DNA from: Azolla caroliniana
Lineage: Eukaryota; Plantae; Polypodiophyta
NCBI GenBank assembly: GCA_043228905.1
Contig: JBHGNT010000008.1
Coordinates: forward strand, 7,812,001 to 7,876,000
DNA length: 64,000 nt
Reading direction: 5' to 3'
Numbering within the stretch: the stretch's first letter is position 1; each line of letters starts with the position of its first letter. The notes below the pieces were generated by a model. It had not been told where the DNA came from and made no database searches. It saw nothing but the letters and a program-made list of their open reading frames with translations. A program made the translations under genes and the position numbers. Positions 1 through 64,000 of the stretch are shown here, piece by piece.

Positions 1-2158
1 AGCACCATCCAGATGGAGGTCATCTTTACTACCGAGGCAAATATCTCGTCGAAGTCCACGCCCTTCTTCTGCTAGAACCCGTTCCCCACAATCCTGGCTT
101 TGTATCTTGGGGGGTTGTCGGCATCTCCCGGTTTCAACTTGTACACCCACTTGTTTCGGAGTGCCCGCTTTCCTTTCGGCAACTCCACCAATTCGTACAT
201 ATGGTTCTCATGCAGGGAATCCATCTCATACTGCATGGCACTTAACCATTTGCGGCTATGGGTGTCACTTTTAACTTCCTCGAAGCTTTCTGGCTCCCCC
301 TCATCGATCAGCAGCACATGCTCTGCATCTGGAAATCTTCAGGGGGGCCTTCTCTCTTTGAGAGGATATCTCCGTCTTTGACCTTCGGCAACCGGCTCCA
401 CTATTTGTTCTTCATCCGAATCCAATTCGGGGTCTTGGTCGGTTTCGGTTTCACCTATTTCTTCTTCTTCGGCCTGTCTTGTCTCCTTACCGTCACTGGC
501 CGGTTCATCGAGTGCTAACTGGTCTCTTGCCGGTTGGGTCTGCTCATCGTAGAATAGATCTCCTCACTAGTCGACTCAGAGTTCATTATCTTCTTCTCCG
601 ACTCCCAATCGGCGAGCGTCTTGTCCTCCATGAAGATAATATCTCGACTCCGGAATACCTTCTTGTCGGCCAGGTCCCACACTCGGTAGCCGAACTCATC
701 GTCGCCGTAACCGAGGAATATGCATGGCCATGTCTTTGGATCCAACTTTCCTCTCCGGTCCTTAGCAACATGCACGTACGCGAGACACCCGACTACCTTC
801 AGATGCCGATAGGACACTTCCTTACCGGTCCAGACTCTCGGTGGCGTGTCTCCGTCCAAGGGTACTGAGGGTGATTTGTTTATCACATATGTCATCGTTG
901 ACAGTGCCTCAGCCCAAAACTTCTTGGGTAATTTTGCATGCGCCAGCATACTCCGGACCCTCTCCATTATGGTTTGGTTCATCCTCTCGGCCAGCCCGTT
1001 TAGTTCCGGCGTCTTTGGCACGGTAAATTTGAGCCGGATTCCCTTCGAGCGATAGTACTCCTCGAACTGCCCCCAGTATTCTCCTCCGTTATTTGCTCGA
1101 ACCGCCTTTAGCTTCCAGCCGGTTTCTCTTTCCACTCTCACGTGGAGCTCTTTGAAGACGGATAGCACCTGATCCTTCATCTTCAGCGGTGTGGCCCACA
1201 GCTACCGGCTATGGTCATCTATGAACGTCACGAAGTACTGCAATTCGGCATGTGACTTCGTGTCCACTTGACATACATTAGTATGCACCAACTCCAGTGG
1301 TGCATTACGTCTCATCGGTGGCCTCGATCGGAAGGAGGTCCGGTTTTGTTTACCGGCCAGAAAATTAGTGCACTTCTCCAAGTGCACGTTCTTCACTGGG
1401 ATGAGGTTGTCGTCTGCAAGCCTCTTCATCCCCTTCTCGCTCATGTGACACAGCCTCTTGTGCCACAGCTCACCGGCAGTGTCAGATGCCACGTTCACTT
1501 CCTCCGACCATAACCGGGCATTCATAAGGTACAACATGTTGACCTTCCGGACCCGAGCCACAATCAGGCTCCCTTTACTGAACTTCATAACACCGTTCCG
1601 GATGCTACCCGTGTAGCCTTCATCATCTAGCCGATCGGCTGATATCAGGTTCAGACGAACCTCCGAAACGTGTCGGACATCCTTCAGCAGCAGCTTGCAT
1701 CCGGTTGGTGTTGTCAACCACACGTCTCCTATGCCAACAATTCGGCATGTACCTTTATTCCCCATCCGGACACAGCTGTGATCATCGGTTGAGTAGGATG
1801 AGAAGCATTTCCAGTCCAGGGTAAGGTGGAACGACGCTCCGAAGTCGACCACCCAGGTCATCTCGTCGTCAGCAAGGTTTAGCTCACTCTCCTCGGTGAT
1901 GAGCATCAACTCTTCTTCACTTGCCGCGATTGCCGTCGTTCCCTTCCGGTCCGTTCCCCTCCTGTCTTTACCATTCCGGTCCAGTGTCTGCTTCGAATTA
2001 GTATCATCGGTTTCCTTGTCTTTTCGGAAGTGCCGACAGTTCTTCTAAAAGTGTCCCGGCTTGCCGCAATAGAAGCAGGTAGGCCTCCCCCTTGACTTTG
2101 ACCGTGTCCCCGACTTCTCCTAGTTCTGGGGACTATGGTTCCTTTGTCTTCCGCGTTC

Positions 2159-2634
2159 CGATACAATAAGGAGCGCTTTTATTAGAGATCTAGGTACTAA
2201 AATAAGCTTAAGATAAGGATAAACTAATGATAGATAGAAAGGAGAAAGAGAAAGAAGGGTGCCGATCCACCCGACCACCCCCGAGCGAAGGGATCGAGAC
2301 AAACTCGAGCCTCGATCGGCATCCCATACCACCGCCGTGGCGTCGAGTCGTACCTGGTGCTGGCGCACTCGCTACAAGAGTTGACCCACCACAAGAGCAG
2401 AGTCTCGATGTAGTCAAAAGATCTTCAAATGAGGGTAGCTAGGCCTCTTATTTATAGCGATACCCAAGGCCCCCAGGCAAGTTCACACTTGACCTAATGG
2501 GTTGTCTCAATCCCGAGGATTAAAAGTAATCCTCCCCTTATTTACACTCTCATTTAACCCTCACACTTATCCACGTGTATAGAATACTACGGTAAATTCT
2601 CACCACGGGATATTAAATGGTCATGCCCGTAACA
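2159..2634 (-). mobile_element. Solo LTR, gypsy-type, inserted in the copia gag
   Basis: 476-bp non-coding insert splitting gag between DSKA and ERGRQRNHSPQN; ends in ...GTAACA. Its reverse complement has CTATAAATAAGAGGCCTAGCTACCCTCAT, nearly matching TATAAATATGAGGCTTAGCTACCCTCAT in the 472-bp chromovirus LTR at 47551. No TSD seen. Confidence 0.7.
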
Positions 2635-3749
2635 GCTTTGGAGTCGGAGCTCGTATCCTTATCTTTCTGACGCGCCTCCTCATCTAGCAAGCTCGACTTC
2701 ACTCTTGCTAGGGATAACCGTTTTCCTTCCGGTCCGGCGTTGCCCAAAGTGACAACCAACGCCTCCCAGCTATTTGGGAGGCAACTGAGCAGGAGTAGTG
2801 CTAGTACCTCATCGGCGAGAGGTACTTCCAATGATGTTGCCTGGTGGATTAGCCCCTAGAAGGCATTCATGTGCTCTACCATGCTGGAGCCATCTTGGTA
2901 CCGGAGTCTTACTAGCTTCCGAAATACCGAAACCTGATTAACGGCATTTTTGTTCTGAAACATAATGTCGATCTTCTCCCAGAGCTCATGAGCCTTGCTC
3001 TCTTCATTGAAGTTGTTGTATAGACTCATGTCGATCAAGCACCGTATGTACGCCGTTGTCTTCATGTGCATCACCTCCCATATCGTGGCATCGATTTTGT
3101 CCGGTCTCTTGTCCCCAAACTGAACCGGCAACCAAAGATCTTTAACCACGAGCATGTCCCTCGTCTTTGACTTCCACACCGAATGGTTGGAGCCGGTGAG
3201 CTTGAACATGCCTCCCAACGAATCGTCCATTTTTCTGTGTCGTTTTGCTCTGATACCACTTTGACAGGAATGCACGCTCCCTAAAACATAGCACTCGGCC
3301 ACAACCGAGTCTAGGATCAAACACAGAAAATGGGTAAGGTACGCACGACATAGTGAAGAGAAGAGTACACAGGATGTTAACGTGGAAAACCCAAACTAGG
3401 GAAAAACCACGGCAGCCCACAGACTGCAAACTATCACTATATCACAATGTACAGTAGTAAAGCACTGAGGCAACGACCTCGAGCTTGCTATCTTTGCCAT
3501 AGGCGGCGGTTACAACAGAGGCAACGACCTCTTCCTCTCTCTCTCTCTCTCTCTATACACGGTTGCACTCAAATCTTGCACCAACAAGAATGACAACTCA
3601 TCTACTCTAAGTTTGCCCTAAATCATATTTATACTAATATGACTTTTCAGCTATTTACAAATATAGCCCCGATGGACTCTCAGAAAACATATTTACGAAT
3701 ATGTCCCTTCATCCAGTGAGCACTTCTCACCGGGCCTTCACCATCCGGC

Positions 3750-4040
3750 TCTTGCCGGGTACTCGTCATCCGGTTCTCACCGGGTCTTCCATTGCCAGGT
3801 ACTCCACATCCGGTTCTCATCGGGTCTTCCTTGCCGGGTACTTGTTATCCGGTTCTCACCGGGTCTTCCGTTGCTGGGTACTTGTCATCTGGTTCTCACC
3901 GGGTCTTCTGTTGCCGGGTACTCCACATCCGGTTCTCACCGGGTCTTCCTTGCCGGGTACTTGTCATCTGATTCTCACCGGGTCTTCTGTTGCCGGGTAC
4001 TCCACATCCGGTTCTCACTGGCTCTTCCTTGCCGGGTACT
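3750..4040. repeat. 39/40-bp tandem array (~7 units) inside a copia family A LTR
   Basis: Unit CCGGTTCTCACCGGGTCTTCC(G)TTGCCGGGTACTCGTCAT starting at ~3770, 3810, 3849, 3889, 3929, 3968, 4008. Confidence 0.95.
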
Positions 4041-4073
4041 CCAATCCCATCCGGAGGGATCTGTTTCCTAACA

Positions 4074-4775
4074 AAAAACAACGATGTATTCTCCCGTATG
4101 CACACAACAGTTCGGAACGCTCCGAACTTCGACGCCAAACCCCCGAGACAGATATGCACCATCTCGTCTTCCTCGACGTTCACATCGATGGAGGCTAAGG
4201 AGTCGCATATATCTTTGATCTTCAAGGTGTAATCAGCCACCGACAAATCGCGTTCTCGCAAGTTGCTCAATTCCTGTCGGAGTTGGAGCGTTCTGGCTAT
4301 GGTGCTTGCAGCGAAAATCTTTTTCAGATTTCCCCAGTCATCCTTCAGTGTTTTCGCATCCCAAATATATTTCAGAAGTTGTTCGCCCACACAACACGCG
4401 CGTAGAGAACTCTTCTCGCCGATTGTTCCCACGCTGGGAAGTCTTTGTGTGTCAAATCGAGTGTTGTGTCATTTGATCCGTCGACATAGCTCCAATATCC
4501 ATGCCCGAGCAGGTACTGGTGCATCTTGTACGACCAAGACGCGTAGTTGTTTCTGTTGAGCTTCTCGGTCGGAAGCGAGCTAGCCATGCCTCTATCCATT
4601 TTGTTTTCCCTGTTCTTTACAAAGGTTAGGTTTTCTTCTCGAGCTAAGGTCGGCTACAGAGGTTCTCAACCCTTGCGCTCTGATACCATGTTAAAAGAAC
4701 AATGTGTGGAAGCAACAGAAAGCAGAACGTAGGAAAACACAGGTTTAATGGAGACCTTGGACACACACAGTATGC

Positions 4776-4825
<50 letters not shown>

Positions 4826-5141
4826 ATACACACAACTCTATTCAAAAAATAATACTCAGTCTATACATAGAATGTGCTTAGTGAGCACTTTTATACAAGT
4901 CCATACGGACTGACAGAAGTACTAACACGTACTTCAATGCTCATAAATGAGCTCTACACTAACTCCCACAATATATTCCTACATGGAATATCTTTCCAAT
5001 GGCCTCGCGGTTTTACACACTGCTACGGCTTCTTGTTGCGCACCGGTTTACGCATCGGTCCAGCCTAACCGATCGGTCCCAACCAATCCGGTTCTCAGCT
5101 TGCACAGCCGATCCGGCCAATGTTGAGCTTGTATCTCAACA
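4074..5141 (-). mobile_element. Ty1/copia (local family B): 5' LTR, PBS and gag start
   Basis: gag ORFs 4372-4599 (NNYASWSYKMHQYLLGHGYW) and 3896-4432; PBS 4677-4688; LTR 4689-5141 (TG...CA), homologous to the LTR at 21506-21926. Confidence 0.88.
4778..4822. repeat. (GA)n microsatellite inside the family B LTR
   Basis: About 22 consecutive GA units. Confidence 0.95.
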
Positions 5142-8100
5142 ACATACAACAATATGACAACACCACATTAAAGTGTTTGCCCTAAGCCATATTTATACTT
5201 ATATGAACTTATGGCTATTTACAAATATAGCCTCAATAGGCTTACTCAAAACATATTCACAAATATGTCTTTTCTTCCGGTTCTCACCGGGTCCTCTTCA
5301 TTCAACACCGGATCCCATATGGAGGGACCGATTCCCCAAAAATCTCCCCCTTCACTTCGGCATGGGATGTCTTGTCAGCCCGATCCGCTTTCAGCACACG
5401 TCTAGCTTGTTAGTTGTCAACACCTTGGTCAGCGTGTTTGACCTGTTCTCCTCCATGTAAATCTTCGTCAGCCCAAACTCTTGATCTTCTACTCTCTCCC
5501 GGATCCAGTGGTACCTCCGTTGTATATGTTTTGTCCGGGAATGGTAGGCCGCGTTCTTTGCAAGGTGGATGGCACTTTGACTGTCGCAGTAGAGCCGGTA
5601 TTCCTCTTTTTGGATTCCTAACCCTCCGATGAAGTCCTTCATCCAGATTATCTCCTTGCTGGCTTCTACAGCTGCCATGTACTACACCTCCATGGTTGAC
5701 AATGCAACCGTCTTCTATAGGCTCGACTGCCATGATACAACTCCCCTTGCATAAGTCATGACATATCTGGATGTAGACCGGTTGGTATCTGCATCAGCTA
5801 ACATATCCGAATCGGTGAATCTATCAAGTTGGGGATTACTAGAGCCAAACTGGAGGCACATACTCGAGGTGCCTTTCAGATACCAGAGTATCCACTTGAC
5901 CGTGTTCCAGTGTTCTTTTCCGGGATTGCTCATGAACCGGCTCACCATTCTGACTACATATCCAATATCCAGCCGGGTACATACCATCGCCTACATCAAG
6001 CTTCCGACAACGGAGGCATATGGTATCTTCATCATATCCGTCTTCTCTACCTTTGTCCTCGAACTTGTTTTCCGGATAGCTTGTAGTTTGCCGGAAGTGT
6101 CGATCTGACTGGCTTCACCTCCGACATGTTGAACCGTTGAAGCACCTTTGTCATATACTTCTCCTATGACAACCACAACAACTTCTTCGATTGGTCCCAG
6201 ATTATGTGCATTCCCAATATCTGTCTTGCCGGCCCCAAGTCTTTCATTGAGAAGGTTCGGTTCAGAGCCTTCTTCAGCATCCGGATCTTGCCTTGGTCTC
6301 GTCAGACGATCAACATATCATCCACATATAGGAGCAATATCATGAAGTCTTCTCCGTCAAATTTCTTCACGAACACGTAGTGGTCGGCTTGCGTCTTGTG
6401 GTACCCTTGGTCGGTCATGAAGGAGTCAAATTTCCGGTACCATTGGCGGGGAGCTTGCTTCAGTCCGTATAAGCTCTTCTTCAGCCAGCACACCAGGTGC
6501 TCCTTCCCTTTCTTCTCAAATCCTTTCGGTTGATGCATGTAAATCTCTTCTTCGAGGTTACCATGGAGGAATGTCGTTTTGACATCCAATTGCTCTACCT
6601 CGAGGTCCATGCTTGTCATTATGCCCAATACCGTCTGGATAGATGTCATCTTTACTACCGGGGCAAAGATCTCATCGAAGTCCACTCCTTTCTTCTGCTA
6701 GAAGCCCTTCACCACGATCCGGGCTTTGTACCTTGGTGGATTTCCGACGTCTCCCGGTTTCAGCTTGTACATCCACTTGTTCCAGAGTGCTCTCTTCCCT
6801 TTCGGCAACTCCATCAGTTCATATGTTTGGTTCTCATGCATGGAATCCATCTCGTCCTACATGGCACTCAACCACTTGCGATTGTGGGTGTCTCTCTTTG
6901 CTTCTCCAAAGCTTTCTGGCTCCCCCTCATCGGTTAGCAACACATGCTCTACATCCGGAAATCTCTAGGGGGCTCTTCTCTCCCAAAGAGGATATCTCTG
7001 TCCCTGGTTTCTGACTACTGGTTTCTCCATATGTTCCTCATATGAATCCGATTCGGGATCTTGTCCGGTTGTGGTGTCTTCTTCTTCTTCTTCTTCTTCG
7101 GTCGTTCGGTTTCCTATCCATATGTGGCCGGTTCGTCGAGTGTCATCCGGTTTTCAACAGGGTAGGTCCTTGTGTCCTCAAGCCGGTTCTCATTGGATGA
7201 TCCAGAGTTGATCATCCTCTTCTCCGACTCCCAATTGGCAATGGTCCTATCTTCCATGAAGATTATGTCCTGACTCTGAAACACCTTCTTGTCGACCAGA
7301 TCCCACACCAGGTAATCGAACTCATCATCGCCGTATCCAAGGAATATGCATGGTCGAGACTTCGGATCCAGCTTTGCTCTCTTGTCCTTCACCACATGCA
7401 TGTAAGCGAGACACCCGAACACCTTCAGATGCCGGTAAGATATATCTTTACCGGTCCATAGTTTCTAAGGGGAGTCTCCTCCCAAGGGTACTAAGGGTGA
7501 TCAGTTTATCACATAGGTCGTCGTCGTCAGCACCTCAGCCCAAAACGTCTTGGGTAACTTGGCATGTGTGAGCATGCTCCGGACTCTCTCCATTATGGTC
7601 CGGTTAATCCTTTCCGCCAGCCCGTTCAATTCCAGCATATTCGGCATGGTAAATTCGAGCCGGATTCCCTTCAACCGGCAATACTCCTCGAACTACCCCG
7701 GATATTCTCCTCCGTTATCTACTCGAACCTCCTTCAGCTTCCGGCCGGTTTCTCTTTCCACTCTCGCGTGGAGCTCCTAGAAGACGGATACCACCTGATC
7801 CTTCATCTTCAACCGTGAGACCCACGGCTTCCGGTTGTGATCGTTTATGAACGTCATGAAGTACTGCGATCCGGCATCTAACTTCGTGTCCACTTGACAC
7901 ACATTGGTATGCACCAGCTCTAGTAGTGCATTCCGTCTCATTAGTGGTCTTGACCGGAAGGAGGTTCGGTTTTGTTTGTTGGCCAAGAAATCGGTGCACT
8001 TCTCAAGTTGCACATCCTTCACCGGAATAAGATTGACTTCGGCAAGCCTCTTCATCCCCTTCTCACTCATGTGACACAGTCTTTTGTGCCAAAGCTCACC

Positions 8101-9936
8101 GGCAGTGTCGGATGCTACGTTCACTTCTTCCCGCCATATCCAGGCATTCATGAAGTATAATGTGTTGACCTTCCGAGCTCGAACCACTATTAGGCTCCCT
8201 TTGCAGAACTTCATGACTCCGTTCCGAATGCTACCTGTGTAGCCTTCATCATCTAGCTAACCGGCTGATATCAGGTTCAGTCGAACCTCTGGAACGTGTT
8301 GAACATCCTTCAACAACAACTTGCATACGGTTGATGTCGTCAATAACACATCTCCTATGCCGACAATTCGGCATGTACCTTCATTCCCCATCCGGACACA
8401 GCCATGATCACTAGCTGTGTAGGATGAGAAGCATCTCCGATCCGGTGTCAGGTTGAACGATGCTCCGAAATCAACAACCCACGTTGTCTCGTCGCCGACA
8501 ATGTTAAACTCATTCTCCTCGGTGATGAGCATCAGTTCCTCTTCACTTGTCGCGATTGCCGACATTCCTTTCTGATATGGGCCTCTCCAATCCGAACCGT
8601 TTCGATCCGAACTCAACTTTGAATCGGTAGTGTCGGTTTCTTTCTCTTTTCGGAAATGCCGACAGTTCTTCTGGAAGTGTCTCATCTTCCCGCAATAGAA
8701 GCGCGTGGGCCTCCCCCTTGACTTTGACCTTGTCCTTGATTTGTCCAAGTTTTGGGAACTCAAATACCAGCCTCTTCCCCAATTGTGGTCATCTTCCGTG
8801 ACCAAGGCCTTCAGATCGGTTCCGGACTCCCGGTCCTTCCGGCGAGTTTCTTCATCTAGCAAGCTTGATTTTACCCTTGCTAGGGACAATTGTTTTCCTT
8901 CCGGCCCGACGTTGCCCAACGTGACAACTAACGTCTCCCAGTTATCCGAGAGGGAACCGAGCAGGAGCAATGCGAGTACCTCATCGGCGAGAGGTACTTC
9001 CAACGAGGTTGCTTGGTGTATCAGTCCCTGGAGGCATTCATGTGCTCCGCCATACTAGAGCCATCCTAGTATCGGAGCCTCACTAGCTTCCGGAATACCG
9101 AAACCCGATTAACAACATTCTTGTTCTAGAACATGATGCCGATCTTCTCCCAAAGTTCATTAGCCTTGCTCTCATCATTGAAGTTGTTGTACAAGCTCAT
9201 CTTAATGAAGCACCGGATGTATGCCATCGTCTTCATGTGCATCACCTCCCACATTGTGGCATCGATCTTATTCACTCTCTTGTCCCCGAACTGAACCAGC
9301 AACCAAAGATCTTTAACCACCAACATATCCCTCATCTTCGACTTCCACACTGAGTAGTTGGAGCTGGTGAGCTTGAACATGTTGCCGAACAATTATTCCA
9401 TTTCCTGTGTTGTTCACTCTGATACTAGTTTGAAGAGAATCGCGCGGAATATATATTCGGCCACAACTGAGTAATGAATCACTTCAATGAGAATCAAACA
9501 CAGAAATACGTACCCACACAGACAATAGAGAGTACACAAGATGTTTACGTGGAAACCCCAAAATGGGAAAAACCATGAGAGCCCATAGACTTCAAACTAA
9601 CACTTTGAAGGAAGAAGGTACACTCAAAAACTTGGAGGCAACGACCTTGAGCTCTGTATCTTCGCTAACCGGCGGTTACAACAGAGGATCGCTCTATATT
9701 TCTCTCTCACACACTCTCTCTATACAACAGCTATGCACATACAACAATATGACAACACCACACTAAAGTGTTTGCCCTAAGTCATATTTATACTTATATG
9801 AACTTAGGGCTATTTACAAATATAGCCTCAATAGGCTTACTCAAAACATATTCATAAATATGTCTTTTCTTCCAATTCTCACCAAGTCCTCTTCATTCAA
9901 CATCGAATCCCATCCGGAGGGACCGATTTCCCAACA
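5142..9936 (-). mobile_element. Ty1/copia family A element, near complete, degenerate
   Basis: 5' LTR 9431-9936; degenerate PBS ~9416-9428; gag (9126-9392, 8257-9003), integrase, RT (LLYVDDML, 6302-6685), RNase H (YCDSQSAIHLAKN, 5391-5678); PPT ~5342-5356; 3' LTR remnant 5142-5341, cut by the family B insertion. Confidence 0.92.
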
Positions 9937-12900
9937 ACCACGAGTGCAACTGCGAGACCCTCGATAGAGATGGCCAAGAGGATTTTTAGAGAGGGCTATC
10001 AAGGCGTGGGGCCACGATAGTCCGGACACCCCGAAGAAACCCCACACATGTACCATAGGTAGGAAATTTTGGTTCTCCGACAGTGGGGGTTGTACGATAA
10101 TCGGCGTCAGCAGCCGGGAAAAGAAGAGGGTCGAGGAGCATCTTAGGACGTGCGGGGCCCGTAGCTCCAACGATGAGATTAGCGGCGCCGTGGAGGCTGT
10201 CTCACTGGACGACACCCTTGGAGAGATCGGGAAGCTTGTCGAAGAAGGCCTGAGTGGAGACCGGGTGATTCCAGTCAGTTCTGTGGAAATGTACGAAGTC
10301 ATTGCGAACTTCGGGGAGAAGGTCAGGTCCCATCGGACGGACCGCGTAGACACGAGGTACAAGATTGTGGACCGGAAGGTGAAGCCAGTTGCGGCACCCT
10401 TGCCAGAGGGTAGCGAGGAGCAGATCAAGGGGATCACGTCAGACTCAAGTTTGCGGAATCCGGCTAGCATAGGGCACCGATTCACCGACGAGATGCTACG
10501 GGAGCTCAAGATCAGTGGGGTGGCTTTTTACTATCGGCGGAGGAGAACCGGTTTCTGAAGATGCTCGAGAGGCACGAGAAGGCCTTCACAATCTCACTGG
10601 AGGAGATCGGGTGTGTGGACCCAATGATCGTGGAGTTGATGGTTATCTTCACGGTACCGCATGTGCCCTGGAACCTCAAGCCAATTCTGGTACCCAGAGC
10701 TCACATCCCGAAGCTGATGGAGCTACTAAAGCAGAAGGTGGAGATGGGCATCCTCGAGCCGTCGAGTGCCCCGTATTCAAATCGGTGGTTTACGGTACCA
10801 AAGAAGAATGGCACGTTGTGCTTCATTCAAGACCTGCAGCCGGTCAATAAAGTGACCATTCGAAACGCGGGAATCAGGCCGACCATTAATGAGTTCACGG
10901 AAGCCTTCGCTGGAAGGTCGATCTATTTGGTTGGCGATCTATATTCGGGATACGACCAATTCCAACTAGTCGTAGAGAGCAGGGATATTACGACAATGCG
11001 GACTCCTCTTGGCTTAGTACAGATGTGTACCCTGCAGCAAGGAGGGGCGAACTCGGTAGCGCAGATGGTGAACACAATGAACAAGGTGATGAGGGACTGC
11101 ATCCTGGGCATCACCATGCCATTCTTGCCTGACATCCCAATCAAGGGATGTCCAGTGGAAGATAATGATGAATCGGTCGGGCTAGACAGATGTCGGAGGT
11201 TCGTGGCGGACCACATCAAGAACTGCGAGAAGGTGCTACAGAGGCTCGAGAGTGCGCGGCTCACCTTCTCCAGAGAGAAGTTGGCTTTCTGGCAATCTGA
11301 AATCTTGGTGGTTGGACACTTGTGCGGGCCTTACGGCCAGAAACCGTCTCCGGCAAAGGTGGAGGCCATCTCCGTGATGAAGGAAGAATGCAAGCCGGCT
11401 ACAAAGGTCAGGAGGTTCCTAGGTGCACGCATGTTCTACCACATCTGGATTCCGCATTACGCACACGTCACGGAACCGCTCTATGGGTTGTTGAAAAAGG
11501 GGCGTAAGTTCAAATGGAACAAGGAGCACGCGGAGTCAGTCCGGAGGTTAAAAGAGGCACCAGCCGCAGCACCGGCCCTCCGGAAAGTGATTTACGAAAA
11601 GGGGGTCCCGGTTTATGTGACCGTGGACACAAGCCCGACCGGGATTGGAACGGTGCGAGGTTCCCCATCCGGTTCGGGGCGAAGGTATTGAGTGAGCGGC
11701 AGTGAGGATACGTCTAGGTTAAACGCAAACTCTAGGGTATCATTTCGGCAGTCAAGGCCGACAGAGACTATATGATCGGGACGGAGGTAATAATCGAGAC
11801 GGACTGCCTACCTATCCTAGGTATGGTTTTCGGATGCGTGACTCCGGACCTAGCTATGCTCAGGTGGATCGCGTACATCAAGTCCCTGAATCCGGAGATA
11901 CGGCACATCTCCGGGAAAGACAACGCCATGGACGATATGCTTTCGAGAGCGTAGTTCGACGATGAGGACGGCATGGTCTCCGAAGACGAAGAAGTCGGCC
12001 TAGACTTCTACGAGTCGGCTCGCATAGCGGCAAGGGAGGGGAGCACTCTAGCACTCAGTGACTTCAATGAGAACGAGTACGACGGGGAGTGGCTCCGGAT
12101 CGGAAGGTTCCTAAAAACGTTAACGTCGGACGCAGCATGGATGAAGGACGAGGCGAACAGGATCTGGAAGAAGGCTTACCAGTTCTTCCTGCGGAAGAGG
12201 AGTATATGGAGGCACCCAAAGAAGCGTAACGGCATTCCACTCCGTGTAGTAGTGAGGAGGGAAGAGCAGGAGGTGTTGTTGTCGGTGTATCACGAGAGTC
12301 CTTGGGCCAGACACCACGGGACATGGGCTACGTTTGAGAAGCTGAAGGAGAAATATTGGTGGCCGAGGATGTATCGGGACACGCACCGGTTCGTGACGAC
12401 CTGCGAGAGCTGCCAGATGCATTCCACGATCCAGCATAGAGAAGAGTTGCACCCGACCTACCCGACGACCGGACTTAGTGACGATGCAGATGGGGATAGG
12501 GCAGATGCGGTATCTTGTGCTTGCGCGAGAAGACCTGACGAACCAGGTGGAGGGTTGTGCACTGTAGAACAAGACGACTGCGACCATGTCCCGGTTCCTG
12601 ATCAAGGACGTGATCTACGGTACGGTTGTGTCGGGAAGATCATGGTTGACCGGGGAGAGTTGGACGCGCAAGAAACTGAAGAGTTGTTCGGCCAATTAGG
12701 GGTAAAACTCTCCCTCACTACGGAATACAACCTGGAGGCAAATGGGAAGATAGAGCGCGGACACGGGCCAATCATAAAGGCGTTAGTACGGCCGTGCGAA
12801 AGGCAAGTCAGGAATTGGTCATGACTCCTACCTTACGCATTGTGGGTGGACCGAACTACGCACAACTCGGTGACCAGGTTCATGCCGATGGAGCAGACGA

Positions 12901-14448
12901 TTTCTTCGTGGCTGGCAATCGAGTGGGTGGAAGAAATGAGTTGGGAGGAGCTATTGGCAGCGCGGATTTGCCAGCTCGAGCGAAGGCCAGAGGACGTGGA
13001 ACGGGCAAAGATGAAATTGTACGTGGCCCAGAAGAAGAACGAGGACCAATTTGATCGGACACACCAGTTGAGACCGAAGAACATCGATGAAGGCGACTAG
13101 GTGTTGGTTTATGACAGCAGCCTCGACAACCAGCATAAGGCCACATGGAAATTCGCAAGGAGATGGTTCGGGCCCTACGTGGTGACGAGAGCGAACGACA
13201 ACGCCACGTACCATCTCGCGGAGCTTGACGGAACACGAGTGGCGGTACCGGTTGCGGGAAATCGGATCAAGGCATTCAAGAAACGGTGCGAGGACGAGCC
13301 GAACCCGGGTTGCAAAGACAAGAATGGCGACCCGGAAAGAGCGAACGAAGGCGGGAAGATCGACGGATCAGAGGACGACGAGTGACAAATGGCCGGTTCT
13401 TCCCCATATCTCTCTCTCTCAGCACATACCGGTCGACGTGCAGTTTGGTGGGGGTGGATGTCGTGGGGAAAACCGGCTACAAGAAGAAATGGAGACCAAA
13501 GGCGTGTGAACCGCAGCGTGCACAGATTCACGCTAATTATAAATTATGCTTGTAAATAACCTAGGACTAGGCTAGGTTGGCGTGACGTAGGACACTTTAA
13601 TAGGACGAATAAATCTAGGCGAATCTCTGTCCAAAACGGCAGAGAATAACTACTTGATGTAACTGTCCCCTCTCTCTCCTGGGGGTCTATAAAAGGAGGG
13701 AGAGAGGACTGAGTTGAGGGGGGATTGAGGAGAACGAAGTGTTGCCAGACTGGGAACCATGCGCTATTCTCTGTTTCATTCTCTGCAAGAGTTCTTTACC
13801 AGACGCCTATATTCGTGCAGGAAGCCCGTGTGCTCCTGACAGAGGCTTCACATTGTATCTCGGAGTTGGGGTGTGTGTATTGTTGGCTGAGTCGTGGCTC
13901 GACTACCGGCGTGCCGGGTGTAACCTGTTTTCGTAATTGATTGTGGTCCCCTTTTCTCTTCTAATTGTCTCTCGCGTTGCTCTAGTTTCGTTTGAGCCGG
14001 ACGAGCTCTGTGTTTGCGGCACCCAACATCTTGCACGACACGCGCTCGTTGTGTCACGAAGGGGTGGAATGAGACTAAGTACTAAGAGAGAGCGAAAGCA
14101 TAAGCAAGATCACAAGATTGTCAAGGACAAGTAGACGAAGCTCAATATTAAGAGATAGCGGGAGAGAGAGAGCATAGACAAGAGAACAAGCAAGAGAGAG
14201 GATAGACAAATAAACAAGAACTGTATATGCTTTCATAACTGGTGTTGTTCACCTTGATTGTAATCAAGGTGTACCCCAATATTTATACAAGAATGTGGAG
14301 GTATGCATGAAAGGTAGGAGACTTCTAGAGATTGCATGGAAATTTCTGGAGAGTGCATGAAGATGCATTCCCTAGAAGGTTCTTGAAAGTTCTAGAGATC
14401 AATATATAATGAAATAAGTTGAGTCTTAAACAATACAATAATGCATAG

Positions 14449-14520
14449 ATGGATGTAGCTCAATTGGTAATATTGCCCAATAAGACCAGAAGGTCATGGG
14501 TTCAACCCCCACCATTCTAT
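14449..14520 (+). pseudogene. tRNA-like sequence in the chromovirus 3' LTR
   Basis: GGATGTAGCTCAATTGGTA (A box/D arm) ... CAGAAGGTCATGGGTTCAACCCCCACCATTC (variable loop, T arm/B box, acceptor); anticodon arm degenerate. Confidence 0.7.
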
Positions 14521-16342
14521 GTGGCATCCTATTTATGACATTATCCTCTCTCTAAGGCTGCCTCCTTCGACCCATGACCGGTTTTTGTGGATAACGTTCA
14601 TGAAATGCTTGAACTATGTCCGGGGCATGCTTGAGATGATGTGTCGGCTCCCATGTTGCTTCGGAGATCGGGTACCCTTTCCAGAGGACAAGGTATTGAA
14701 GCTGGCGACGGAAGAGACGAGAGTCGAGAATTTGGTTAACCTCATATTCTTCTCCGGTTGAGAGTTGGATTGGTGGTGGAGGAGATGAGTGTCGACCAAG
14801 GATTTCAGATATATGGCGAGGTTCTAGAAGGGAGACATGGAATACATTATGAATACGAAAGTGAGATGGTAGCTCTAAGCGGACAACCATGGAACCAATT
14901 TTCTCAATGATTCGGAAAGGGCCGGACTTCTTGTAATCAAGCTTCGGACAAGGACGAGTGGTGGCAATATTGCGACGGAGAAGCCAAACAAAGTCTCCTA
15001 CCTCGAACCGGGAGCATCTAAGCGATGACGGTCAGGTTGCTCCTTGTAGCGTCATGTAGGATGCATCACAATATAAACATAGTCTGTTGGTTCGACGATA
15101 CCTCCGTTCACCCTCGTTGAGTGGCAAGGCGCGAGCTCGATCAATTTCCATTGCCACGGGGTCATCGTACGATGACCATGGAGAAGATTTCAAAGAGGGT
15201 TTCCACCTTGAAGTTGCTCATTCCTCTTGACGAAGCTCAAACAACCGATTGTCACAACTAACTGCCTGCGTGATGGCTTGCAACAATGACGTAGGCTCCG
15301 GAAAGTTGAGTAGTAAATTTTTAATCTCGCTTCGAAGGCGCCGACAAAAATGATCACAGAGAGCTTGGCCATCCCATTGAACATCACATGCTAATTGTCT
15401 AAATTCAGAGGCATAAACGGATACCTTGATGTAATGAATAGAGTTTGGTGATGACAGTTCGGCGTCGGTCCGTATCCCCAAATGTTGCCTCAAACTCTGC
15501 GAGAAAGGCAGGAAAATTTTGTAGAAGTGGTGATGAAATTTCGACCAACGGTGCAAACCAGGCTTGTGCAGCTCCGGATAGAAGGGTCCCAATGAGACCA
15601 ACTCAACAAAAATCATCCGCATACTATTGAGGCTGTAGTTGGATAATAAGCTTGATCTGATTTTATGAACCCTCGGAAGTGCTTCATCATGCCATCGAAC
15701 TTGTCAGGTAAACTAATATTGGGCTCCATACTTGTAGTGGGATGGGAAGGAGTCGAAGAAAGCCTAGACGAGGAACCAGGCTCTATAGGTAGAACATTTG
15801 TTGATGTAGGAGGAGAGTTGTTTTTTTCTTCGAGTTCCATCGGTGTTCCAACTTGAAGCTTCCGTAACGATTCCGGAAGGTTGTCATTCTCAAGTTGAAG
15901 TTGATGCATGGCTTCCATGAGGTGATTTATTCTCTCGGTAAGATCCGACATGTGGAGGCTTAGAAAATGGGAAGGTGAACAAACTGTCACGAACAAGTGG
16001 AATGAGGCTACGTACTAAGAGAGAGCGAGAGCATAAGCAAGATCACAAGATTGTGGAGAGGGAGAGCATAGACAAGAGAACAAGCAAGAGAGAGGATAGA
16101 CAAATAAACAAGAACTGTATATGCTTTCGTAACTGGTGTTGTTCACCTTGATTGTAATCAAGGTGCACCCTAGTATTTATACAAGAATGTGGAGGTATGC
16201 ATGAAAGCTAGGAGACTTCTAGAGAGTGCATGGAAACTTCTAGAGAGTGCATGAAGATGCATTCTCTAGAAGGTTCTTGAAAGTTCTAGTGATCAATCTA
16301 TAATGAAATAAGTTGAGTCTTACACAATATAATAATGTATAG

Positions 16343-16414
16343 ATGGATGTAGCTCAATTGGTAAGGTTGCCCAATAAGACCAGAAGGTCCTGGGTTCAAC
16401 ACCCACCATTCCAT
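16343..16414 (+). pseudogene. tRNA-like sequence in the chromovirus 5' LTR
   Basis: ATGGATGTAGCTCAATTGGTAAGG...CCAGAAGGTCCTGGGTTCAACACCCACCATTCCAT; A and B boxes at tRNA spacing, about 72 nt. Confidence 0.7.
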
Positions 16415-16530
16415 GTCGCATTCTATCTATGACACATTGTTTCTCTCCCTCTTCTTCTCACGCTCTTTGGTCCAGGACCCCTACGGTCCCGCCTTCGTTT
16501 CTCATGCATACGTTTAGTTACGCGACAACA

Positions 16531-17902
16531 TGACAAAGGTGCTCCAGAGATTAGGCATGAAAAGCGCGAAATTGATCGGCTCAACACTACCGACGAACTT
16601 CAAGCTAAGCAAAGAACAATGTCCGAAATCGAAAACCGAGAAGGCCAAGATGTTAAAAGTCCCTTATGCTTCCGCGGTTGATGTATGAGATGGTATGTAC
16701 TAGGCCGGACATAGGATACATAGTCGGCGTGGTGACCCGATATATGAGCAACCCCGAAAGAGAGCATTGGGCTACCGTGAAGTGGATACTTTGGTACCTA
16801 AAAGGCACCTCGATTGTGTGTCTTCGTTTCAGTTCGGGTGACCACACACTAGAAGGTTATACTGACTCAGACATATCAGCCGATGTGGATACCAACTGAT
16901 CCACGCCGGGTACGTAATGACTTATGCATGGGGAGTTGTTTCGTGGAAGTCGAGGCTGCAGAAGACCGTGGCATTGTCACCCACGGAAGACGAATATATG
17001 GTCGCAGCAGAAGCCGGCAAGGAAAACATATGGATGAAGGAGTTTATTGGTGAGCTGGGAATTCAGTAGGAGGAATTCCAACTCCATTGCGATAACCAGA
17101 GTGCTATCCACCTTGCGAAAAATGTCGCCTACCACTCGAGGAACAAACACATCCAAAGAAGATATCATTGGCTCCGAGAGAGAGTAGAAAAAAAGGAGTT
17201 TGCTCTAGTGAAGATCCACACGGCCGAAAATAGATCAGATATGCTGACGAAGGTGTTGTCAGCCGAAAAGCTAAACATGTGCTGATAGAGAGTCGGTTTG
17301 ATGAAGTACCCCATGTCGGAGTGAAGGAGGAGTTTGTTGGGAAACATGTCCCTCCGGATGGGAAGAGAAGTACCGTGTTGGTGAGTATCTCAACCAAAAT
17401 TGAAACAAAAACGGAAACCGAAACCGATATCGAAATCGAAAACCGAAATCGTTTCGGAAGACTATAATTGTAAATAGTCTTAAATGCCTCTTGGGGGGCT
17501 ATACCTGTAACTAGCTAGAAAGTTGCTTTTGTTTATAAGCAACTAGGGCAAACTTTATAGATGTGTAGTTGATCATTATTGAAAAGTTAGAACAAGGTAG
17601 TTGCCTCTGTAACCGTGAGAGAGAGAGAGAGTGTGTGTGTGTGTGTAACTCAGTAGCCGCCTGTCAAACGAACGAGAACTCGAGGTCGTTGCCTCCAAGC
17701 TCCGTATTTGTATTTCCTCTCTATTATAGTGATATGTTTTCTTGGGGTTTGTGGACCCCCGTGGTTTTTCCCATTTCTGGTTTTCCATGTAAAATATCGG
17801 TGTCTCTGTGCCTTCAGATTTTTTTCTATCTATGTACTAGTTCTTGGTTTCTACTCATGAATACGAACATGAAACCGGTTGTGGCCCGGTCGATTCCTAA
17901 CA
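16531..17902 (+). mobile_element. Ty1/copia family A, 3' part (RT end, RNase H, PPT, 3' LTR)
   Basis: MVCTRPDIGY...GYTDSD ORF 16666-16899; PPT GAAGGAGGAG ~17323-17332; LTR TGTTGGGAAAC (17335) to CCTAACA (17902). Confidence 0.88.
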
Positions 17903-20900
17903 CTGCGATCGCCGGCATTTCCGGCACAATCGGCATCCATGTAACCGACTAACTGTTCGGCTACTCCTATTCGATATAGCAACGTCATGTCCTTAGTGCC
18001 GCTGACATGTCCTTAGCAACTGCGATCCTGAGGAAGTAATGAAGGTCCCCTAGGTCCTTCATGTCGAATGATGCCGCGTGCTGGGACTTTACACGGCCAA
18101 TTTCATCTAGGTGGCGTCGGCAATGACTACATCATCAACATAAAGTAAAATACTAACCGGTCCATGTCGACCTTGCCGCACGAACAATGAAGAGTCCGAT
18201 TTGGACGTCACAAACCCCATCTGACGCAGGCGTTGCGTGATCTTCGCGTTCCATGCGCGCGGGGCTTGTTTTAGTCTGTAGAGGGACTTCTCCAGTCGGC
18301 ATACTGCTAAAGTGTTCTTTCCGGACTGAAATCCAAGGGGTTGTACCATGTACACATGTTCCTCAAATTATCCTTGCAAGAACACATTCTTTACATCCAT
18401 CTAATGTAAATGTCACCTCTTTACCACGGCTACCGCAAGCAGGACATAGATGGTTGGCATCTTTGTGATCGGCGCAAAGGTCTCATTGTAATCGATGTTG
18501 TGTTGTTGTGTGTATCCCTTCGCCACTAACTAGTCCTTGTAGCGGTTGACAAAGCCGTCGGTGGTGTACCTCACCTTGTACACCCAGCTGCATCCAATCG
18601 GCTTTACACCCTTTAGGGCGTCAACCAGGTCCTAGGTTTCATTTTCCGCTAATGTGTGCATCTCTTCCTCCATTGCGGCACACCAATTTGCGTCCTTCGC
18701 CGCTTCTGTGTAGCCCTCCAACTCACGCACTTTCGCCACTCGCATCATGTACGCATAATGATGCGTCATGTACTCGTTGTATTCGAACTGCACCACGAGG
18801 TTCTTTTGCCGGGCAGATCAGCATAATTGCTCATTAGCTGACTTTGAGGCCCTCTTGGCCGACACAAACTTCGTTTCCGAAGGTCCTTCTTCGTTCTTCT
18901 CGGAGTCGGATTCACTTCAATCTGACTTGTGTTTATCAGTGTCGTACTCCGACATCTTCTTCTTTCCCTTCTCTTTGTGCATAAACCGTCTCCTCGGCTT
19001 CCTGCGCGGGAAATGCACGGCCAATTCTACGTCTGACTGGTCATGCCAACTCAGTCGCTCTTGAATGAGATCAGACTCTCTTCAAGTGTTTCGATGTCTC
19101 CTTTGCCCTGAGGCATTTCAGCCTCGCTAACCTCTTCGTCAGAGATCGGAATGGAGTCGTCAAGGGTTGGAGGCGAAGGCAAGTACCACGACACAGACTC
19201 GTCGAACACAACATCACGACTTACATGAGATTGTTTGGTACAGGGGTTATAAGACTTATAACCCTTCTGGTCGTACGAGTAGCCAACCAAGATACACTTC
19301 TCAGCTTTGGTGTCTAGCTTCCTCCGTTTTTCCTTCGGCACATGCACATACGCGATGCTACAGAAGACCGTCAAGTGTGCCAAGTTCGGCATCTTCTTGA
19401 AGTACAACTCATGTGGCGACACTCCTCCATTGGCAAATGCCCGATTCTAGAGGTAGACGGTTTTTTTGACCGCTTCGGCCCAATAGAACTTTGGCAGATG
19501 CTTCTCTTCAAGCATCGCCCTTGCCGCCTCCTCTATCGTTTGATTCTTCCTCTCGGCCATGCCGTTCTGCTGCGGCGTGTATCTACATAACTCGAGAACT
19601 GGTCAGAGAAGTACTACTCACCATTGAACCTTAGGCACTTGATGTTTTGCCCGGTTTCCCTTTCCGCAAGGCTCTTCACCTTCAGGAAACATGCGAAGAC
19701 TTCGCCCTTTTTCGCGATCAAGCATGCCCAAGTGTGCAGAGTAAAGTCATCGATGAAGGTTACGAAGTAACAACTTACTCCAATGCTCACGTTCTATGCC
19801 GATCCCCATATATCCAAATGGATGACATTGAGTGAATTTCGACTCCGATTACGGTCGTTGGGAAATGGAAGTCGGTGCTGCTTCCCGAGCTAGCATGCTT
19901 TGTAGACTTGGCCATTCCAGCCACTAAATTTCGGCTATCTGAAAACAATGTTCTTCGTCTGCATTTCACGAAGCCGCGGGAAGTTAACATAGTCGAACCG
20001 CTTGTGCCATAGGTTGATGTCTGACTCAACCTTCTATCCTTTCGCGAACAACGCAGTTCTAACTTCATTGGTATTGAGGATGAATATCCTCCCTTCTCGG
20101 TGCCCTTGCGCAATGACTTTGCCCTCCTTTTCGATGTAGCAACCGAGATGCGTGAACCGAACTTGCATCCCCTGGTTGACGATCTGTTTGACCGATACCA
20201 GGTTCTTCGTTATTGTCGGGAAGTGTAGCACGTTCATGCGTTTCCCTTTCTGGCTGATGTGGTTGAGGGGAACTTCATCGACATGTTCGATGGTATGCGG
20301 AGTGTCATCTCCAGTTTCGACCACTCCTTGCTTTTCCGGTTTCTCCAAGTACGAGAACTATTCCTCGTGACTTGTCATATGATTTAACACTCCGGAGTCA
20401 ACATACCACACCTTGTTCGGTTTCGAGGTGTTCACCACCATCGAATTGGCTTTGTGCTTCATTACGAAGGTTGGGCCCGATCCACTTTCAGCTTGTTCGG
20501 AGCCCTCAGTGTAGTGCGATCGCTGTCGATTTCCTTGTTCGGTTTGCCAGAGCCGTATGTTGTTTTCTCCAAATTGGCACGTTTCTTCCAGCACTCTCTC
20601 TACTGTGGCCTTTCTTCCCACAGTACCAGTATTTTGTGGCAGGCTTTCCTTGCCAATTTCCGGCGCCGCCTCAACTCCCCCTACTTCCAGAGGGTCCGAA
20701 ACTATTGTTGGCATTACTACCATGCCTTCCATCTTGCTCTTGTCGGCCGCCTCCATTGCGCACCCACTCGCCTCGTCCGCCACAACCACGGGGCCTATCT
20801 TCCTCCGTGTACCGCATCTTGCTGTCGGCGTGCATACTCATTGACGCACCCATGTGGTTCTCCTCTACTGGGAGCATCGACTGTAAGTCGAAAAATGATG

Positions 20901-21926
20901 GCATATTCTCCCTCATATTGACCGCAGTTTGGAATGTTCCGAACTTCGATGCTAACCCTCCAAGACAGACCTGCACCATTTTTTCCTCCTCGACGTTTGT
21001 ATCGACGGAGGCGAGAGAGTCATAGATGTCCTTGATCTTGGAGGTGTAATCAGCCACCAACATATCTCATTGTCGAACATTGCTCAACTCTTGCTTGAGT
21101 TGGAGCTTTCTAGTTGTGGTGATTGCAACGAAAATCTTTTTTAGATTTCCCCAAGCATCCTTCAGCGTCCTCGCATCCCGAATGTAGCTCAGAAGTTGAT
21201 CGCTCACACAGGATGCGAAGTAGTAGAGAACTCTGTTTGCCGCCTATTCCCATGCTAGGAAATCCCTATGTGTCGATTCGGGTGTTGCGCCATTAGCTCC
21301 ATCGACATAACTCCAGTAGCCATCCCTGAGCAAGTACTGGTGCATCTTGTACGACCAAGATGCGTAGTTGCTTCTATCGAGCTTCTCTGTCAGAAGCGAG
21401 CTAGCCATTCCTCTATCCATTCTTTCCTTCTTCTGTTCTTCATCATGATTAGGGTTTGTCTATTTGTCGACAACAGAGGATCTCAACCCTCGCGCTTTGA
21501 TACCATGTAAAAGAATATGTGTGGAAGTTTAACAGGCACAACCGGGTAACAACAGATAAAAGACAAGAGACAAGGAAGATAAGGAAGGTTTAATGGAAAG
21601 CTTAATCAACACAACGTACGCGGGAGAGACAGAGAGAGCAGAACACAAAAAACTCTATTCCAAAACAATACTCTAAAACTTTGTACATCGGATGTGCTCA
21701 GAGAGCGCTTTTATACAAGTCAATACGGACTGACACAAGTACTGACTTGTACTTCAATGCTCATCAATGAGCCCCTACACTAACTCCCAAAATATATTCC
21801 TCCGCGGAATATCTATCCAACGACCTCCCAGTTTGCGCACCGATACGGCCTCTCATTGCGCACCCGGTTTACGCACCCAGTCTACATAATGGTTTACGCA
21901 CCCAATGTTGAGCTTGTATCTCAACA
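17903..21926 (-). mobile_element. Ty1/copia family B element, degenerate, 3'-truncated
   Basis: LTR 21506-21926; PBS ~21494-21505; gag (20671-21063), protease (WYVDSG), integrase (19051-19422), RT (LLYVDD, 18107-18355), RT/RH junction (GYMDADCAG) at ~17903-18015 after an internal deletion. Confidence 0.88.
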
Positions 21927-22555
21927 TATTTGCATTCCGTCATTCCGAATTTGAAGATCATACTCAACACATAATGGCGTTGACTGATTAGTATGCCTTC
22001 CGAGGTGCGGATCACTTTGATCCCCAGGAAGTAATGAAGGTCCCCTAGATCCTTCATCTCGAACGATGCCGCTAGCTAAGACTTGATGCGGCCGATTTCT
22101 TCCAAGTCGGCGCAGGGATGAGTAGATATAACAAAATGCTTACCGGCCCATTCCGACCCTGCCGAATGACTTCGACGTGGCAAACCCCATTCGACGCAAT
22201 TGCTTCGTGATCTTCGCATTCCAAGCACATGGGGCTTGCTTTAATCCGTAGAGGAACTTCTTCAGTCGGCAACCAACCGATGTGTTCATTCCGGACTGAA
22301 AACCGAGGGGTTGTACCATGTACACCTGTTCCTCAAGATCTCCTTGCAGGAACACATTTTTTACATCCATTTGATGTAAATGCCACCCCTTTGCCGTTGC
22401 CACCACTAGCAATACACGGACAATCATCATCTTCACGACCAACGCAAATGTCTCATCATAGTCGATGTTGTGTTGCTGTGCATAGCTCTGGGCTACTCAC
22501 CAGGCCTTGTACCGGTTGACGGAGTCTTCGGTATTATATTTTACCTTGTAGCTCT
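21927..22555 (-). mobile_element. Ty1/copia RT fragment (family B-like), outermost host of the left nest
   Basis: ORFs 22140-22442 (LHQMDVKNVFLQG...LYGLKQAP) and 21869-22057 (MKDLGDLHYFLGI). Confidence 0.85.
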
Positions 22556-25500
22556 CCGGCTCACATCTCCTCGTTAGGGCTTGTATATAAAGTGTTATCT
22601 GAGCACATTCGTTGTATTGAGTTTTTAATAATAGAAGTTTTGTTTGTCTGCTCACTCAATGTCTCTCTCCCTCTCACCATTACTCTGTGTATTCCTAACT
22701 GTTGCACTTCCGGATAACCGATTGTGTGCTCTGTGCTTCGCATAACGCTTTTGCACGTATTCTTTGAATGGTCAACACTCTCTTCACCTTTTCTCATCTA
22801 GTTTATATCAACTTCAAATTAGCCTCCATCAACATGTTAATAGACTTACAATACTCCATTCTCAATGTTTTTTAGAGTATCATGAATTGAGTGATAAACA
22901 CTTCTTTGTACCTTTGGTTCAATTTTAAATTCAAGATGACAACATTGAATCCAAGCAATATCTTGTAGCATATCTATTGAACTCTTTGTTTCACCCATTT
23001 GAGTATTTGTGTACATTTATCTACTTCTCTTAGTGGGACATGTATGATTGTTTCCAATCATTATGAATGCACTATCAATTATCATGAAGTTTTAGAATCC
23101 TCACTTCTTCGACTCATGATGCTTTCTCTCTTTGTTGGCACTTGTTCATGCCAACATACTTATCTCTATTCAAAAGTGGTTATCCTCAATCACAATTCAA
23201 GCATATGGTTTTTTTCATTTTTGCACCTAGACCCACAAAACAATTAAAGCACTCGACAAATGTCTTAAACTCGATCTTTAATTTTTCGTAATTTATTGAT
23301 GGTTGCCTGTGAAAACATAGATAAGTGCTTAATCAATCTATTTTGAATCATCAACATTAGATAAGTTGTGAATGGATGATATAAAGAAATAAATAAATGT
23401 TGAATGGTATTCTCCTATTATGCCATACATTTGTTGGCATGTGAAATGTGTGCATAAGTCAGACATACATGAGCATGACATGGTGGACCCAAATCAATCC
23501 AACTAAAGCTTCTACAAAACAATTTAGCATATGTTGAATCTCAATCCATGTATAGAGACTATTCAACTTCTCTATTTGTTCAAGCACATAACATATTGGA
23601 ATTTTCAATGTATTTGTAACTCTAGTGTATATATGTAGATAGAGAGGTCGTCAAACAACCAAATGTATAAGAGTTACAATAATGGTTCCCTGAACATAAA
23701 TGCATTGGAGGTAAATATTTATCTATAAGAGTTTCTACTATGTTTAGTCTCTATGTAGACGTTGTAGTAAAGAGATATTCACGAACTCTTCCTATTATTG
23801 ATCTAATTAACCAATCACAAACTCTAAACTCAATATTGCCACTTGTATGAAGTGCCTACGTATATGGTATGTAAAGTGAAATCAATGAACAAGAGTTTAC
23901 AAACAATTCAAGGTGCCACAATGAAGGATGAAAAATATTGGCTACACCCATACATATCCAAGTGAAACTCCACAAGCATTTTGAACAAAAAAACATAAGC
24001 ATTTTGAACAAAAAAACATATGTTTATAGATTGAGGGTAAGAACTTGTGTTGTTTTGAAACTTCGTTGCATCCTCTTGCTTGAAGAAAGATAATCGTTCA
24101 ATTGTAAAAAAACATTTCTTCATTGTGTCAACACCTACCGTACAAATTTTCTTTTCCGTATGAATATGACAACATGCGCTTCTTTACAACAATCTCATCG
24201 ATAGAAATCAAACTCAAAACCAACTTTAAAGCAAAGTAGGCAAGTTTCATGTTTCAAACACATGTTGTAATGCTAGCATACCTAATTGAATTGAAGGGCG
24301 CGATTTATTTTTGTTATTATGTAATCATTTTGATTTCTTTTAGTAAATCATTGTTCCCCAAATAACATATCAAATTGTTACATAATCATCACTTTACAAC
24401 AAAATGTCTAAAATATCTACATCAAAATGGGTAGTTTTGATTATATCAATCATATTGCTATATGTCAATGAATGATATATCATATACACACCAAATCTCT
24501 GACCCTTCGAAATTTCCACCCATGTATGTAACATACACCAAAATGTTGTCAAGGAAATGACATCTCAAGAACTAGTCTACACGTATACAACAAATGGGTT
24601 AATGTGTCTTACCATAAGCTCAAATACCTAACATGCCCTATTTATTTTCATTCGCAATTCCTTTTTGAAAATGCCCCAACTAACAAGTTGTTGATAATAA
24701 AAACTCATCCTTCAAAGAACAAATAAAATACCAAGAACTTTCTACATGGGTGTATAAGAATAGAATAATTTTGAGGATATTACACATTGTAAATCAGAAT
24801 ATGATATGACAATCAATGTTTGCTAATGAATGAAACACAAACTAAAAAACTTGGAATTTTAAAAGTCAAAATTACCTACAACCACATAGCATACATGGAT
24901 GTGTTTTTAGGTGCAAGCCTAAAGACAATATGTTATCCATAATCATAATCACAACTATGTTTGCGAACAAACAAATGTTACACTTGCGTAAGACTAAGAA
25001 AATGCCATAGATTGTTGTCAAGGATATCAAAACTATGGAAACTCTCATCAAATGGGGAAATGTGGCTAAGTACATTTATGAAGGAATATCAAGACCATAA
25101 CCATGTCCATCTTACAACCTAATGGAGACGTTTGTAAGTTCAAACTTGTTATAGACGTAGGATCTCTTGGAACTTTCTAGATATACATGTATAAGATAGA
25201 ATGAGAAACAAAATACTATTTAGGATAACATAGAGTATGCCCATAATAAAATATCATCGAAGATATGGAAACTACCTAGTACCACATAACATTTGGGGAA
25301 TGTGGCAAACAAGCCAAACACATGTCCAATATCTTGGCCATAGCTAGAATCAATCTTTTCACTACAATGAATAAATGTTGCATCAACGCGCCAAGCAAGT
25401 AAGCCAATGTGCCAACCAAACAACCTCAAATATATGATGACCCCCGTTCATCTAGTGGTTGTAAGATTGTCCTAAGTATGATGGGTTCATGATTAAACTA

Positions 25501-27246
25501 TATGTACTTACTTTGGAATGTTACAAATTGTCAAAAAATGCCACACTGTAACATTATATCTCTTGGACTATATTTCTAGAGTGTTTCAACCAATAATGAT
25601 TAGTATAAGTGAGCAATTTGCCATAGAAACACATTCCTTTGAATTTTGTAGATCTACACTACACCTATATGTGAATGAATGTTTTGAAGACAAAAGCTAG
25701 TGGAAATTTCTAGATTAGTAAATAATACATTGAACTTACCTAGAACATTGAATGTATTATAAAGATAAGAACAATACAAGGAATAGCAATATATTATGAT
25801 TTATCCATAACTAGAATCAAATGGTTATGGAAACACCTCTCAACTTTTATTAGTTGGGTGTATAAGACATAAAACAAACAACAAATATGATCCAGATAAC
25901 AAAACTACCAACACCCAAATAGCCTTTCAGGTGACACATTTGAGCACAAGATTAATTTACAATGAAACTTTTTTTTTTTAAAGCTAACCCAAGCAATAAG
26001 ATGTTTGAAACTAGAACAAATTGCTAGCACCAGAAACAAGCAACAATTTGCCATTTGCCAACAAAAGATATATTAGAAACAAATATGTTACTAACTTTTC
26101 TGATGGATCTGCAAGCCAATTAAACATAAAAAATATTGTTGACGATACAAGTTCAACATAGTAAAACCACTTACACCCACCCAACAAATGGCATATCTTG
26201 TGCATGGTAAGAACAAAATTTGGGAACAAACAACCACTATTTAGGCAAAATCTCTTAGAACTCTTTAGATAGATGTCAAAAATATGTAATAGAAATCAAG
26301 CAACAAAATGGTGTCGACGTATTACAAAATGTCGTTCAGGATATCCATTTTATTAGGACCACACAATGAATGGGGGTAATGTGGCTCACATGAGTCTAAG
26401 AAGAATATTCTCCATGATAAAAATTGATCCTTTTACATTGGAATGATGATATTTATTACCAACGAACAAACTCTACATGGACAACTTCTTGTGAACATTT
26501 TTAAGTTGATATATGAGATAAAGAAGAAAAGACAACAAAATATTGTGGAAGATATCAAAACACCTATGTACACACAACAAATGTTTTTGTGTGTGTAAGC
26601 AAGCACAAGCCAAATATATGCATGATGACTCCATCTTCATATTGCCTTCCAAAACATGATGCAAAGTTATAGTTTGCTAATAAACTTGAATCAACCACAT
26701 ACCAAATTACACGAAGCACAATCCATACTAGTAAGCTTTGAAAGGAAAGCTATATTGTGAGATGAAACCATTTCCTACTTACAAGCTACACAAGAATAAT
26801 TGATATTTGTCCTCTATGGAGTGGAAGCTATGCACACAATGTCTAGCAGACATTTTTAAATGGATATACAAGACAGTGAAGAAGTGACACCAAAATATTG
26901 TCAAAGATATCAAAACTATCCACTCATGTTGCAACGTGGCTAAGCAAGCAAGCACACGTCCAAATAAATACACGTAATGCGACCTTTTCTTTCCGTATAT
27001 GCACAAACGTGGTTCAGAAGAACCAATAGTTAGGCCATTAGCTCGAATCGGGTCTCCGACTATGTGACAATAAGAGACGGGCGATGCTTAGGAAGCTTCG
27101 AAGTGAAAACCCCAAATCGGGGGGATGTAATTGTCTGCTTGCTTTACGAGCCGGATGTTTGTGATGCAATGGCATCAGGAAAAGATGGATGGGCAGGCGA
27201 GGGCGCAGTGGGGACTAGCACAAAAGGTATGGTTGGGAAGTGGAAT

Positions 27247-27343
27247 GTGTGCGAGGGACGACCGACTAACTGAACGAACAACTGACTAATTGACTGACCG
27301 ACTAACCCACTGACCGACCGCCTGACCGTCTGACCGTCCGACC
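27247..27343. repeat. Degenerate (GACC/GACT)n low-complexity tract upstream of HEMA
   Basis: gaccgactaactgaacgaac...ctgaccgtctgaccgtccgacc. Confidence 0.6.
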
Positions 27344-28190
27344 AGGAACCCACCCCGGCGATGTGGCCAGGCAGAGGTCCCAGGGTGAAGATGAAGAGAG
27401 AAAACCAAAAGAAGAAGAGGAGGAAGAAGAAGAAGAAGCATCTTGAGATGGAGAAGAAGGAGATGGAGATGGAGAAGAGAAGCAGCAGATGAAATTTTTT
27501 TGAGATAAGGGATTGTGGATAGCGCGTGCAGCCCTAGCCAATCGCCCATCTCCCCCCCCCCACACACTCTCTCTGCCTCTGTCTCTCTCTCACTTTATCT
27601 CTGTCTCTCTCTAATCTCTCTGATCGCCCTTTTCCTCTGTCTGTTTCCTTCTTCCTCTGAATGCAGAGTTCCTCCATAGCTATCGTCAGAAAAAATATTT
27701 GATCTTCCTCTGCGTCAGAGAACAGATTTAGGGTTTCCATTCTCTGATGCAGAGTCCCTCCATAAGCTCCCCACCCATCTTCTGAGAAAGAAGACCCATT
27801 CCTGCTAAGTGCCCCCCCCCCCCCCCCCCCCCCTTGCTTCTTCTTACCTAACCCTTTTGTTTTTTCCCCCCCCACACCCCACACCCCACTTCTTCTTCGT
27901 TCCTCCTCTGCATCAGTAAAATTATAGCGACTTCCTTCTTCTGATGCAGGGATCCCCATTGCTGATATTCCAAGAAGCACACATCACTCTTAAGTGCCCC
28001 TTTTTGCTCATCTTCATCATCATTCAAAATTTCTCATTTTTACTCTCAAAATTTCCTGCTTGTTGTGAAGCTCTTCTCTTCAGCTCTCTTGATTCATTAA
28101 TTCTTTGAAATTTTCTTCATTGATCTTGGTTTTTCGTTCCAAAATCTCCACTGTTTACGTTCACCTTTCCTTCAGTCTTTGGAGGCTATT

Positions 28191-31100
28191 ATGGCAGTAT
28201 CGCGGGCTTCTGCTCTTCTCTCTGATGGCTGCCTCCTAGAAGGTCATGAACACTTCTTCAAGACTGTGCACCGAATGAGCCCCCTCTTAAAACCATCTGG
28301 AACACTATTGAATGCTAATGTCTCATTTCCATTGAGCAGTTCTCGGCCATCGGATTATCTTTCGATTCGATCCTCAAGTTCTGAAATGCCACCAAGTCAT
28401 AAAGGAAAGTTAGCGAGTGCGGCTGCCCTTGAACAGTTGAAGAATGCTGCTGGAAGTAGTAAGTCCTTTTTATGCTTTTTTACTTTGTTTTGTTCTTATG
28501 AGAATAATGATGTAGAGGGATACAGATATTGTCTTGGGTTTGATTAAGCCTGAATAGAGTTAGTTCCATTAGGTATATTGGGTGGCTTCTGGTTGGCCAT
28601 AGTCTAGTCTAGGTGACTATTGAATGTGCATTTTTACTATAGTCATAAGTATATTTAGGAGGTTAATTAAATTCTCTGCTGATTCAGAGAGCCCCATTGC
28701 CTCTAGGTGAGCATTGGTTGAACATTTCTACCTGGTTATGTGTATTCAAATAGTTAGATTGTTAGAGAGGAAATAAGGCTAAATTAAGGGAAGTTAGTTT
28801 TTGGACGACCATTTTCTAGATGACCCTGGTCAGGACTTTTCTATTTTGTCATGAACATAATACCCATAACTATATTATCTGTTTGATGGAGGCTAGAATT
28901 AGGGTCATAAAATATCGAAAAGCCTTTGGATGGCCATAATCTAGATGAGTATGGTGTGGACATTTCATTTTTTTTCATGGCCATGCACATACCTGTATTA
29001 TCTGGGGTGAATTAAGGCTGGAGTGTCTCCGTTAGCTATTGGATTTGGTTTTTTAAGGGTTAAATAACCTTTAGGGGGGTTCATACCTTCTTGAACAAAG
29101 ATCCTCAATCTCAACTTCTCTTTACAGATTTAGTTTGAATACATTTGGTACATTCACATGGCTTGCATTTCATATTAATTGTGTGGGTGATTTATGTACA
29201 GGGTACACTAAGGAGAGGAGTAGTATCCTTGTCTTGGGTCTGAGTGTACACAATGCTCCAGTAGAAATGAGAGAGAAGTTGGCAATCCCAGAGGCAGACT
29301 GGCCGAGAGCCATTGCTGAGTTATGCCAGTTGCCCCATATTGAAGAAGCTGGAGTGTTGAGCACTTGCAATCGAATGGAAATCTATGTTGTCGCTCTATC
29401 TTGGCATCGTGGTGTTAGGGAGGTTACAGAATGGATGACCAAGGTAATCGCTTTTGTTTCCTAAATTTTGATATTCGAGAATCATTCAATGCTACTAGAC
29501 CTTGAAATTAGGAATCAATTATAAGGATAGGGATAGATCCTTCCACCATTAGAATGTGAATGACCTTGTACATGTGGTGTATGGATGTATATATTGAGAG
29601 ATTTTGTTTGAAGGCCTGGTGTTTGGATGTATAAAGGACTAATAGCTGTAATCTGAACCCAAGGCCAGAGGTTTATGAATCTGTAAAGCTCTAGCTATTC
29701 TCTTGTATACATTCTAAGGTCGACAAACTGGCATCCTAGCTTTATTCTGCTCACTTCAGTCTCTGTTCACAGTATTCACCTGTGAGAGGGTAACCACAAT
29801 TCTAGGGTCAACAAAGTGGCATCACATCAAATCTACATGTGGAAACGTTCTAACATAAGTTAATAATGTAATTATGAGTCATGATTCAATCAACTCTAAC
29901 CATTTACCTGTCTTGTCTTGAGATCTCAATCATGGTTCAATCAAGTTCTAAGAGTTTACCTGACTTGACTTGAGATTTGTTGCATTCTATCCCTAAACTT
30001 GTAAAGTAGTTCGATTATACATCACTTGCTATTGCAGAAGTATAGACCTGGGGTGATAGGGAAGAGGGCAGGTTCGAGTGTGTCGGTCTCACACTAAGAC
30101 TCATTGTTGAACACAATGTCATCTTATATGGCCATGGCTGAAGGTGAGGTGGACTCAGACCAATTGATCCACTTCTTATCCACTACCAGGCACCTCAAGA
30201 TCTTTTTGCACTTTTCTATTTTTTCATGTAATATCTTCATGTATACAATAAATTAATCGACTCATAACTTAAATATAACAGTTGATACGAGGCAAGAGAG
30301 GTCAGACATCATTACTGGCATAAGACCAAAAATAAATAAATATCCAAAGCAGGTTTTCGCGGTTTTCTTTAAAGCCCACTTACAATGGGACCTAAAAAAA
30401 CCCAAGTGCGAGTGGCTTGTAGGTGATGAAATCCACAATGGAATAAGTTTTGTATCAATTTAGGTAACTCATAGAAACTTCTGAATATACTTCAACATAA
30501 AATAGATGGAGTAATAAACACATCGTGTCTACAGAAAATGTGGATATGAAGCCTTGATCATCTCCTCCATTTACAATTGTTTGCATGATCTGTAATGATT
30601 TTGAACCACATTTTTTGGTCCAATGTCTGCGCTGACCTCCTTGATCTGGACAAATATCAACTCCCTTAGAATATGGAAGCGTACAATTTGTCAATAGGTG
30701 AAAAAAATTCTACCCCAATATCCCAAATGAGATATTGAAAATACGACCTGCCAATGAGGGTTCTAAAATATTATATATATCTTCCCTGTAATAATACATG
30801 ACATAGCTGCATTGCACACCTTAGATTCATGAATCTATGGCCTCCCTATGGAAATTTCTATACCATATGAGCATACTAACGTTTCTACTTATTTTCCATT
30901 TGGTCTTGCAGACAAGCGGTATTCCTATGGAGGAACTGTGGGAGCATCTGTTTATACTTCGTGACAAAGACGCGACCCAACATCTCTTTAGAGTTGCGTC
31001 TGGATTAGATTCTTTGGTCCTAGGGGAGGGGCAAATTCTAGCTCAAGTCAAGCAAGTCTTCAAAGTTGGCCAGACAGCAGTTGGGTTTGGGAGGAACCTG

Positions 31101-32033
31101 ACCGGTCTCGTGAAGCAAGCAATAACTGCTGGAAAACGTGTGCGGAGCGAAACAAGCATTTCAGCCGGGGCTGTTTCAGTGAGTTCGGCTGCAGTAGAGT
31201 TGGCAGCTGTGAAGCTGAAGATGATGAATTTGTCCGAAGCACAAGTTCTTATCGTTGGAGCTGGCAAGATGTCAAAGCTTCTGGTTAAACATCTGCTCTC
31301 TAAAGGATGCAATAAAATGACAATTGTGAACCGAACTGAACAGCGGGTCATTGACCTACAAGCCGAGTTCCCCGAGGCTGAGTTGGTTTATCGTTCACTT
31401 GATATGATGGTGACTTGTACCGGAGAAGCACATGTGATATTCACTAGCACGGCATCCGAGGTACCTCTGTTTTTCAAGGAAACTGTAGAAAGCCTCCCTT
31501 CAATCCAAGGCGATGTCCGACATTTTATCGATATTTCTGTTCCAAGGAATGTTTCTGCGTGTGTCGGAGAAGTATCCACTGCCCGTCTGTACAATGTTGA
31601 TGATTTGAAAGAGGTAGTGGCAGCGAACCAAGAAGAACGCCAACGAAAAGCTCTCGAAGCTCAAGTCATAATAGAGGAAGAATTGAGGAACTTCGAAGCC
31701 TGGAGGGATTCTCTTGAGACTGTTCCGACTATCAAGAAGCTCCGAGCATATGCGGAGAATGTTCGCATGAGTGAGCTTGAAAAGTGCCTAGGAAAGATGG
31801 GAGACGATGTGTCAAAGAAGCATAAGAAGCTTGTGGAGGATTTGAGCCGAGGCATTGTGAACAAGCTTTTGCATGGACCCATGACTCATTTGCGCTGTGA
31901 TGGTACCGATAGTCGAACGGTGAATGAGACTTTAGAAAATATGCAAGCACTTGAACGGATGTTCAACCTTAAGGCAGACATCTCATCTTTGGAACAACAA
32001 TTAAGAGCAAAGCTCGAAGAAATACAGAAGTGA
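28191..32033 (+). CDS. HEMA: Glutamyl-tRNA reductase (plastid-targeted), 3 exons: 28191-28458, 29202-29443, 30912-32033; 543 aa
   Basis: GT-AG introns with matching phase (A|GG rebuilds RYTKERSS; AAG|ACA). Motifs [16 protein letters not shown], catalytic [41 protein letters not shown]-binding [20 protein letters not shown]. Ser-rich N-terminal transit-peptide-like region. Total 1632 nt. Confidence 0.97.
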
Positions 32034-33699
32034 GCTCCGTATCACCTAAAAAGTTATCGTAATCATTTTCCTATCGGAAACCTATTAAGATTTTGGGTGA
32101 GAAGAACTATTTTACGAGCCATTTTATTTTTTCTCCGGTCTAGTCTTTTTGCTCTTTTGTATGTGCTGTTAATTCTCTTGAATAACACAACTCACAGAAT
32201 CCTGTCTGTACTGATTCTACGTCGAGTAGCACATTTCTATTGAAATTGTAACATACACATTATCTTCAAAATGGTCTCAAATTTGATCTTTACTCATGGC
32301 GCAACTCCCGGCATAAGTTGTAACTTGTATTTTACCATTGACAAGTGTTTGGGTAGTTTTGCTAGTTTCCAGACACGTAATTTACCCAATGCTGCTGTAT
32401 TTTATGTATGTTGAATGATGCCCCTATATCTTGTTTGTTTCTCAGCCGTCAATTTTTGTTATATACCCTAACGTGTAATTATACTACAACATTAGGTTTT
32501 AGTTTGTTAATTACCAAATTCACCGTTTCTTCCAAAAACATTACACAGAAAATGGCCGTGTTGTTTTGACACGATGTAAATGACATGGCTATAATGTGTG
32601 CTATGCATTTGAAGATTTGCCTTTTTGAATGCCCACTTTTGTAATTCCCAGACTTATGTAAAACTGAATTTTTCTGGGACACGTTTACTATTCTTATTCT
32701 CTAGGTATGTTAACCTCATTATATGTAATTATTTGAATCCAAATTATGAAGATCATAATCAATATAAAATTGATTACGAATTGGTATTCAAAGCCGGTCA
32801 ATGATATTATTAAGATTCCATATATATTTTTACAATGCCACATTTGATGCATCATTTCACATACCTTGGATAATTAGATACTCTTATCCTCTAGGATAAG
32901 TTGATTTATCAACAAGTAACTTATTGAATCCACCATCAGTAGTCAATACAAAGATATCTAGTATAAGAAGGCCTTATTGAATCCAAAGATCTCAATAAAT
33001 AATTTATTTGTCTTTATTATGATTTCAAGAGATGGCTAGATAATGTTAGGATTATGCATCCATTGGAAATCCTTAGAAATTGTACATAAACATTTTGCTA
33101 AGCATGGGGTAGATCATGTAGTGGATCTAAGCAAAGTATCTTTATGATGATGTTTCATTTAAGGAACTTGATCAATATATGTTATTAGGTTGCATCCAAA
33201 TGTTTTTGGATGTTAATGATTGAACCACTTGCAATTATGAAGGTTTTGTTGCTTATATTTCTATGTCTCTTCAAATTTCCTTAGCTTTATGTCCAACTAA
33301 TAGGTATGCTCTCTACGAAGAAACTCACCCTATATGTGTTTGGCTTTTCATCATGTAGAGTTGTAGGTTGGACACTATTTTATATATCCTATTGTGTAAG
33401 GTATAAAATACCATTAGTTTCCAAATATAGTTTACATAAGGCTTGAATGGCATGAATATAGCCATTGTATATTATCTTATATGCTATGAATCCTATTATA
33501 TGTCTATGTACTACAAAACTAAAACATAAAAATATGTCTATGTACTACACTCCTAAGGCCTCCTAGTTAGTGAAACATGTTTTTGTCAACCCAACCACAT
33601 TGGTTCAAGTCTAACTAATTGAACTTCGTTAAAAAAGAAAAGTTCAAATTGGGGCAAGACTAAAATGGAAATGGAAGCTTTAAAGGACATTTTTTTATG

Positions 33700-34690
33700 C
33701 ACAAAAAAACCTTTTTGTTTAAATATATGTCATGCAAAGCAACTATTAAACTTACCTCAAAGATTGGTAAACAATGCCCTAAAGCTCAAAAGTACATGAT
33801 AACACTTATTCAAAGATGAAAATGTACACGAAGACTTATTCAAAGAAAGAAGAGAATATGGGAAGTCAATCAAGAAATTCTCCACATCCAAGAGAAAGCA
33901 TATGCACGTGGTAAACATTGGAGAAACCTAAAAGGAAAAGATGTTGAGAGTTATATAAACGTAACTCGTATGATCTTGTATTCGTATTGTAAGTGCTTAT
34001 ATAAGCAATCAAATGTGGGAAAGATGACTTGTTATGATTTTGTTTCACATATGCTTTCTTTACTATTGAGGATGTATCTATAGAGCTAAAGGAATTAGTC
34101 AATCTCAAGAAAGGACATTTTCAAGGGTAACTACGCAAATGGTTGAGAATGCAAGCACATGCTTGGGTAAGACATATATTTGATCATAAATTGCAACATG
34201 ACATCCCTATAATTGGACTTCAAATTGGATCAAACCTTTATAAAAAGGGAAATGCCTAGTGTTAAACAAGGAAGCCTAGTCTCACCCACTCTCTTTAGTT
34301 TATGCATTAATGAATTTGAACAAATACTTAATGGTGTAAAGCAAAAATGCATCATAAGTTACCACAAATTTATGCGTTAAACTTATCATGCTTTTGTTAT
34401 ATGCGTATGAATACTTTACGAGTGTATTGGAAAACTTTTGCATGCATAATAAGTTTGATAGTCAATGGCTGCAAAATAAAGGTTACGTTAGTGATGACCC
34501 AAAATAAGGATACACCACGCATTGTGTACAATAGTGAGCCATTTGAAACCATAGAAATCTTTTTATTTATTATTATTATTATTATTTAGTACCTTAATCT
34601 TGAGGCTTCCTCTAATCATAGATAGATAGATAGAATGAATGTGCCACTTAGAAGTGGAAAAAACAGAACTAATGTGCATTCTAGAACTCA
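33700..34690 (+). mobile_element. Highly degraded non-LTR (LINE) RT remnant
   Basis: 34261-34323 translates to VKQGSLVSPTLFSLCINEFEQ, matching the LINE RT GVKQGCPLSPxLF motif; the rest is fragmentary and the boundaries are approximate. Confidence 0.55.
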
Positions 34691-35434
34691 TACAAAGAAT
34701 TAATATGCCCAAAAACCTCGATTTGTGATTTGAAAATTTCAATATGAACCTAGCGAATCCCTCAAGTTGTCGATTTGCAGAGCACTTGTTGAACTTGGCA
34801 TTTTATTGTGTAGATTACCCCCTTTGCGGGACAGAATTTTGAGAGAACAGTGTGATCCTCATTTGATCTTGAGCCACATGAACACAACTATGAATATTAC
34901 TTCAAGCACAAAGTTTAACACAAAAAATTGAGACTACTCTTGGTAGAATATCACACAATTCTCTTTTGTCAATAGGGATAACCCCCTTTCATGTGATACG
35001 AATAAATAGAAGAAGAAGAATTAAAACCCAAAAGAATATTGGGAGAAGATTTTGAGTTTTAGTGAAGTAAGAATTGAGCGACGATAGCCAACACAACCTC
35101 TTGAATCTTTGTCATGTTTTTTTCCATCTCTCTGAGCACATCCTTGGCGTCTCTCTCCAACTCTCATAGGAGACAAAGGAGGAGGAGTTCCAATCCTTAA
35201 TAAATTTCCACTCTTTCCACCCTAGAAAAGAGTAAGAGACTAGAAAACAACCCCAACTCTCAAGCTCCTAGGCAAGCCCAAAAGAAAATCCCCGGTAAGG
35301 TGATCACTTGCTCATTTTTTAGCACTTTGGAGTTTCTTAGAAAAAAATATTGGTGTCCTTTTATCATGCATAATTGCTTTTTCTTCTAGCATGCACCTAT
35401 TCTAATTTTAGTAAGGGCTTACATAAATAATGGT

Positions 35435-37390
35435 TGTTGGAGGAGCAACGGAAAGCGAACGAGCTGTTGTTTTTCTTGCAAAAAAATAGTGAACAACACA
35501 CAGGGAAAAAAAAGAAGACACAAAAAATGTTTTGGTGGGCTCACAAACCCTCGTTTCTTATTAGCTCATATACCTAGTGATAAATAAATAGAATTACCTT
35601 TTTGGCCTTTCTCACTATCTATCAATCTCCCACTAAAGGCCAAACAAGGGATCAATAAAGCTAATGGGAAGATTGGACAAGACCTACACATCCTACTTGA
35701 TGAGTATGTTACACAATATACAAAAACAATGTGTAACTTGAACACCTAAGTAATTCCCACCAAGTGATAACAATGCTCTTGCGTATCATGCGGTAGAGCT
35801 TTGGTCAATGCATATGCGACATTTTCTTGAGAGACAACTTTCTCAAGACTGATGTAGCCAACAACTATGCATTCTTGAATGAAGTGATATCGCACTCCAA
35901 TGTGCTTGTCTTTGTAGGGTATACTGGGTTTTTAGCCAATGCAATGGCACTCTAACTATCACAAAACAGTATGGGTACAAATTTAGGTATGCTCATGTCA
36001 CAAGCTAACCTAGACAACCATACAACTTCCTTGCATGCTTCGCTAGCTGCAACATACTCTGCTTCTGTAGTGGATAGAGCAGTACATTCTTGGAGACGAG
36101 ATCTCCAAGATATGGCACCTCCCATAAATTGAAAAATGTACCCTGAAGTGGATTTTTTGCTGTGACAGTCAGAACAACAAGCATAATCAGAGTATGTATA
36201 TCCAATAATGGATACATTTCCGCCACCTAAACATAGACACCTATTCTTAGTGCCACACAGATATCTTAATATCAATTTAATTGCCTCCCAATGTTTCTTA
36301 CCAGGGTTTGACAAAAATTTGCTCACAGCTCCCACTACAAATGCAATGTTTGGCCTAGTCGCTATCAACGTACATAAGACTACCAACAACAAACTGGTAA
36401 GGAATTTTACTCATGAACTCCTTTTCATGATCAGAATTGGGGCATTCATCATTGGTCAATTTAACATGCATAGATAGTGGAGTGCTCAAATGTTTTGCAT
36501 TCTCCATATTAAACCTCTTGAGTATTTTGCATGCATACTTAGATTGAGACAAATAAATACATCCATTACTCCTATCCCGAGTAATACGCATTCCACGGAT
36601 GTGTTTAGCATTTCCCAAATCTTTCATATCGAAGGTTTGACTCAAATTTTTCTTTAGTTTGGACAACTCATCCTTGTTCTCCTCAATGATTCCTAAACCT
36701 GAATACCATCATATTATGCAGGAGAAACATCATTCTGAGCATATTCTTGCTGAAAATCATCATTTTGCACATCATTGTGCTGGCATCATCATACTGACCA
36801 ATAACAGTTTTTCGTGATTGACCACATGTAAAAGCATCTACATCGATAAGATTTTTCTGTTTTACATCAACATATGGCATAATATCTTTAAACACAACCT
36901 TTCTCACTTCTACATCCTTTACAGACAATTTATGTTCTCATAAAAAACATCACTACTTCTAACCACAGTACGTGTGTTAGGGTCCCATAGGCGATATCCA
37001 AACTGCCCATCAATTCCGTAACCAAGGAATATACATTTTCTACATTTATAGTCCAATTTATTTCTTAGAGTTTTTGGAACGTGTACATACGCTTGGCATC
37101 CAAAAAATCTAAGATGAGCATAATGAGGTGTCTTGCCTGTCCACAACTCTTGTGCCACTTTTAGACCTAGTTGTGTTCGGTGATAGATTAATCACCTGGA
37201 CTGTTGTTAAAACTTCTTTTGCCCAAAAACCTTGGGAGAGGTTTGCATGGTGTAGCATAGAGACAACTCTGTCCTAGATGGTTCTATTCATCCTCTCAGC
37301 CACACCATTTTGGACAGGGGTGTAAGGAGCTGTAAACTCTCTCCAAATGCCTCTAGACTTACAAAAGTCACCAAATTCGTGAGAGGTATA
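35435..37390 (-). mobile_element. Old AT-rich Ty1/copia (family C), 3' part
   Basis: Integrase ([18 protein letters not shown]), RT/RNase H ORFs 36355-36666 and 35952-36392 (STTEAEYVA); probable short 3' LTR ~35435-35624 next to a PPT-like ATCTCCC. Confidence 0.8.
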
Positions 37391-37419
37391 TATTAGGAAT
37401 ATGTCCCTCCTATGGATGC

Positions 37420-40400
37420 TGTAGAGAATCGTGACTGGCCACAACTGGCTTCTCGTTCGGATGTTTGGGTGCAAGGAATGTAAAATAGAATGCACTCAGA
37501 TAGAGCACGAAAACAAAAATAGCACAAGAGACAGAAACACACGATTTTAACATGGAAACCCGAAATGGGAAAAACCACGGGGGTCTACAAACCCCGAGAA
37601 ACATAATCACTATGCTAAAAGGAGGAGTACAACTAGAAGCTCTGAGGCAATGACCTCGAGATTCTACTTCGTCAAAAGACGACTATAGAGTTACACATGC
37701 TCTCACTCTCACTCACTTAATGTTACGCAGTTACAGAGGCAACGACCTTCTAAGTAACCTCTTTAACCTCTTTAACAACAACTCATCATCATCATCATCA
37801 TTATGATTGCCCTAAGTACTTATACTAGTACACCTTTTGGGTTATTTACAAGTGTAGCCCATAAGAGCATATTTAGACTATTTACAAGTATAATCTTCTG
37901 AGTTGGCTGTCTACACAATTTCGGTTTCAGCCTCGACTGAGTTTCTCATCAACTCGGCTCTTCTCTTCTCATCCGGAGGGACCAGTTTCCTAACAAACTC
38001 CCCCTTCACTCTGGCATGGGGTACTGCAGCAATCCGATCTTCTGTTGGCACACGCTCAACTTTTCGGTTGGTAACACTTTAATCAACATATTTGATCCAT
38101 TTCGGCCGTGTGGACCTTCACTAGAGCGAACTCCCTTTCTTCTACTCTCTCCTGGAGCCAATGATACCTCCGCTGGATGTGCTTTGTCCTCGAGTGGTAG
38201 GAGGCATTTTTCGCAAGGTGGATGGCACTCTAATTATCGCAATAGAGTTGGAATTCTTCCTTCCGAATTCCCAGCTCACTAATAAACTCCTTCATCCATA
38301 CGATTTCCTTGTCGGCTTCCGCTGCGGCCATGTACTCGGCTTCCGTGGTAGACAACGCCATGACCTTCTGCAACCTCGATTGCCACGAGACAACTCCCCA
38401 TGCATACGTCATGACTCATTACGTATCCGAACGTGGATCAACTGGTATCTGCATCAACCGACATGTCCGAATCCGTGTACCCTTCCAATGTGGGGTTACC
38501 TGAGCCGAAACGTAAGACACACGCTCGAGGTTCCTTTTAGGTACCGAAATATCCATTTCACAGCAACCCAATGCTCTTTCTTGGGATTGCTCATATATCG
38601 GCTGACCACTCTGACGGCGTATCCAATGTCTGGCTTGGTACACACCATTGCGTACATCAGGCTTCCAACTGCCGAGGCATAGGGGACTTTTGATATCTCG
38701 GCCTTTTCGGTTTTCGATTTCGTACATTGATCTTTACTCAACTTGCAGTTCGTCGGCAGTGTCGAACCGACCGGTTTCGCGCCTTCCATGCCGAATCTCT
38801 GGAGCACCTTTGTCACATATTTCTCCTGTGATAGGCATAACAATTTCTTTGTTCTGTCCCAAACAATGTGCATACCCAGGATTTGCTTTGCAAGGACCCA
38901 TATCCTTCATCGAGAATGACCTGTTCAAGGCCTTCTTCAGTGCTCGGATCTTCATATGGTCCTGTTCGACAATTAGCATGTCGTCCATGTACAACAAAAG
39001 GATGAGGAAATCTCCTCCATCGAACTTCTTCACAAATACGCAGTGATCGGCTTGGGTTTTGTGGTACCCGTTTTCAGTCATGAAGGATTTGAATTTCAGG
39101 TATCATTGCTGTGGAGCCTGCTTCAACATGTACAGGCTCTTCCTCAATCGGCATACCAGGTTTTCTTTACCTTTCATTACGAATCCTTCCGGCTGCTGCA
39201 TATATATCTCCTCTTCAAGATTTCCGTGCAGAAATGCTGTCTTGACATCCAATTGTTTGACTTCGAGATCCATGGTGGCCGCAATGCTTAGCACAGTTCA
39301 GATGGATGTCATCTTCACTACCGGGGCAAATATTTCGTCGAAATCCACACCCTTCTTCTGTTGAAACCCTTTTACTACAATTCGTGCTTTGTATCTGGGT
39401 GGATTTCGGCCATCTCTTGGTTTCAACTTGTATACCCAGTTATTTCGGAGGGCATTCTTCCCCTTCGGCAGTTCGTATGTGTGGTTCTCATGCAAGGAAT
39501 CCATCTCCTCTTGCATGGCCGGTGACCACTCTCGGCTGTGGGTATCTTTCTTAGCTTCTTTGTAGCTTTCCGGCTCCCCCTCATCGGTTAGCAATACACG
39601 TTCTTCATCCGGAAATCTTCGGGGGGCTCTTTGCTCTCTAAGGGGGTATCTTCGGCCTGCGTTCAGTACGGTTAGTTCGTCTTCAACCTCTTCGTCTGAG
39701 TCGATTTCGGTTCCTCGTTTGGCCGACTCCCCTTGATCATCAGTCGTTTCTTGATTTTGCGGAGTATTAGATCGATCGATTGGTACGGGTTCAATTTCGA
39801 TCGAACCGTCATCTAACGATCCAACTGAGCATCGACTCGGCTCGATTTGGTGGTTGGAGACTTTTTCTCGTTCTCCCAAGCAATCATTGTTTTCTCTTCC
39901 ATGAAGACAATGTCTCGGCTCCTAATCACCTTCTTCTCGGCTAAGTCCCATAGCTGATAGCCGAACTCATCACTGTCGTAACCGAGAAATATGCAAGGCC
40001 GAGACTTCGGGTCTAATTTCCCCCTCTGGTCCTTTGCCACATGCACAAAAGCAAGACAACCAAACACCCTCAAATGTCGGTATGACACGTCTTTGCCGCT
40101 CCACACCCGTTGTGGAATATCACCGTCCAAGGGTACTGAGGGTGATCGGTTTATCACATATGTTGTTGTCATTAGCGCCTCAGCCCATAATGTTTTCGGT
40201 AATTTCGCATGTGCAAGCATGCTTCAGACTCTCTCCATTATGGTCCAATTCATTCTCTCGGCCAGCCCGTTCAGCTCTAGCCTTTTTGGCACGGTATACT
40301 CAAGCCGGATTCCTTCTTTTCGGCAATATTCTTCGAATAGTCCGTGGTACTCTCTGCCATTGTCCGCTTGGACTGCCTTCAACTTACGACTGGTTTCTCT

Positions 40401-42623
40401 CTCGGCCCTCTCTTGGAACTCTTTAAAGAAGGATAACACTTGATCCTTCATCTTCAGCACGGAAGCCCACAACTTCCGGCTATAGTCGTCTATAAAGGTC
40501 ACGAAGTATTGTGAACCACTATGCGACTTCATGTCCACGTAGCATACATCCGTATGCACGAGTTCCAACGGTATTTTCTTCCTCATTGGGGGCCTTGTTC
40601 CGAAGGATGTTCAATTTTGCTTACTGGCCAAGCAATCCGTGCATTTCTCAAGTTGCACGTTCTTCACCTCCGGAATGAGGTTATCCTTGGCAAGCTTCCG
40701 CATCCCCTTTAGGCTCATGTGGCACAACCTCCTGTGCCACAGTTCACCGACTGTTTCGGTTGCCACATTTCACTTCCCCATGGCATAATCAAGCATTCAT
40801 TGCGTACAGTGTATTGGTTTTCCGTGCTCAAGACACGATTAGGTTGCCCTTGCAGAACGTCATGACACTATTCCGGATACTACCCGTGTAGCCTTCATCA
40901 TCCAGCCGACTGACTAATATTAGGTTCAATCGAACCTCCGAAGTGTGTCAGACATCTCTAGCATGAGTCTGCAGCCAGTTGAGGTCACCAAACACACGTC
41001 TCCAATGACGAAGATTCGACATGCTTCTTCATTTCCCATCTTTACGGATCCGAGATCATCAGCCTTGTACGATGAGAAGCATTTCCGGTTAGGGGTTAGG
41101 TGAAATGACGCACCTGAATCGACCACCCATGTCGATTCATCGCGGGCAAGGTTCACTTTGTTCTGTCCGCTAATGAGTAGCAACTCCTCCTCACTTCGTT
41201 CTGCCGAGTGTTCCTGCTTTCCAAAATTTTTTCCCGGTTGTACACCATTAGCTCCCCTTTTTTCCTTTCGGAAATGTCAGCAATTCTTTTGAAGTGCCTC
41301 GGCTTCCCGCAATAGAAGCACGTGGGCCTTCCTCTCGACTTCGACCTCGTCCTCAATTTGTCCCGGTTTTGGGGACTTCGATACCGGCCTCTTCCCCGGT
41401 TGTGGTCATCTTCCATAACCAAGGCCTTCGAATCGGTCCCGGACTTCTGGTCCTTTAGGCGAGCTTCTTCATCTAGCAAGTTTGATTTGACTCTTCCTAG
41501 GGACAACTGTTTTCCTTCTGGCCCGGCGTTGCCCAATGTGACAAACAACTAGTGTCTCCCAAATATCCGGGATTGAACCGAGCAGGAGTAATGCGAGTAC
41601 CTCATCGACAAGAGGTACTTCCAACGAGTTTGCCTAGTTTATCAGTCCCTGGAAGGCATTCATGTGCTCCGCCATACTAGAGCCGTCTTGGTACCAGAGC
41701 CTCACTAGCTTCCGGAATACCGAAACCTGATTAACAACATTCTTGTTCTGGAACATGATGATGATCTTCTCCCAAAGTTCATGAGCCTTACTTTCTTCAT
41801 TGAAATTGTTGTATAGGCTCATGTCGATGAAGCACCGGATGTATGCTGTCGTCTTCATGTGCATCACCTCCCACATTGTGGCGTTGATCTTATTTGGTCT
41901 CTTGTCCCCGAATTGAACCAACAACCAAAGATCTTTAACCACCAACATATCCCTCATCTTCGACTTCCACACTGAGTAGTTGGTGCCGGTGATCTTGAAC
42001 ATGCCCTCAAACAATTATTCCATTTCCTATGTTGTTCGCTCTGATACCACTTTGTAGAGAATTGCGACCGGCCACAACCAACTTCTCGTTCGGATGTTTG
42101 GGTGTAGGGAACGTAAAATAGATTGCACTCAGACAGAGCACGAAAACATAAATAACACAAGAGATAGAAACACACGATTTTAATGTGGAAACCCGAAATG
42201 GGAAAAACCATGGGGGTTCACAAACTTCGAGAAACAGAATCACTATGCTAAAAGGAGGAGTACAACTAGAAGCTCCGAGGCAAAGACCTCGAGATTCTAC
42301 TTCGTCAATAGACGACTATAGAGTTACACACACTCTCACTCTCACTCACTTACCGTTACATAGTTACAGAGGCAACGACCTTCTAAGTAAACTCTTTAAC
42401 AACAACTCATCATCATCATCATCATCATTATGATTGCCCTACGTACTTATACTAGTACACCTTTTGGGTTATTTACAAGTGTAGCCCATAAGGGCGTATT
42501 TAGACTATTTACAAGTATAGTCTTCTGAGTTGGCTGTCTACACAATTTGGGTTTTGGCCTCGGCCGAGTTTCTCACCAACTCGGTCTCTTCTCTTCCCAT
42601 TCGGAGGGACCCGTTTTGTAACA
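37420..42623 (-). mobile_element. Full-length Ty1/copia family A element with TSD
   Basis: TSD GATGC (37415-37419 and 42624-42628); LTRs 37420-37995 and 42053-42623; PBS 42038-42049; PPT 37996-38010; gag-PR-INT-RT-RH order; ORF broken by stops and frameshifts. Confidence 0.95.
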
Positions 42624-43245
42624 GATGCAGCCTACTTGTCGGGCGAGTGTCGACAGTCGAAGACATGGAGAGTTGACTAGGGAAGTCAATAGTAGGTGAG
42701 TTCAAGTCGAAGGCATGACCAAATAGTCGGGCCGATCGGATGGTCAATGATAAGGCCGACTAGTTGGGCCGACTGGATAGTCGACACTGGAGTCGACTTG
42801 TTGAATCGACTAGACGATTAGTTAGCTGAATAACTATTACTGTTATAATAAGAATGATAGGATCAACGATTACATTTGTAAATAGCCCATACAGTTTATA
42901 AGTATAAATATACTTAGGGCAAACATGGAGGTGTGAGTGTAGAACAAAATAGTTGTGAGCCTCTATTGCTAAGAGCGTCAGAGAAGAGAGTGTGTGAGCG
43001 AGAGAGAGCAGCAACAAAGTTTAGCGAACTTGTTAAGAACCCTAAGCGGGTTATCCTCTGTGTGCATTAGAGAAGATTGTAACCGTTTTCTGTATTCTCA
43101 TGTATAATGGATCTCAGTTTCTTCCGTGGTTTTTTCTCTGTTTGAGGGTTTTCACATAAAACTATGTATTTGTTGTTTCTCTGTTTTTCCGTGATATTGT
43201 CTATTTTATAGTCGGTCTTTCTCACAAATAGAAGGGAGGGAAACC

Positions 43246-44160
43246 TATTGGGAAACAGGTCCCTCCGGATGGGAAGTGAGAAGAACCGTGTTGATGATGA
43301 ATACCCGGCAACGAAAGACCCGGCAAGGAAGATCCGGTGAGAACCGGATGACGAGTACCCGGCAACGGAAGACCCAGTGAGAACCGGATGACGAGTACCC
43401 GACAAGGAGACCCGATGAGAACCGGATGTCGAGTACCCGACAACGGAAGACCCGGTGAGAACTGGATGACGAGTACCCGGCAAGGAAGACCCGGTGAGAA
43501 CCGGATGACGAGTACCCGGCAACGGAAGACCCGGTGAGAACCAGATGACGAGTACCTGGCAAGGAAGACCCGGTGAAAACTGGATGACGAGTACCCGGCA
43601 AGGAAGACCCGATGAGAACCGGATGACGAGTACTCGGCAAGGAAGACCCGGTGAGAACCGGATGTTGCAAGCCCGGTGAGAACCTCTCATCGGATGGAAG
43701 GGACATATATGTAAATATGTTCCGGAGAGTCCACCGGGGCTATATTTGTAAATAGCCCGAAAGTTATATTAGTATAAATATGACCTAGGGCAAGCTTAAT
43801 ATAGATGTGTAGAATTGGTTGTGTTATTATCGTTGTGGCGATAATTAAGAGCGCAACTGCGTATAGAGAAGAGAGAGAGAGGAAGAGGTTGTTGCCTCTG
43901 TTGTAACCGCCTGGTGGCGAAGCGAGGGAGCAAGAGGTCGTTGCCTCTGTGTCCCATTGTTGTAATCTTGATATAGTGATATTTTGCAGTCTGAGGGCTG
44001 CCGTGGTTTTTTCCTGATTTGGGTTTTCCACGTTAACATCCAATGCACTCTCTTCTTTACTGTTTTGTGTGTAGATACATCTCACCACATCCCTGTTTTC
44101 TATGATTGATCCGACGTCTCGGTTGTGGCCGAGCATAGCTTAGGAAACTGTATTTCGTCA
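43246..44160 (+). mobile_element. Solo LTR of copia family A, with TSD AAACC
   Basis: AAACC at 43241-43245 and 44161-44165; homologous (in reverse) to the LTR at 3262-4073; includes the 39/40-bp array. Confidence 0.9.
43300..43665. repeat. 39/40-bp tandem array (~8 full units) in the solo LTR
   Basis: GAGAACCGGATGACGAGTACCCGGCAA(C)GGAAGACCCGGT starting at 43339, 43379, 43417, 43457, 43496, 43536, 43575, 43614. Confidence 0.95.
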
Positions 44161-45109
44161 AAACCCCCACAAACTGGTATTAGAGCAAGTCTGAAGATGG
44201 AAGGAGGTGTAAGCAGCTTCCTAGGTATGATAGTTCTAAACTCTTAGAACTATGCTGACCGAAAGATAAAGATGGAAGACCTTCTCATAGTCAAAGACCT
44301 GTACGAGCCAATCGACAGAGAAGAAATACCCACGGGGGTATTAGAGTCTGAATTGAAACTTCTTAACATAAATGCCGTGGCCACCATCAGACAGTGTGTC
44401 GATGTAAGTGTCCTTTAGCATGTGACGAATGACACAAATGCCTATAAGATGTGGTAGAAGCTATCAGGTGTATATGAGAGGAAAAACACCCAAAAAAAAA
44501 AAATTTGATGAGAAAGATTGTGAGCCTGAAAATACAGGGACGATGAAAACATAGTTGAGCATGTCAGCACATTCATGGGGTATGGGAATCAACTTGCCGC
44601 AACTAAGTTTCTCGTTGAAGATGCAATGCAAGACATCCTGCTAATGTGCACCCTGTCGGACAATTGGGAGAATCTAGTGGTGACTCTCAACACCTCGTGT
44701 CAGTAAGAGAACCTGTCTCTACAAGAGGGAAAGACAAGCATCTTGAACGAGGAGACTAGAGGGAAGGACAAGGGTGTCCTGGTCTAGTCGGAGTCAAACT
44801 TGACTCAACACACTAGCATAGGAAGGAACCAACAAAGGAGTCCACCAAGGAGAGAAAAGTCCCATGCCAGATCCAAGTTCAGAGGTAAGCTAACATGCTT
44901 CTATTCTGGAAAGCTTGGACACTTTTAGAAGGACCATTGACACCTCAAGAAGGACAAGAGTGTCAAAAATAATGTCGAACCTAGGAAGATTCCTAATGAA
45001 AAGGGCACATCGGCCATAGTTACGAGTGTAGAGGAGACTTTGTTCATTTGTGAGCAGGCAAGCACAAATCTTGCAAGCGAAGAGTGCACCTCCTAGCTAC
45101 CTAGGCAAT

Positions 45110-45400
45110 AGGTTGGAAGGAGGCCGACACTTCACAAAAGGCGAAGGAGCAGCCTAATCGGAAGTGGTTGGCAGAGAAGGAGGCACGCTGGTACTGTGGC
45201 AAGAAAGGCCACCGGGAAAGCGAGTGCTAGAAGAAGCGCACCAATTCCGATAAATCCGGATCCGGCAAGATCAGACAAGGGAATCGACAAAGCTTGCACT
45301 ATGCAGAAGGATCGGAAGGATCCAGAACCGGTAAGACCAGAAAAGGACCAGCCTTTGTGATGAAGCACAAGGTGAACTTGATGAAGAAGACCACTTCTGG
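45110..45400 (+). mobile_element. Copia family B gag (zinc-knuckle) fragment
   Basis: Translates to WYCGKKGHRESEC, followed by ...FVMKHK..., as in the family B copy at ~20450-20630. Confidence 0.6.
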
Positions 45401-45606
45401 TGTTGTGAAGATTTTCAACAACGGTGAGAAAATCACGTAAAAAGGAGGAAACTGAAAAGGGTTCACTTTTGCGCTTCTCTCACTGTTTTCTTCTTAGTGA
45501 TTTATCCCACATATATATGTAGCTAACATGACTCTCTTTCTATAAAGACTCACTTATCTCACATAGATATAAGACTATGTATATACATATATGTGTGTGT
45601 GTATGT

Positions 45607-47550
45607 TGACGGGAACTGCATGCTCCCTATACGCAACGCTCGGCCACAAACCGAGCTTAGAATCATACACAGAAAACGGGAAATAAATGCACGACACAAA
45701 GAAGAGAAAAGTACACAGGATGTTTACGTGGAAAACCCCAAACTAGGGAAAAAACCACGGCAGCCCACAGGCTGCAAACTATCACTATGTTAGAATGTAC
45801 AACAGTGAGTTCACGGAGGCAACGACCTCGTGCTCACGATCTTCGCCACAGGCGGCGGTTTCAACAGAGGCAATGACCTCGTTCTCTCTCTCTCTCTCTC
45901 TTCTTGCACCAACAAGAATAACAACAACCTCAAAAGTTTGCCCTAAGTCATATTTAAACTAATATGACTTTTCGGCTATTTACAAATATAGCCATGATGG
46001 ACTCTCAGAAACATATTTACGAATATGTCTCTTCATCCGGTGAGCACTCCTCACTGGGTCTGCACCATCCGGCTCTCCGTAGCCGGGTACTCCTCATCCG
46101 GTTCCGGCCGAGGCCGATATAAGCACTGTTCTTCTCCCTTCCCATCTGGAGGGACCTGTCTCCCAACAAACTCCCCCTTCACTCCGGCATGGGGTGTCTT
46201 ACTAGTCCGATCCTCTTCCGGCATGCATCTAGCTTGTCGGGTATCAACACTTTGGTCAGCATATCTGACCCGTTCTCGGCCGTGTGGATCTTCATCAGTG
46301 CGAACTCCTGGTCATCTACTCTTTCCCGGATCCAGTGATATCTTCGCTGGATATGCTTCGTCCGGGAATGGTAGGTCGCATTCTTAGCAAGATGGATGGC
46401 ACTTTGACTGTCGCAATAGAGTCGGTATTCATCTTGCTGGATACCGAGCTCTCCGATGAAGTCCTTCATCCATAATATTTCCTTGCCGGCTTCCACAGCC
46501 GCCATGTACTCCGCCTCCGTGGTTGACAATGCAACCGTCTTATGCAGCCTCGACTGCCACGAAACAACTCCCCCTACATATGTCATTACGTACCCGGATG
46601 TAGACCGGCTGGTATCCACATTAGCAGACATGTCCGAATCGGTGAAACCGTCAAGTTGAGGTTTTCCGGAGCCGAACCGGAGACACATATTTGAAGTGCC
46701 CTTCAAATACTGGAGTATCCATTTGACCGCATTCCAGTGCTCCTTGCCGGGATTGCTCATGAACCGGCTCACCATTCCAACTGCATATCCTATATCTGGT
46801 CGGGTACACACCATTGCGTACATTAAGCTCCTGACGGCAGAGGCATATGGAATCTTCATCATATCCGCCTTCTCTGCTTTCGTCTTCGGGCTTTGCTTAC
46901 CGAATAACCTGCAGTTTGCCGGAAGTGTCGATCTGACCGGTTTCGCATCTGACATGTTGAACCGGTGAAGCACCTTTGTCACGTACTTCTCCTGTGACAG
47001 CCATAATTGCTTCATTGACCGGTTCCGAATAATATGCATCCCCAACATCTGTCTTGCCGGACCCAAGTCTTTCATTGAGAAGGTCTGGTTGAGGGCCTCC
47101 TTCAGCATCCGTATTTTGACTTGGTCCCGTCCGACGATCAACATGTCGTCCACGTACAGAAGGAGTATCAGGAAGTCGCCTCCTTCGAACTTCTTCACAA
47201 ACACGCAGTGATCGGCCTGCGTCTTGTGGTACCCTTGATCGGTCATGAAGGAATCGAACATCCGGTACCATTGTCGGGGAGCCTGCTTTAGTCCGTACAG
47301 GCTCTTCTTCAGCCGGCATACCAGGTGCTCCTTCCCTTTCTCCACAAATCCCTCCGGTTGCTGCATGTAGATCTCCTCTTCGAGGTCCATGCTTGCCGCC
47401 ATACTCAGCACCGTCCGGATGGAGGGCATCTTTAGTACCGGGGCAAATATCTCGTCAAAGTCCACGCCCTTTTTCTGCTGGAACCCTTTCACCACGATCC
47501 TGGCTTTGTATCTCGGAGGGTTGTCGGCATCTCCCGGTTTCAACTTGTAC
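45607..47550 (-). mobile_element. Ty1/copia family A, 3' part (3' LTR 45607-46168, PPT, RT-RNaseH)
   Basis: LTR TGACGGG...CCCAACA; PPT 46169-46183; cut at 47550 by the chromovirus insertion. Confidence 0.92.
46179..47550 (-). CDS. Copia reverse transcriptase-RNase H (uninterrupted fragment, ~454 aa)
   Basis: YKARIVVKGFQQ, LYGLKQAPRQW, LLYVDDML, STTEAEY, YCDSQSAI, TKHIQRRYH; short in-frame deletion (DLE|EEIYM). Confidence 0.9.
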
Positions 47551-48266
47551 TGTTATGTACACATAACGTTGGTGAGGGTAGGTCACTAATATTTACATTA
47601 GTGAAGGGTATGTTCACTATTATTAAAAAGGGGACTAATGATTGGATAGAATGAATGATATGTGCATGCACTATCATGATTTAGACAACCAATGAATAGA
47701 GAGCCTTTTAGAAAGGCACATCTATTCAAGGGGCCTAGGAAAAGGTATAAATATGAGGCTTAGCTACCCTCATAGAAAATCACGTCGGAAGGCTGCTGTT
47801 GTAGACACCGGTGGTGCGGGCTAGGCTTTCGTCTCGACGATCGTGTTTATCTCTTCCAAGGTATTAGTCATCCTAATATCCGGCGGTATGGGACGTCGGT
47901 GGTAGGTTGGCTATGTCTAGATCATAGCTCGGGGGTGGTCGGGTGGAACGGGTTCTTCTATCCAATCTATTTTCTTCCTTTTTACTTGATTTGGTCTATT
48001 GATTAGTAATAGACTCTTAACAGTGGTATCAGAGCTTTTACTAACAAATTTTTGTTGTTTTGATGTTTTTTGCGTGTGTGCGAGGGGGATCTAACAAGGC
48101 TCGTCATGCTCTTCTCAGGATCAAAACAACACTCTAAACCCGGTATTCTTCTTTTTTGATCTCTTCTCTTTTTCTATTATGCGTTCTTTATGGTCGAATC
48201 AAATTGGTATTACGTTTTATTCTCTTTCTTTCTACCTCCTACTACGCTACGATTTTACTTATTATT

Positions 48267-48791
48267 ATGCATCGGGCCGAGCGTGTTTGCACTAATCGCA
48301 CACGCTCAACTCATGGCCTTTTGCATATTGCGATATATATCCCACTCTCTCCTCTCTTGAACTCTTACGATAATAATTATTCTTGTGCATTGGGTCGAGC
48401 GTGTTTGCTCTAATCGCACACGCTTATCTCATGGCCGTTTTGCATATGATGTTGAGTATACCACTCTTCCCCTCTATTGAGCCATCACTTGGCCGATTCT
48501 AAGGGATGATGTGGCCTTGACGAGGTGTATGTTGCCTACCTATGCCACTCTACTCTCTATTAAGACATCAATTGGCCGATTCTATGGGATGTTGTGGCCT
48601 TGACAAGGTATATGTAGCTTACATATGCCACTTTCCTTTTTAATTAGCCATCAATTGGCCGATTCTAAGGGATGATGTGGCCTTGACGAGGTATATGTCA
48701 CTTACCTATGCCACTTTCCTCTTTAATTAGCCATTACTTGGCCGATTCTAGGGATATGTGGTGGTCTTGAGGAGGTGCATGTCAACTACCC
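48267..48791. repeat. Tandem repeats in the chromovirus 5' UTR (2 x ~119 bp, then ~3.7 x 83 bp)
   Basis: GAGCGTGTTTGC.CTAATCGCACACGCT block at ~48279 and ~48397; GCCATCAATTGGCCGATTCTAAGGGATG... unit at 48481, 48564, 48647, 48730. Confidence 0.9.
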
Positions 48792-49794
48792 TAGGGTTTC
48801 GTATCTTAGGGCATGTTTGATTCCATACACCTAATTGTTGATTATTCTAAGTAAATTTTAAATTTCATAAGTATTGTTTCACTTATATGATTTTCTAGTA
48901 ATTATTATTTACCCGCCCACAATTAACTCTCCTTTTTCCACTTCCTTTTCATGTATAAAGTATTTACATCGTTTATTTTTAATGTAACCTTTACGTGTAG
49001 ACTATTTTTTTCGTATGGAGTGGCTTGTTGAACGATTTTTTTTTCAACGGGTCATCTAGGTTTAACTCTTATCATCAAGCCTTAGAAAACGAGTAAAACC
49101 ATATGAGTTCCCTTATTGATGTTTTACTCATGGATTTGAGTATTACATCTTTGCGCACAACACCGTCATCACTTGTATCAATTTGTGGCTTATGTCACAA
49201 TTGTGCAAGTTATAACAATCATATTGGGATGTATATGTGCATACCTTGCACTTCCCATTTATTTGTGACATTGTTTTTTTCGTAGGTAACACATGGGTTC
49301 TTTTTTTTTTTTTTACCCTTGTTTTCGTCACTACTTAACTCTTATGAGTAGTGCCTTATTTTATCATTTTATCATCACGTTTGCTTATTGCTCGCAAGAC
49401 TAGAATATTACTTGTGAGTGCACTTGTTTTTTCACGTAATACACTTTCTCGACCATATAATACATGATGGGTTGGCATTAATATAAGGCTATCTAGGAAA
49501 TTTCATTGATGTAAGAACCATGGTTGAGCCTCGGGGAGCCGCCATGATTACTCAAGATAGAGATCCGAGAAATACATCTTAGCTATGTTTTCCCCCATGG
49601 TTTTTAAAACACCATAGTGTTACCATAGTTATCGGATCTCGAATCACATCTCATATGTCTAGAGGGGTAAAGACATGAGATACTTTCTTGGATAAAGTTC
49701 TTTCAATCAAAATTTCAAGCATTCATTTTGCTTGTGTATTTTCTGAACCTCCTTATTTTATTGCATACCCACAACGTGCATCACGGAACAAGTT

Positions 49795-52700
49795 TTGAAC
49801 GCAGTTGGAACGATCTCTCCAAATGAGACCTCGCAACCCCAATCCGCATCTCGCACACAAGCTGAGATCACTATTGAGCAATTGCTCACTACTACCTTGA
49901 ATCAAGTGGCCGAAATGAGACAGGCCAATATGGCATTGGAAAAGAAATTCCAAGAATTAACTATTGAGTCCAAGAAAGAAGGTGAACCTTCCTTCGTAGT
50001 CACGCCTTTCAAGGGAGATAAGAAAGAAAGAACCGAGGAGGCCATTAGCACTTGGCTTGGTCGTTGGGAGTCTCACTTTGAGCTTCATCCCAAGCCCGAT
50101 GCAGTAAAAATTGGTTATGTCGGTCGTGAGTTAGGTGGCCGAGCTGCTGCTTGGTGGCGTGGCCTAAGGACCGCAAAAAACTTACCCACAACTTGGGAAG
50201 GTTTCGTTGATGTTTTTAAGAAACAATTCTTGCAGCCACCTTCTCAAACCGAACAAGCGCAACACTTGCTCACATTGTCTAGTAAGCCATTTACCTCTCT
50301 CGAGGATTATGTGCATCACGCTCGGACCCAGATCCAAAAATCGGGACTTACGGGTGAGAAATGGTTTGTCGCTTGTTTTTTGAATGGTATTCCCAATGGG
50401 GATTATCATTGGATTGTCCATGACAAGGACCCCACAACTTTCGAGGAAGCCGTCAACATTGTGCTGCGATACCATAGGACTTCCAAGAAAGACCACAATA
50501 AACCTGAGTTCGCCAAAACTCCGAATGTCAAGTTCATTGGGAAACGTAAGCAATCCAGTGACACTCTTGACCGCGACTCAAAGAAACCGAACCTCTTCTG
50601 TGCATATTGCAAGAAGCGGGGCCACACAAAGGATACCTGTCGTCATCTTGAGAGGAAGTCAATGAACACCCCTCCTCAAGACAAATCTACGAGTCACACA
50701 GGTGAGTCTTTTGATATTGTTGAAGTTCATACCAATCACTTAAGTTTATGTGAATGCACTTTTCCTTCACATTTACTTGGACCTAATGATTTACTCCGAG
50801 CAGTCGGATATATCAATGGAACACAAGCACATTTCTTGTTTGATTCCGGTAGTTCTCACAATTTTCTTAATGATCACTTTGTGCAGCAAATGGAGCTCCA
50901 CATAAACGCAAGTGATCATATCTATCAAGTTCACATGGCAAATGGAAACGTTCAATACATTAGTGGCATTGTTTGTCAACTGCCAATTCAAATAGATACT
51001 TATTTGGAGAAGCTTGACTTTCATGTTATGAAATTACAATCCGCAGATGTCATTTTAGGATATCCTTGGTTTTTTAATAAAAACCCTTCTTTGTCCATTG
51101 ATTGGGTTAATCACTCAATCACATTTGAACTTAATAATTGTAAACATTTTATTCAATGTTCCAAACTTCCTTCTCATTCACTTGTGTCTTCTAAATCTTT
51201 AAGTGAGTATTCTAGTTCATTAATTTATTCGTGTGTAATTGATCCTGCGGTTCAATTTTATTATTTTAATATTGACGCCACACAATTACCACATTTTGAG
51301 CAACGATTACTCGACTCTATTTTAGAGGATTTTCAAGATGTGTTTCCTACTGAATTACCGCTTACTTTACCACCTAAACGTAATGTGGACCATCAAATTG
51401 AACTCATCCCTGGGGCTGCTCCTGTGAGCATTCCACCTTACCGACTTAGTCGATTAGAAGAGGATGAGATCGCTAAACAACTTAAGGAATACTTGAGTAT
51501 GGGCCACATTAGGTATAGTAAATCACCTTGGGGTGCGCCAGTTCTATTAGTCAAGAAGAAGGAAGGTTCGTGGCGAATGTGTATCAATTATCGCCGTTTG
51601 AATAAAATGACAATTAAGAATGCATATCCATTACCTCGTGCCGATGATTTGATTGATCGTTTGCACGGGGCTCGATATTTTACGAAAATTGACTTACGAA
51701 CTGGTTATCATCAGATTCGCATCGCCGAGGATGATATTCCTAAAACCGCTTTTCGTACGCGCTATGGCCATTATGAGTTTTTAGTCATGCCATTTGGGTT
51801 GACTAATGCTCCAGCCACATTCCAACAAGCGATGAATGATGTTTTCCGAGATCAACTCGGTGATTTTGTTGTCGTCTTCTTGGATGATATTTTGATATAT
51901 AGCCGTACCTTGCAAGATCATGTTCAACATGTTCGATTTGTTTTGCGAAAGTTGCGTGACAACTCTTTCTATGCAAAACATTCAAAATGTGACTTCTTCC
52001 AAAAATCTATTATGTACCTAGGTCATTTAATTACAGAAAATGGCGTTGAAATTGAACCTTCTCGTATTGAAAAGGTTAAACTTTGGCCCATTCCTCGTAA
52101 TATTCGTGAACTTAGATCATTCTTAGGGTTTGTTGGATTTTTACGAAAATCAATTCGTAACTATTCCAAATTGACTACGCCATTAACTGACCTTTTAAAA
52201 GGTCATCCACGTAAGTCTGTCAAACAAATTTCATGGAATGAACAACTTGACAAATCATTTGAGACACTCAAGGAGCATGTGTGTCAGGCTCCCACTCTTC
52301 TATTACCAGACCCTTCTAAGCCTTTCTCAATTGAAACCGATGCTAGTGATTATGCTATTGGTGCCGTTCTTTATCAAGGTGGTCACCCTATTGCTTTTGA
52401 AAGTAAGAAGCTTGATGCTGCTCAATCTCGGTATTCGGTTCAAGAGAAAGAGTTGTTTGCGGTGATACACGCACTTAAAACATGGAGGCACTATCTCTAT
52501 GGAAATAAATTTGTGGTTACAACAGACCATCAATCATTAAAGTATTTTTGTGACCAGCCCGATCTTGTTGGTCGTAAAGGCCGTTGGGCTGACCTTATGC
52601 AAGATTTTGATTTTTCCATACGATATCGCAAGGGTTCTATGAACACCGTTGCTGATGCTCTTAGTCGCATTAAAGAAGTTAACATGCTTAGCTTCACGGA

Positions 52701-54186
52701 AATAAAATCTGATCTTTTAGATCACCTTCGAGGGAAATACCTTGATGACAGTTATTTCTCAAAATACTGGACGAAAGCCGAATCTGGTTTAGATGCCGAT
52801 ACTAGCACCCTACCCTCGAAGGCGACCTTTCACATTACAAACGGTTTGCTCTACCGTAGTGGAAAGGTCTGTGTTCCAGATTTACCAAATGTTAAACAGA
52901 AAATTTTTCATGAATGTCATGATGCACCATCTGCTGGTCATCCTGGAATACAACGCACACTCGTTCTCATCTCGTGTACTTTTTTCTGGCCTAAGATGCG
53001 CTCTGACGTGCATAAATACGTAACTCAATGCTTACAATGTCAGATTAATAAGTCGGAACGACTTAAAGCTGCTGGTCTTTTACATCCCTTAGATATTCCC
53101 AACAATAAATGGGAAAGTATCTCGATGGATTTTATTGTTAGTTTACCTCGTACACAGAGGGGTCATGATGCCATATGGGTTGTCGTTGACAGGCTAACAA
53201 AATTAGCTAGATTTATTCCTACAAAAACCACAGTAACCGCTCAACAGTTGGCTTATCAATTTGTTGATGAGTTATTTCGTTTTTATGGATTACCGATGGA
53301 TATTGTTAGTGATCGAGATTCCAAGTTTACTAGTGACTTTTGGACTCAGGTCTTTAAGAAACTAGAAACTACGTTGAGCATGAGTTCCGCAGATCATCCT
53401 CAGTCTGATGGACAAACTGAACGAGTTAATCAAATTATTGAGGACATGCTTCGAGCTTATGTAGCAAAAACCCCTTCTAAGTGGGAGCAATACCTTCCTA
53501 TCTTAGAATTTGCCTATAATAGCTCTAAACATACATCCACTGGATATAGTCCTTTTATGTTGATGTATGGTTTTCAGCCACGTGCCCCAGTTGATGTCAC
53601 GATTCATCGTGATACATTAGACAGTACACGCAATTTTTTGCAAGACATGAACCAAATGTTGCATATTGCCAAAGAAAATGTCAAGACAGCTCAAGATCGT
53701 GCTCGATTTTATGCTGATCAGGATAGACGTCCTCGTGCATTTACTATTGGTCAAAAAGTTTTTTTGCGTGTCCCGACTGATTCTACGTCATTATCTACGG
53801 GCAAGTGCGCTAAGTTAGCCCCACGATATTGTGGCCCATTTGAAATCCTTAAGCGAGTTGGGTCATCTGCTTATCACCTTGCCTTACCTCGTAACGTTGG
53901 TATTCATCCTGTTTTTCACGTCAGTCGTCTAAAACCATTTTTAGGCTCTGGTGATAACACCATCACAATCCAAGATCTTGTAACATTAGAGGATTTTTCT
54001 TACAAACCTCATGTTCCTGAACGAATTCTTGATTCTCGTACAAAACGTTTACGTTCTAAAGAGATTCGGCTATTCAAGATCAAATGGATGGATAAACCTA
54101 TTGATGATGCCACATGGGAACGCGAGCATTCGCTTAAGGCACAATTTCCTCACTTTATATTGCAAGAGTGCAATCTTTTGAAGTAG
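49795..54186 (+). CDS. Gag-Pol polyprotein (gag, CCHC, protease, RT, RNase H, integrase, chromodomain), intact single ORF
   Basis: [67 protein letters not shown]-terminal PERILDSR...IKW...ATWE. Start codon uncertain. Confidence 0.95.
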
Positions 54187-54767
54187 GGGAGTATGTTATG
54201 TACACATAACATTGGTGAGGGTAGGTCACTAATATTTACATTAGTGAAGGGTATGTTCACTATTATTAAAAAGGGGACTAATGATTGGGGGTAAAAGCAT
54301 GCGAGTGGAAACACTATTATAGCTAATTAGCTACTAAAATGGCCATAGCTAATTAGCTATTTGTTTAGCTAGTCTTTTTTGTGGGAAAATCAAATATTTG
54401 AAAAACTAATTTATGAAAAAACTCAAATATTTGAACTTCTGTTTCAGACGTAGTGGAACTTGGGGAATATCACCATCATCTAAGGTCGACTTCAATGTCA
54501 TCAATTTCCTGTTTAGCCTAAGTCTGATTTTGAACGCAGATGGAGTACTCAGAGCACGAACGCAGACGTAGCTCCCGCAACTGCAAAAAATCGACATTGC
54601 AGATTGAGAGCTACAACACAGAACCCGCTCGATCATCGTCCAGGTATGTTTCAGTTACAGAAACCCCAAACATTTGTTTTTTCTTTTTGACTACTGTCTG
54701 AACTTTGGTGCCGATTCATATTTCCCCAAAATCGAATAGGGCGAAGTCCTTGGAGTCCCATACAAGG

Positions 54768-57700
54768 ATGTCTCGCAAATTGGGGAGTAGCAACAGGTGT
54801 GTTTATATTACTTTTTTTGTGTTTAATCCTGTCTTTAGTGATTAGGGTTTGTGATTGAAATTTCTGATTAGGGTTTGTGATTGAAATTTCTGATTAGGGT
54901 TTTTGATTATAAATTTCTGATTAGAATTTCTGAATAGGGTTTCTGGTTACAAATTTTGATTACAAATTAGAATTTCTGAATAGGGTTTTTGTTTATAAAT
55001 TTCTGCTTAGGATTTCTGATTAGGGTTTGTGATTGAAATTTTTTATTAGGGTTTCTGATTGAAATTTCTGATTAGGGTTTTTGATTATAAATTTCTGATT
55101 AGAATTTCTGAATAAGGTTTTTGGTTACAAACTTCTGATTACAGATTTTGATTAGGGTTTCTGATTTCAAACTTCTGATTACAGATTTTGATTAGGGTTT
55201 CTGATTTCAAATTTCTGAATACAAATTATGATTAGGGTTTCTGATTTGCTAAGTTAAAGATTTTGCACCATTTTTGTTGTTGTTGATTGGGGTTTTTGAT
55301 TCTCACATATTCTGATTTTGCACTATTTCTGATTTCTGAAATGATATTTCAGATGGCTCGTTCCTCCGTATACGAGGGTGCTAAACTTCGCAAAATTTTG
55401 CGAGACAAAGGAGGACTTCCACAACACCTATGGTCTGTCACTCGAGGGTGTTGACCCTGCTGTCCTAAGTGATAAATTGATCAGTGATATAGACTGGATG
55501 ACAGTATATACAGTGCCTAGAGTCAAAGGCAAGGTCAAGCTGAAGCATGTACGAGCCGACTTGTACGATGACTGCATGAGACTGCACCAGAAAGTTCATC
55601 AGGAGATCCCAGTCAACAATGAGTTGTCAGTTTCATTTGCTAGATCATTTGCATATGAGTACTGCAAAACAGCGAAGGAATCTAGAGACCCTGAAATGTA
55701 TAGGGTAGCTTGGGCAGTCTATGGTGAGGCATCGGTAAAAAGATGCCGAAAGATGGGGACCTTGGCACAAAAAATAGACAGATTTTGGAGCATGGCAGCT
55801 GTTGATGCAACTGCCGACTCCCAGCAAGACCGGGGGCATACACCACACCGACACCCAAGGAAAGCCAATGTCGATGATACAGGTGAGACATTGGTTAGCT
55901 ATATGCTAAACAATGTCCATGAAGCCTGTGAGACATTGGCATTTTTTAAGACTGATTTAGAGAAAGCCACAATGGCTTATGCAATGGAGAGCAAAGTTAC
56001 TTTTGCTGTTACAACAATTAGAAATAAGATTCAGGTAACTATTGTTTTGCTGGTATGTGATTGTGTTATAAATAACGGGTAAAATGTGCTAATCAAGCAT
56101 TATCTGGAATAGGTTGCGCAACAGGATCTTGAATTAGAGGGGCCACTGGATCCCCAGCGTAAAATAGAACTGCAAATAGAGATCCAGGTTCTTTCAATGA
56201 ACCTGGACCTTCTAGGTGTAAATACTGTTGCAGATTACAATTTGGATAAGCTTCAAGTAAGTTAACGATTCCTGAGCAAAGTTGGTGTATCTTTCAACAA
56301 CAAGAATAATTAATCGGTAAATTTCTCTGTTGCGTTGAAGGAACAATACATTCATCAAGAACAGGTAGTTAGCTGCCTTAAGAAGAAGCTATATTTTGTG
56401 GAGGGAATGGTAAGGACCAGACAGGATTTGGACCTGAACATTCTTGCTCCCTTACCAAATGAAGTAGAACCAGAAAATGATTTATTGACAGTTCAAGCAC
56501 GTTGCATCGCTTGCGGGTTAGGTGTGGAGGACAAAACTGCGTCTTTGTTGGTTCACCTACAACCATGCAACCACACATACCATCTGCTTTGTTTTCAACA
56601 TGCCTGTCGAATTGCTGCATTCTGTTTGGGAGATTGCAGTACAACTCTACCAAATGAGTGGAGAAAACAAACAGGTATACCATACTGTAGCTAATAAGCT
56701 TAGTCTTTTCTAATTAGCTATCCTACTAGCTAATTAGCTACTGGCAGCTAATGAGCTACTAGATAATTAGCTATCCTAGTAGCTAATTAGCTATGGTACT
56801 AGCTAATTAGCTAGTACCATAGTTGTGTAAAAAAGCTAAATAGCTATCCTACTAGCTAATTAGCCACTGGCAACTAATTAGCTATCCTAGTAACTAATTA
56901 GCTACTGCCATAGTTGTGTAAAGTAGCTAATAAGCTATCCTAGTAGCTAGTTAGCTATGGTACTAGCTAATTAGCTAGTACCATAGTTGTGTAAAAAAGC
57001 TAATTAGCTATCCTACTAGCTAATTAGCTACTGGCAACTAATTAGCTATCCTACTAGCTAATTAGCTATCATAGTAGCTAATTAGCTACTGACATAGTTG
57101 TGTAAAGTAGCTAATAAGCTATCCTAGTAGCTAGTTAGCTATGGTACTAGCTAATTACCTAGTACCATAGTTGTGTAAAAAAGCTAATTAGCTATCCTAC
57201 TAGCTAATTAGCTACTGGCAACTAATTAGCTATCCTACTAGCTAATTAGCTATCATAGTAGCTAATTAGCTACTGACATAGTTGTGTAAAGTAGCTAATA
57301 AGCTATCCTAGTAGCTAATTAGCTACTGGCAGCTAATTAGCTATCCTAGTAGCTAATTAGCTACTGGCATCTAATTAGCTGTCCTAGTAGCTAATAAGCT
57401 ATCCTAGCTACTACATAGTTGAGAAAGTAGCTAATTAGCTTTCATTGTAGCTAATTAGCTATCCTAGCTACCACCATAGTTAGTAAAGTAGCTAATTAGC
57501 TATCCTAGCTACTACCATAGTTAGTAAAGTAGCTAATTAGCTATCCTAGCTACTACCATAGTTGAGTAAAGTAGCTAATTAGCTACCATAGTAGCTAATT
57601 AGCTATCCTAGCTACTACTATAGTTGTGTAAAGTAGCTAATAAGCTATCCTACTAGCTAATTAGCTATCCTAGTAGGTAATTAGCTATGGTACTAGCTAA

Positions 57701-58981
57701 TTAGCTAGTACTATAGTTGTGTAAAAAAGCTAATTAGGTATCCTACTAGCTAATTAGCCACTGGCAACTAATTAGCTATCCTAGTAACTAATTAGCTACT
57801 GCCATAGTTGTGTAAAGTAGTTAATAAGCTATCCTAGTAGCTAATTAGCTACTAGCAGCTAATTAGCTATCCTAGTAGCTAATTAGCTATCCTACTAGCT
57901 AATTAGCTACTACCATAGTTGAGTAAAGTACCTAATTAGCTATCCTACTAGCTAATTAGCTACTACCATAGTTGAGTAAAGTACCTAATTAGCTATCCTA
58001 CTAGCTAATTAGCTATTGGCAACTAATTAGCTATCCTAGTAGCTAATTAGCTATCCTACTAGCTAATTAGCTGCTGGCAACTAATTAGCTATCCTACTAG
58101 CGAATTAGCTATCCTAGTAGCTACTGCCATAGTTGTGTAAAGTAGCTAATAAGCTATCCTAGTAGCTAATTAGCTACTGGCAGCTAATTAGCTATCCTAG
58201 TAGCTAATTAGCTACTGGCAGCTAATTAGATGTCCTAGTAGCTAATAAGCTATCCTAACTACTACCGTAGTTGAGTAAAGTACCTAATTAGCTATCCTAA
58301 CTACTACCATAGTTGAGTAAAGTACCTAATTAGCTATCATACTAGCTAATTAGCTATCGTACTAGCTAATTAGCTATCCTAGCTTCTACCATAGTTTAGT
58401 AAAGTAGCTAATTAGCCATCCTAAATAACTGTCATGTTATTGTAGAATCTTGTGGATTAAGGACGGCACATGATGTGTCTGGTGCTGATGATGCTGCAAC
58501 AGATGAGGATACTACTACCAATGTGGCTGAAAGTAAGAGTCCTGCTATCACATCTCCTTCAGATCAGCTGCACCCTATTCTTTTGGAACAGTGTACTGAA
58601 TTAGGCAACGATGTGAAATGCCATGAAATAGTGGAAACAACATGTAAAACTGAGGTTCACAACAACAGTGTTTATGAACACTTGATGCAACATTTCTTCG
58701 AGTCTCAAGACCTTGATTCCACCCCACCGAGCCCAACTACTGAAAATGTCCAAACAGATCCCTCTGTACTTGAAAAGCTAGTTCAAGAAACGGCTGATGT
58801 GCAATTAGCTGCCGAGGCGATGGGAAGGTTGTCGGAGGAGGACACACTTGCGCATTGGGTCCTAGAAGCAAGGCTAAATGGGGAACCAACCAGAAAAAGG
58901 CTGAAGAAGGGGCCACGATCGGGAACAAGACCAGTTACTCGGTCAAGGGGCCCAGACGTAGTGGAGCGAAATACTGTTTAG
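54768..58981 (+). CDS. Transposon-borne RING-H2 protein, 5 exons: 54768-54796, 55353-56034, 56113-56256, 56341-56674, 58446-58981 (574 aa)
   Basis: All four introns are GT-AG and phase-compatible (2,0,0,1), giving 1725 nt without an internal stop. CIAC...PCNHTYHLLC...CLGDC RING-H2-like motif; coiled-coil-like middle; acidic tail ending in basic RKRLKK. Confidence 0.75.
54838..55245. repeat. Telo-box-containing 13/26-bp tandem repeat in intron 1 of the RING gene
   Basis: Unit TTAGGGTTTCTGA-TTGAAATTTCTGA; 9 perfect TTAGGGTTT copies. Confidence 0.9.
56688..58420. repeat. TAGCTAATTAGCTA palindromic satellite (~20-bp period, 164/184-bp higher-order blocks) filling intron 4 of the RING gene
   Basis: Dozens of copies of the 14-bp palindrome; the marker AGTTGTGTAAAAAAGC recurs at 56821, 56985, 57169 and ~57715. 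Confidence 0.97.
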
Positions 58982-59151
58982 TTGGATATGATTGTTAGCT
59001 TAGGGATTTTGCTAGGGTTTTATGAAGTTTTACTATCCTGTTGGACAAGTAAAACCTCAGATTGGTTGTTGCTTGATCCACATTATGTAATGGAACTCTA
59101 TGATGTTTTTCCAAGATAATTTGAAGAGTGTTGTTCTATGACTGAAACTCT

Positions 59152-60285
59152 TTGATGTTCAGGATATTGTTTTGTGAGACTATTAGTTACTTTGTGAGTG
59201 TGAATATGTTGGTGTTTTCTGATGTTGCAGAGTCTAAAGGGTTTGATTCTATTGCTCGTAAGGCCAATGGCAGTGTGGATACTGTTGATGTTGCGGCATG
59301 TTTAAAGGGCCCCATCTTGAAAGTAGATGTAGCAACTGACACAAGTGATCTGGTCACACAAGTTGATCAAGCATGTAGCACGGATGACTTGGTGTTGCAG
59401 GTAGATGCAGCATGTAGCACGGATGACTTGGTGTTGCAGGTAGATGCAGCATGTAGCACGGATGACTTGGTGTTGCAGGTAGATGCAGCATGTGATACCA
59501 GTGGACTGATATCGAGCAGAACAGTAGCTACATGCACTGAGGTAATCCAAGGATTGATAACTAAGTCGACAAAACAAGAGCACCAGAATGTGAAGCTAGG
59601 CCCAACACAGTCGACTAGGGGTTTAAAGAGGAAAAGGACACCAGTTGTGTCAGCCGAACCTGAGCTGATTGAGATTGATCGTATCCTACCAGAAAATGGT
59701 GTAACAGCGGCTCAGTTTCAGGAATGGAAACCTAAACCACTAGAAGTCGAAAGAAGAGCCTTGATCTTGGAGCTTGATAAAGTCTTGATGAGTGTGAGAT
59801 ATATGCAGCCAAGGAGGGACGCAAATCAGTTTCTAGAGTGGGCTGTGGAATACTTTGATTTGTTTATTTGGAGTGAAAAACCAAAATCAGATGTGTGGAA
59901 GTGTTTGGCAAGATTCTTCCCAAAATGGCGAAGTCGTTTTAAAGGTCAATGGGCACGAGAAAATTGTGAGCAAATGGAAGCTGCAAGATTCAAGAGACTT
60001 TCTGATTTTTGGGCTACTTGGCCTGAATATAATGCCGACAATACATTGATTTTGGATACAGAACATTTCCGACACTACTTCAATATTCGGAGATGCTGTC
60101 TCATTCTACCCGAGGAAATGCCTGAACAATACCTGGTGCAAACAGTGAGCTGCCAACTAGGTGCATGGTTGTGGACTCCATACCGAGCTCAATATGCGGA
60201 TAATATATGTAGACTCGTTCCACTGACTAGCAAGAGCTTAGCTGTTTATAGGAGATTTGTAGACATTTCCAATGGTAATTTATAA
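59152..60285 (+). CDS. FCP1/NIF (HAD-like) phosphatase-homology protein, probably catalytically dead, with N-terminal 13-aa repeats
   Basis: ALILELDKVL (at the DxDxT position), QFLEWAVEYFDLFIWS, WARENC, KRLSDFW, YNADNTLILDT match the NIF domain layout. The 5' end is uncertain; possible splice acceptor at 59230. Confidence 0.65.
   Translation: MMFRILFCETISYFVSVNMLVFSDVAESKGFDSIARKANGSVDTVDVAACLKGPILKVDVATDTSDLVTQVDQACSTDDLVLQVDAACSTDDLVLQVDAACSTDDLVLQVDAACDTSGLISSRTVATCTEVIQGLITKSTKQEHQNVKLGPTQSTRGLKRKRTPVVSAEPELIEIDRILPENGVTAAQFQEWKPKPLEVERRALILELDKVLMSVRYMQPRRDANQFLEWAVEYFDLFIWSEKPKSDVWKCLARFFPKWRSRFKGQWARENCEQMEAARFKRLSDFWATWPEYNADNTLILDTEHFRHYFNIRRCCLILPEEMPEQYLVQTVSCQLGAWLWTPYRAQYADNICRLVPLTSKSLAVYRRFVDISNGNL
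59362..59497 (+). repeat. 39-bp coding tandem repeat (VDAACSTDDLVLQ x ~3.5)
   Basis: GTAGATGCAGCATGTAGCACGGATGACTTGGTGTTGCAG repeated. Confidence 0.95.
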
Positions 60286-60430
60286 ATATGTAAAGAGATG
60301 ACATTATTCAATGAAGAATTTAATTACTTGTTCCCACTGTACTTATCTACTGTGTAATTTGAGGAATATGTTGTAGATTGTTGATTTCATTCTATTGATG
60401 ACTATTTAGCTATTGACAGCTAATTAGCTG

Positions 60431-60944
60431 CATTTGTACAGCTAATTAGCTGCATTTGTACAGCTAATTAGCTACTGATGACTATTTCGCTATAACTTAT
60501 AACTTAAAACTTAACAAAAAAGACATGATTTTATTGAGAAAGAAGCACAGAAAGCAGACTGTATACAAGAAATTGATTCCAAACGAATTTATTGATCTGT
60601 TTTCGCGAAATACATGTTTGTTTTACAAGAGAACATGGTAAGTGCTACTTGTAGCTACAAATTCCATGGCATACTATTGTAAATACATTTGTACAGCTAA
60701 TTAGCTGCATTTGTACAGCTAATTAGCTACTGATGACTATTTCGCTATAACTTATAACTTAAAACTTAACAAAAAAGACATGATTTTATTGAGAAAGAAG
60801 CACAGAAAGCAGACTGTATACAAGAAATTGATTCCAAACGAATTTATTGATCTGTTTTCGCGAAATACATGTTTGTTTTACAAGAGAACATGGTAAGTGC
60901 TACTTGTAGCTACAAATTCCATGGCATACTATTGTAAATACATT
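60431..60944. repeat. 255-bp tandem duplication of the transposase 3' end and 3' UTR
   Basis: Block starting CATTTGTACAGCTAATTAGCTGC at 60431 and again at 60686. Confidence 0.92.
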
Positions 60945-62751
60945 CATACACATTAGCACCAACAGTGTATAAACCGGAGCAGCTATTGTATTCTGACATT
61001 GGGACGTTGATGCATCTGACCAAATGAGAGTACATATACGCCGCTGGTTTGTCTTCTAACAGCCTGTACACATATTCGTAGTCATCTAGTTTTGCATAAA
61101 AAATGCCTTCGATGTAGAATGTCCTGGCAGATACAAAATTTCCCCATGCATCTACAATATTCTGCCTTGCACACTGTTTACTAACTGTGCACTTTAATAT
61201 ATAGAAATCAGCACCCTCTGAATTGCCTTCTTCAGCATTTACAGTGAAGTTATCCCCAACGTTCAGGACATCACTCAAAGTATCTCCAAGTCCCTCATAT
61301 GTGACGTCAGCATTCTGCCCTGTTTCTCCATCAACTGCTTCCTTATCATTCAGAGTGTGATACTCCCAATTCTCAATGTATGCTTTGTTTAGACAATATC
61401 TCCAATTTCCCTGCACACAATGGAAGCAAAAACAAGTCAATTCTCTAACCGCAATACAATGACCATCCAACCTGGAATAACCGCGAACAACATGCAGAGA
61501 TCGCAATTTGGGAATTCCTTGGCACTCCCAGGTCTTCTCCCTATTTACTTCATCTATCTTCACTTCCCAAAATTCACGTTTGATATCTCGAACTTGGGAG
61601 GAATAAACACCTGTGGCACTCGTCGACATATTTGTTCTTAAAAATTCAACTACATGTGATGCACAATTCATGTGCACACCATCTGTCTTTAGTTGTTCAT
61701 GGGTAAGTGCCCGCTTTATAACAGCCCCTGCACCATCATGTTCACCTTTATCATGGCCAGACCCAAAAAAATTCCATCTCATCTCCAAACCTGTTATAGC
61801 AGGATACCTCCCCACAAAATAAAATGGACGTCGAGCCTTGAATTGTGACGCAGCTCCGTCAGACCAGACCCAATGTTGAGTAAGCTCCAAACGTTGAGCT
61901 AATAACCACTGCCAATGTAACTTAAAACAGTGTTGGACGAACAAGGTATCATGCTTCTTATCATTGGAAATAAAGAAATGAATTACTTTTTTAACATCAC
62001 CTGAAACTCGAAAATATGTTATGTGCACAAAAATGGTTACCTGAACTGAACACCAATGCATAGATTGAATTTCATTCTGCTGCTTGAAAGTATAATTCTC
62101 TGCGAAATCTACTACTGAGACTACTACATCATTTGGGAAATCAGATATGCAAGTCTTAAACTGATGGGCCTGCCATGAATAAATGAAGTTGTGTTTAATG
62201 AACTTTCCTAGAGATACTACAAACAGAGACACCAAATCCCTTGGTTTAAGCATCTTCCGAACTAGATCCTTTCTTTTACACACCTTTCCTTCGAAATTGG
62301 TGTTCACTGACTCAAATAACTTCACAGAGATCAATATTTCACTACTCAATTCATTTGGACACCACCTAAATCTAGTAGGGCCACAATCTTGACATAAACC
62401 CATGACACATTTATGAATATGGAAGATAGCGTCAGTTTCTCTCGGACACAATATTGAATCTAATAAATAACTCATGGAAGAGATAACATGCTCAGATGAT
62501 TTACACTCCTCTTGCGGGCTTGATCGACAGATTGGGCACCCACATGTGCAAACTGTATTAGTTAGGGATGCGCTATGGTGACGTAGTAGATTAACAGAGT
62601 CCTTCAGAAAACCCATCTGTACATGGTAAATGCAACAACATGTGTATCGATCCTTTAAGCGTCTCACAAAGTGTGGCTTAAGAGACTCGAATGTTCGTAG
62701 TTGAACTTTGATAGTTGGATGCATTCGTTTGAACCTAATAAATAAATCGAC
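60910..62751 (-). CDS. Sola2-like DDD transposase, last exon (N-terminus upstream, beyond a satellite intron)
   Basis: FESLKPHFV, TCCCIYH, Cys clusters, VDFAENY (D at 62107-62109), EIQSMHW, WSDGAASQFK (D at 61858-61860), GSGHDKGEHDGAGAVIKR (D at 61735-61737), C-terminal CFCFHC. Phase-0 acceptor ...ACGCAG|GTCGAT at 62751. Confidence 0.8.
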   Translation of the reverse strand, partial: VDLFIRFKRMHPTIKVQLRTFESLKPHFVRRLKDRYTCCCIYHVQMGFLKDSVNLLRHHSASLTNTVCTCGCPICRSSPQEECKSSEHVISSMSYLLDSILCPRETDAIFHIHKCVMGLCQDCGPTRFRWCPNELSSEILISVKLFESVNTNFEGKVCKRKDLVRKMLKPRDLVSLFVVSLGKFIKHNFIYSWQAHQFKTCISDFPNDVVVSVVDFAENYTFKQQNEIQSMHWCSVQVTIFVHITYFRVSGDVKKVIHFFISNDKKHDTLFVQHCFKLHWQWLLAQRLELTQHWVWSDGAASQFKARRPFYFVGRYPAITGLEMRWNFFGSGHDKGEHDGAGAVIKRALTHEQLKTDGVHMNCASHVVEFLRTNMSTSATGVYSSQVRDIKREFWEVKIDEVNREKTWECQGIPKLRSLHVVRGYSRLDGHCIAVRELTCFCFHCVQGNWRYCLNKAYIENWEYHTLNDKEAVDGETGQNADVTYEGLGDTLSDVLNVGDNFTVNAEEGNSEGADFYILKCTVSKQCARQNIVDAWGNFVSARTFYIEGIFYAKLDDYEYVYRLLEDKPAAYMYSHLVRCINVPMSEYNSCSGLYTVGANVYECIYNSMPWNL

Positions 62752-62782
62752 CTGCGTAATAAAGGGGAATTAGTTATTCTCG

Positions 62783-64000
62783 TAACTAGCTAACTATCCT
62801 AGTAGCTAATTAGCTATTCTAGTAGCTAGTTAGCTATTCTAGTAGCTAGTTAGCTATTCTAGTAGCTAATTAGCTATCATGGTAGCTAATTAGCTGTCCT
62901 AGTAGCTAATTAGTTGTCCTAGTAGCTAATTAGCTATCATGGTAGTTAATTAGCTGTCGTAGTAGCTAATTAGCTATCATGGTAGCTAATTAGCTGTTCT
63001 AGTAGCTAATTAGCTATCATGGTAGCTAATTAGCTGTAGTAGTAGCTAATTAGCTATCATGGTAGCTAATTAGCTGTCCTAGTAGCTAATTGGTTGTCCT
63101 AGTAGCTAATTAGCTATCATGGTAGCTAATTAGCTGTCGTAGTAGCTAATTAGCTATCATGGTAGCTAATTAGCTATTCTAGTAGCTAATTAGCTATTCT
63201 AGTAGCTAATTAGCTATCATGGTAGCTAATTAGCTGTCGTAGTAGCTAATTAGCTGTCCTAGTAGTTAATTAGTTGTCCTAGTAGCTAATTAGCTATCAT
63301 GGTAGCTAATTAGCTGCTCTAGTAGCTAATTAGCTATCATGGTGGCTAATTAGCTTTCCTAGTAACTAATTAGCTATCATGGTAGCTAATTAGCTGGTCT
63401 AATAGCTAATTAGCTATCATGGTGGCTAATTAGCTTTCCTAGTAACTAATTAGCTATCATGGTAGCTAATTAGCTGGTCTAGTAGCTAATTAGCTATCAT
63501 GGTAGCTAATTAGCTGGTCTAGTAGCTAATTAGCTATAATGGTGGCTGATTAGCTTTCCTAGTAACTAATTAGCTATCATGGTAGCTAATTAGCTGGTCT
63601 AGTAGCTAATTAGCTATCATGGTAGCTAATTAGCTATCACGGTGGCTAATTAGCTGTCCTAGTAACTAATTAGCTATCATGGTAGCTAATTAGCTGGTCT
63701 AGTAGCTAATTAGCTATAATGGTGGCTAATTAGCTATCCTAACTAATTAGCTATCATGGTAGTAGCTATTGAGAGTAGCCAGTTACCTATGTAGTAGCTA
63801 TCATAGTAGCTAATTAGCTATCATGGTAGCTAATTAGCTTTCCTAGTAGCTAATTAGCTGGTAATAACGAAATAGCTAACTAGCTACCATGATAGCTAAC
63901 TAGCTAGCAGTACAACTAATTATCTGGTAGTACCTAAATTAGCTATTGAGAATAGCTAATTAGCTATCATGGTAGTAACTATTGAGAGTAGCTAGTTACC
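62783..64000. repeat. TAGCTAATTAGCTA palindromic satellite (20-bp unit, 40-bp dimers) in the transposase intron
   Basis: Alternating TAGCTAATTAGCTATCATGG and TAGCTAATTAGCTGTCCTAG units to near the window end. Confidence 0.97.

Follow-up and report, generated by a model that had tools for sequence, protein, structure and literature searches.

A probable Sola2-type DNA transposon with an accessory gene unit and intronic palindrome arrays, inserted in a chromovirus LTR of Azolla caroliniana

To our knowledge, Sola is among the least studied superfamilies of DNA transposons, and we know of no active Sola element that has been characterized biochemically; a 5'-GRG terminus is the rule for Sola2. 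In better known superfamilies, MuDR (MURA/MURB), En/Spm (TnpA/TnpD), PIF/Harbinger (ORF1) and VANDAL21 (VANC) each retain an element-specific second gene and have repeated subterminal binding motifs, and in VANDAL elements the accessory protein evolves in step with its DNA motifs. The locus described here resembles these systems in both respects, but it belongs to another superfamily, its protein domains are unrelated, its arrays are intronic as well, and a comparable role would be an analogy. Its closest described counterparts are the Sola2 elements (Bao et al. 2009; PMC3627910), with which it shares a DDD transposase of ~860-890 aa, short terminal inverted repeats (TIRs) starting with G, a large size (10-15 kb) and the possibility of a second gene; the ends of Dictyostelid Sola2 elements, as read by machine from the published supplement, also appear to start with G (PMC3627910). 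It differs from them in its land-plant host, in introns full of lineage-specific palindrome arrays, and in its cargo, which is a unit of orphan helical, RING-like and NIF-like domains rather than Fanzor1. Since Sola has been reported in plants since 2009, in Physcomitrella and, by repeat annotation, in ferns (PMC10741241, PMC6890710, PMC6786969), and Sola2 elements with Fanzor1 cargo are already published (PMC3627910), the first-pass annotation of this DNA overstated its novelty in describing Sola2 as transposase-only and confined mainly to animals and protists; its proposal of a multi-gene, cargo-bearing element in a land plant stood.

The window, the whole 64,000-nucleotide stretch of A. caroliniana DNA that was analyzed, contains a Ty3/gypsy chromovirus with a 5' LTR from 47551 to about 48023, a primer binding site of tRNA-Met type at 48025 and an intact gag-pol ORF (49795-54186; 1463 aa, with a chromodomain). 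Its 3' LTR is broken after 95 bp, at the junction 54288/54289. As had been claimed, the match between the LTRs stops abruptly and has one mismatch (47551-47645 vs 54194-54288, 94/95 identical); past it the 5' LTR runs on as ATAGAATGAATGATATGTGC and the 3' copy as GGGTAAAAGCATG from 54289. With the LTR cut at this point, the transposon is indeed younger than the retroelement that it interrupts. Contigs of run X1 had other flanks joined exactly at 54288/54289, and the uninterrupted LTR was also present. We interpret the DNA that starts at 54289 and continues past 64000 as a single copy, at least about 11 kb long, of a cut-and-paste transposon of Sola2 type that is young, is present in many copies and here had the chromovirus 3' LTR as its target; we give this reading a probability of about 0.8. 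The element is laid out as two convergent gene units, the transposase (-) and the accessory unit (+) (Table 1), with the second TIR and transposase exon 1 of this copy positioned past 64000, outside the window. In this model, the far end of the window copy would read ...GTTTCCACTCGCATGCTTTTACCC.

Table 1. Features of the interrupted LTR and the transposon, in window coordinates.
Feature	Position	Strand	Evidence
Truncated 3' LTR of Ty3/gypsy chromovirus, insertion target of the transposon	54194..54288	+	LTR comparison
Cargo-side TIR, 24 bp; start GGGTAAAAGCATG, full GGGTAAAAGCATGCGAGTGGAAAC	54289..54312	+	Identical 24 nt at L008 transposase-side end
Two subterminal 14-bp palindromes, at 31 and 57 nt inward of the element's tip; candidate binding sites for the transposase	54320..54359	.	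Palindrome scan
Accessory predicted exon 1; ATG 54768, donor GT 54797	54768..54796	+	By eye; MSR...W..PPY matches L004 ORF
Accessory predicted intron 1, full of 13/26/40-nt repeats containing TTAGGGTTT (telobox-like)	54797..55352	+	Repeat family D7
Accessory predicted exon 2; all-alpha orphan domain with its core at residues ~10-156, and start of long helix	55353..56034	+	L004/L006/L007 and Adiantum homology
Accessory predicted exon 3; coiled-coil part, between frame-keeping introns of 78 and 84 nt	56113..56256	+	P0118/P0119 alignment
Accessory predicted exon 4; RING-H2-like zinc finger C-x2-C ... C-x-H-x2-H-x2-C ... C-x3-C	56341..56673	+	Sub-threshold zf-RING_2
Accessory predicted intron 4; 1.77-kb satellite on 14-bp palindrome, 53 AATTAGCT cores	56674..58445	+	Repeats; L004 arrays at matching position
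Accessory predicted exon 5; acidic S/T-rich tail, basic end, stop 58979-58981	58446..58981	+	Frame continuity over intron 4
NIF/FCP1-like (HAD) ORF, after 39-bp coding repeats (59317-59511)	59152..60285	+	Pfam NIF; same place in L004, L006
Perfect 255-bp tandem duplication between convergent gene ends, with CAGCTAATTAGCTG motifs	60431..60940	.	Repeat family D11
Transposase exon 2; catalytic DDD core D206/D289/D330 (numbered from ATG 62724), acceptor AG 62753-62752	60910..62751	-	ORF, homologs
Transposase intron; array of 20-bp palindrome-based unit, 47 cores, runs off the window	62752..64000	-	Repeats, L001/L008 comparison

Evidence for the boundaries came from a sister copy, L008, the transposase-side end of which closes with the identical 24-nt TIR; the inverted end that had been predicted (...CTCGCATGCTTTTACCC) was thereby found, and the proposed start of a TIR transposon exactly at 54289 was confirmed. 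The repeat is perfect and begins with GGG, relatives begin with GGGTA or GGGTT, and a 13-nt motif (GGGTAWAWGCATG) is common to the window TIR and both TIRs of relative L004. This 24-nt terminus was found next to unrelated flanking DNA in at least 14 further insertions, 12 of them on metagenome contigs (L010-L015 and L017-L022); one of these, L021, is 99.6% identical to the window element over 554 nt at a different locus. These copies bear out the earlier suggestion of a recently mobile element and show it to be multi-copy. Two relatives are complete and TIR-bounded, L004 (12.4 kb, 23-bp perfect TIR) and L006 (9.95 kb), and in a JGI relative at 41% identity (L023) no TIR was recognizable. The 4-bp flanks of both complete relatives, which lie on low-coverage contigs, are imperfect (TCCA/TTCA in L004 and AAGC/AATT in L006), and pairing of the 14 single-end loci verified no target site duplication. 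Two pairs, L017/L008 (ATGA) and L010/L011 (AAAA), agreed over 4 nt; these matches were judged to be chance, since the L017 flank is a copia RT, the L008 flank comes from exon 1 of an older Sola-like element, and neither junction was spanned by an empty site.

Opposite the transposase, two convergent coding regions had been noted; the convergence held, but the unit resolved into about five predicted exons and a NIF ORF, making up one or two genes. The exon and intron models are predictions made by eye and from homology, and exons were searched and folded singly rather than as a joined protein. P0118 and P0119 align uninterrupted across 55351-56649, and Adiantum proteins are homologous to the accessory gene; for exon 5, tblastn found no homolog. 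The NIF ORF may stand as a gene of its own or may belong to the accessory gene, as its last exon or an alternative one; in Adiantum P0126, the helical domain and NIF lie within a single gene model. In L004, L006 and L007 the accessory gene is likewise colinear and points toward the transposase. The fern-like contigs L004 and L006, at ~50% transposase identity, have the same architecture inside TIR-bounded elements; in the moss relative (Ceratodon L007), where transposase identity falls to 35%, both helical domain and RING are present, with no detectable NIF.

The helical domain has a confidently modeled fold (AF2 pLDDT 89) and belongs to a family of 136 representative clusters among 1.84 billion proteins. 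Foldseek against the PDB returned nothing for it at E<=0.001, VIA-align matched only a coiled-coil helix, an Atlas shape search gave a best TM of <=0.44, and an Atlas feature search gave no usable match. The RING-like region matched zf-RING_2 below threshold (E=0.038, score 14.7 vs a Pfam cut-off of 27.3). Its eight ligands are kept in L004 and in Ceratodon L007, the last pair being C-x3-5-C and not C-x2-C, and RING families recur weakly among members of the helical-domain family. The NIF ORF scored above threshold against Pfam NIF (PF03031; 30.8 bits vs a cut-off of 21.8), as did L004, L006 and P0126, and phmmer against the PDB gave no match. Catalytic motif I of the FCP1/SCP phosphatases is DxDxT/V, with the nucleophile Asp and the Asp at +2. 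In common with these enzymes, the NIF ORF keeps HAD motifs II (Ser), III (Lys) and IV (Asp), but its motif I is degenerate, reading E-L-D-K-V in the window and D-M-N-G-V, D-L-Q-G-V and D-I-N-G-V in three relatives (D-x-N/Q-G-V). Since motif I is never DxDxT/V in these four sequences, canonical catalysis is unlikely, and the domain is probably an inactive member with the family fold. A further parallel is the Plant Mobile Domain (PMD, PF10536) proteins MAIN/MAIL1 with PP7L, which likewise combine a transposon-associated helical domain, a phosphatase-like partner and DNA motifs (PMC7156037; bioRxiv 10.1101/2024.09.27.615353). The cargo helical domain weakly resembled one PMD cluster (TM 0.38, below 0.5), but it has no sequence similarity to PMD, 50 members of its family gave no Pfam PMD match even at E<=10, and there was no feature-based match; we take the resemblance as a lead only, and not as membership.

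A 14-bp palindrome, TAGCTAATTAGCTA, occurs in 52 perfect copies in the window (0 expected in shuffles), all at or beyond 54320, and 108 of the 109 occurrences of the 8-mer AATTAGCT lie within the block. The observation that one palindrome runs through the whole block was thus correct, with 52/52 perfect copies inside the element. The palindromes stand beside the TIR and fill one intron per gene, and in L008 AATTAGCTA follows directly after the transposase-side TIR. L003, L004 and L006 have arrays at equivalent positions with different motifs, and the L006 motif is part of that element's own TIR. Since the motif differs from relative to relative while its places are kept, the palindromes are probably transposase-binding sites. 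The 255-bp duplication overlaps the final 31 nt of the transposase ORF. It could be argued that the arrays are neutral satellite expansions in introns and that the accessory ORFs contribute nothing to transposition and are passengers in decay, as the transposase intron with its array varies in length between copies (~640 nt in L008, ~1000 nt in L001 and >1250 nt in the window copy), the window stretch was found in none of the RNA runs searched, the RING match falls below threshold and the NIF ORF has a degenerate motif I. We regard this as unlikely, because the arrays are equivalently placed in four diverged lineages, each with a motif of its own that recurs beside or inside the TIRs, and because the cargo is still linked to the transposase where identity has dropped from 50% to 35%, its reading frames being open and one of its domains having a confidently modeled fold.

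The transposase ORF (60910-62724, -; 604 aa, with DFAENY at 206, SDGAAS at 288 and EHDGAG at 328) represents exon 2 only, the whole transposase being some 860 aa long; an HTH exon 1 was found in L001, L008 and a spliced Ceratodon gene model. The motifs first noted in it (DFAENY / SDGxxxQFK / HxKGxxDG) are present, but the third reads HDKGEHDG in the window and HGKG in every relative. An exact sequence look-up found the window transposase not on record, no Pfam family matched it, and a text search for the DFAEN motif found nothing relevant. Homologs numbered 113, from streptophytes and animals, and D206, D289 and D330 were invariant in 20 diverse homologs. The AF2 model (pLDDT 79) has the RNase H topology beta1-3/alpha/beta4/alpha/beta5/alpha, and its weak Foldseek matches included integrases, IstA, Hermes, NurA and RNase H1. 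An otherwise invariant Gly beside the third catalytic Asp is changed in the window copy (G325D), which could inactivate this copy; it may therefore rely on transposase from sister copies.

Comparison with published Sola2 transposases was made by eye, on motif blocks and spacing only, against Dictyostelid Sola2_DFa-2 and Sola2_PPa-1 (MDFKEN / WSDGAKHFK / HGKSDVD, with D-D-D spacing of 87/43; PMC3627910). The shared blocks are D-F-x-E-N, W-S-D-G-A-x-x-F-K and H-G-K-x-x-x-D, and the D-D-D spacing in the window transposase, at 83/41, is similar, so that the suggested fit to Sola2 was upheld at the motif level. Motifs, spacing, the invariant DDD and the RNase H-like model together support a transposase of Sola2 type. 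The likeness being at motif level, we also considered that the protein belongs to another superfamily, to Sola1 or Sola3, or to a new group. The missing Pfam match and the imperfect 4-bp flanks of L004 and L006 would fit this, as would the assignment of the Physcomitrella Sola to Sola1 (PMC9033089), the proximity of a DUF7869 cluster in an ESM Atlas feature search, and a profile search aimed at the Dictyostelid Sola2 proteins, in which the 120 matches listed were streptophyte, animal or unnamed, with no named Sola2. However, two published Sola2 transposases agree with the window protein in all three motif blocks and in both D-D spacings, the protein length (~860 vs 888 aa) and the 5'-G terminus fit Sola2, and DUF7869 gave no hmmscan match at E<=0.1, making another affiliation quite improbable.

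That the RING-like and NIF-like regions are ordinary host genes merely beside a transposase-derived gene, for which only their non-transposase nature speaks, is extremely improbable given their position inside TIR-bounded multi-copy elements here, in L004 and in L006, and the tiny size of the helical-domain family. The evidence instead supports the first-pass annotation in treating them as the element's own cargo, with an old linkage to the transposase and not as captured host genes.

We propose that the HTH domain probably recognizes the lineage-specific palindrome beside each TIR, that the DDD core would then excise and reinsert the element, and that the intronic arrays may act as extra binding sites which titrate or concentrate the transposase. 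Fern-like lineages have retained the accessory protein alongside the transposase, and a moss has retained its helical-plus-RING part, so the protein may well be needed for propagation. Most plausibly it would serve as an adaptor resembling a ubiquitin ligase, together with a pseudo-phosphatase that binds substrate, and its target would be either the transposase or a host factor. More speculatively, and as an idea to which we give little weight, the accessory unit could be a host-manipulation module. Its RING-type protein, resembling a ubiquitin ligase and equipped with a new helical domain that targets DNA or chromatin, would be fused to, or work alongside, a CTD-phosphatase-like pseudoenzyme that traps substrates, and would be recruited to the palindrome arrays for anti-silencing, as with VANC or PMD-type factors, or for licensing of transcription; the helical-plus-RING part of the unit would have co-evolved with Sola2 transposases since before the moss/fern split.

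With its exact 24-bp ends, very young, 99.6%-identical copies at different loci and a candidate binding motif, the element offers a concrete setting in which to study end recognition by Sola transposases. The accessory gene, whose helical-plus-RING part occurs in both mosses and ferns, raises the question of whether the transposase's RING-like/pseudo-phosphatase partner serves transposition itself or escape from plant silencing. If the element is as abundant as small sequencing runs suggest, it would also bear on the share of DNA transposons in large fern genomes.

The first-pass annotation had described a Sola2-like transposon that cuts the 3' LTR of a chromovirus, and its description was accurate, given that the interrupted LTR, the retroelement and a palindrome confined to the inserted block were all re-found. 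The 3' LTR equals its 5' counterpart at 94 of 95 positions (54194-54288), beyond which the 5' copy continues into ATAGAATGAATG and the 3' copy into GGGTAAAAGCATGCGAG. The long leader of the chromovirus, between primer binding site and gag, carries tandem repeats of 118 nt and 83 nt (48248-48753). The inverted end that had been predicted was found in the sister copy L008, an ENA contig in which 24 nt equal to the window terminus, GGGTAAAAGCATGCGAGTGGAAAC, lie ~0.8 kb 5' of transposase exon 1 and point inward, and whose exon-2 ORF has 604 aa, the same as P0001, the 96% match to the window. Since the same 24 nt, inverted, end the transposase side of L008, the window family has perfect 24-bp TIRs. 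An exact-match scan of metagenome contigs identified 12 more termini, 3 cargo-side and 9 transposase-side, each with its own distinct flank breaking off exactly at GGG. The inserted block is a TIR transposon that genuinely ends at 54289.

L021, one of these 12 but at a different locus from the window, shares 99.6% identity with the window across 554 nt. Among public-run contigs aligned to 53700-56700 there were two additional flanks joined at 54288/54289, as well as the uninterrupted LTR, and the window copy differed from all other contigs there at ~ten sites in 2.4 kb. A 13th match in the scan (L016:2849-2868; JGI metagenome contig Ga0209780_1031351) agrees exactly with the TIR over its initial 20 nt and is unrelated further in; it is either a chance match or the end of a very distant element. 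Two more distant relatives on long contigs are complete elements: in L004 the TIRs are perfect, 23 bp long and separated by 12.4 kb, and in L006 they are 29 bp long, match at 26/29 positions and are separated by 9.95 kb. Both sets of TIRs begin GGGT, and a 13-nt terminal motif is common to L004 and the window.

Runs X2-X6, of only 71-394 million letters each, contained ~70% of the 54289-56700 words (69-79% in runs of 71-93 million letters), and in X5, X9 and X10, the three aligned runs with an organism label, every site was covered by many variant contigs. For a plant genome, this suggests that the family is very high-copy in that organism, bearing in mind that contig depth does not equal copy number. 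L008 also shows one Sola-like family nested within another, the sister copy sitting in an older, diverged Sola-like transposase gene (775-1823, minus strand) whose opposite-strand ORFs resemble the C-terminal half of exon 1 and the start of exon 2.

Features of the window and its relatives
Feature	Position in window	Motif or content	Remark
Ty3/gypsy chromovirus 5' LTR	47551 to directly 5' of primer binding site
Primer binding site, tRNA-Met type	48025	TGGTATCAGAGC
Chromovirus ORF	49795-54186	gag-protease-RT-RNase H-integrase-chromodomain	1463 aa, intact
Chromovirus 3' LTR	from 54194		resemblance to 5' LTR stops after 54288
Predicted cargo exons	54768-54796, 55353-56034, 56113-56256, 56341-56673, 58446-58981		sequence and homology
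NIF ORF	59152-60285		after stop codon of five-exon cargo model
Array motif, window family		TAGCTAATTAGCTA
Array motif, L003		GTGGTAATTAGTA
Array motif, L004 and L005		GGTAGCTACC
Array motif, L006		GTACCACCT
Relative L004		helical domain and RING in one 547-aa ORF, then array, then NIF	transposase identity ~50%
Relative L006		colinear helical domain, RING, NIF	transposase identity ~50%
Ceratodon L007		one 450-aa ORF with helical domain and RING	transposase identity 35%

The 604-aa ORF of the window (60910-62724, minus strand) is transposase exon 2 only. In L001 and L008, an upstream ~250-aa ORF with a helix-turn-helix (HTH; Pfam HTH_29 and HTH_11, E ~4e-5, below threshold) closes at a GT donor followed by the array of 20-bp units. 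The window has an in-frame acceptor for exon 2 at 62753-62752, nine codons above the ATG, and in Ceratodon purpureus NCBI's model of the homologous gene has both parts joined. The 113 homologs at E<=1e-3 came from mosses, a liverwort, ferns, conifers, echinoderms and a rotifer, and a profile search added Klebsormidium. The charophyte homolog P0128 (Klebsormidium nitens, 1180 aa, 39% identity) is annotated with fused leucine-rich repeat domains and may be a domesticated gene or a chimeric gene model. D206, D289 and D330 are invariant across aligned homologs, and the AlphaFold model of exon 2 (pLDDT 79) has RNase H topology, its Foldseek matches being weak and including several RNase H-like enzymes (NurA, retroviral integrases, IstA, Hermes and RNase H1). 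Codon 325 (61750 region), within HGKG and five residues ahead of the third catalytic Asp, encodes Asp in the window and Gly in 19/19 other aligned transposases, of both plants and animals; the window copy may be catalytically impaired.

No Pfam family matched the transposase. Motifs and spacing were compared with those of Sola2_DFa-2 and Sola2_PPa-1 (PMC3627910 supplement), which have MDFKEN / WSDGAKHFK / HGKSDVD versus VDFAENY / WSDGAASQFK / H(G)KGEHDG in the window and D-D-D spacing of 87/43 versus 83/41, a likeness at the motif level only; their length is given as 888 aa, and that of the window family is ~860 aa. A 4-bp TSD is a defining trait of Sola (PMC10741241); the target-site flanks in L004 and L006 are imperfect and no single-end contigs could be paired. 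Membership of the element in Sola2 is probable, not proven.

The RING and NIF regions had been proposed to be element genes, and the relatives agree: within their TIRs the accessory genes have this arrangement too and run antisense to the transposase, although the NIF domain was not found in Ceratodon L007. Adiantum nelumboides has proteins homologous to the L004 cargo ORF, and one gene model there unites helical domain and NIF. Judged from these sequences, the accessory unit is part of the element and its linkage to the transposase is old.

Cargo exons were searched one at a time, and the predicted introns in the window are GT-AG and frame-keeping. Predicted intron 1 (54797-55352) is an array of 13/26/40-nt repeats rich in telobox-like TTAGGGTTT, with 9 of the window's 12 such motifs, all on the plus strand, and predicted intron 4 is a 1.77-kb palindrome satellite. 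Between the convergent gene ends is a perfect 255-bp tandem duplication (60431-60940) that takes in the final 31 nt of the transposase ORF together with three CAGCTAATTAGCTG palindromes, and which must be very recent because its copies are 100% identical. Eight ligands of the RING-like finger are conserved between lineages, but its Pfam score is sub-threshold. The NIF domain is above the Pfam threshold and keeps HAD motifs II-IV; since motif I is E-L-D-K-V in the window and D-x-N/Q-G-V in relatives, in neither the window nor the relatives are both catalytic aspartates present. The helical domain belongs to a small family (136 representative clusters among 1.84 billion proteins) and its fold is predicted with high confidence (pLDDT ~97 across residues 10-150), with no convincing structural match in the PDB. 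In shape it weakly resembles a Plant Mobile Domain (PMD) cluster of the Atlas (55354-56034; TM 0.38, 123 residues), a lead only, for which sequence support was sought and none found.

The 14-bp palindrome TAGCTAATTAGCTA occurs 52 times in the window, always at or past 54320 (chance expectation, none), and its 8-nt core 109 times, with 1 outside the block. Arrays were present in the transposase intron of all lineages examined and usually in a cargo intron as well, and the array motif adjoins the TIRs or, in L006, is located inside them. Because array position is conserved while the sequence has changed, the arrays are candidate binding sites that co-evolve with a protein, in the simplest case with the HTH domain.

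Sola elements have been on record in plants since 2009, those of Ceratopteris and Azolla are known by repeat annotation, and recently active Sola clusters are rare across plants (PMC10741241, PMC6890710, PMC6786969). Physcomitrella has Sola1 (PMC9033089), and Sola2 with passenger genes is known from dictyostelids (PMC3627910). In the literature outside Repbase, no paper was found on Sola elements that have a RING/NIF accessory gene or motif arrays in their introns. In TE silencing, PMD proteins act together with a partner that resembles a phosphatase (PMC7156037; bioRxiv 10.1101/2024.09.27.615353). The transposon is real and well defined, and its accessory unit may have the anti-silencing role that the first-pass annotation proposed.
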